Source of the DNA: a virus | Taxonomy: Duplodnaviria; Heunggongvirae; Uroviricota; Caudoviricetes | DNA: 4,141 nucleotides | Virus record (IMG/VR): IMGVR_UViG_2671181106_000002 | Reading direction: 5' to 3' (one strand) | In this document: positions 1 to 4,141 of the stretch, piece by piece | Position numbering within the stretch: the stretch's first letter is position 1 | Layout: the number at the start of each line of letters is the position of its first letter | Position numbers and translations under genes: made by a program | Notes under the pieces: model-generated | Told to the model about the DNA's origin: nothing | Databases searched by the model: none | What the model saw: only the letters and a program-made list of their open reading frames with translations

Positions 1-959
1 TTCCCGAGAGTGGTAAAGGAGAGGCCCTGGAAATACCCCACAGCCCCGAAAAAGAGCCAGTCAGTTGCTTAACTGACTGGCATTACAGCAAACTGGAGGA
101 GTTTTCGAAAGAGTGGAAAGACGCCAACGATAAATGGAATGCCATGTGGGGCGTCAAAATTGAGCAGACCGAAGACGGCAGGCATTATGTCGCGGGTATT
201 GGCCTCAGCATGGAGGATACGGAGGAAGGCAAACTGAGCCAGTTCCTGGTTGCCGCTAACCGTATCGCGTTTATTGACCCGGCAAACGGGAGTGAAACGC
301 CGATGTTTGTGGCGCAGGGCAACCAGATATTCATGAACGAAGTGTTCCTGAAGTATCTGACGGCTCCCACCATTACCAGCGGCGGCAATCCGCCGGTATT
401 TTCCCTGACACCGGACGGGCGGTTGACGGCGAAAAATGCCGATATCAGCGGTAACGTGAATGCGAACTCAGGGACGCTCAATAATGTCACGATTAACCAG
501 AACTGTCGGATTCTGGGAAAACTGTCTGCCAACCAGATTGAAGGTGATATTGTCAAAACGGTGGGAAAAGCCTTTCCGAGAAATGGCAGTTATGCCAGCG
601 GTACAATAACGGTCACTGTGTACGATGACCAGGCTTTTGACCGTCAGATAGTAATCCCACCCGTTCTGTTTCGCGGTGGTAAGCATGAAAACTTCAACAG
701 CAACAACCAACAGTCATACTGGTATTCAACCTGTAAGCTGCAGGTACTGAAGAACGGACAGGAAATCTTTCAGCAACCCGCGACGGATGTCAGCAGGGTA
801 TTTTCATCCGTCATTGATATGCCAGCGGGACACGGCCATGTCACCCTGACTTTCAATGTTTCTTCATATGGTGCAAATAACTGGACGCCAACGACCAGTA
901 TCAGCGACCTTCTTGTTGTCGTGATGAAGAAATCAACAGCCGGTATCAGTATCAGTTGA
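1..959 (+). CDS. J: Central tail fibre / host specificity protein J, C-terminal part (5'-truncated by window edge)
   Basis: Frame 3 is open from position 3 with no stop until TGA at 957-959; the listed ORF 144..959 is only the part after the first in-frame ATG. The translation ([48 protein letters not shown]...[15 protein letters not shown]...IDMPAG.G...) matches my recollection of the C-terminal receptor-binding region of phage lambda gpJ, including its characteristic ending (...KK...GISI/V). The last ~170 residues look more diverged than the first part. Confidence 0.9.
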
Positions 960-977
960 ATTTTATAACCCAAATAC

Positions 978-1006
978 GGGCGCCAGAAATGGCGCCTTTT
1001 TTATTT
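978..1006 (+). terminator. Rho-independent terminator downstream of J (tJ-like)
   Basis: Perfect 6-bp GC-rich inverted repeat GGCGCC (979-984) / GGCGCC (991-996) with a 6-nt loop AGAAAT, followed directly by TTTTTTATTT (997-1006). It lies 20 nt after the J stop codon. Confidence 0.7.
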
Positions 1007-1017
1007 GTGGAGTGAAT

Positions 1018-3078
1018 ATGGCAGTACAGATTTCAGGCGTGCTGAAAGACGGTGCAGGAAAACCAATACAGAACTGTACTATTCAGCTCAAAGCAAAGCG
1101 TAACAGCACCACGGTACTGGTGAACACGGTGGCCTCTGAAAATCCGGATGAAGCCGGGCGTTACAGCATGGATGTTGAGTATGGCCAGTACAGCGTCACC
1201 CTGCTGGTTGAAGGTTTTCCGCCTTCACATGCCGGGACCATTACCGTCTATGAAGGCTCCAGACCAGGTACGCTGAATGATTTTCTCGGTGCCATGACGG
1301 AAGATGATGTCATGCCGGAGGCATTGCGTCGTTTTGAGGTAATGGTGGAGGATGTGGCACGCAACGCTGAAGCCGCCTCTCAGAGCGCAGCGGCAGCAAA
1401 GAAATCAGAAACAGCAGCGGCATCGTCCAGGAACGCGGCGAAAACATCAGAGACGAATGCAGGTAACAGCGCGAAAGCGGCAGCTTCTTCAAAAACAGCC
1501 GCACAAAACGCAGCAACAGCGGCAGAACGTTCAGAGACAAATGCCCGTGCGTCAGAAGAAGCCTCCGCAGACAGTGAAGAGGCTTCCCGCCGTAATGCAG
1601 AGTCAGCCGCTGAAAATGCCGGAGTCGCCACCACAAAAGCGCGGGAGGCTGCAGCAGACGCAACAAAGGCCGGGCAGAAAAAGGATGAGGCTCTGTCGGC
1701 AGCGACACGAGCTGAAAAGGCGGCAGACCGCGCAGAAGCCGCAGCGGAAGTGACTGCAGAGCCCTATGCGAATATAGTGCCGCCGCTGCCTGATGTGTGG
1801 ATACCGTTTAACGATTCACTGGATATGATTGCGGGTTTTTCTCCGGGCTATAAAAAAATAGCTATTGGTGACGATGTGGTTCAGGTCGCCAGTGATAAAC
1901 AGGTTAATTTCAGTCGCGCATCAACGGCAACATATATCAACAAATCTGGCGAACTGAAAACGGCGGAAATTAATGAGCCGCGATTTGAGTGTGATGGCCT
2001 GCTTATTGAGGGACAAAGAACGAACTACATGCTCAATTCGGAAAGTCCAGCCAGCTGGGGGAAGTCATCAAACATGGATGTGCCCGAAACCGGGACGGAT
2101 AGTTTTGGTTTTACTTATGGAAAGTTTGTCTGCAACGATTCTCTGGTTGGGCAAACTTCGGCTATTAATATGGCATCAATTGCTGCAACAAAGTCAGTTG
2201 ATGTCTCAGGCGATAACAAGTACGTGACAACCTCATGCCGTTTTAAAACAGAACGACAGGTAAGGTTACGTATACGGTTTGATAAGTATGATGGTAGTGC
2301 AACAACTTTTCTTGGCGATGCGTACATTGATACGCAAACGCTTGAAATTAATATGACAGGTGGTGCTGCCGGCAGAATTACGGCACGAGTCAGGAAGGAT
2401 AAGACCACGGGCTGGATTTTTGCAGAGGCAACGATTCAGGCAATTGATGGTGAGTTAAAAATAGGCTCTCAGATACAGTATTCTCCTGAGCAGGGTGGGG
2501 CAACAGTATCTGGTGACTATATTTATCTTGCCACCCCACAAGTAGAGAATGGGCCGTGTGTATCATCATTTATTATTTCAGGAGGCAGCGCAACGACAAG
2601 AGCCAGTGATTTGGTTAGTATCCCCACCAGAAATAATCTTTATAAGTTACCATTTACTTTTTTACTTGAGATTCATAAAAACTGGGATATTGCACCAAAC
2701 GCCGCACCCCGCGTGTGGGATATAGCAGCAGCCAATACCGGGCAATCAGCAATTGCAGCAATCAACAGAGGTAGTGGTAAGTTATATATGAGTCTGTCAA
2801 ACCCTTCAGGCTCGTATGTTAATAGCGCAGCGACAGATGTATTTGCAGAGAAAACCACATTTGGATGTATTGCAAAAGCTGATGGTCACTTTCATGTGGT
2901 GACAAATGGTAAAGCGGTTAATGAAGTTTATTGTGAATATAATGGCGTGACCGCTGATAAAAATATCCGATTTGGAGGGCAGACGAATACTGGAGAACGA
3001 CATCTGTTTGGCCATATTCGCAATTTCCGCATATGGCATAAAGAATTAAATGACAGGCAATTAAAAGAGGTCGTATGA
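1018..3078 (+). CDS. stf: Side tail fibre protein (Stf-like) with mosaic C-terminal receptor-binding module
   Basis: 686-codon ORF. ATG at 1018 is preceded by GGAG (1009-1012) with a 5-nt spacer; the track's ORF begins 6 nt earlier at an in-frame GTG (1012). N-terminus MAVQISGVLKDGAGKPIQNCTIQLKA...GRYSMDVEYGQYSV...FPPSHAGTITVYE resembles the conserved N-terminal domain of lambda Stf / lambdoid side tail fibres as I recall it. It is followed by an Ala/Ser/Glu-rich region with KTSETNA / RSETNA motifs, also Stf-like. The C-terminal ~440 aa are unrelated to the Gly/His-rich lambda Stf C-terminus. Stop TGA at 3076-3078. Confidence 0.9.
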   Translation: MAVQISGVLKDGAGKPIQNCTIQLKAKRNSTTVLVNTVASENPDEAGRYSMDVEYGQYSVTLLVEGFPPSHAGTITVYEGSRPGTLNDFLGAMTEDDVMPEALRRFEVMVEDVARNAEAASQSAAAAKKSETAAASSRNAAKTSETNAGNSAKAAASSKTAAQNAATAAERSETNARASEEASADSEEASRRNAESAAENAGVATTKAREAAADATKAGQKKDEALSAATRAEKAADRAEAAAEVTAEPYANIVPPLPDVWIPFNDSLDMIAGFSPGYKKIAIGDDVVQVASDKQVNFSRASTATYINKSGELKTAEINEPRFECDGLLIEGQRTNYMLNSESPASWGKSSNMDVPETGTDSFGFTYGKFVCNDSLVGQTSAINMASIAATKSVDVSGDNKYVTTSCRFKTERQVRLRIRFDKYDGSATTFLGDAYIDTQTLEINMTGGAAGRITARVRKDKTTGWIFAEATIQAIDGELKIGSQIQYSPEQGGATVSGDYIYLATPQVENGPCVSSFIISGGSATTRASDLVSIPTRNNLYKLPFTFLLEIHKNWDIAPNAAPRVWDIAAANTGQSAIAAINRGSGKLYMSLSNPSGSYVNSAATDVFAEKTTFGCIAKADGHFHVVTNGKAVNEVYCEYNGVTADKNIRFGGQTNTGERHLFGHIRNFRIWHKELNDRQLKEVV
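1354..1750 (+). repeat. Low-complexity Ala/Ser/Glu-rich degenerate repeat region inside stf (fibre shaft)
   Basis: The protein segment ...EAASQSAAAAKKSETAAASSRNAAKTSETNAGNSAKAAASSKTAAQNAATAAERSETNARASEEAS... has recurring GCx/TCx/GAx codons and repeated DNA words (tcagagacGaatgc at ~1447 and tcagagacAaatgc at ~1533). The region is open in several frames on both strands, which explains the overlapping shadow ORFs 1352..1753 (+), 1310..1708 (-) and 1380..1634 (-). Confidence 0.7.
2540..3075 (+). other. Probable concanavalin A-like / LamG-like lectin domain at the Stf C-terminus (domain annotation inside stf)
   Basis: The C-terminal segment ...GHFHVVTNGKAVNEVYCEYNGVTADKNIRFGGQTNTGERHLFGHIRNFRIWHKELNDRQLKEVV follows the characteristic end pattern of LamG/ConA-like jellyroll domains (core strand 'HxxVVxxG', then 'xxFxGxIxxxRIY/WxxxLxxxEI/L'). 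This is motif-level recognition only and the domain start is approximate. Confidence 0.45.
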
Positions 3079-3353
3079 AAGATTTAACTTTGAAGTTTCA
3101 TGACAAACTGCAGTTTAAGGCCTTCCTGTCATCTCTTGGCTGGGCGGAAGATGAAGACCTCCAGAATAAACTGTTAGTTGATGAAATTGGTTTCACCTAC
3201 ACAGAAACAGGGGTAACAGAAGAGGGAGAACCTGTCTGTATCCGGAATGATGGTTATTTTGTCAACATTCGCATTCTTGATGACTTGTTTGATGTTTCTG
3301 TATTCTCTGATTATGTCGTGGAGCTGGAAACACCGCTTCGGGAATGGAGCTGA
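3075..3353 (+). CDS. Hypothetical small acidic protein (92 aa), translationally coupled to stf; function unknown
   Basis: The ATG at 3075-3077 overlaps the stf stop (ATGA overlap). AAGAGG (3064-3069) lies 5 nt upstream. The ORF ends at TGA 3351-3353. The product MKDLTLKFHDKLQFKAFLSSLGWAEDEDLQNK... is acidic with no hydrophobic segment. Its AT-rich composition matches the 3' part of stf. It does not resemble the lambda Tfa N-terminus as I recall it. Confidence 0.7.
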   Translation: MKDLTLKFHDKLQFKAFLSSLGWAEDEDLQNKLLVDEIGFTYTETGVTEEGEPVCIRNDGYFVNIRILDDLFDVSVFSDYVVELETPLREWS

Positions 3354-3360
3354 AAGGAGG
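3354..3360 (+). promoter_or_regulatory. Shine-Dalgarno sequence for the downstream membrane-protein ORF
   Basis: AAGGAGG at 3354-3360, then a 5-nt spacer (AAATA) and ATG at 3366. It sits immediately after the orf92 stop, giving an operon-like arrangement. Confidence 0.8.
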
Positions 3361-3365
3361 AAATA

Positions 3366-3806
3366 ATGGATATAAGCCCCTTACTTCATGCACTTTGTGC
3401 TGTGGCTGCGCAGATACTGGTTGGTCTTTTTACCGGAAACTGGGCTTACGGAGCGATAGCCGGTTGTACGTTCTTCATTGCGCGTGAACATACCCAGGCA
3501 GAATATCGCTGGATTGAAATGTTCGGGCATGGCAAGCGAATGAATATGCCGTGGTGGGGCGGTTTTGATCCGCGTGCTTGGGATGTGGCAAGCCTGATGG
3601 ATTTTGCTGTGCCGGTGGTGGCGTGTCTGCTGGTCTGGCTGTTGGTTAATCGTGGGCGAAAAAAGGTGAGCTGTATATGCAACGGAGGAAGAAACCCCGT
3701 TGCTGGAAGCCAGGAAAAAGTATCGGGTGTTGCTGTCCTCGGATGTTGTGCTAATTGGGTGATAACAGATCCTGTGTATGGGAGTTTCCCTTTTTGCGTG
3801 CGTTGA
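3366..3806 (+). CDS. Hypothetical small membrane protein (predicted 2-3 transmembrane segments); C-terminal extent uncertain
   Basis: Strong RBS. Hydrophobic stretches at about residues 8-40 (LHALCAVAAQILVGLFTGNWAYGAIAGCTFFIA) and 73-95 (WDVASLMDFAVPVVACLLVWLLV) are followed by basic NRGRKK. The GC-richer composition differs from orf92. The final ~45 codons (VSCICNGGRNPVAGSQEK...FCVR) have an atypical Cys/Gly-rich composition and overlap the 3' end of the convergent permease gene, so the true C-terminus may be shorter or the ORF may be junction-derived. Confidence 0.6.
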   Translation: MDISPLLHALCAVAAQILVGLFTGNWAYGAIAGCTFFIAREHTQAEYRWIEMFGHGKRMNMPWWGGFDPRAWDVASLMDFAVPVVACLLVWLLVNRGRKKVSCICNGGRNPVAGSQEKVSGVAVLGCCANWVITDPVYGSFPFCVR

Positions 3807-4141
3807 TGCTGGTAACGGCAAACGTCATGATGAACAAAACCGCGAATAAGACGACAATCGTCGGAGCTGGTGCGCTGTCGATAAAAAAGGACAACCAGAC
3901 ACCAGTCATTGACACTATTACCGATATGCCAGTCGCCAGTAGGAGCGCAATATGAAAGCGTTGTGTCAGGAGTACCGCAATGGCGCCAGGCGCAATGAGC
4001 AGAGAAATGGAGAGAATGATACCTACCGCTTTCAGCGTCGCCACAATGGTCAGAGAGACCATGCACAGCAGCCCATAATGCAGCCATCTCGTATGCAAAC
4101 CGCTTACCTGCGCCTGTTGATAATCAAAGCTAAACTGCATA
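3751..4141 (-). CDS. sitD: ABC-3 family metal (Mn2+/Fe2+) transporter permease, C-terminal part; SitD-like (5' end lies beyond the window)
   Basis: The minus-strand ORF is open to the window edge, with stop TAG (complement of 3751-3753). The translation ...LHTRWLHYGLLCMVSLTIVATLKAVGIILSISLLIAPGAIAVLLTQRFHIA...FFIDSAPAPTIVVLFAVLFIMTF... has the characteristic C-terminal pattern of ZnuB/MntB/SitD-type permeases (compare ZnuB ...VGALIITSLLIIPAATAR...YDTPAGPSVVLCAALLFIL). sit operons are known to lie next to lambdoid prophage DNA in E. coli/Shigella. The sitD assignment is from memory, not a search. Confidence 0.65.
   Translation of the reverse strand, partial: MQFSFDYQQAQVSGLHTRWLHYGLLCMVSLTIVATLKAVGIILSISLLIAPGAIAVLLTQRFHIALLLATGISVIVSMTGVWLSFFIDSAPAPTIVVLFAVLFIMTFAVTSINARKKGNSHTQDLLSPN

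What the first reader, a model, noticed from the sequence alone, without database searches (positions are those of the whole stretch)
3075..3806. Two-gene cassette (acidic 92-aa protein plus small membrane protein) at the fibre-distal end: candidate undescribed exclusion/defence or fibre-accessory module
Between the side tail fibre gene and the host-type sit locus sit two tightly packed ORFs with strong ribosome-binding sites: a soluble acidic 92-aa protein and a 146-aa protein with 2-3 predicted transmembrane segments. Neither resembles the Tfa chaperone that normally follows a lambdoid stf gene. The tail-fibre-distal end of lambdoid prophages is a known moron/hotspot position (Lom, Cor and HK97 gp15-type superinfection-exclusion proteins and defence genes sit in or beside tail modules). 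A small membrane protein paired with a small cytoplasmic protein fits a superinfection-exclusion or abortive-infection pair, but also a chaperone plus unrelated moron. I cannot place either protein in a family from sequence alone.
Basis: partly seen in the sequence, partly recalled or inferred. Interest (0 to 1): 0.65.

Follow-up and report, generated by a model that had tools for sequence, protein, structure and literature searches.

The report
Fibre accessory gene plus unrelated membrane gene
The two small genes are real and conserved, but they are not a defence pair: one is the fixed trailing gene of a phage tail-fibre module, and the other belongs to a very widespread, unstudied family of small membrane proteins that follow receptor-binding genes in many phages.

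Summary
The window is the tail-fibre end of a phage-21-type prophage of E. coli. It is 97% identical to Escherichia phage 21 and 99.9% identical to an ExPEC chromosome. Both ORFs exist with strong ribosome-binding sites and evolve under purifying selection. They are phage 21 CPT_21_23 and CPT_21_24.

The "146-aa" protein is naturally 97 aa. Here a TGA-to-CGA change at 3657 removes the stop, an allele seen in 77 of 1739 matching E. coli records. sitABCD is phage cargo, not a host locus.

orf92 followed a homologous fibre C-terminal module, with overlapping stop and start, in all 73 non-redundant loci. These include strictly virulent phages that lack the membrane gene. Its subtype tracks whether a distal fibre gene follows. 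It is most likely a fibre assembly or joint protein.

orf97 belongs to an uncharacterised three-helix membrane family of 442 clusters with no Pfam, PADLOC or PDB match. The gene sits directly after tail-fibre or tailspike genes of sipho-, myo- and podoviruses across Proteobacteria, and has non-phage chromosomal copies. Its function is unknown. A superinfection-exclusion or envelope-modifying role is the best guess.

A relic of the missing tfa gene lies at about 3679-3735. The paired-cassette idea is not supported.

The parts
978..1005 (+). Intrinsic terminator between J and stf (context)
   Evidence: Hairpin GGGCGCCAGAAATGGCGCCT followed by a T-run. The same site is annotated as a terminator in phage 21.
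1018..3078 (+). Side tail fibre gene stf. The mechanical ORF starts at GTG 1012; the likely true start is ATG 1018. It has an N-terminal anchor (PF08400), an Ala-rich coiled coil, a GTA-head-spike-like shaft and a C-terminal LamG/ConA-like lectin tip.
   Evidence: PF08400 E 5e-67, NF048003 E 9e-15, Laminin_G_3 at residues 562-683, phrog_1419 and phrog_5939. Equals CPT_21_22 of phage 21. GC is 56% in the N part and 43% in the C part.
2695..3075 (+). LamG-type lectin tip of Stf, with a hypervariable interior and a conserved last ~35 residues (IRFGGQ..G.RHLFGH.RN.RIWHK.L)
   Evidence: Alignment of 18 fibre C-termini. Identity of this segment ranges from 29% to 100% while orf92 stays conserved.
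3067..3070 (+). Shine-Dalgarno (GAGG) of orf92, inside the end of stf
   Evidence: Read from the sequence.
3075..3353 (+). orf92, equal to phage 21 CPT_21_23. It is the conserved trailing gene of the fibre module and a probable fibre assembly or joint protein.
   Evidence: phrog_1361 E 3e-42. 73 of 73 non-redundant loci have the fibre gene ending at its start. Present in 143 phage records, including virulent phages. AF2 pLDDT 90, small alpha/beta fold. dN/dS 0.31.
3354..3360 (+). Shine-Dalgarno (AAGGAGG) of orf97
   Evidence: Read from the sequence.
3366..3656 (+). orf97 proper, equal to phage 21 CPT_21_24. A 97-aa three-helix membrane protein with the conserved motif RE..QAEYRW...MPWWGGF
   Evidence: phrog_1443 E 7e-58 over residues 1-96 of 97. 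577 clusters at 90% identity and 442 at 50%. AF2 pLDDT 93. dN/dS 0.18. Conserved columns.
3657..3659 (+). Codon 98: CGA here, TGA stop in phage 21 (stop-loss mutation)
   Evidence: C in the window against T in phage 21 at position 3657. Exact allele in 77 of 1739 E. coli records.
3660..3806 (+). Non-conserved 49-codon readthrough tail of the 146-aa ORF. Its last 56 nt overlap the 3' end of sitD on the other strand.
   Evidence: No family member carries this tail.
3679..3735 (+). Relic of the 3' end of a tail-fibre-assembly (tfa) gene; the frame from 3661 reads ATEEETPLLEARKKYRVLLSS. It also accounts for a sub-threshold Rfam IS009 match at 3595-3755.
   Evidence: Translation compared with an annotated Tfa fragment of phage 2G7b. 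The 76 nt at 3660-3735 are 93-100% conserved after orf97 homologues. Rfam RF02111 scores 51 bits against a gathering score of 117.
3751..4140 (-). 3' part of sitD, from the phage-borne iron/manganese transporter operon sitABCD (context, convergent)
   Evidence: PF00950 E 6e-26. Annotated as sitD in E. coli and as CPT_21_25 in phage 21.

Best explanation
The two ORFs are separate genes of a phage-21-type prophage that happen to be neighbours here.

(1) orf92 belongs to the lateral tail-fibre module.
- It is translationally coupled to an Stf whose C-terminal half is a GTA-spike-like shaft ending in a LamG lectin tip.
- Most likely (inferred, not shown) it acts in fibre assembly, or forms the joint or cap at the end of this proximal fibre.
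- In related phages a distal fibre with a conserved N-terminal docking peptide is encoded directly after it. Phage 21 and this window lack that distal fibre.

(2) orf97 is a 97-aa inner-membrane protein. Three helices are predicted, and a strongly conserved polar cluster and Trp-rich loop lie at one membrane face.
- Its family is encoded directly downstream of receptor-binding genes in many tailed phages.
- Its mechanism is unknown. The most likely role (inferred) is to act on a conserved envelope or inner-membrane component of the infected or lysogenic cell. That could block genome entry by superinfecting phages or alter the cell surface.

The copy in this window has lost its stop codon and sits in a degraded prophage, so it may no longer work.
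For: Identity:
- The window is 97.3% identical to phage 21 and 99.9% to an ExPEC chromosome, where the prophage at icd is decayed (IS4 in J, most genes missing).

orf92 and the fibre:
- In 73 of 73 non-redundant loci the upstream gene ends at the orf92 start (offset 0 or -3). Its last ~420 aa are homologous to Stf residues 265-688.
- orf92 shares the low GC of the fibre C-module.
- Homologues occur in virulent Tequintavirus, Warwickvirus and Nonagvirus phages, between a proximal and a distal fibre gene.
- orf92 type A (at least 89% identity) never has a distal fibre gene after it. Type B (50-57%) always does.
- The distal fibres share a conserved ~25-aa N-terminus.
- The BASEL paper describes Bas32 Gp22 as a proximal fibre with a galectin-like tip and Gp24 as the distal fibre attached to it (PMC11990801).

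Independence of the two genes:
- IMG/VR holds 439 stretches for orf97 against 53 for orf92.
- Nearly identical orf97 (at least 95%) sits behind different fibre sets, sometimes after a terminator.

orf97 follows receptor-binding genes:
- P22-like tailspike.
- P2/HP1-like fibres.
- Tfa of phiHAP-1.
- Citrobacter tailspike.
- Between the tailspikes of an Ackermannviridae-like contig.
- Of 48 upstream neighbours in environmental viral contigs, 24 are pectate-lyase-type tailspikes, and the 25 most frequent PHROG families among them are mostly tail spike, tail fibre or tail protein families.

Family constraint on orf97:
- 60-64% identity between E. coli and Comamonas copies.
- E41 and W72 are invariant; H8, R40, Q44, A45, E46 and P83 are nearly so.
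- dN/dS is 0.18.
Against: - No experiment or annotation assigns a function to either family. PHROGs lists both as unknown, and Pfam, NCBIfam, PADLOC and PDB give no match.
- orf92 stays conserved while the lectin tip is swapped. It therefore does not co-evolve with the tip, and the conserved island could partly reflect recombination linkers.
- For orf97 as an exclusion factor:
  - No promoter-like site lies upstream in the window or in phage 21. In type-B lambdoids only a terminator precedes it, so expression in lysogens is doubtful.
  - It occurs in an apparently virulent phage genome.
  - Chromosomal non-phage homologues exist in Aeromonas and other bacteria.
- The fibre, orf92-like, orf97-like order recurs in Comamonas and Pantoea and in a phage-plasmid. 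Some functional link between the two genes therefore cannot be fully excluded.
Confidence: 0.6

Rival explanations
1. One reading: orf92 and the membrane protein work together as one two-component superinfection-exclusion or abortive-infection module.
For: - The genes are tightly packed, 12 nt apart, each with its own strong ribosome-binding site.
- The adjacency recurs at 62%/62% identity in the phage-plasmid PhiR41_1.
- An orf92-like protein (phrog_18574) precedes orf97 homologues in Comamonas and Pantoea prophages.
Against: - At least 73 of 143 phage genomes with orf92 lack orf97, since orf97 is in only 70 records. All three virulent examples inspected lack it nearby.
- Hundreds of orf97 homologues have no orf92: after tailspikes, after P2-type fibres, and in chromosomal copies.
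- A fibre gene and a terminator separate the two genes in type-B lambdoids.
- GC content differs.
- No PADLOC match.
Confidence: 0.07
2. orf97 is a surface-conversion factor. It would be a small membrane protein that interferes with a polysaccharide (O-antigen, capsule or ECA) biosynthesis or export enzyme, so that phages using glycan-binding fibres or tailspikes adsorb less well. From my own knowledge, this is analogous to the small hydrophobic polymerase inhibitors encoded beside the tailspike or seroconversion genes of phages such as D3 and epsilon15.
For: - The gene sits at the classical seroconversion position: after the tailspike and before int in the P22-like phage Gally.
- Upstream neighbours are mostly polysaccharide-depolymerase tailspikes or glycan-binding fibres.
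- Conserved polar residues lie at one membrane face.
Against: - No enzyme domain and no homology to any known conversion protein.
- Nearly identical copies occur in strains and phages with different fibres, and family members occur in bacteria with quite different surface glycans.
- No promoter was detected in the lambdoid context.
Confidence: 0.18
3. orf97 serves the phage's own late lytic programme, for example as a holin- or antiholin-like lysis-timing factor or a release factor, rather than protecting the host.
For: - It is the last gene of the late operon, with no promoter of its own in phage 21 or the window. It can be reached only by antiterminated readthrough in type-B lambdoids.
- It occurs in a virulent-type Ackermannviridae-like genome.
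- From my own knowledge, small membrane genes next to fibre genes are holins in some podoviruses.
- One distant member gives a weak Phage_holin_8 hit, E 0.004.
Against: - Cross-class sequence conservation of about 60% between E. coli and Comamonas copies, with fixed motifs, is unlike holins.
- The C-terminal tail is short and not highly charged.
- It is not next to an endolysin in phage 21, Gally or the P2-like prophages.
- Chromosomal non-phage homologues exist.
Confidence: 0.12
4. In this particular window both ORFs are functionless leftovers of a decayed prophage, kept only because they lie beside the selected sitABCD cargo.
For: - In the near-identical chromosome the prophage is a remnant: partial lysis genes, J cut by IS4, and no head or replication genes between essD and J.
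- orf97 has lost its stop codon, and PGAP marks it as a pseudogene.
- With no virion to build, a fibre accessory protein has no role.
Against: - stf and orf92 are intact and differ from phage 21 by only a few substitutions.
- A C-terminal extension need not inactivate a membrane protein.
- This concerns only this copy. It is compatible with the best explanation for the families.
Confidence: 0.4

Closest known systems
Escherichia phage 21 (OL657228) genes CPT_21_23 (hypothetical protein) and CPT_21_24 (putative membrane protein)
   Same: Same genes in the same order: J, terminator, stf, 92-aa gene, membrane gene, convergent sitDCBA. The region is 97.3% identical, and orf97 differs by one residue apart from the stop codon.
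   Different: Phage 21 has TGA at codon 98, giving a 97-aa protein; the window has CGA, giving 146 aa. The window's closest chromosomal match is a degraded prophage.
Lateral tail-fibre locus of Tequintavirus IrisVonRoten (Bas32): Gp22 proximal fibre with galectin-like tip, Gp23 (92 aa), Gp24 T-shaped distal fibre (PMC11990801)
   Same: The Gp23 position is occupied by a 50%-identical orf92 homologue. It overlaps the end of a fibre whose C-terminal module is homologous to the window's Stf.
   Different: Bas32 is virulent, has a distal fibre gene after the 92-aa gene, and has no orf97. The paper does not discuss a role for the 92-aa protein.
Lambda-type Tfa tail-fibre assembly chaperones (Pfam Caudo_TAP)
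   Same: orf92 occupies the position directly after stf and has a plausible fibre-assembly role.
   Different: No sequence match. orf92 is half the size, and no Tfa structure appears among the fold hits. A true tfa relic lies separately at 3679-3735.
T4 long-tail-fibre joint and assembly proteins gp35, gp36, gp57A and gp38 (from my own knowledge)
   Same: A working analogy only: small proteins encoded among fibre genes that form a joint between proximal and distal half-fibres, or that chaperone trimer assembly.
   Different: No homology was tested or found. Whether orf92 is present in virions is unknown.
Small inner-membrane superinfection-exclusion proteins such as HK97 gp15, T4 Imm and P22 SieA (from my own knowledge)
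   Same: orf97 is a small, membrane-embedded, phage-encoded protein located in or beside the tail genes.
Rfam IS009 (RF02111), a candidate sRNA associated with prophage sequence
   Same: A sub-threshold match at 3595-3755 (51 bits, E 6e-10).
   Different: The score is below the gathering score of 117. The matched part carries almost no consensus structure. The conserved stretch reads as the 3' end of a tfa gene.

Membership tests
Tfa / Caudo_TAP tail-fibre assembly chaperones | Sequence match to the Pfam or NCBIfam Tfa models | tested here: not met
Tfa / Caudo_TAP tail-fibre assembly chaperones | Gene directly downstream of, and co-inherited with, the fibre gene it serves | tested here: met
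   orf92 overlaps the stop of the fibre gene in 73 of 73 non-redundant loci.
Known anti-phage defence systems (PADLOC-DB v2) | Match to any defence protein model | tested here: not met
   No family found for either protein at E up to 10.
Two-gene defence or abortive-infection cassette | The two genes co-occur and are co-inherited as a unit | tested here: not met
   orf92 occurs without orf97 in virulent phages. orf97 occurs without orf92 in most contexts. Other genes or a terminator lie between them in type-B lambdoids.
Inner-membrane superinfection-exclusion proteins (HK97 gp15 / T4 Imm type) | Small integral inner-membrane protein | tested here: inconclusive
   Three hydrophobic helices are predicted with pLDDT 93. 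Localisation and topology are not shown. The positive-inside count disagrees with the TMHMM note in the phage 21 record.
Inner-membrane superinfection-exclusion proteins (HK97 gp15 / T4 Imm type) | Expressed from the prophage, or early in infection | tested here: inconclusive
   No promoter-like site upstream in the window, phage 21 or a type-B lambdoid. There is a candidate promoter in the P22-like phage Gally. These consensus scans are weak evidence.
Inner-membrane superinfection-exclusion proteins (HK97 gp15 / T4 Imm type) | Blocks genome entry of incoming phage | not testable with these tools
   Needs plaquing, adsorption and DNA-entry assays.
Cor / Llp-type lipoproteins that mask outer-membrane receptors | Lipoprotein signal peptide with a conserved lipobox cysteine | tested here: not met
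   An IAGC motif at residues 31-34 is conserved only among close relatives. The Cys is lost in the wider family, and there is no positively charged N-region.
Holins | Small membrane protein with a charged C-terminal tail, encoded beside an endolysin | tested here: not met
   The C-tail is 1-6 residues with about 0.5 K/R on average. Neighbours are fibre, tailspike, sit, int or sheath genes, not endolysins. One weak holin_8 hit among 78 members.
PHROG families phrog_1361 (orf92) and phrog_1443 (orf97) | Full-length profile match | tested here: met
   E 3e-42 over 1-91 of 92, and E 7e-58 over 1-96 of 97. Both families are annotated as unknown function.
Rfam IS009 (RF02111) | Score at or above the family's gathering threshold | tested here: not met
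   51 bits against a gathering score of 117.

The most novel reading that the evidence does not exclude
The orf97 family may be a new, very widespread class of accessory protein linked to receptor-binding genes.
- It covers phrog_1443 and its distant relatives: at least 442 clusters at 50% identity.
- It is present in about a third of complete E. coli genomes and in at least 560 IMG/VR contigs.
- It is a small inner-membrane protein that phages of all three tail types carry directly behind their fibre or tailspike genes.
- It may act on a conserved envelope component to exclude other phages or remodel the surface.
- It may have been recruited from a cellular gene that is still found in Aeromonas and other Proteobacteria.
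Probability: 0.3. Interest if true: 0.7.

Novelty: new variant of a known kind. Interest (0 to 1): 0.4.

Why it matters
The finding as posed, a new two-gene defence cassette, does not hold, and both genes are already deposited as hypothetical proteins of the classical phage 21.

Two points are still useful.

First, a 92-aa protein is an invariant but unstudied part of a lateral-fibre module. That module is shared by temperate lambdoids and by virulent T5-like, Drexlerviridae and Queuovirinae phages used for host-range engineering. Knowing whether it is a chaperone, a joint or a cap matters for swapping fibres.

Second, the 97-aa membrane protein belongs to a large family with no Pfam model. 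It is found in about one third of complete E. coli genomes and sits consistently behind receptor-binding genes. That makes it a cheap, well-defined candidate for a new exclusion or surface-conversion mechanism.

The work also corrects the local annotation:
- sitABCD is phage cargo.
- The 146-aa ORF is a stop-loss allele.
- A tfa relic marks where an older stf-tfa module was replaced.

Tried and rejected
- Pfam, NCBIfam and PADLOC scans of both proteins gave nothing. A Pfam scan of 78 diverse orf97 relatives gave only scattered weak hits, such as the PhoR N-terminus at E 0.0035.
- PDB sequence profiles gave nothing.
- Fold searches:
  - orf92 against BFVD returned only uncharacterised phage proteins.
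  - The AFDB libraries were unavailable.
- The profile search of 1.8 billion representatives found no longer fusion proteins that could hint at function. All members listed are 58-146 aa.
- Direct hhalign of the orf92 alignment against the Comamonas 95-aa and 188-aa neighbours was weak (E 0.01 and 0.5). The link rests on both matching phrog_18574.
- Pfam on ten downstream neighbours of environmental orf97 homologues gave nothing.
- Literature searches for phage 21 with sit, for the peptide motif, and for phage 21 side tail fibre returned no papers.
- The DT57C structure paper concerns different fibre proteins, LtfA, LtfB and LtfC. The paper on co-transfer in lambdoid phages does not mention fibres.
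- The NC-SV prophage paper covers the same icd site, but it assigns protection to an sRNA.
- Lipoprotein and holin readings of orf97 were considered and rejected; see the membership tests.
- Folding of 3655-3760 on either strand is not unusual, with z-scores of -1.3 and -1.7. I do not propose an RNA element there.

Full report
**What the window is.** The 4141-bp window carries, on the + strand:
- the 3' end of the tail-tip gene J (144-959);
- an intrinsic terminator (978-997);
- a 686-688-aa side tail fibre gene (1012/1018-3078);
- a 92-aa ORF (3075-3353);
- a 146-aa ORF (3366-3806).

The 3' part of sitD lies on the - strand (3751-4140). The window is 99.9% identical to an ExPEC chromosome and 97.3% identical to Escherichia phage 21. 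In phage 21 the same genes are annotated as central tail fibre, terminator, side tail fibre, hypothetical protein CPT_21_23 and putative membrane protein CPT_21_24. The convergent sitDCBA genes follow as CPT_21_25 to 28. The sit operon is therefore cargo of the phage, not a host locus. In the chromosomal match the element sits beside the icd remnant, the phage 21 attachment site. It is badly decayed: partial lysis genes are joined to a J gene cut by IS4.

**Check of the observation.** Both ORFs and their Shine-Dalgarno sequences are present: GAGG at 3067-3070 and AAGGAGG at 3354-3360. orf92 is acidic, with pI 4.17. Homologues of both evolve under purifying selection, with median dN/dS of 0.31 and 0.18. 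The 146-aa length is an artefact of one mutation. Position 3657 is C where phage 21 has T, which turns the TGA stop after codon 97 into CGA.
- PHROG family phrog_1443 is 97 positions long.
- Relatives are mostly about 90-115 aa.
- Among non-redundant close loci, 56 end at 97 aa and 2 at 146 aa.
- Only 77 of 1739 matching E. coli records carry the exact stop-loss sequence.
- PGAP marks this copy as a pseudogene.

The extra 49 codons run through intergenic DNA and 56 nt of antisense sitD.

**orf92 belongs to the fibre module.** I examined 73 non-redundant loci with an orf92 homologue, drawn from phage genomes, IMG/VR contigs and bacterial genomes.
- In every one the upstream gene ends 0 or 3 nt past the orf92 start. 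Its last ~420 residues are homologous (29-100% identity) to Stf residues 265-688. That region is a shaft related to GTA head-spike fibres followed by a LamG/ConA-like lectin domain.
- orf92 and this fibre half share low GC (42-43%), against 56% for the Stf N-terminus and 53% for orf97.
- The lectin domain is hypervariable inside, but its last ~35 residues are conserved.
- orf92 homologues occur in 143 deposited phage genomes. In the strictly virulent phages IrisVonRoten (Tequintavirus), tunzivis (Drexlerviridae) and JenP1 (Nonagvirus), the gene lies between this proximal fibre gene and a second fibre gene.
- The BASEL paper describes the Bas32 proteins on either side. Gp22 is a proximal fibre with a protruding galectin-like domain, and Gp24 is a T-shaped distal fibre attached to it. 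The paper says nothing about the 92-aa Gp23 (PMC11990801).

Two subtypes exist. Type A (at least 89% identical to the window) is never followed by a distal fibre gene. Type B (50-57%) always is, with distal genes of about 230, 350 or 574 codons. These distal fibres share a conserved N-terminal ~25 residues (MATSTVIPxDIxxLKxDVS...) and then diverge. The conserved end of Stf, orf92 and the conserved start of the distal fibre thus form one conserved island between two variable receptor-binding regions.

AlphaFold gives a confident small alpha/beta fold (pLDDT 90). It has no informative structural neighbour. I infer a fibre assembly, joint or cap role. A lysogeny or defence role is unlikely for a gene that is translationally coupled to fibre genes in virulent phages.

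**orf97 is a separate, much larger family.**
- The 97-aa protein has 577 clusters of relatives at 90% identity, against 47 for orf92.
- It has 442 clusters at 50% identity in a library of 1.8 billion representatives. The members listed are 58-146 aa, and none carries an added domain.
- It gives 439 to more than 560 confirmed stretches in IMG/VR, against 53 for orf92.
- Its 3' region is present in 1734 of 5426 complete E. coli genomes.
- No Pfam, NCBIfam, PADLOC or PDB match exists.
- AlphaFold predicts three helices (4-23, 26-52, 74-96) with pLDDT 93.
- Across the family E41 and W72 are invariant. H8, R40, Q44, A45, E46 and P83 are nearly invariant, within the motif G-R-E-x-x-Q-A-E-Y-R-W ... 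M-P-W-W-G-G-F.
- E. coli and Comamonas copies are 60-64% identical.
- Topology is unresolved. The positive-inside count puts the conserved loop in the cytoplasm, while the TMHMM note in the phage 21 record puts it in the periplasm.

**Where orf97 homologues sit.** Nearly identical copies (at least 95%) lie behind different fibre sets:
- directly after orf92 type A: 42 of 80 loci;
- after orf92 type B plus a distal fibre: 32 of 80;
- with no orf92 at all: 6 of 80.

In type-B lambdoids an intrinsic terminator lies between the distal fibre gene and orf97. More distant homologues follow these genes:
- the tailspike of the P22-like phage Gally, before int;
- the fibre of a P2/HP1-like prophage in Leclercia;
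- fibre H plus a 75-aa ORF in E. coli P2-like prophages, before a DNA invertase and the sheath gene;
- Tfa in Halomonas phage phiHAP-1;
- a tailspike in Citrobacter;
- a J-like giant protein in Comamonas.

One homologue lies between two tailspike genes on a 160-kb contig. The baseplate region of that contig is about 95% identical to Salmonella phage pSal-SNUABM-02 (161 kb), and most other matches are Ackermannviridae-type phages of about 155-160 kb.

Of 48 non-redundant upstream neighbours in environmental viral contigs, 24 carry a pectate-lyase-type tailspike domain. Most of the others match tail spike, fibre or tail PHROGs. There are also clearly non-phage chromosomal copies. In Aeromonas the gene lies beside pirin. 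Other species-representative genomes have housekeeping upstream neighbours such as NAD-dependent DNA ligase.

**Are the two genes ever linked?** Partly. The phage-plasmid PhiR41_1 has Stf, orf92 (62%) and orf97 (62%) in the same order. In Comamonas and Pantoea prophages, a fibre protein of the same PHROGs (5939/1419) is followed by a 95-188-aa protein whose N-terminal ~90 residues match phrog_18574. An orf97 homologue comes next. orf92 itself matches phrog_18574 over its full length, at E 1.7e-6. Direct profile comparison with these proteins is weak. I read this as orf97 tending to occupy the slot after the last gene of whatever receptor-binding module is present. In this fibre type that last gene is orf92. 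A functional tie cannot be fully excluded.

**Traces of history.** The 76 nt after the natural orf97 stop (3660-3735) are 93-100% conserved behind orf97 in lambdoids, whatever follows. In the frame from 3661 they read ATEEETPLLEARKKYRVLLSS. This is the conserved C-terminal motif of tail-fibre assembly proteins; an annotated Tfa fragment in phage 2G7b reads LLEAWNKYRVLLNRVDTS. It marks the right-hand joint where an older stf-tfa module was replaced. The same stretch explains a sub-threshold Rfam match to the candidate sRNA IS009 (51 bits against a gathering score of 117). The region does not fold unusually well.

**Mechanism.**
- Shown: gene identities, linkage patterns, selection, predicted folds and the stop-loss mutation.
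- Inferred: orf92 acts in fibre assembly or as the joint or cap of the proximal fibre (confidence about 0.7 that it is fibre-related).
- Inferred: orf97 is a membrane protein acting on a conserved envelope component.

Among specific roles for orf97, I rank superinfection exclusion or entry block first (about 0.35), surface conversion next (about 0.2), and a lytic-cycle role third (about 0.12). Three points argue against simple prophage-expressed exclusion:
- no promoter-like sites in the lambdoid context;
- the copy in a virulent-type genome;
- the cellular homologues.

The copy in this window may be inactive.

**Verdict.** Both genes are already deposited as hypothetical proteins of a classical phage. 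What is new is the characterisation of two uncharacterised families. The membrane family is the more interesting because of its size and its consistent position behind receptor-binding genes.

Noticed in passing
window 3660-3735 (Rfam match 3595-3755): A relic of the 3' end of a tfa tail-fibre-assembly gene (ATEEETPLLEARKKYRVLLSS) lies just after the natural orf97 stop. It is 93-100% conserved behind orf97 homologues in lambdoids. The same stretch gives a sub-threshold Rfam IS009 hit (51 bits against 117).
   Followed up: yes
window 3751-4140 (- strand); L002 5386-8835: sitABCD, usually treated as a chromosomal or plasmid virulence-associated iron/manganese transporter, is carried inside the phage 21 genome. 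It lies convergent to the late operon. In ExPEC it remains beside a decayed phage-21-type prophage at icd.
   Followed up: partly
window 1012-1020: The mechanical ORF starts at GTG 1012. The Pfam fibre N-terminal domain starts at residue 3, and the phage 21 annotation uses the ATG equivalent to 1018, so the true start is probably ATG 1018 (686 aa).
   Followed up: partly
window 1360-1780 (Stf residues ~117-255): An alanine-rich, low-complexity coiled-coil stretch (repeated AAxSxxxA / SETNA-like units) joins the conserved N-terminal anchor to the exchangeable C-terminal module. GC drops from 56% to 43% at about position 1800, which suggests a recombination joint.
   Followed up: no
L003 3918-4955, L005 5289-7013, L006 4292-4966, L007 4289-5344, L190 5918-6958: Distal fibre genes that follow type-B orf92 share a conserved ~25-residue N-terminus (MATSTVIPxDIxxLKxDVS) and are otherwise unrelated in length and sequence. 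This looks like a universal docking peptide.
   Followed up: partly
L191-L195 (E. coli P2-like prophages), about 5700-7000: The orf97 homologue lies between fibre gene H (plus a 75-aa ORF) and a DNA invertase (Resolvase) gene. In L195 the tail gene block after the invertase is in the opposite orientation, which suggests an invertible region.
   Followed up: no
L154, L161 5432-5995; L150 5484-5996: In Comamonas and Pantoea prophages the orf92-like domain (phrog_18574) is fused to a second ~90-aa domain (phrog_6034, unknown function). The fusion gene is followed within 2-3 nt by an orf97 homologue.
   Followed up: partly
L197 6001-6297: An orf97 homologue lies between two tailspike genes on a 160-kb contig assigned to Salmonella. 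Its baseplate region is about 95% identical to Salmonella phage pSal-SNUABM-02, so the contig is probably a virulent-type Ackermannviridae-like phage genome. Another such phage (KFSST3) has only an unannotated half-length remnant.
   Followed up: partly
L186 7001-7309 (Aeromonas rivipollensis); also L138, L140, L144: Chromosomal, non-phage orf97 homologues lie downstream of a pirin gene in several Aeromonas species. In L186 the homologue is convergent with a RIO1-type kinase gene and two lipid A acyltransferase genes.
   Followed up: no
window 3384-3551 (orf97 residues 7-62): There is weak similarity to the N-terminal transmembrane region of the sensor kinase PhoR (PF11808; E 0.037-0.085, best family member 0.0035). 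It is probably only hairpin-type hydrophobic similarity.
   Followed up: no
L001 2212-7060: In the near-identical ExPEC chromosome, J is interrupted by an IS4 element, and the prophage lacks head, replication and most lysis genes between essD and J.
   Followed up: no

Follow-up and report, generated by a model that had tools for sequence, protein, structure and literature searches.

A phage's side and lateral tail fibres determine the O-antigen or capsule types that it is able to approach. Fibre tips are the parts most often swapped, in nature as well as in engineered phages and delivery vectors. Small accessory proteins that are needed for the fibre tip or bound to it include the T4 chaperones gp38 and gp57A and the gp38 adhesins of the T2/S16 type. 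Tfa-type proteins were reportedly described by North et al. in 2019 as modular, with one tip-specific and one general part, and are said to be able to stay bound to the tip. Dedicated helper genes after fibre genes are already well known, and the gene considered here, orf92, adds no new principle to them. V22 gp27 and A5 gp9 are DUF4376 proteins that act as cognate tail-fibre chaperones; active V22 fibres require gp27, and A5 fibres are functional without gp9 (PMC7289586; PMC10579305). In AlphaFold models, beta-strands of these chaperones, which intramolecular chaperone domains lack, extend the sheet of the fibre head, and the helical body resembles intramolecular chaperones (PMC7289586; PMC10579305). 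The relevant passages on LtfA-LtfB branching in DT57C name no small intermediary protein (PMC4728585; PMC10713586).

The orf92 gene lies right after the side-fibre gene stf, as do the genes for lambda Tfa, Mu gpU and P2 gpG after their side-fibre genes. However, orf92 has no sequence match to Tfa (Pfam Caudo_TAP), has no PDB fold match, and is about half the size. No sequence or fold similarity to T4 gp38 or gp57A was detected (Pfam; Foldseek), and the gp57A gene, unlike orf92, is not adjacent to its fibre gene. The first-pass annotation had considered orf92 to be unlike Tfa, gp38, or gp57A, and the lack of a match to those families agrees with it. The DUF4376 chaperones V22 gp27 and A5 gp9 share with orf92 a gene position directly downstream of the fibre gene, but orf92 lacks their proposed trimerising, intramolecular-chaperone-like helical body, and the fibres served are unrelated. 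Like the joints of composite fibres (the T4 gp35/gp36 knee and DT57C LtfA-LtfB), orf92 is found between proximal and distal fibre genes in many phages; it has no homology to those joints and is also kept without a distal fibre. Peptidase_S74 intramolecular chaperones contribute to fibre-tip maturation, as is proposed for orf92, and S74 domains occur in distal fibres that follow orf92. In contrast, orf92 is made as its own polypeptide and shows no S74 match.

The window (the whole analysed stretch of 4,141 nucleotides) covers the end of a prophage that is phage-21-like and defective, with sitD next to it filling the remainder of the window on the opposite strand (Table 1). An IS4 element truncates gene J, which shows that the prophage is defective. 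In NZ_CP033762, the IS4 transposase coding sequence ends at window position 72, and in most other genomes the match to the window begins at base 86. The remaining part of J has Pfam matches to Ig_GpJ_C (E 1.5e-38) and Phage_Tail_Tip (E 1.3e-29). The terminator 3' of J is annotated at the equivalent position in the phage 21 record. In phage 21, the counterpart of the third gene of the unit encodes a 97-aa membrane protein (phrog_1443) with two transmembrane segments. Alignment with phage 21 indicates that the 146-aa version in the window is a read-through product, since the phage 21 stop codon TGA is CGA at 3657. This third reading frame had no significant match in Pfam, NCBIfam, or PADLOC.

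Table 1. Features of the analysed window (positions count from its first letter).
Feature	Position	Strand	Basis or remark
IS4 element, right end, truncating gene J	1..85	+	
Protein J (central tail fibre / host specificity), C-terminal part	144..959	+	Pfam
Intrinsic terminator 3' of J; opens the stf-orf92-orf97 unit	978..1007	+	8-pair stem, then T run
Stf N-terminal anchor (PF08400) and Ala-rich coiled-coil shaft	1018..1785	+	Pfam phage_tail_N
Stf C-terminal module, two lobes, aa 257-686, GC 0.43	1786..3078	+	
Shine-Dalgarno AAGAGG of orf92, within the stf coding sequence	3065..3070	+	4 bases 5' of ATG
ATGA start/stop overlap of stf and orf92 (translational coupling)	3075..3078	+	
orf92, 92-aa acidic protein, pI 4.2, phrog_1361 member, proposed fibre-tip accessory protein	3075..3353	+	
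Shine-Dalgarno AAGGAGG of the ORF after orf92	3354..3360	+	sequence
Third gene of the stf-orf92-orf97 unit	3366..3806	+	phrog_1443, E 7.4e-58 over aa 1-96

The stf gene runs from ATG 1018 to the stop codon TGA at 3076-3078 and encodes 686 aa; the list of open reading frames gives its start as GTG 1012 (688 aa). Residues 1-131 match Pfam phage_tail_N (E 4.8e-67). The fold of the C-terminal module was assigned from a profile match to PDB 6TB9 (RcGTA Rcc01080; E 1.1e-19) together with Pfam and NCBIfam. Its first lobe resembles gene transfer agent (GTA) head-spike fibres (NCBIfam GTA_spike_fiber, E 8.6e-15; aa 329-529, nt 2002-2604). Its second lobe (aa 560-681, nt 2695-3060) is LamG/ConA-like, with a Pfam Laminin_G_3 match (E 2.3e-5) that is under the gathering score, and in the alignment it terminates in a conserved RHLFGHIRNFRIWHK motif. 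A predicted model of the module alone, built on a shallow alignment (61-100% identity), reached a pLDDT of 49 and was unusable. No Peptidase_S74 domain was found by Pfam in the Stf of the window. In other fibres, the same module is also attached to other N-terminal anchors, and the phage record Lambda_4C10 has an IS insertion close to the 3' end of stf.

The start codon of orf92 (3075-3077) overlaps the stf stop codon, and both this ATGA overlap and the AAGAGG Shine-Dalgarno sequence of its own that the first-pass annotation described are present as stated. The phage 21 record has an annotated ribosome-binding site at the position of this AAGAGG. The start of the small ORF overlaps the fibre stop in 89 of 91 loci (by 4 nt in 85 and by 1 nt in four). 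The earlier observation that orf92 is AT-rich like the Stf C-terminal module, and not like its flanks, also held, as GC is 0.419 in orf92 and 0.432 in the module (1798-3078) compared to 0.558 in the N-terminal part of Stf and 0.529 in the ORF after orf92. No signal peptide or transmembrane segment is apparent in the orf92 sequence.

Proteins of the orf92 family are small phage proteins that have been grouped (PHROG 1361, sister PHROG 18574, VOG7707) and are uncharacterised. orf92 matches phrog_1361 with an E value of 3.2e-42 over residues 1-91 of the 92-position profile, and it matches phrog_18574 with an E value of 1.7e-6. Homologues were found in 147 phage records, and a tail-fibre gene is adjacent in every annotated match listed. 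A search of 1.84 billion proteins yielded only 80 representatives at 50% identity, and some of these are spurious matches to large proteins; genuine members are about 85-110 aa long. Large repeat proteins (PKD-like and TPR; P0064, P0072, P0097, and others) were rejected as relatives on sequence inspection as repeat or composition artefacts. No significant match to orf92 was found in Pfam, NCBIfam, or PADLOC, and 32 family members had no Pfam match at E up to 0.1. Its confident match is to phrog_1361, of unknown function, and not to an unrelated protein family. orf92 is under purifying selection, with dN/dS of 0.10-0.35 where dS is unsaturated (0.22-0.35 within the phage-21-type lambdoid lineage), and one nonsense allele (L031) was present among 56 distinct fibre/small-ORF pairs from phage-21-type lambdoids. 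The AlphaFold2 (AF2) model is a small alpha/beta protein with a pLDDT of 90.5. Foldseek comparison of this model with PDB gave nothing at E <0.01, and in BFVD it matched only uncharacterised phage proteins, which gave no functional lead. Conservation is highest in the beta-strand GYFVNIR and in a C-terminal P-x-R-x-W tail of lower model confidence, as is typical of docking elements.

Conservation of the pairing between module and orf92, on which the first-pass annotation had made its proposal depend, is strict and wide. Each of the 85 loci fetched with orf92 has the two-lobed module directly upstream of it. In the reverse direction, with the module as the query, a family member is found just downstream in 9/9 genome loci with a complete two-lobed module, so the module does not usually occur without orf92; these loci include prophages of Leclercia, Silvania, Buttiauxella, and Aeromonas in which module identity is only 28-32%. 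At least six phage groups have a family member after this fibre-tip module (lambdoid phages, Drexlerviridae, Dhillonvirus, Seuratvirus, Tequintavirus, and Vequintavirus), and the Vequintavirus member is a divergent 110-aa protein in the same coupled position. Within the loci examined, the family was never found away from the fibre module. Proteins with the first lobe only (alphaproteobacterial loci L099, L101, and L104, and RcWaterboi gp56) have no neighbouring orf92 relative, and orf92 tracks the second lobe of the module.

Within the pair, conservation is far higher in orf92 than in the fibre tip. Loci L025 and L029 have orf92 sequences that are 99% identical and modules that are 44% identical; therefore, tips have been exchanged upstream of a conserved orf92. 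Conservation of orf92 above that of the variable tip regions is as expected for the partner of a conserved scaffold. Co-variation between orf92 and segments of Stf is strongest, with r about 0.8, at either end of the module, both of which are conserved, but it was not counted as evidence for an interface because linkage and shared ancestry explain it equally well. The earlier suggestion that orf92 and the module were acquired together needs qualifying in view of this swapping of tips upstream of a conserved orf92.

A natural fusion connects the family to known chaperones. In Noviherbaspirillum (L100) and a metagenomic locus (L105), a module-bearing protein of 315 and 314 aa, respectively (hhalign probability 99.4%), is followed by a protein of 203-206 aa. 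Residues 1-84 of the latter resemble the orf92 family (hhalign probability 98%, E 2.5e-13), and residues 90-195 are a DUF4376 domain (E 4.9e-24). By hmmsearch, the orf92 family was recovered in three such fused relatives, P0116-P0118 (E 1e-11 to 6e-14). The DUF4376 domain was found by Pfam only in these fused relatives and not in orf92 itself, and an orf92-like domain was present in only 3 of 120 DUF4376 relatives; both count against an assembly role. Comparison of both proteins showed that the N-terminal domain of V22 gp27 is unrelated to orf92 and that the V22 fibre is unrelated to the C-terminal part of Stf, as would follow if each N-terminal domain were dedicated to one type of fibre. The fusion, from Burkholderiales phages, supports orf92 as the candidate assembly factor that had been suggested from the sequence, a function we infer.

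Taken together, we tentatively favor a role in which orf92 binds the tip formed by the Stf C-terminal module and serves as its assembly or cap protein, at a confidence just short of even. orf92 would be a small, acidic, cytoplasmic alpha/beta protein made in step with Stf by translational coupling. It may bind the conserved scaffold of the LamG-like second lobe, as the tracking of that lobe suggests, and it could aid folding or assembly of the tip as an intermolecular chaperone and perhaps remain in place as a cap. It would correspond to the fibre-recognition N-terminal domain of DUF4376-type chaperones in a free-standing form without the trimerising helical body. That body may be unneeded because Stf trimerises by its own long Ala-rich coiled coil. 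Plaques can form without the Stf-type fibre, so a strong orf92 phenotype is not guaranteed.

A second reading, possible although we consider it doubtful, is that orf92 is a structural adaptor or "knee". Retained in the virion, orf92 and the Stf tip would form a socket into which a second, distal fibre docks by its N-terminal peptide; the side fibre would be branched or jointed, and phage-21-type prophages would have lost the distal fibre gene while orf92 persisted as a tip subunit. Many virulent phages, as well as some prophages, do have a further fibre-type gene that starts about 9-13 nt past the small ORF. Its product carries Peptidase_S74 in KarlJaspers and tonn (224-225 aa), in IrisVonRoten, L6jm, and AZ23 (574-705 aa), and in E. 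ruysiae (L092) and Silvania (L102), while those of Rolling and Leclercia (L096) have Phage_tail_C_2 in place of S74. In E. ruysiae, the order Stf, small ORF, distal fibre, and 97-aa membrane protein is the phage 21 order with one gene added. These otherwise unrelated distal proteins share one of two conserved N-terminal motifs of about 15 aa that co-vary with the subtype of the small ORF: M[AV]T.T[NV]IP.DIT.LK pairs with the phrog_1361 type, and MA[NL]R.D[ST]I.LT pairs with the phrog_18574 type. A structural adaptor accounts for this co-variation no less well than an assembly factor, but the co-variation is inseparable from that of the Stf module, whose subtype changes simultaneously. In the model of the BASEL authors, Gp24 of IrisVonRoten is attached to the proximal fibre Gp22, a homologue of the Stf C-terminal module (PMC11990801). 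That model joins Gp24 to Gp22, however, and the part of the text presenting it does not discuss the small Gp23 (PMC11990801). Virions of SIA3lw contain the proximal fibre as well as the S74 protein, but the gel bands analysed were at least 19 kDa (PMC12752171), and no virion proteomics covers a protein of 10 kDa.

Further findings argue against the adaptor. orf92 is conserved under purifying selection in at least four contexts without a distal fibre gene (phage-21-type lambdoids, Vequintavirus, Buttiauxella L097, and the Burkholderiales fusions), and DUF4376, the fusion partner, is a chaperone domain and not a fibre domain. A broader form of the proposal appears unlikely to us: that orf92 is a retained virion subunit which, with the LamG-like lobe, provides a standard socket for the N-terminal docking peptide, of about 15 aa, of otherwise unrelated distal fibres. 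It would be a three-part, plug-and-play branching system common to lambdoid, T1-like, T5-like, Dhillonvirus, and enterobacterial prophage fibres, with two co-varying types (phrog_1361 with MxTxTxIPxDITxLK and phrog_18574 with MANRxDSIxLT).

It is very improbable that the function of orf92 is unrelated to the fibre, as a moron for lysogenic conversion or superinfection exclusion, an anti-defence protein, or a regulator that hitch-hikes beside a recombination-prone tip. The gene does lie at a prophage end, where its neighbours are cargo in the form of a small membrane protein and the sitABCD operon; no domain is recognisable in it, and it is the conserved flank of a highly mosaic region. Against this, five groups of strictly virulent phages, which have none of the prophage cargo, also carry it in translationally coupled form, it always directly follows the same fibre module, Burkholderiales phages join the related domain to that of a fibre chaperone, and orf92 has no PADLOC match, signal peptide, or transmembrane segment. 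That orf92 is only a chance ORF within AT-rich DNA, as its 92 codons and the lack of a curated family naming it might suggest, is refuted by the conservation data, as the full-length phrog_1361 match, the constant length of genuine members, the dN/dS values, and the confident AF2 fold leave that reading practically no probability, and orf92 is a real, constrained gene.

In the literature on phage 21 and sitABCD, lateral-fibre chaperones, LtfA/LtfB, DUF4376, and the head spike, we found no paper discussing a small protein of the orf92 type. The BASEL genome records list its homologues as "hypothetical protein", or in IrisVonRoten (Bas32) as "tail fiber protein". IrisVonRoten is able to infect K-12 when the O16 O-antigen has been restored, presumably by way of its lateral fibres (PMC8594841). 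The tip module is widespread in coliphages and Salmonella phages, including phage 21, other lambdoids, and T1-like, T5-like, rV5-like, Dhillonvirus, and Seuratvirus phages. The fusion suggests that DUF4376 chaperones combine a general body with exchangeable fibre-specific heads. If orf92 is needed for tip folding or is part of the tip, chimeric fibres must carry it, host-range prediction from the fibre gene alone would miss a component, and orf92 would add a family distinct in sequence and fold to the known fibre accessory proteins. Most likely orf92 binds the tip as an assembly or accessory protein, and fibre engineering should therefore transfer the two as a pair.

The 92-aa ORF that directly follows the side-tail-fibre gene stf (orf92) is very probably a dedicated fibre-associated protein, whether of the assembly/cap or of the adaptor kind. 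The first-pass annotation had described a start codon overlapping the stf stop codon with its own AAGAGG, and this is what the coordinates give, the motif lying four bases 5' of the ATG. The GC content of orf92 (0.419) is close to that of the Stf C-terminal part (0.432), as had also been noticed, whereas the Stf N-terminal part (0.558) and the following ORF (0.529) are richer in GC. No terminator separates stf from orf92 or orf92 from the following ORF. Values of dN/dS against close and distant homologues range from 0.10 to 0.35 in the comparisons with measurable dS. The protein is acidic (pI 4.2), carries no signal or membrane segment, and is modelled by AlphaFold2 as a five-stranded sheet with helices (pLDDT 90.5); its C-terminal tail has lower model confidence, yet bears a conserved P-x-R-x-W motif. 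In one of the lambdoid loci examined, which comprise 56 distinct fibre/small-ORF pairs, codon 11 of the orf92 homologue is a nonsense codon (L031, 5001-5033).

Coordinates of features in the window
Feature	Position	Strand	Remark
IS4 right end	~1-85		transposase stop codon at 70-72
Gene J, fragment	87-959
Intrinsic terminator	978-1007		after J; only convincing one
stf	ATG 1018; TGA 3076-3078		686 aa
Stf Ala-rich shaft	1360-1770		aa ~115-250
Spurious long ORFs	1352-1753, 1310-1708, 1380-1634		other frames and opposite strand of the shaft
orf92	3075-3353	+	ATG 3075-3077
ORF after orf92	3366-3806		146 aa; CGA at 3657
Overlap of this ORF with sitD 3' end	3751-3806		opposite strands
sitD, part	3751-4140	-

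orf92 belongs to PHROG 1361 (function unknown), which it matches end to end (E 3.2e-42). Homologues occur in 147 phage records (tblastn), and a tail-fibre gene is adjacent in every annotated row among the matches listed. A profile search against 1.84 billion representatives returned only 80 proteins, several of them spurious (large repeat proteins); the genuine members are nearly all 85-110 aa long. The earlier view that orf92 is not a Tfa protein was upheld: there was no significant match in Pfam, NCBIfam or PADLOC. Confident homology to an unrelated family, which would have counted against the first-pass idea, was not found. Membership of Tfa/Caudo_TAP, gp38, gp57A, S74 and DUF4376 was considered, and the defining sequence feature of each was absent. 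Among solved structures none convincingly resembles the model, and its fold matches in BFVD are uncharacterised phage proteins only. The literature search found no paper discussing this protein.

Stf begins with a lambdoid N-terminal anchor (PF08400) followed by an Ala-rich shaft, and its two-lobed C-terminal module of about 430 aa starts near residue 257 (LPDVWIPFNDSL). NCBIfam assigns the first part of the module to 'GTA_spike_fiber' (E 8.6e-15); used as a profile, it also matches the solved RcGTA head-spike fibre Rcc01080 (PDB 6TB9; E 1.1e-19). The last ~125 residues of Stf weakly match Pfam Laminin_G_3 (E 2.3e-5, below the gathering score), and the tip of the homologous Gp22 of phage IrisVonRoten is a protruding galectin-like domain according to the BASEL authors (PMC11990801); a lectin-type tip, as proposed, is thus a fair description of the second lobe. 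An AlphaFold2 model of the module alone was too poor for use (pLDDT 49). The module is mobile, and is found behind other N-terminal anchors, namely PF12571, PF03406, the T5 Ltf anchor and that of a 1479-aa Vequintavirus fibre. This coliphage module also appears under odd names, namely 'Campylobacter phage C13/C14', 'Listeria phage LM 4-xx' and a contig binned as Collinsella (MG065692, MG065653, OR848352, OR847733; locus L094), which look like mislabelled or contaminant sequences.

Every one of the 85 loci retrieved with orf92 has the module directly upstream. Of 91 loci, 89 show the small ORF starting within the fibre stop codon, 85 of them with a 4-nt overlap and four with an overlap of 1 nt. 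A reverse scan of the module alignment (A2) against one genome per species gave 13 loci. The suggested pairing was borne out here, as a family member comes right after the fibre gene in nine of the nine loci with a complete two-lobed module (E. ruysiae, two; Leclercia, three; Silvania, Buttiauxella, Aeromonas and the Collinsella-binned contig, one each); the Aeromonas locus is an exception in spacing, with ~220 nt between the genes. In the same scan, a family member was absent from three alphaproteobacterial loci with only the GTA-like first lobe, and such a neighbour is likewise absent beside gp56 of Rhodobacter phage RcWaterboi. Because complete modules are paired and first-lobe-only loci are not, orf92 goes with the module, and specifically with its second lobe. 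In Vequintavirus phages a divergent member of 110 aa sits in the equivalent position, coupled to the fibre gene, and some T5-like phages have a sister type (PHROG 18574).

Co-evolution of orf92 and the module is not tight. Two loci (L025 and L029) have 99%-identical orf92 beside modules only 44% identical (41% over the last 130 residues), and in the 90%-identical orf92 class the paired modules range from ~44% to 87% identity. Conserved blocks of the module (residues 257-340, 499-562 and 637-686) are separated by variable stretches. Thus, orf92 behaves like a conserved flank, and any binding to the fibre would be to the conserved scaffold, not the variable surfaces.

Fused relatives are the most informative on how such a protein might work. 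The thirteenth reverse-scan locus, a Noviherbaspirillum prophage (L100), encodes a 315-aa fibre with both lobes reduced and then a 204-aa ORF (3888-4499 of that locus). Residues 90-195 of this ORF are DUF4376 (E 4.9e-24), and residues 1-84 align with the orf92 family profile (hhalign probability 98%, E 2.5e-13), an alignment that takes in both the GY-x-x-N-x-R strand and the P-x-R tail. Two further proteins (P0117 and P0118) have the same architecture, and P0118 comes after a 314-aa module protein (probability 99.4%). DUF4376 is the domain of V22 gp27 and A5 gp9, cognate tail-fibre chaperones of Alteromonas phages; active V22 fibres need gp27, whereas A5 fibres function whether or not gp9 is present (PMC7289586; PMC10579305). 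The helical body of these chaperones is similar to intramolecular chaperone domains, and their beta-strands were modelled as extending the fibre-head sheet (PMC7289586; PMC10579305). The gp27 N-terminal domain shows no relationship to orf92, nor does the V22 fibre to the Stf module, which fits a modular design of a general body with a fibre-type-specific head. In such a design orf92 would be the separately encoded head for the Stf module. Gene order is alike in Noviherbaspirillum (fibre, fusion, 149-aa ORF at 4506-4955) and V22 (fibre, gp27, permuted papain-like amidase), and the weak similarity of the last genes (E 4e-4) weakly suggests that the loci may be equivalent.

The main rival, somewhat less likely, is a retained structural adaptor that would join proximal and distal fibres. 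In virulent phages and several prophages the small ORF is followed, after 9-13 nt, by the start of a further fibre-type gene. Its products are short S74 proteins in KarlJaspers and tonn (Peptidase_S74 chaperone domain; the former labelled 'putative lateral tail fiber chaperone' by BASEL), long S74 proteins in IrisVonRoten, L6jm and AZ23, and S74 or Phage_tail_C_2 proteins in E. ruysiae, Silvania, Leclercia and phage rolling. These proteins, otherwise unrelated, have at their start either of two conserved motifs of ~15 residues, M[AV]T.T[NV]IP.DIT.LK or MA[NL]R.D[ST]I.LT, which co-vary with small-ORF subtype (loci L002, L005, L087, L088, L089, L091, L092, L096, L098, L102 and L103). The motifs are probably docking peptides, and this pattern suggests a three-part system, with the small protein as a possible joint between a proximal and a distal fibre. 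An argument against a sole role as joint is that the small ORF is kept and constrained where a distal fibre gene is lacking: phage-21-type lambdoids (the window included), Vequintavirus, a Mu-like Buttiauxella prophage and the Burkholderiales fusions, after which lysis genes come next.

The window matches hundreds of E. coli genomes at a lambdoid prophage end beside the sitABCD operon, and gene order is identical in phage 21 (Jouyvirus): J, terminator, stf, 92-aa ORF, 97-aa membrane protein and, on the opposite strand, sitDCBA. Phage 21 and its Jouyvirus and Bievrevirus relatives (L004, L108 and L109) have the iron/manganese transporter operon sitABCD as cargo immediately behind stf, orf92 and orf97, so it is phage-borne at this prophage end. 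The 97-aa protein (two transmembrane segments, phrog_1443) is extended in the window because the phage 21 stop TGA reads CGA. In the best-matching genome IS4 truncates J immediately ahead of the fragment present in the window, so this prophage copy is defective; in most other genomes the match begins only at base 86. The Ala-rich shaft has strong AT skew, which gives rise to spurious ORFs. Insertion sequences lie near the stf 3' end in phage record Lambda_4C10 (L108, 1417-3833) and one prophage locus (L018), which shows that phages can, under some conditions, do without the Stf-type side fibre.

Our preferred, tentative reading is that orf92 may bind the fibre tip as an assembly factor or cap, with specificity for the LamG-like lobe of the module. 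This reading and an adaptor role are compatible if the protein always binds the tip and also helps dock a distal fibre where one is present. The assembly or accessory factor envisaged by the first-pass annotation is supported as a hypothesis, having withstood the refuting conditions set for it, and the finding has practical relevance for fibre engineering.

Follow-up and report, generated by a model that had tools for sequence, protein, structure and literature searches.

Lambdoid side tail fibres set the speed of adsorption and the strains that are adsorbed to, and it is these parts that are swapped in order to retarget phages or delivery particles derived from them. In Ur-lambda, the StfN domain of the fibre forms a collar that touches gpV and gpM, and Stf residues 239-345 fall within a proximal coiled coil spanning residues 102-393 (PMC12617516). 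The L-shaped tail fibre pb1 of phage T5, which serves here as an analogy only, is a dispensable side fibre that binds polysaccharide and speeds adsorption (PMC12617516). The head spike fibre of the gene transfer agent RcGTA binds capsular polysaccharide (PMC7296036, PMC10218006); only its residues 2-10 have been resolved, and its globular part is without a solved structure (PMC7296036). The closest known relatives of the fibre described here are the stf product of coliphage 21 (UMO75437.1, OL657228), which owes its annotation to a BLASTP match to lambda orf-401, and the fibres of mEp460, ev017, PhiR63_2 and Perceval. The announcement of the phage 21 genome is silent on the side tail fibre, and a literature search covering phage 21 stf, the mEp460, ev017 and Jouyvirus fibres and tail fibres with Laminin_G_3 found no specific study; the tip family is very common, yet no experimental work on it was found. 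The gene is catalogued but uncharacterised, although its kind is well known; mosaic fibres and tips of lectin-like type are established knowledge, and the current understanding of phage biology is left unchanged.

The window, by which we mean the whole stretch of 4,141 nucleotides that was analysed, contains the features collected in table 1. Judged from its sequence, the fibre gene is an intact copy of the coliphage 21 side tail fibre gene: the product is 98.1% identical in amino acids to the annotated phage 21 'side tail fiber' across all 686 residues. The phrog_1419 (tail protein) profile matches it over the full length (E = 0, 1113 bits), the top-scoring stretch pairing fibre residues 194-686 with profile positions 299-793. 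Translation probably begins at the ATG at 1018 and not at the GTG at 1012, as a GGAG ribosome-binding site occupies positions 1009-1012.

Table 1. Features of the window and the evidence for each.
Feature	Coordinates	Strand	Basis
J central tail fibre gene, 3' part (C-terminal receptor-binding domain)	87..959	+	PF12421, PF09327; RefSeq annotation of identical locus
Terminator-like hairpin and T-run between J and fibre gene	978..1007	+	Consensus scan
Side tail fibre gene, 686 aa, intact	1018..3078	+	Allele of phage 21 stf (CPT_21_22)
StfN collar (anchor) domain, aa 1-94	1018..1299	+	PF08400; PDB 9E7M/9MGH
Ala-rich shaft, aa ~101-253, presumed trimeric coiled coil	1318..1776	+	Composition; lambda Stf alignment
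Portable C-terminal tip module, aa 254-686, all-beta	1777..3075	+	P2-like junctions; AF2 model
D1, GTA head-spike-fibre-like, aa ~297-543	1906..2646	+	NF048003; RcGTA Rcc01080
D2, LamG/pentraxin-type ConA-like, aa ~545-686	2650..3075	+	Laminin_G_3; profile matches
orf92, conserved tip partner, ATGA overlap	3075..3353	+	Translationally coupled; synteny
orf97, small membrane protein ORF	3366..3806	+	Phage 21, L007, L008 alignment; phrog_1443

The surroundings of the gene follow a lambda-like tail operon. The fibre gene lies downstream of J, as in phage 21, with which the window shares the order J, stf, orf92, orf97, sitDCBA, and phage 21 has an annotated terminator in the same gap between J and stf. 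Unlike in lambda, no lom gene is present between J and stf. On the one hand, phage 21 is a viable phage; on the other hand, the fibre gene of the window belongs to a degraded chromosomal prophage beside sitABCD, where J is truncated upstream by IS4 and where neither head genes nor tail genes other than this J remnant were found. Since such a prophage remnant cannot build a tail, the fibre could not be assembled from the locus alone, and the gene, itself well preserved, is carried along in this genome as a passenger of the decayed prophage. Among 5426 complete E. coli genomes, 563 contain the entire 4.1-kb block.

The N-terminal part of the fibre is shared with lambda, as the original prediction had proposed for the anchor. 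PF08400 (phage_tail_N) matches residues 1-131 (E 4.8e-67, 224.5 bits against a cutoff of 26.6), the lambda 'Tail fiber protein' of PDB 9E7M/9MGH matches residues 1-94 (E 6.7e-49), and lambda orf-401 is 73% identical by BLASTP over residues 1-158; homology to lambda at the DNA level stops at nt 1367, near residue 117. Compared with phage 21, codons 1-100 belong to another lineage: their synonymous divergence (pS) is 0.35, against 0.01-0.06 for the remainder of the gene. The shaft, which had been described as a SETNA-repeat, is indeed rich in Ala (34% of residues 101-255), but 'repeat' was an overstatement: the motif SETNA is present at just two places (aa 144 and 172) and SETAA at one (130), and a search for tandem repeats in the DNA of the shaft found none. 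It resembles lambda only loosely, with 53% identity to lambda Stf 239-345 in a composition-biased match, and its trimeric state and coiled-coil structure are presumed. The fibre thus resembles lambda Stf in its collar domain, its Ala-rich stalk, its position after J and, presumably, in speeding up adsorption without being essential; it differs in having a stalk about half as long as the lambda proximal coiled coil and in lacking the hinge of lambda Stf.

Beyond the shaft the protein has nothing in common with lambda Stf, and this part of the original prediction was borne out: the C-terminal ~430 residues show no similarity to lambda orf-314 (best E 5.6), and in place of a T4-gp37-like distal domain and an OmpC-binding tip, both absent from this fibre, there is a ConA-like β-sandwich tip. 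The AF2 monomer model of the tip (pLDDT 93.9, pTM 0.90) has the jellyroll β-sandwich fold of the ConA-like lectin/glucanase superfamily, and its matches are β-sandwich (ConA-like) domains. ConA-like folds are also found to bind proteins or to act as enzymes. The terminal ConA/LamG-like jellyroll that had been predicted corresponds to D2, but the tip is more than one terminal jellyroll: it consists of D1 and D2, and the kinship of D1 to RcGTA had been missed. Laminin_G_3 (PF13385) scores 25.0 bits against residues 560-681, just below its gathering score of 27.6, and 27.9-35.3 bits, above the gathering score, at the same C-terminal position of homologues; 30 of 54 family members match the model (best E 1.9e-11), which for the family would place the assignment far beyond chance. 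Profile matches of D2 include 4qvs, BoNT/D HcN, CRP and CBM40, and its hypervariable core covers residues ~565-660. An internal duplication giving rise to D1 and D2 was considered and rejected (hhalign probability 0.1, no detectable homology).

D1 is where the kinship to RcGTA resides. The GTA_spike_fiber model NF048003 matches residues 329-529 with 55.7 bits (cutoff 36), and Rcc01080 is found by phmmer with E 1.4e-9 and by the family profile with E 4.7e-42; the two proteins share the motifs TRA..ATY...EPRF...LL.E..TN and Q.E.G...SS.I.T....TRA.D. With the family profile, D1 is also homologous to Sf11 gp17 and to E217 gp45/Pa193 gp46. These relatives differ from the fibre in how they are mounted. 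The RcGTA fibre plugs into the capsid penton base through an N-terminal Ile/Leu-Gly repeat (PMC7296036), whereas the window fibre has the StfN tail collar; moreover, the RcGTA fibre is 325 aa long and its alignment ends at residue ~280-285, which leaves no room for a domain of the size of D2. The peripheral domains of gp45 of Pseudomonas phage E217 and gp46 of Pa193 (baseplate triplex) and the C-terminal appendage of the Dit gp17 of Shigella phage Sf11 are decorations of the baseplate or tail hub and not fibre tips.

Taken with the anchor and shaft, these domains make it likely that the phage-21-type side tail fibre is an accessory adhesin of four exchangeable parts, the tip of which most likely binds surface polysaccharide. 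The StfN collar domain would clamp the fibre onto the tail tip of a lambda-like tail, and the Ala-rich stalk would keep the three chains together. The β-sandwich tip of D1 and D2 would reversibly bind O-antigen, LPS core or capsule, and could thereby tether the virion and speed the search of J for its essential receptor. Specificity would reside in the cores of the two domains, which are hypervariable and are exchanged by recombination between the conserved sequences that flank them. Carbohydrate binding is inferred here from relatives, and the kinship to the capsule-binding head spike fibre provides a concrete hypothesis about the ligand; considering that the RcGTA fibre acts as a single chain on the capsid, its function may not transfer to the tip.

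The same relatives bear on what else the tip could recognise. If the ConA-like sandwiches were only a scaffold for variable loops, the receptor could be a protein, for instance a porin of the outer membrane: OmpC is bound by lambda Stf (PMC12617516), the structural neighbours of the tip include protein-binding LamG/neurexin and BoNT domains, and hypervariable cores suit either kind of ligand. We regard a protein receptor as rather unlikely, because capsular polysaccharide is the ligand of the RcGTA head spike fibre, the sole relative for which functional data exist, and because the best structural matches of the tip (AbnA domain 4, CBM40 and pentraxins) are carbohydrate-binding modules and lectin-like domains. 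In another reading the tip would itself be an enzyme, a polysaccharide depolymerase or esterase with the fold of ConA-like glucanases, and would break the surface glycan down instead of only binding to it; we consider this improbable. Among the domain models searched, no right-handed β-helix depolymerase family matched the fibre, and depolymerase chains in the PDB match by phmmer only anchor and shaft residues 85-168 (E 0.08-0.4).

The same tip, 88-92% identical in amino acids, occurs in P2-like prophages, where it is joined to N-termini of the P2-H type; the match begins at nt 1777 in L008 and at nt 1783 in L007, which puts the junction at residue 254 or 256, in the motif PLPDVWIPFNDSL. At the level of sequence comparison, its presence on P2-type myovirus fibres proves that the module has been exchanged. 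This claim rests mainly on L008 and L009, loci taken from an NCBI genome and a Logan assembly, because L007, a metagenome contig with P2 fibre, tip and sitDCBA, might be a chimeric assembly. The N-termini of the P2-type H proteins carry a tail-collar fibre domain (PF12571 with or without PF03406) for a contractile-tail baseplate, in contrast to the StfN domain of the window. The switch that had been predicted near residue 245 (nt 1750) was therefore real and misplaced by about ten residues, and the protein is not collinear with a single fibre family. Likewise, host-range module exchange stands, as P2-type fibres carry the tip, but it was not located within a conserved shaft: the junctions lie at the boundaries between anchor and shaft (~codon 100-117) and between shaft and tip, outside any conserved shaft interior. 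In this sense the fibre is a real but ordinary case of host-range shuffling in phages.

Across the family the tip is found in 2875 representative clusters, C-terminal wherever the whole module was matched, behind diverse N-termini (PF08400, PF12571, PF18668). Within the tip, fibres with D1 94-97% identical have D2 cores only 18-36% identical, and the cores of D1 and D2 are exchanged independently between conserved flanks, which are marked by PLPDVWIPFNDSL...NEPRFE..GLLIEGQRTN, by PQVE...SS.I....TRASD and by RHLFGHIRNFRIWHKEL. The alignment of 54 sequences held no conserved stretch fit for a genome scan and an alignment of 12 sequences was used; as the scan relied on two peptide patterns only, the 16 loci obtained under-sample the tip family.

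The exchanged unit reaches past the fibre gene and includes orf92 and, in close relatives, orf97. In 12 of 12 full-length tip loci, which span Escherichia to Aeromonas, the next gene after the tip is a small ORF, 92-104 aa long except in one locus, where it has 136 aa, and in nine of them a homologue of orf92 is detectable. The word-index search with orf92 returned only 47 clusters, from E. coli and Shigella, and the wider range is seen only through synteny and PHROG profiles. A Tfa/Caudo_TAP gene is absent from the position directly downstream of the fibre, which is occupied by orf92; this protein is probably an assembly factor or adaptor. In the proposed mechanism the mobile unit would consist of the tip and the coupled orf92, acting as assembly factor in place of Tfa, together with orf97 in close relatives. 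The exact junction at the motif given above, two independently swappable cores and a small partner ORF that always accompanies the tip amount to a practical recipe for chimeric fibres, and they give a reason to co-transfer orf92.

An adaptor role for orf92 could also mean that the tip mainly docks a second short fibre, forming a branched fibre, and that the lineage of the window has lost this second fibre and kept a vestigial hub. In HannyBb, L011, L013, L016 and L025 a second fibre gene does follow orf92, its product having no tail-attachment domain and ending in a Peptidase_S74 intramolecular chaperone, and the D1 homologues of Sf11 (Dit), E217 (gp45) and Pa193 (gp46) decorate structural hubs. 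A C-terminal intramolecular chaperone is also used by pb1 of T5. Nevertheless, docking as the main function is very improbable: the types of D2 do not sort by presence or absence of the second fibre, D2 is hypervariable, unlike a docking surface, and the second fibre is absent from the genomes of phage 21 and ev203-type phages, while P2-like prophages have the tip without it.

The tip and its partners are shared as one block with the P2-type H proteins P0086 and P0089, which have the tip, orf92 and orf97 in common with the window. In L008 a Caudo_TAP remnant lies beyond the shared block, which suggests that the block replaced the tip of H and most of G. Tentatively, the tip, orf92 and, in E. 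coli phages, orf97 may form a portable host-range cassette moving between non-contractile lambda-like and contractile P2-like tails, in which orf92 would represent a new class of assembly factor or adaptor replacing Tfa, and orf97 would guard the lysogen or its progeny from interaction with the cognate receptor in the manner of T5 Llp. The 97-aa form of orf97 accompanies the tip in E. coli phages and close relatives, and phage 21 annotates it as a putative membrane protein with two TMDs. In the window the TGA stop at 3657-3659 has become CGA, a stop-loss that lengthens the ORF to 146 aa, and homology with the P2-like L008 stops at nt 3648, just before this ancestral stop.

The gene under study is an intact ORF with GGAG five bases 5' of its ATG at 1018, and its N-terminus is lambda-Stf-like, as originally predicted: residues 1-131 match PF08400 (E 4.8e-67), residues 1-94 match the solved collar domain of lambda Stf (9E7M/9MGH, E 6.7e-49), and residues 1-158 are 73% identical to lambda orf-401 (BLASTP). 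The DNA homology with lambda stops at nt 1367. The stalk is rich in Ala (34%), but the SETNA repeat by which the original prediction had described it occurs only twice, with SETAA once, and no DNA-level tandem repeat was found in it. It is 53% identical to lambda Stf 239-345, a region included in the proximal coiled coil of Ur-lambda gpStf (residues 102-393; PMC12617516), and spans about 150 residues, whereas the lambda stalk has about 290. The stalk has a GC content of 0.58-0.60 and the tip one of 0.42-0.46, a drop due in part to GCN alanine codons. The C-terminal part has no similarity to lambda orf-314, in agreement with the claim that this module differs from the lambda fibre.

Close homologues of the tip carry differing N-termini. 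In two proteins, P0086 (774 aa) and P0089 (595 aa), whose tips are 92% and 88% identical to that of the window, the N-terminal part is a P2-type tail-collar fibre domain (PF12571, with or without PF03406), and their genes stand in the place of H in P2-like prophages, 3' of the baseplate genes V, W, J and I. The onset of DNA identity with the window lies at nt 1783 for the metagenome contig L007 and nt 1777 for the P2-like locus L008, that is, at residues 256 and 254, and it is exactly the motif PLPDVWIPFNDSL, which comes after each unrelated N-terminal part. Judged from these alignments, the junction is the stalk/tip boundary; the switch had been predicted near residue 245, which is close. Homology with L008 covers nt 1777-3648, beginning with the tip and ending immediately ahead of the stop codon that the 97-aa ORF (orf97) had ancestrally, and a Caudo_TAP remnant lies beyond this block. 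A second junction emerges against phage 21: codons 1-100 have a synonymous divergence of 0.35, the remainder of the gene one of 0.01-0.06.

An exhaustive search of cluster representatives returned 2875 clusters with E ≤ 1e-3, of which 75 reached E ≤ 1e-30, and wherever the tip was matched whole it was C-terminal, in proteins of 420-1481 aa. An alignment of 54 diverse relatives taken from this search gave an all-beta AF2 model (mean pLDDT 93.9, pTM 0.90), whose matches in structure searches, including Foldseek, were all ConA-like lectin/glucanase-fold domains. Sequence profiles divide the tip into two parts, D1 and D2, between which no relatedness was detectable. The D1 family profile matches the RcGTA head spike fibre Rcc01080 (E 4.7e-42), as well as E217 gp45 and Pa193 gp46 (about E 2.5e-16). 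The D2 profile matches 4qvs (2e-5) and, at about 2e-3 to 4e-3, BoNT/D HcN, C-reactive protein and CBM40; the Laminin_G_3 model is matched by 30 of the 54 aligned relatives, and D2 homologues score 27.9-35.3 bits, in every case at the extreme C-terminus. The ConA-like fold of the model and the Laminin_G_3 scores of the homologues bear out the probable ConA/LamG-like domain predicted at the C-terminus, but the tip has two parts.

Features of the window, of the fibre tip and of loci with a second short fibre gene
Feature	Position	Strand	Remarks
IS4-adjacent end	nt 1-85		unmatched in genomes free of the IS4 insertion
central fibre gene J, 3' part	nt 87-959		PF12421 and PF09327
terminator-like hairpin, then T-run	nt 978-997
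fibre ORF, 686 aa	nt 1018-3078	plus
D1	about aa 297-543		NCBIfam NF048003 'GTA_spike_fiber', 55.7 bits (cutoff 36)
D2	about aa 545-686		Laminin_G_3, 25.0 bits, slightly below gathering score
orf92, 92 aa	nt 3075-3353		ATG overlaps TGA of fibre gene
orf97, small membrane-protein ORF	nt 3366-3806
sitD, 3' part	nt 3751-4140	minus	PF00950
second short fibre gene	L005 4164-5195; L011 4132-5172; also L013, L016, L025		phrog_4563

Identity profiles reveal a mosaic nested within the mosaic. In HannyBb and in the related locus L011 the D1 core is 94-97% identical to that of the window, whereas the D2 core is only 28-35% identical, and the D2 cores of these two share 28% identity. In ev203 both cores differ (30% and 26% identity), and the DNA flanking them is 90-96% identical (nt 143-2027 and 2967-4139). 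Three stretches of the tip are conserved: the entry motif together with NEPRFE..GLLIEGQRTN, PQVE...SS.I....TRASD between the domains, and RHLFGHIRNFRIWHKEL at the end. Almost every invariant column of the family falls within them, and the RcGTA fibre shares their motifs. Such an arrangement, with hypervariable cores flanked by conserved recombination handles, is what receptor-specificity determinants would be expected to show. In phage 4A7 (L006 3426-4926), and also in Lambda_4C10, 1W, 3W and a phage named D2, the fibre gene stops at residue 643; in 4A7, the record inspected of the five, 'Mobile element protein' ORFs follow, and the last conserved strand of the D2 domain appears to have been lost to an insertion element.

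By analogy with Ur-lambda, three chains would be joined in the stalk and the collar domains would attach to the tail at the level of gpV and gpM; the tips would point sideways and meet the cell surface before J locates its receptor. The RcGTA head spike fibre, the sole tip relative with functional data, binds capsular polysaccharide (PMC7296036, PMC10218006). Because of this relative, and because the nearest folds to the tip are carbohydrate-binding modules and lectin-like domains, we favour a tip that binds glycans (O-antigen, core or capsule) reversibly; the D1 and D2 cores would set its specificity. Less likely alternatives are a protein receptor, which variable cores would also fit, and an enzymatic activity of the lectin/glucanase fold; the capsule-binding relative and the lectin-like neighbours speak for glycan binding. 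D1 homology extends to residues 217-405 of gp17, the distal tail protein (Dit) of Shigella phage Sf11 (PDB 9OCC), which form its large, unmodelled C-terminal appendage (E 2.6e-18); the authors of the structure give this appendage as being of unknown function, and the homology suggests that it, too, binds glycans.

Fibre mosaicism and lectin-like tips are textbook knowledge. This fibre is already catalogued (phrog_1419, NF048003, the phage 21 annotation), and a literature search for experimental work on it found none. The additions made here are modest: exact junctions, a two-part tip with independently exchanged cores, homology to a capsule-binding GTA fibre, and an orf92 partner conserved across genera and across siphovirus and myovirus tails.

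For the orf92 partner, a pattern scan gave 12 genome loci with a full-length tip, from Escherichia, Leclercia, Silvania, Buttiauxella, Atlantibacter, Aeromonas and a Solemya symbiont. An ORF begins at or overlaps the fibre stop codon in all 12, with 92-104 aa in 11 and 136 aa in one. By tblastn, eight loci (Escherichia, Leclercia, Buttiauxella, Atlantibacter, Silvania) have an orf92 homologue; the Aeromonas copy in L017, the one scanned of the three from that genus, matches phrog_18574, as does orf92 itself, and the Solemya copy had no match in PHROG. A second short fibre gene separates orf92 from the orf97 homologue in phages of the HannyBb type and in several enterobacterial prophages; its product (234-358 aa) has a C-terminal Peptidase_S74 intramolecular chaperone and no tail-attachment domain, an architecture that hints at branched fibres. 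A docking role of the tip for the second fibre is an unlikely alternative; the window and phage 21 are without that gene, and glycan binding remains the favoured function. At 3657-3659 orf97 has CGA where phage 21, L007 and L008 have TGA, and it therefore extends to 146 aa, overlapping the opposite-strand end of sitD; RefSeq labels the extended ORF 'incomplete'. The sitABCD iron/manganese transporter operon (window 3751-4140, minus strand, and beyond; L002 7734-11183) directly follows the fibre cassette both in phage 21, which is viable, and in the chromosomal remnant, and is therefore a phage-borne cargo operon. In L007, the tip, orf92, orf97 and sitDCBA stand behind a P2-type fibre, an arrangement that is either genuine or due to chimeric assembly.

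The window is the right end of a lambdoid tail operon. It differs from E. coli FDAARGOS_536 at three positions, none inside the fibre gene, and is 96% identical to phage 21 DNA, with the order J, stf, orf92, orf97, sitDCBA in both. Identity of the fibre protein is 98.1% with the phage 21 'side tail fiber' and 97.7-98.5% with the fibres of mEp460, ev017, PhiR63_2, PhiR57_1 and Perceval. Gene J is interrupted by IS4; in NZ_CP033762, the identical genome, the transposase CDS of this element reaches as far as window position 72. This insertion is common to only three among the best 20 genome matches, and a strong minus-strand hairpin (56-81) is probably part of the IS end.

Only a remnant of the prophage is present at the icd site, with a frameshifted integrase and several IS elements. 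No head/tail-operon genes lie between the lysozyme gene and J, all head and proximal tail genes being missing: in L001 a truncated lysozyme (glycoside hydrolase) gene runs directly into J, in H4 / L010 (E. coli MCJCHV-1) a single CDS annotated gpJ begins at the essD stop, and in the window's genome J is additionally split by IS4. A fibre cannot be built from the remnant locus alone, and the gene may be only recombination stock for incoming phages; the remnant copies are 99.9% identical to each other and are therefore uninformative on selection for retention. The remnant retains int/xis (frameshifted), O/P, Q, a phage-borne OmpC-like porin and essD (L010 1-20000, L001 1-6000), and between P and the nin region it carries an inserted gene for an inverse autotransporter. 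RefSeq/PGAP cuts the fibre ORF (L001 7018-9078; L010 20933-22993) into a 'pseudogene' for a prophage tail fiber N-terminal domain, 'missing C-terminus', and an in-frame CDS with an internal start, 'phage head spike fiber domain-containing protein', whose length is 574 aa (L001) or 417 aa (L010). Across the fibre gene, L001 and the window do not differ in sequence, and the split is therefore, at least in L001, an annotation artefact of domain-based naming.

Follow-up and report, generated by a model that had tools for sequence, protein, structure and literature searches.

The DNA analysed here (the window, 4,141 nucleotides; coordinates below refer to it and all of the features described lie on its plus strand) is the remnant of a phage-21-type lambdoid prophage adjoining sitABCD, and most of it is found in about a tenth of complete Escherichia coli genomes. 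Its gene order, J, stf (side tail fibre), orf92, membrane-protein gene, sitDCBA, is shared with phage 21 and its relatives mEp460, Perceval, ev207 and ev017, and the region of interest, which comprises the C-terminal 431 residues of Stf and the translationally coupled 92-codon gene orf92, is 99.2–99.9% identical to theirs at the nucleotide level. In phage 21 [OL657228] the stf locus consists of CPT_21_22 (side tail fibre), CPT_21_23 (hypothetical protein) and CPT_21_24 (membrane protein), an annotation which is silent on composition and on a cassette. Unlike that of phage 21 the copy in the window is degraded: J is truncated by an IS4 element and the membrane-protein gene has lost its stop codon. 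No RNA family was detected within the window using Rfam, a promoter and terminator scan of the window returned only a terminator after J, and a full-text search of the literature turned up neither the junction motif described below nor a description of the phage 21 stf.

The 5' part of stf (1018–1779) specifies a lambda-type N-terminal anchor domain followed by an alanine-rich coiled-coil shaft, and flanks the cassette on the left as a conserved, GC-rich (55%) part. The anchor was identified as possessing a PF08400 motif [Stf residues 3–133, 4.8e-67] and by a profile match to the N-terminus of lambda Stf [9.5e-32, PDB 9e7m]; the match to lambda, 434 and the Stx phages is confined to approximately 1000–1410. 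The 5' part is followed by a motif common to all carriers, PPLPDVWIPFNDSLDM (1780–1827), which is the putative left recombination junction. Homology begins sharply here, at 1777–1783, in nine loci from five phage groups; the nucleotide alignment of these loci, that of the T5-like phage VSe12 included, is unrelated upstream of about 1780 and nearly identical downstream, and the blastn matches of non-lambdoid phages begin at 1775–1783. The tip module is found on unrelated fibre N-termini in lambdoid, T1-like, T5-like, Queuovirinae and P2-like phages, among them the lambdoid PF08400 and the P2-like PF12571, and PF03406, while the T1-, T5- and Queuovirinae-type N-parts are 226–360 residues long.

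The conserved proximal part of the tip module (1783–2721; GC 0.447) contains a domain that is a relative of the head spike fibre in the Rhodobacter gene transfer agent. Stf residues 331–531 match NF048003 [GTA head spike fibre] with 55.7 bits, above the curated cut-off of 36, and residues 296–540 or thereabouts match the profile of Rcc01080 [3.3e-7, PDB 6tb9]. At the DNA level this part is 79–83% identical to phages tunus, ESCO3 and HannyBb, and 64% identical to VSe12. It is followed by a hypervariable segment (2722–2960; Stf residues 571–650 approximately; GC 0.412) in the C-terminal lectin-like domain. Between 2722 and 2961 DNA homology is lost, and the protein is 5–30% identical to all other alleles except those of the phage-21 group and the P2-like copy. 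The segment is probably the receptor-specificity determinant. Laminin_G_3 (PF13385) matches residues 562–683 with 25.0–25.8 bits, below the Pfam cut-off of 27.6, and weak matches occur in seven of eight module members; an AlphaFold2 model of the 432-residue tip, built on an alignment of 16 sequences, reached a pLDDT of 46, too low for the fold to be judged. The conserved C-terminal end of Stf (2961–3078, including RFGGQTNTGERHLFGHIRNFRIWHKEL) is present in all carriers, residues 658–677 being 75–100% identical throughout, and blastn homology picks up again at 2961–2972 in every lineage. It may act as a recombination anchor within the cassette. The overall architecture is rigid, with a C-part of 430–433 residues and a following gene of 92–93 codons in seven of the eight carriers compared, the C-part of ev058 having 418 residues.

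The ATG of orf92 (3075–3353) overlaps the stf stop codon (ATGA). A homolog directly follows the module in all 74 loci surveyed in IMG/VR and in all reference phages, and these comparisons support the view that fibre tip and orf92 form a unit of two genes that is conserved across five phage groups. The product of orf92 is a conserved accessory protein of the fibre, presumably with an assembly or structural role. It has no Pfam or NCBIfam match, and its profile matched none of the PDB sequences; an exhaustive profile search placed it in a small stand-alone family, the matches within large proteins being PKD or TPR repeat artefacts. Co-variation of orf92 with sub-blocks of the fibre gave no significant correlation in 28 pairs, and PADLOC assigned neither the tip nor orf92 nor the membrane protein to a defence family. 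The small membrane-protein gene (3366–3806), of normal GC, borders the cassette on the right and belongs to PHROG 1443 [residues 1–96, 7e-58]. It has 97 codons in phage 21; in the window the frame runs on to 146 codons because the stop codon is mutated (TGA to CGA at 3657 relative to phage 21), and RefSeq labels it a pseudogene.

The initial annotation had described by eye an AT-rich island at 1780–3360. Measurement bears this out: GC is 0.4345 in this block and 0.515 in the rest of the window (chi-square p=5e-7), both of the AT-rich strings which had been quoted are present (at 1846 and 2633), and GC3 is 0.378 in the stf C-part plus orf92 versus 0.544 in the flanking genes (p=4e-9). By segment, GC amounts to 0.502 in the 3' end of J, 0.552 in the 5' part of stf, 0.437 in its C-part, 0.419 in orf92 and 0.503 downstream. 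The best edges from an unconstrained two-breakpoint likelihood fit were 1806 and 3375, with a log-likelihood gain of 16.4, whereas 30 shuffles averaged 5.7 and never exceeded 10.7. These edges lie no more than 25 bases from the homology junctions at 1777–1783 and 3353–3355, in agreement with the suggestion that the compositional boundaries are module breakpoints. In the late-gene arm of phage 21 (nu1 to J) every 1581-base window has at least 48.0% GC. The island is not extreme for phage 21 as a whole, since 10.6% of the windows of that genome are as AT-rich; the phage 21 genes with lower GC are all accessory or regulatory.

The GC content of the module is buffered: it remains at 39–45% in all carriers, and the T5-like phage alone has a resident genome of equal GC. 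In lambdoid phages it is 11–12 points below the late genes, and the module stands out as an island because it lies at 39–45% GC inside a late operon of approximately 56% GC. Across the 74 IMG/VR loci its GC is 42.4–45.4%, a mean of 11.4 points lower than in the genes upstream, which are mostly close to 56% (range 45–61%); identities at these loci are 88–100% for the N-part of stf (across the lambdoid prophages), 71–100% for the module, 47–100% for orf92 and 84–100% for the membrane-protein gene, which is thus well conserved behind very different cassette alleles. The unit of tip plus orf92 also occurs in virulent phages of 39–46% GC. In the four lineages for which third-position GC of module and resident genome was compared, the values form a gradient: 0.284 versus 0.285 in VSe12, 0.309 versus 0.407 in Dru_SM1, 0.331 versus 0.482 in tunus, and 0.36–0.38 versus 0.614 in lambdoid phages. 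In a P2-like prophage the homology is one collinear block (1777–3648, 88% identity) in which the module, at 45% GC, sits inside a late operon of 61% GC with GC-rich genes on both sides. This is the only collinear exchange between families in the data, from lambdoid to P2-like. The membrane-protein gene (53% GC) was transferred along with the cassette in this block, so on the right the site of recombination does not always coincide with the change in composition.

One might attribute the drop in GC to amino-acid composition, that is, to the passage from an alanine-rich (GCN) coiled coil to a beta-structured tip rich in Asn, Ile, Lys and Thr. The coil (1300–1780) does reach 55–61% GC and for this reason exaggerates the left step, and with late-gene codon usage and its own amino acids the stf C-part should have a GC of 0.519, compared with a late-gene mean of 0.559, such that amino acids account for roughly 4 of the 12 points (about a third of the drop). 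The codon-usage check proposed in the initial annotation shows, however, that the observed GC of 0.437 is 8 points under that expectation; third-position GC is 0.37 versus 0.61 in the late genes, the codons fit late-gene usage worse by about 0.07 nat per codon, and the 3' end of J, which is without the alanine coil, is still 6.7 points above the island. The third-position and codon-likelihood results refute amino-acid composition as the full explanation, which we consider highly improbable; low GC here is mostly a signal of codon choice and less an amino-acid effect. Selection for AT-richness in place, through H-NS silencing of prophage fibre genes or slow translation aiding folding, seems just as improbable. 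Accessory DNA in E. coli does tend to be AT-rich, which is the only point in its favor and a general one, but promoter-like and terminator-like sites are not enriched and the same composition is found in virulent phages, which have no prophage state. Somewhat less remote, though still unlikely, is the proposal that the island is merely the start of the AT-rich, non-essential region found in the centre of lambdoid genomes generally, which the sitABCD insertion later split, with nothing specific to the tip. Phage 21 has 38.8% GC at 25.4–27.6 kb, the lambda b region has 35.7%, and lambda GC also falls after the tail genes. Yet the 3' part of lambda stf has 51.7% GC and tfa 48.9%, fibre tips of the lambda or 434 type being near 50% rather than 43%; moreover the module keeps its 45% in the P2-like late operon, and the island edges are homology junctions common to virulent phages.

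The initial annotation had favored import of the fibre tip and orf92 as one cassette from a lower-GC donor. What stands of this is a portable cassette belonging to a shared low-GC pool, in which orf92 invariably accompanies the module; one clean acquisition of a single block from a single donor does not stand. A single recent acquisition from one lower-GC virulent phage (T1-like, Queuovirinae or T5-like) would be consistent with the presence of the cassette in such phages and with Stf residues 338–517, which are 90–100% identical to those of virulent tunus and ESCO3, and of HannyBb. The copy in the window is, however, a patchwork whose sub-blocks have discordant nearest relatives: residues 578–657 recur nowhere outside the phage-21 group and the P2-like copy, the nearest relative of orf92 is that of ev058, and ev058 shares 143–2027 and 2967–4139 but differs in the middle. 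These discordances, together with the hypervariable core, contradict a single event. The apparent mosaic break at 2945 in phage 4A7 and its relatives is no recombination junction: an insertion sequence lies there, flanked by an 8-base target duplication. Nor did the search for a donor lineage yield a recent donor in the data: the nearest copies beyond its own allele group are at dS of about 0.3–0.5, the closest copy in a virulent phage is at about 0.5 with most blocks saturated, and among 50,697 phage records there is no virulent copy with more than 95% nucleotide identity across 1780–3353. The only carrier which matches in composition, VSe12, has 64% nucleotide identity, whereas the closest virulent copies, those of ESCO3 and tunus (79–82%), are both AT-shifted relative to their own genomes. 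Codon-usage likelihood likewise singled out no donor, the usage of the phage 21 right arm, of sitABCD and of tunus fitting about equally. Furthermore all lambdoid alleles are equally AT-rich (42.4–45.4%), even those only 71–73% identical in protein, although synonymous sites have reached saturation in the diverged alleles which were compared; this equal AT-richness is better explained by a standing pool of low-GC genes than by an isolated import. In an earlier survey, temperate and virulent coliphages showed no exchange above 90% identity (PMC3945230). We therefore regard a single acquisition as improbable.

The island is, with good confidence, the exchangeable host-recognition end of the lambdoid side tail fibre locus, drawn from a shared low-GC pool. 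The unit consists of a rigid tip module of 430–433 residues, with a GTA-spike-like domain and a lectin-like C-terminal domain carrying the hypervariable segment, followed by the coupled orf92; it would plug onto unrelated fibre N-termini at the PPLPDVWIPFNDSLDM junction and circulate among lambdoid, T1-like, T5-like, Queuovirinae and P2-like coliphages. Exchange most likely proceeds by homologous recombination at the left junction and at the fibre C-terminus with orf92, with the conserved membrane-protein gene downstream as a further site in temperate phages. Red-type recombination is known to build stf mosaics between lambda and prophages (PMC3945230). The shared pool would hold the module at a GC content which only T5-like resident genomes equal. 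The tip itself may bind a glycan, either O-antigen or capsule; the lateral fibres of these siphoviruses bind O-antigen (PMC8594841). A bolder reading, which is possible though less likely than not, is that the junction and orf92 represent an undescribed, near-universal system for plugging in fibre tips in siphoviruses and myoviruses, that orf92 is a new class of assembly or adaptor protein, and that the low-GC pool is shared by virulent and temperate phages. If so, orf92 would be needed with or without a distal fibre, and gene flow would connect virulent coliphages with temperate ones, at odds with the view that there is no such exchange.

Tail fibre genes are classically exchanged among unrelated phages, as in lambda Stf/Tfa, P2 H/G, T4 gp37/gp38 and Mu S/U. 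As in those systems the receptor-binding C-terminal part travels with the accessory gene behind it, whether the exchange is between temperate and virulent phages or between siphoviruses and myoviruses; a difference is that no invertase is involved at the locus in the window. The protein family is also a different one, the tip having no homology to the C-terminus of lambda Stf. A tip of that type (T4 gp37/gp38-like) was rejected, the lambda match being restricted to the anchor region and orf92, which lacks any Pfam match, not being a Caudo_TAP (PF02413) or Tfa chaperone. A related locus is that of the Tequintavirus IrisVonRoten (BASEL Bas32): homology to its Gp22 starts at the PLPDVW junction and extends as far as the C-terminus (46% over 588 residues), and the next gene, bas32_0023, again has 92 codons and a 4-base overlap. 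Gp22 is described as a proximal lateral fibre whose galectin-like C-terminal domain may be an extra receptor-binding domain (PMC11990801). It differs in having a T5-type N-terminal anchor, where the Stf of the window has a lambda-type one, and in that a gene for a distal T-shaped fibre (Gp24) follows the small gene (Gp23). The phage-21 type has no distal fibre gene, so that the tip module would be its sole binding part. Similarity to RcGTA Rcc01080, which mediates attachment to capsular polysaccharide (PMC7296036), is remote, although the NF048003 match is above cut-off; Rcc01080 is a monomeric head decoration of an alphaproteobacterial gene transfer agent rather than a tail fibre, and its resolved structure spans only N-terminal residues. 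A Pfam scan of Stf revealed no PF13884-type autocleaving C-terminal domain (Peptidase_S74 chaperone type), that is, no intramolecular chaperone domain such as distinguishes T5 pb1 and DT57C LtfA/LtfB. DT57C LtfA/LtfB, which both carry autocleaving C-terminal chaperone domains (for LtfA, PMC4728585) and have no homology to the tip, were accordingly discarded as a model.

Horizontal exchange of tail fibre genes has been termed "well documented" (PMC3945230), and since tail-fibre mosaicism is already well known the island is an ordinary, though clean, example of the trading of host-recognition parts. It supplies precise boundaries for a host-range cassette found in at least five phage groups, namely the junction motif, the conserved C-terminal anchor and an obligatory 92-residue partner, and flags the latter as an uncharacterised conserved fibre accessory protein. 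Such boundaries are of use where the host range of lambda-based delivery particles or of virulent therapy phages is to be predicted or engineered. For phage evolution this is a textbook case in which composition marks the gene pool of a phage module, and it leaves current understanding unchanged.

E. coli chromosomes match the window at 99.9% identity, and at least 80% of it is present in 563 of 5426 complete E. coli genomes; among temperate phages, it is 96–99% identical to phage 21 and its relatives mEp460, Perceval, ev207 and ev017 over their side tail fibre regions. The chromosomal copy is a prophage remnant at the icd site, with an IS4 element directly upstream of the J fragment. From the left, the window contains the 3' end of J, which encodes the central tail fibre (to 959), then an intrinsic terminator (978–997), stf (1018–3078) and orf92 (92 codons, 3075–3353), which starts with an ATG overlapping the stop codon of stf. 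A small membrane-protein gene begins at 3366, and the 3' end of sitD follows on the opposite strand. Positions 1 to ~85 are the end of IS4 rather than J, which is therefore truncated in this strain: the frameshifted IS4 transposase gene of NZ_CP033762 ends at window position 72, a hairpin (56–81) falls within the IS4 end, and the match in most genomes begins only at 86. In RefSeq, stf of this closest genome (L002, 7018–9078) is split in two, an N-terminal pseudogene and a separate gene for a "phage head spike fiber domain-containing protein"; the reading frame in the window is unbroken (686–688 codons), with a few differences from NZ_CP033762.

The AT-rich island of the initial annotation (1780–3360), covering the C-terminal 431 residues of Stf (the module) and orf92, is real: it has 43.5% GC against 51.5% for the rest of the window (p=5e-7), and the two AT-rich strings quoted lie at 1846 and 2633. 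By segment the values are 50.2% (J 3' end), 55.2% (stf 5' part), 43.7% (stf C-terminal part), 41.9% (orf92) and 50.3% (downstream). An unconstrained two-breakpoint fit placed the edges at 1806 and 3375, its likelihood gain of 16.4 lying above all 30 shuffles (maximum 10.7). The apparent step at 1780 is inflated by the alanine-rich shaft (1380–1760), which by itself reaches 55–61% GC; its degenerate SETNA/AAKTSE-type repeats are weakly alignable to the shaft of Gp22 from the Tequintavirus IrisVonRoten.

The GC shift is more than an amino-acid effect. Third-position GC is 0.378 in island genes versus 0.544 in flanking genes (p=4e-9), and late-gene usage is a poorer fit to the tip codons, by about 0.07 nat per codon. 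Under phage 21 late-gene codon usage the tip amino-acid sequence would have 51.9% GC; with 43.7% observed and 55.9% in the late operon, about 4 of the 12 points are due to amino-acid composition and about 8 to codon choice. Along the phage 21 nu1-to-J arm, windows of 1581 bases never fall below 48.0% GC, yet 10.6% of all windows in the whole genome match the island in AT-richness. Although foreign to the late operon, the island thus has a composition typical of phage accessory DNA; the phage 21 genes below it in third-position GC are accessory ones, among them bor, ea10, int and one b-region ORF. Nor is the drop general to lambdoid fibre tips, since lambda's own, different tip family has 51.7% (stf 3' part) and 48.9% GC (tfa).

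The island boundaries coincide with module junctions. Similarity to lambda, 434 and Stx phages is confined to the N-terminal anchor (~1000–1410), and matches to T1-like (tunus, tonn), T5-like (VSe12, phC11, AKFV33), Queuovirinae (ESCO3, Dru_SM1, JenP1/2) and other phages begin at 1772–1789. In a nucleotide alignment of nine loci the sequences are unrelated upstream of ~1780 and near-identical from the PPLPDVWIPFNDSLDM codons on, the T5-like phage included. Of eight carriers compared, seven have 430–433 fibre residues past this motif and ev058 has 418, behind mutually unrelated N-terminal parts of 226 to 360 residues; a 92–93-codon gene always comes directly after the module, overlapping or abutting its stop codon. 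PF12571 (P2-type) and PF03406 N-termini likewise precede the module in sequences from the protein search. A 73.6% identical E. coli-type module with orf92 occurs at 63161–64659 of MG065692.1 (hit H52), the 99.9-kb "Campylobacter phage C13", whose host label looks doubtful, its size and match pointing to a T5-like enterobacterial phage.

Of 77 full-length loci from IMG/VR, 74 have enough downstream sequence, and in all of these an orf92 homolog begins 0–3 bases past the module. Module GC is 42.4–45.4% over alleles 71–100% identical in protein, and the genes upstream are mostly ~56% GC (mean gap 11.4 points). The stf N-terminal part (88–100% identity) and the membrane gene (84–100%) are conserved, while the module (71–100%) and orf92 (47–100%) vary; the island thus corresponds exactly to the cassette that varies between conserved lambdoid flanks.

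The initial annotation took fibre tip and orf92 to be one cassette acquired horizontally from a lower-GC donor. An exchanged cassette of low-GC ancestry is upheld; a single import is too simple, and the cassette is part of a standing low-GC pool. When third-position GC of the module was compared with reference genes of the resident genome in four lineages, the values were 0.284 against 0.285 in T5-like VSe12, 0.309 against 0.407 in Seuratvirus Dru_SM1, 0.331 against 0.482 in T1-like tunus and 0.36–0.38 against 0.614 in lambdoids. The module is therefore AT-shifted in all but the T5-like phage and tracks its resident genome weakly (slope ~0.25). It leans to the background in VSe12 (0.284) and a P2-like prophage (~0.40), synonymous difference counts agreeing weakly in direction (P2-like copy 31 versus 41, VSe12 56 versus 36). 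No recent donor emerged among 50,697 phage records. The nearest copies outside the phage-21 allele group stand at dS of about 0.3–0.5: the P2-like copy at 0.29–0.45 across all blocks and, in the block of residues 338–517, HannyBb at 0.45, ESCO3 at 0.50 and tunus at 0.73, most other comparisons being saturated.

Internal mosaicism, the partial amino-acid effect and an exchange unit larger than the island in the P2-like prophage likewise make the initial reading too simple in detail. The module copy in the window is a patchwork. Residues 258–337 and 658–688 are conserved, the former in all carriers; residues 338–517 share 90–100% identity with HannyBb, ESCO3 and tunus and 20–65% with ev058, Dru_SM1 and VSe12; residues 578–657 share 5–30% with all but the phage-21 group and the P2-like copy. 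Orf92 has its closest match in ev058 (90% identity, against about 50% in the others), a phage that shares positions 143–2027 and 2967–4139 with the window but not the middle. A break at 2945 in 4A7-type phages was rejected as a mosaic junction: in phage 4A7 (L007, 5484–8015) and its relatives Lambda_4C10, D2, 1W and 3W, stf is interrupted there by an insertion sequence of three genes, all annotated as transposases, which has an 8-base target duplication (2938–2945) on either side, and the rest of stf, orf92 and the membrane gene are intact beyond it.

In the P2-like prophage (L012, GCA_031791655) a collinear block corresponding to 1777–3648 (88% identity) takes the place of the terminal part of the fibre gene at the gpH position; GC is 60.8% in the P2 late genes around it and ~45% in the module. 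A truncated 74-residue Caudo_TAP gene (gpG-type fibre assembly; 8612–8836) lies 3' of the cassette, whose import apparently replaced the native fibre tip of P2 and inactivated its chaperone. Since the membrane gene (53% GC) was also carried in this lambdoid-to-P2-like exchange, the compositional right edge need not be a recombination edge. The membrane protein, PHROG 1443 (window 3366–3656; L009 6653–6952; L012 8076–8369), is encoded at the end of the fibre locus in 50 of 57 lambdoid prophages, where its gene lies at one of three fixed offsets (+291, +1009 or +1377 bases). It is 84–100% identical regardless of the preceding cassette allele; phage Gally has the gene alone. Superinfection exclusion and receptor masking are possible roles. 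In the window its stop codon is lost at 3657 (TGA in phage 21, CGA here), extending the ORF from 97 to 146 codons (3366–3806) into the sitD 3' end; RefSeq lists it as a pseudogene.

The N-terminal domain of Stf matches the lambda Stf anchor in PDB 9e7m. Residues ~296–540 belong to the head-spike-fibre family of the Rhodobacter gene transfer agent (NF048003, 55.7 bits, cut-off 36; 6tb9, E=3.3e-7), whose spike attaches particles to capsular polysaccharide (PMC7296036). Sub-threshold concanavalin-A-like lectin matches occur in the C-terminal ~120 residues of seven of eight module members. IrisVonRoten Gp22, 46% identical to Stf over 588 residues (coiled coil and entire module), has been modelled as the proximal lateral fibre, with a galectin-like C-terminal domain that may be an extra receptor-binding domain (PMC11990801), and O-antigen is thought to be the target of lateral fibres in these siphoviruses (PMC8594841). 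From these we infer that the hypervariable residues 571–650 may set glycan specificity. Orf92 has a confidently predicted fold (pLDDT 90.9), for which searches returned no informative structural or sequence relatives; its family is small and stand-alone, with 80 cluster representatives in a set of 1.84 billion proteins. Purifying selection acts on orf92 even where the locus lacks a distal fibre gene (dN/dS 0.24–0.34), and the IrisVonRoten homolog carries the annotation "tail fiber protein". The likeliest role, at about an even chance, is that of an assembly or structural accessory.

Recombination would find homology in three conserved places: the junction, the C-terminal end with orf92, and the flanks. 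Mosaics of stf between lambda and resident prophages are known products of Red-type recombinases (PMC3945230); the same study found no temperate-virulent coliphage mosaics above 90% identity, which agrees with the older divergences seen here. Tail-fibre mosaicism being well known, the island is a clean new example of it rather than a new phenomenon.

What the first reader, a model, noticed from the sequence alone, without database searches (positions are those of the whole stretch)
3366..3806. Small predicted inner-membrane protein with strong RBS and an anomalous C-terminal extension
A textbook SD (AAGGAGG, 5-nt spacer) drives an ORF with two long hydrophobic segments and a positive-inside NRGRKK motif. 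After that motif the ORF runs another ~45 codons with unusual Cys/Gly-rich composition and overlaps the convergent permease gene by about 56 bp. Either the functional protein is the ~100-aa membrane core and the tail is read-through across a recombination junction, or this is a genuine extended protein. The gene's location suggests a moron, for example a superinfection-exclusion protein acting at the inner membrane.
Basis: partly seen in the sequence, partly recalled or inferred. Interest (0 to 1): 0.55.

Follow-up and report, generated by a model that had tools for sequence, protein, structure and literature searches.

The report
Stop-codon loss in phage membrane gene
This is a real, conserved 97-residue phage membrane-protein gene of unknown function. 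In this strain's decayed prophage a single T-to-C change destroyed its stop codon, so the odd 49-residue tail is accidental read-through, which is an ordinary mutational event.

Summary
The ORF, its AAGGAGG ribosome-binding site and the 56-bp overlap with sitD are all present as described. The first 97 codons (3366-3656) belong to an uncharacterised family, PHROG 1443, whose members are almost all 90-110 aa and end at ...LLVNRG.

Phage 21, phage Tritos and 1397 complete E. coli records have TGA at 3657-3659. The window and 77 other records have CGA. The Cys/Gly-rich tail is therefore a stop-loss read-through. It runs across:
- an out-of-frame relic of a tail-fibre-assembly gene;
- the junction with the sitABCD cargo module (3724-3736);
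- the antisense 3' end of sitD.

AlphaFold gives a confident three-helix core and no structure for the tail. The window comes from a badly deleted phage-21-like prophage at icd, with IS4 in J, and NCBI already marks this allele a pseudogene.

The function of the core family is unproven. In phages of all three tail types it sits directly after the receptor-binding-protein gene. In a P22-like phage it has moron-like anatomy, and published lysogen RNA-seq shows it induced in macrophages. A lysogenic-conversion or exclusion role at the inner membrane is plausible but untested. Stand-alone chromosomal homologues also exist.

The parts
3354..3360 (+). Shine-Dalgarno AAGGAGG, 5-nt spacer before the ATG
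   Evidence: Read directly from the sequence. Phage 21 annotates an RBS at the same place.
3366..3656 (+). Conserved 97-codon core of the small membrane protein (PHROG 1443 family). It has three predicted helices (4-23, 26-52, 74-96).
   Evidence: phrog_1443 matches residues 1-96 at E = 7.4e-58. Homologues are 95-102 aa and end ...LLVNRG. AF2 pLDDT is 91.6. PGAP annotates exactly this span as a pseudogene fragment.
3657..3659 (+). CGA codon at the position of the family's TGA stop. This is a stop-loss caused by T>C at 3657.
   Evidence: Phage 21 and Tritos have T at 3657. The exact 81-mer with CGA occurs in 78 E. coli records and with TGA in 1397.
3660..3806 (+). Adventitious 48-codon read-through plus its stop (TGA 3804-3806). 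It is Cys/Gly/Val-rich.
   Evidence: Composition. No homologue carries it except alleles of this locus. pLDDT is below 50 for residues 99-146.
3679..3735 (+). Relic of the C-terminal end of a tail-fibre-assembly gene (Caudo_TAP), in the +1 frame relative to the ORF and cut off by the sit junction
   Evidence: PGAP annotates the same DNA as a tfa fragment in BL21 and NCTC86. Pfam PF02413 positions 95-130 match at E = 7.7e-14 and 8.5e-17 there. The window's stump matches at E = 0.006.
3724..3736 (.). Junction between the phage backbone and the sitABCD cargo module
   Evidence: Homology with Tritos, which has no sit operon, ends at ~3735. Plasmid-borne sit modules align from 3724 onward.
3751..4140 (-). 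3' part of sitD (Mn/Fe ABC permease), convergent. Its last 56 bp are overlapped in antisense by the read-through.
   Evidence: Pfam ABC-3 at E = 5.9e-26. Annotated as sitD in RefSeq genomes and in phage 21.
3075..3353 (+). Upstream 92-aa ORF (PHROG 1361, unknown function). It overlaps the stf stop and ends 12 nt before the target ATG.
   Evidence: phrog_1361 at E = 3.2e-42. It is found only in Escherichia loci.
1018..3078 (+). Side tail fibre (lambda Stf-type N-terminus with a head-spike-fibre / lectin-like C-terminus). This is the receptor-binding gene that the small genes follow.
   Evidence: Pfam phage_tail_N at 4.8e-67 and Laminin_G_3. NCBIfam GTA_spike_fiber. phrog_1419.

Best explanation
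Shown: the locus is a stop-loss allele of a conserved 97-residue phage inner-membrane protein gene (PHROG 1443; phage 21 CPT_21_24).
- The ancestral gene ends ...VNRG-TGA.
- In this lineage T>C at 3657 made the stop CGA, so ribosomes that start at the strong RBS run on for 49 more codons.
- Those codons cross (i) the former 3' untranslated spacer, (ii) an out-of-frame relic of a tail-fibre-assembly gene, (iii) the phage/sitABCD junction, and (iv) the antisense strand of the last 56 bp of sitD. Translation stops at a chance TGA.
- The allele sits in a grounded, heavily deleted phage-21-like prophage at icd, where phage genes are under relaxed selection.

Inferred: the tail is an unselected appendage, and the 97-residue three-helix core is the functional unit.

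Inferred with low confidence (about 0.35): the core is an accessory gene that travels with receptor-binding-protein genes and acts in the cytoplasmic membrane of the lysogen or infected cell. It would alter an envelope step that incoming phages need, either DNA entry or surface-polysaccharide assembly. It would do so through a cluster of invariant polar residues (D2, H8, E41/H42, E46, D68, D79) that lie at one membrane face. My positive-inside reading is N-out, C-in, with the conserved 40-73 loop periplasmic.
For: Anatomy of the allele:
- The single-base difference from phage 21 and Tritos is at 3657.
- In 5426 complete E. coli genomes, 78 records carry the CGA 81-mer and 1397 carry the TGA 81-mer.
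- Family members are 95-102 aa with the same C-terminal end, across Escherichia, Aeromonas, Comamonas, Leclercia and Salmonella. The phrog_1443 profile is 97 positions long. In the search of 50%-identity cluster representatives, matching proteins, fragments aside, are about 90-145 aa, mostly 90-110.
- The tail crosses a tfa relic in another frame and the sit junction.
- AF2 gives pLDDT 91.6 for the core. In the 146-aa form, residues 99-146 are below 50 with no secondary structure.

Prophage decay:
- The window differs at 4 nt from FDAARGOS_536. There IS4 splits J, and all head and tail genes between the lysis genes and J are gone.
- The same remnant, with a frameshifted integrase and O gene, is in MCJCHV-1.
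- PGAP flags the allele as a pseudogene.

Functional guess:
- The gene lies directly after the RBP gene in lambda-like, P2/HP1-like, multi-tailspike, podovirus-like and P22-like genomes.
- In Gally it follows a terminator, an AT-rich (25% GC) spacer and a promoter-like site, between the tailspike gene and int.
- In LF82 lysogens the Gally paralogue rises from log2 3.8-4.5 (LB) to 8.4-8.7 (macrophage). The Perceval orthologue rises from 3.2-3.8 to 5.6-6.4, while head, tail and J genes stay at background (PMC9928086 S1 table).
Against: On the tail:
- Nothing shows directly that the tail is harmless or useless. 78 complete genomes keep it, and no expression data exist for this allele.
- The AF2 result for the tail is weak, because only two rows of the alignment cover it.

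On the function:
- No phenotype has been tested.
- There are no hits in PADLOC, Pfam or NCBIfam.
- In the window the gene has no promoter or terminator of its own (12-nt gap).
- In LB the Perceval orthologue was 11.5 against a moron cut-off of 35.6, and the Tritos copy was not induced.
- Sequence conservation is high (about 60% identity between E. coli and Comamonas or Aeromonas) and independent of RBP type. This is unusual for exclusion proteins.
- Stand-alone chromosomal homologues next to housekeeping genes (Aeromonas; sphingomonads) suggest a cell-physiological role.
Confidence: 0.85

Rival explanations
1. The 146-residue protein is a genuine, selected extended form. The Cys/Gly-rich tail would add a cytoplasmic or periplasmic domain, for example for metal binding next to the Sit transporter.
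For: The allele is fixed in 78 complete genomes. The tail has 5 Cys and starts with R-K-K, which would reinforce a C-in topology. It lies beside a metal-uptake operon.
Against: The tail arises from one base change in an otherwise identical sequence. The same DNA is untranslated in 1397 records and in viable phages. It is made of an out-of-frame tfa relic, a junction and antisense sitD. It has no predicted structure. The host prophage is decaying. Adjacency to sit is not a family trait, since Tritos, BL21 and Gally lack it.
Confidence: 0.04
2. The 97-aa core is a late-operon accessory protein of the receptor-binding module. It would be needed during lytic growth, for example by handling fibres or tailspikes at the membrane or protecting progeny. 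It would not be a lysogen-expressed moron.
For: In the window, in Leclercia and in Desulfovibrio it is in line with structural genes, with gaps of 0-12 nt, and is followed by further tail genes. In LF82 the Perceval copy rises together with stf and orf92.
Against: In Gally it follows a terminator and has its own promoter-like site. Stand-alone chromosomal copies exist with no phage genes nearby. Conservation does not track RBP type.
Confidence: 0.2
3. The family is a general cell-envelope or ion- or metal-handling small membrane protein of Proteobacteria that phages carry as cargo. Any benefit would go to host physiology, not to phage defence.
For: Chromosomal stand-alone members occur beside pirin, ligA, pnp, DAHP synthase and amn genes. 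The invariant His/Glu/Asp/Cys/Met pattern resembles a ligand or metal site. Induction occurs in DMEM and in macrophages.
Against: In phages the gene sits next to RBP genes in every phage context examined, across sipho-, myo- and podovirus layouts. Neutral cargo would not be expected to do this. No fold or family match points to a transporter or enzyme.
Confidence: 0.2
4. The protein is a class-I-like holin or lysis regulator. It resembles one in having about 100 aa and three membrane helices.
For: Size and helix count match. Some virulent phages place a holin after the tail-fibre gene (own knowledge: T7 17.5, T4 t).
Against: These phages have their own S/R/Rz cassette elsewhere. The family has a long conserved inter-helix loop and only a 1-8-residue C-terminus rather than a charged tail. 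Chromosomal homologues exist. The neighbours in Comamonas gave no lysis-gene matches.
Confidence: 0.03

Closest known systems
Phage 21 CPT_21_24 'putative membrane protein' (UMO75439.1) / PHROG 1443 / RefSeq WP_000355603-type hypothetical proteins
   Same: This is the same gene. It is 99-100% identical over codons 1-97, with the same RBS, the same upstream 92-aa ORF and the same position before sitD.
   Different: Those genes end at TGA after 97 codons. The window has CGA and reads on to 146 codons. No function is known for any member.
Inner-membrane superinfection-exclusion proteins of temperate phages (HK97 gp15, P22 SieA, T4 Imm)
   Same: They are small prophage-borne cytoplasmic-membrane proteins encoded near the tail or integration end of the genome. 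The proposed mode of action is interference with entry of incoming phage DNA (own knowledge; reviewed in PMC11436027 and PMC10883804, titles and abstracts seen).
   Different: No sequence or fold relationship was detected. This family is far more conserved across genera and has chromosomal stand-alone members. No exclusion phenotype has been tested.
Lysogenic-conversion loci between the tailspike gene and int in P22-like phages (gtrABC of P22, oac of Sf6)
   Same: In phage Gally the family member occupies exactly this slot, with a terminator and a promoter-like site before it.
   Different: It is a single 95-aa protein. It has no similarity to GtrA/B/C or to acyltransferases, and no evidence links it to O-antigen change.
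Stop-loss (nonstop-extension) pseudogenes in grounded prophages
   Same: A single base change removes the stop inside a prophage that has lost its head and tail genes, carries IS insertions and has a frameshifted int and O. PGAP flags the allele as a pseudogene.
   Different: The coding core is untouched, so the product may still work with an appended tail.

Membership tests
PHROG 1443 (uncharacterised phage protein family) | Full-length match to the family profile | tested here: met
   Residues 1-96 match profile positions 1-96 of 97 at E = 7.4e-58.
PHROG 1443 (uncharacterised phage protein family) | Protein ends within a few residues after the third helix (total about 95-102 aa) | tested here: not met
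   The window allele is 146 aa because TGA became CGA at 3657-3659. The departure is a point mutation, not a different architecture.
Moron (independent transcription unit added to a phage genome) | Own promoter upstream and terminator downstream, between genes of the core phage programme | tested here: not met
   In the window there is a 12-nt gap to the upstream ORF, no promoter-like site in 3075-3366, and no terminator-like site between the gene and sitD. The scan is consensus-based only. In phage Gally the paralogue does have a terminator, an AT-rich spacer, a promoter-like site and then the gene.
Moron (independent transcription unit added to a phage genome) | Base composition differs from neighbouring phage genes | tested here: met
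   The core is 52.9% GC. orf92 is 41.9% and the stf C-terminal part is 43.8%.
Moron (independent transcription unit added to a phage genome) | Expressed from the repressed prophage | tested here: inconclusive
   Published LF82 RNA-seq gives the Perceval orthologue at 11.5 in LB, against a background of 7.1 and a cut-off of 35.6. In macrophages it is up about 8-fold while other structural genes are silent. The Gally paralogue rises to log2 8.4-8.7. The Tritos copy is flat. No data exist for this allele, and reads may cross-map between the 93%-identical copies.
Superinfection-exclusion membrane proteins | Expression lowers infection by other phages at adsorption or DNA entry | not testable with these tools
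   This needs plating, adsorption and DNA-entry assays. PADLOC has no match.
Holins (class I) | Encoded in the lysis cassette, with short loops and a charged C-terminal cytoplasmic tail | tested here: not met
   The gene lies after the tail-fibre genes, and S/R/Rz are elsewhere. It has a 21-residue gap between helices 2 and 3 inside the conserved 40-73 segment, and a 1-8-residue C-terminus.
Integral membrane protein | Hydrophobic helices long enough to span the bilayer | tested here: met
   Hydropathy windows reach up to 2.3. AF2 gives helices 4-23, 26-52 and 74-96. The phage 21 record notes 2 TMDs by TMHMM. The number of spans (2 or 3) and the orientation are not settled.

The most novel reading that the evidence does not exclude
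PHROG 1443 could be an unrecognised, widely distributed conversion or exclusion protein that travels with receptor-binding-protein genes across sipho-, myo- and podoviruses of Alpha-, Beta-, Gamma- and Deltaproteobacteria. It would use a conserved polar, possibly metal-binding, site at the membrane surface to change an envelope step needed by incoming phages. It would be switched on in lysogens under host-like conditions such as macrophages.
Probability: 0.3. Interest if true: 0.5.

Novelty: already known. Interest (0 to 1): 0.22.

Why it matters
The extension itself matters little. It is a textbook stop-loss in a decaying prophage, and NCBI's pipeline already flags it. It is a useful reminder that long ORFs running into a convergent gene often signal a lost stop codon.

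The core family is of modest interest:
- It is very well conserved, has no known function, and many E. coli genomes carry more than one copy (median 1, up to 4 places per genome; LF82 carries one in each of three prophages).
- It always sits next to the genes that decide phage host range.
- It is induced in an adherent-invasive E. coli inside macrophages.

If it proved to be an exclusion or conversion factor, it would add a common, cross-morphotype player to prophage-mediated phage resistance.

Tried and rejected
Database searches for the 97/146-aa protein:
- Pfam gave only PhoR at E = 0.085. NCBIfam and PADLOC gave nothing.
- A PDB sequence search with the family profile gave one hit at E = 1.4.
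- The afdb50 library was unavailable.

Literature:
- Searches for accession numbers or family names found nothing. 'phage 21' combined with sit terms found nothing.
- The svsR sRNA of the icd-integrated prophage NC-SV lies at cI, not here.
- Tai tail-assembly-interference systems are unrelated.

Rejected ideas:
- A conserved gene pair with the upstream 92-aa protein was rejected, because phrog_1361 is found only in Escherichia loci.
- A lysis cassette after the Comamonas homologue was rejected, because its neighbours have no lysis-family matches.
- Sequencing error as the source of CGA was rejected, because 78 complete genomes share it.
- The Rfam IS009 hit at 3595-3755 scores 51 bits against a gathering score of 117. 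It is essentially a sequence match to the tfa relic, with almost no structure, so it is not treated as an RNA gene.

Method problem: my first neighbour clustering was spoiled by long antisense ORFs in GC-rich loci. I replaced it with targeted scans.

Full report
- 1-85: the end of an IS4 copy.
- 86-959: the C-terminal part of tail-tip protein J, followed by a terminator hairpin at 978-997.
- 1018-3078: a side tail fibre with a lambda Stf-type N-terminus and a head-spike-fibre / lectin-like C-terminus.
- 3075-3353: a 92-aa ORF (phrog_1361).
- 3366-3806: the target ORF.
- 3751-4140, convergent on the minus strand: the 3' part of sitD.

The closest complete genome, E. coli FDAARGOS_536, differs at 4 bases. 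The region there is a phage-21-type prophage at icd that still carries sitABCD. It has IS4 in J and has lost every head and tail gene between the lysis genes and J. Strain MCJCHV-1 has the same remnant with a frameshifted integrase and O gene.

- The ribosome-binding site AAGGAGG lies at 3354-3360, followed by a 5-nt spacer and ATG at 3366.
- The ORF encodes 146 aa. The hydrophobic stretches, the composition of the last 49 residues (5 Cys, 6 Gly, 8 Val) and the 56-bp overlap with sitD are all as described.
- AlphaFold2, run with a 30-sequence alignment, models the first 97 residues with pLDDT 91.6 as three helices: 4-23, 26-52 and 74-96.

**Where the conserved protein ends.**
- The protein matches PHROG 1443, a 97-position family of unknown function, over residues 1-96 at E = 7.4e-58.
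- A search of 5.8 billion proteins gave 543 homologues. Full-length ones cover about 64-66% of the query and are 95-102 aa long. The closest end ...LLVWLLVNRG.
- In a 30-sequence alignment from Escherichia, Aeromonas, Comamonas, Leclercia, Salmonella and metagenomes, nothing extends more than 8 residues past the third helix.

**Why this copy is longer.** Phage 21 and phage Tritos have TGA at 3657-3659, where the window has CGA. Across the 441-nt ORF, this is one of only three differences from phage 21; the other two are synonymous. I searched 5426 complete E. coli genomes with 81-mers centred on this base. The CGA version has 78 exact records and the TGA version has 1397. TGA is therefore ancestral and CGA is a derived minority allele. 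NCBI's pipeline annotates the CGA allele as a 97-codon pseudogene fragment.

**What the tail is made of.**
- Homology with Tritos, which has no sit operon, continues past the stop to about 3735.
- In BL21 and NCTC86 the same DNA is annotated as the C-terminal stump of a tail-fibre-assembly gene. Pfam Caudo_TAP positions 95-130 match there at E = 7.7e-14 and 8.5e-17.
- In the window that stump (3679-3735) lies in the +1 frame, reading ...ATEEETPLLEARKKYRVLL, so the ORF reads it out of frame.
- Plasmid-borne sit operons align from 3724 onward, which places the backbone/sit junction at 3724-3736.
- From 3751 the ORF runs antisense to sitD until a chance TGA.
- A model of the 146-aa form keeps the three-helix core and gives residues 99-146 pLDDT below 50 and no secondary structure. 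This is weak evidence, because few sequences cover the tail.

Taken together, the tail is an accident of one base change in a prophage that is no longer under selection as a phage.

**What the 97-residue protein might do.** No library names it. Pfam, NCBIfam and PADLOC gave nothing, and the PDB sequence and fold searches were uninformative.

*Distribution and conservation.*
- The family is modest in size: 339 clusters at 50% identity with E <= 0.001.
- It is spread over Alpha-, Beta-, Gamma- and Deltaproteobacteria.
- Its invariant residues are mostly polar or aromatic: D2, H8, Q16, C34, R40, E41, E46, R48, W49, R58, M61-P62, G65-G66-F67-D68, W72, D79, P83 and C87.
- On an up-down-up three-helix model, H8, E41/H42 and D79 fall at one membrane face. 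Q16, C34 and C87 fall one level (8 residues) deeper. This is an inference from helix positions, not from coordinates.
- Positive charges at the 24-25 turn and at the C-termini of relatives suggest N-out, C-in, with the conserved 40-73 loop periplasmic. This is also an inference.

*Genomic context in phages.* In phage genomes the gene lies directly after the receptor-binding-protein gene:
- lambda-like stf modules in E. coli;
- gpJ in Comamonas;
- a P2/HP1-like tail fibre with an S74 chaperone domain in Leclercia, with more baseplate genes after it;
- between two tailspike genes in Salmonella;
- a tailspike, then the gene, then a nozzle protein in a Desulfovibrio contig;
- a tailspike, then the gene, then int in the P22-like phage Gally.

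In Gally the gene follows an intrinsic terminator, a 25%-GC spacer and a promoter-like site. This is the classical anatomy of a moron in the slot where P22-like phages carry conversion genes.

*Published expression data.* RNA-seq of E. coli LF82, which carries three paralogues, gives the following (PMC9928086 S1 table).
- The Perceval orthologue is near background in LB: 11.5 against a median of 7.1 and the authors' moron cut-off of 35.6. It is about 8-fold higher inside macrophages, together with stf and orf92, while head, tail and J genes stay at background.
- The Gally paralogue rises from log2 3.8-4.5 to 8.4-8.7.
- The Tritos copy does not move.

*Evidence against a purely phage-defence role.*
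- Stand-alone homologues lie next to housekeeping genes in Aeromonas (pirin) and in sphingomonads (ligA, pnp, DAHP synthase, amn).
- Conservation is much higher than is usual for exclusion proteins.

My best guess, at roughly one in three, is an inner-membrane conversion or exclusion factor linked to receptor-binding modules. A late accessory role for the fibre module and a general envelope or ion-handling role each get about one in five. A holin role is unlikely.

**Comparison with known things.** The gene is the same as phage 21 CPT_21_24, 'putative membrane protein'. The sitABCD neighbour is known cargo of phage 21 and of about 70% of infant-gut lambda phages (PMC6969025). The extended allele is already in RefSeq as a pseudogene. 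Nothing here is new in kind.

**Verdict.** The moron / exclusion idea remains a reasonable but untested guess about the 97-residue core.

Noticed in passing
window 1-85 (and 86-959): The first 85 bases are the end of an IS4 element inserted in tail-tip gene J. Only 3 of the listed best-matching genomes align from base 1, and the other listed ones align from base 86. In FDAARGOS_536 an IS4 transposase is annotated immediately upstream.
   Followed up: partly
window 3659-3665: The stop-loss puts the heptamer A_AAA_AAG, the dnaX-type -1 slippery sequence, in phase in the translated frame (CGA AAA AAG). Some ribosomes could shift to the -1 frame and make ...KKGELYMQRRKKPRCWKPGKSIGCCCPRMLC* instead of the 146-aa product. 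One metagenomic protein (P0012) reads this same downstream frame after an upstream deletion. I looked for no stimulatory elements beyond reading the sequence.
   Followed up: no
window 3595-3755: There is a sub-threshold Rfam match to IS009 (RF02111), at 51 bits against a gathering score of 117 and E = 6e-10. The aligned part is essentially the tail-fibre-assembly gene relic and has almost no structure. The Rfam family may itself be built on such prophage relics.
   Followed up: partly
window 1018-3078; L001 10019-12079: The side-tail-fibre ORF is intact (686 codons from the ATG at 1018; the ORF listing aa from a GTG at 1012) in both the window and FDAARGOS_536. PGAP nevertheless splits it into a 'partial' N-terminal pseudogene and a separate 'head spike fiber domain' protein in the same frame. 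This looks like an annotation artefact.
   Followed up: partly
LF82 prophages Perceval, Tritos, Gally (PMC9928086 S1 table; orthologues of window 1018-3656): In all three prophages the receptor-binding gene and the small genes after it are 4- to 30-fold up inside macrophages, while the capsid, tail-tube, tape-measure and J genes stay at background. This points to transcription of the fibre/tailspike modules independent of the late operon. The paper does not mention tail fibres or these locus tags in its main text.
   Followed up: partly
L004 6001-6309 (Aeromonas rivipollensis); L068, L049, L038, L040 (sphingomonads): Homologues of the 97-aa protein stand alone in chromosomes next to housekeeping genes (pirin, ligA, pnp, DAHP synthase, AMP nucleosidase), with no phage genes within 5-6 kb. 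Four Aeromonas species share the same neighbourhood, which suggests vertical inheritance.
   Followed up: partly
window 4132, 4136, 4140: Three of the four differences from the closest genome cluster in the last 10 bases of the window, inside sitD. The rest of the 4.1 kb has a single difference, at base 45.
   Followed up: no
window 3366-3656 versus 1751-3353: There is a compositional step. The membrane-protein core is 52.9% GC, while the preceding orf92 (41.9%) and the fibre C-terminal part (43.8%) are much lower. This is consistent with the small gene having a separate origin from the fibre module it follows.
   Followed up: no
L002 (phage 21) 6386-9835; window 3751-4140: The complete sitABCD Mn/Fe uptake operon is carried by viable phage 21 between the tail-fibre module and attP. 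Plasmid-borne sit operons are only about 91% identical and share the downstream flank from window 3724. This hints at a common junction history for the phage and plasmid copies.
   Followed up: partly
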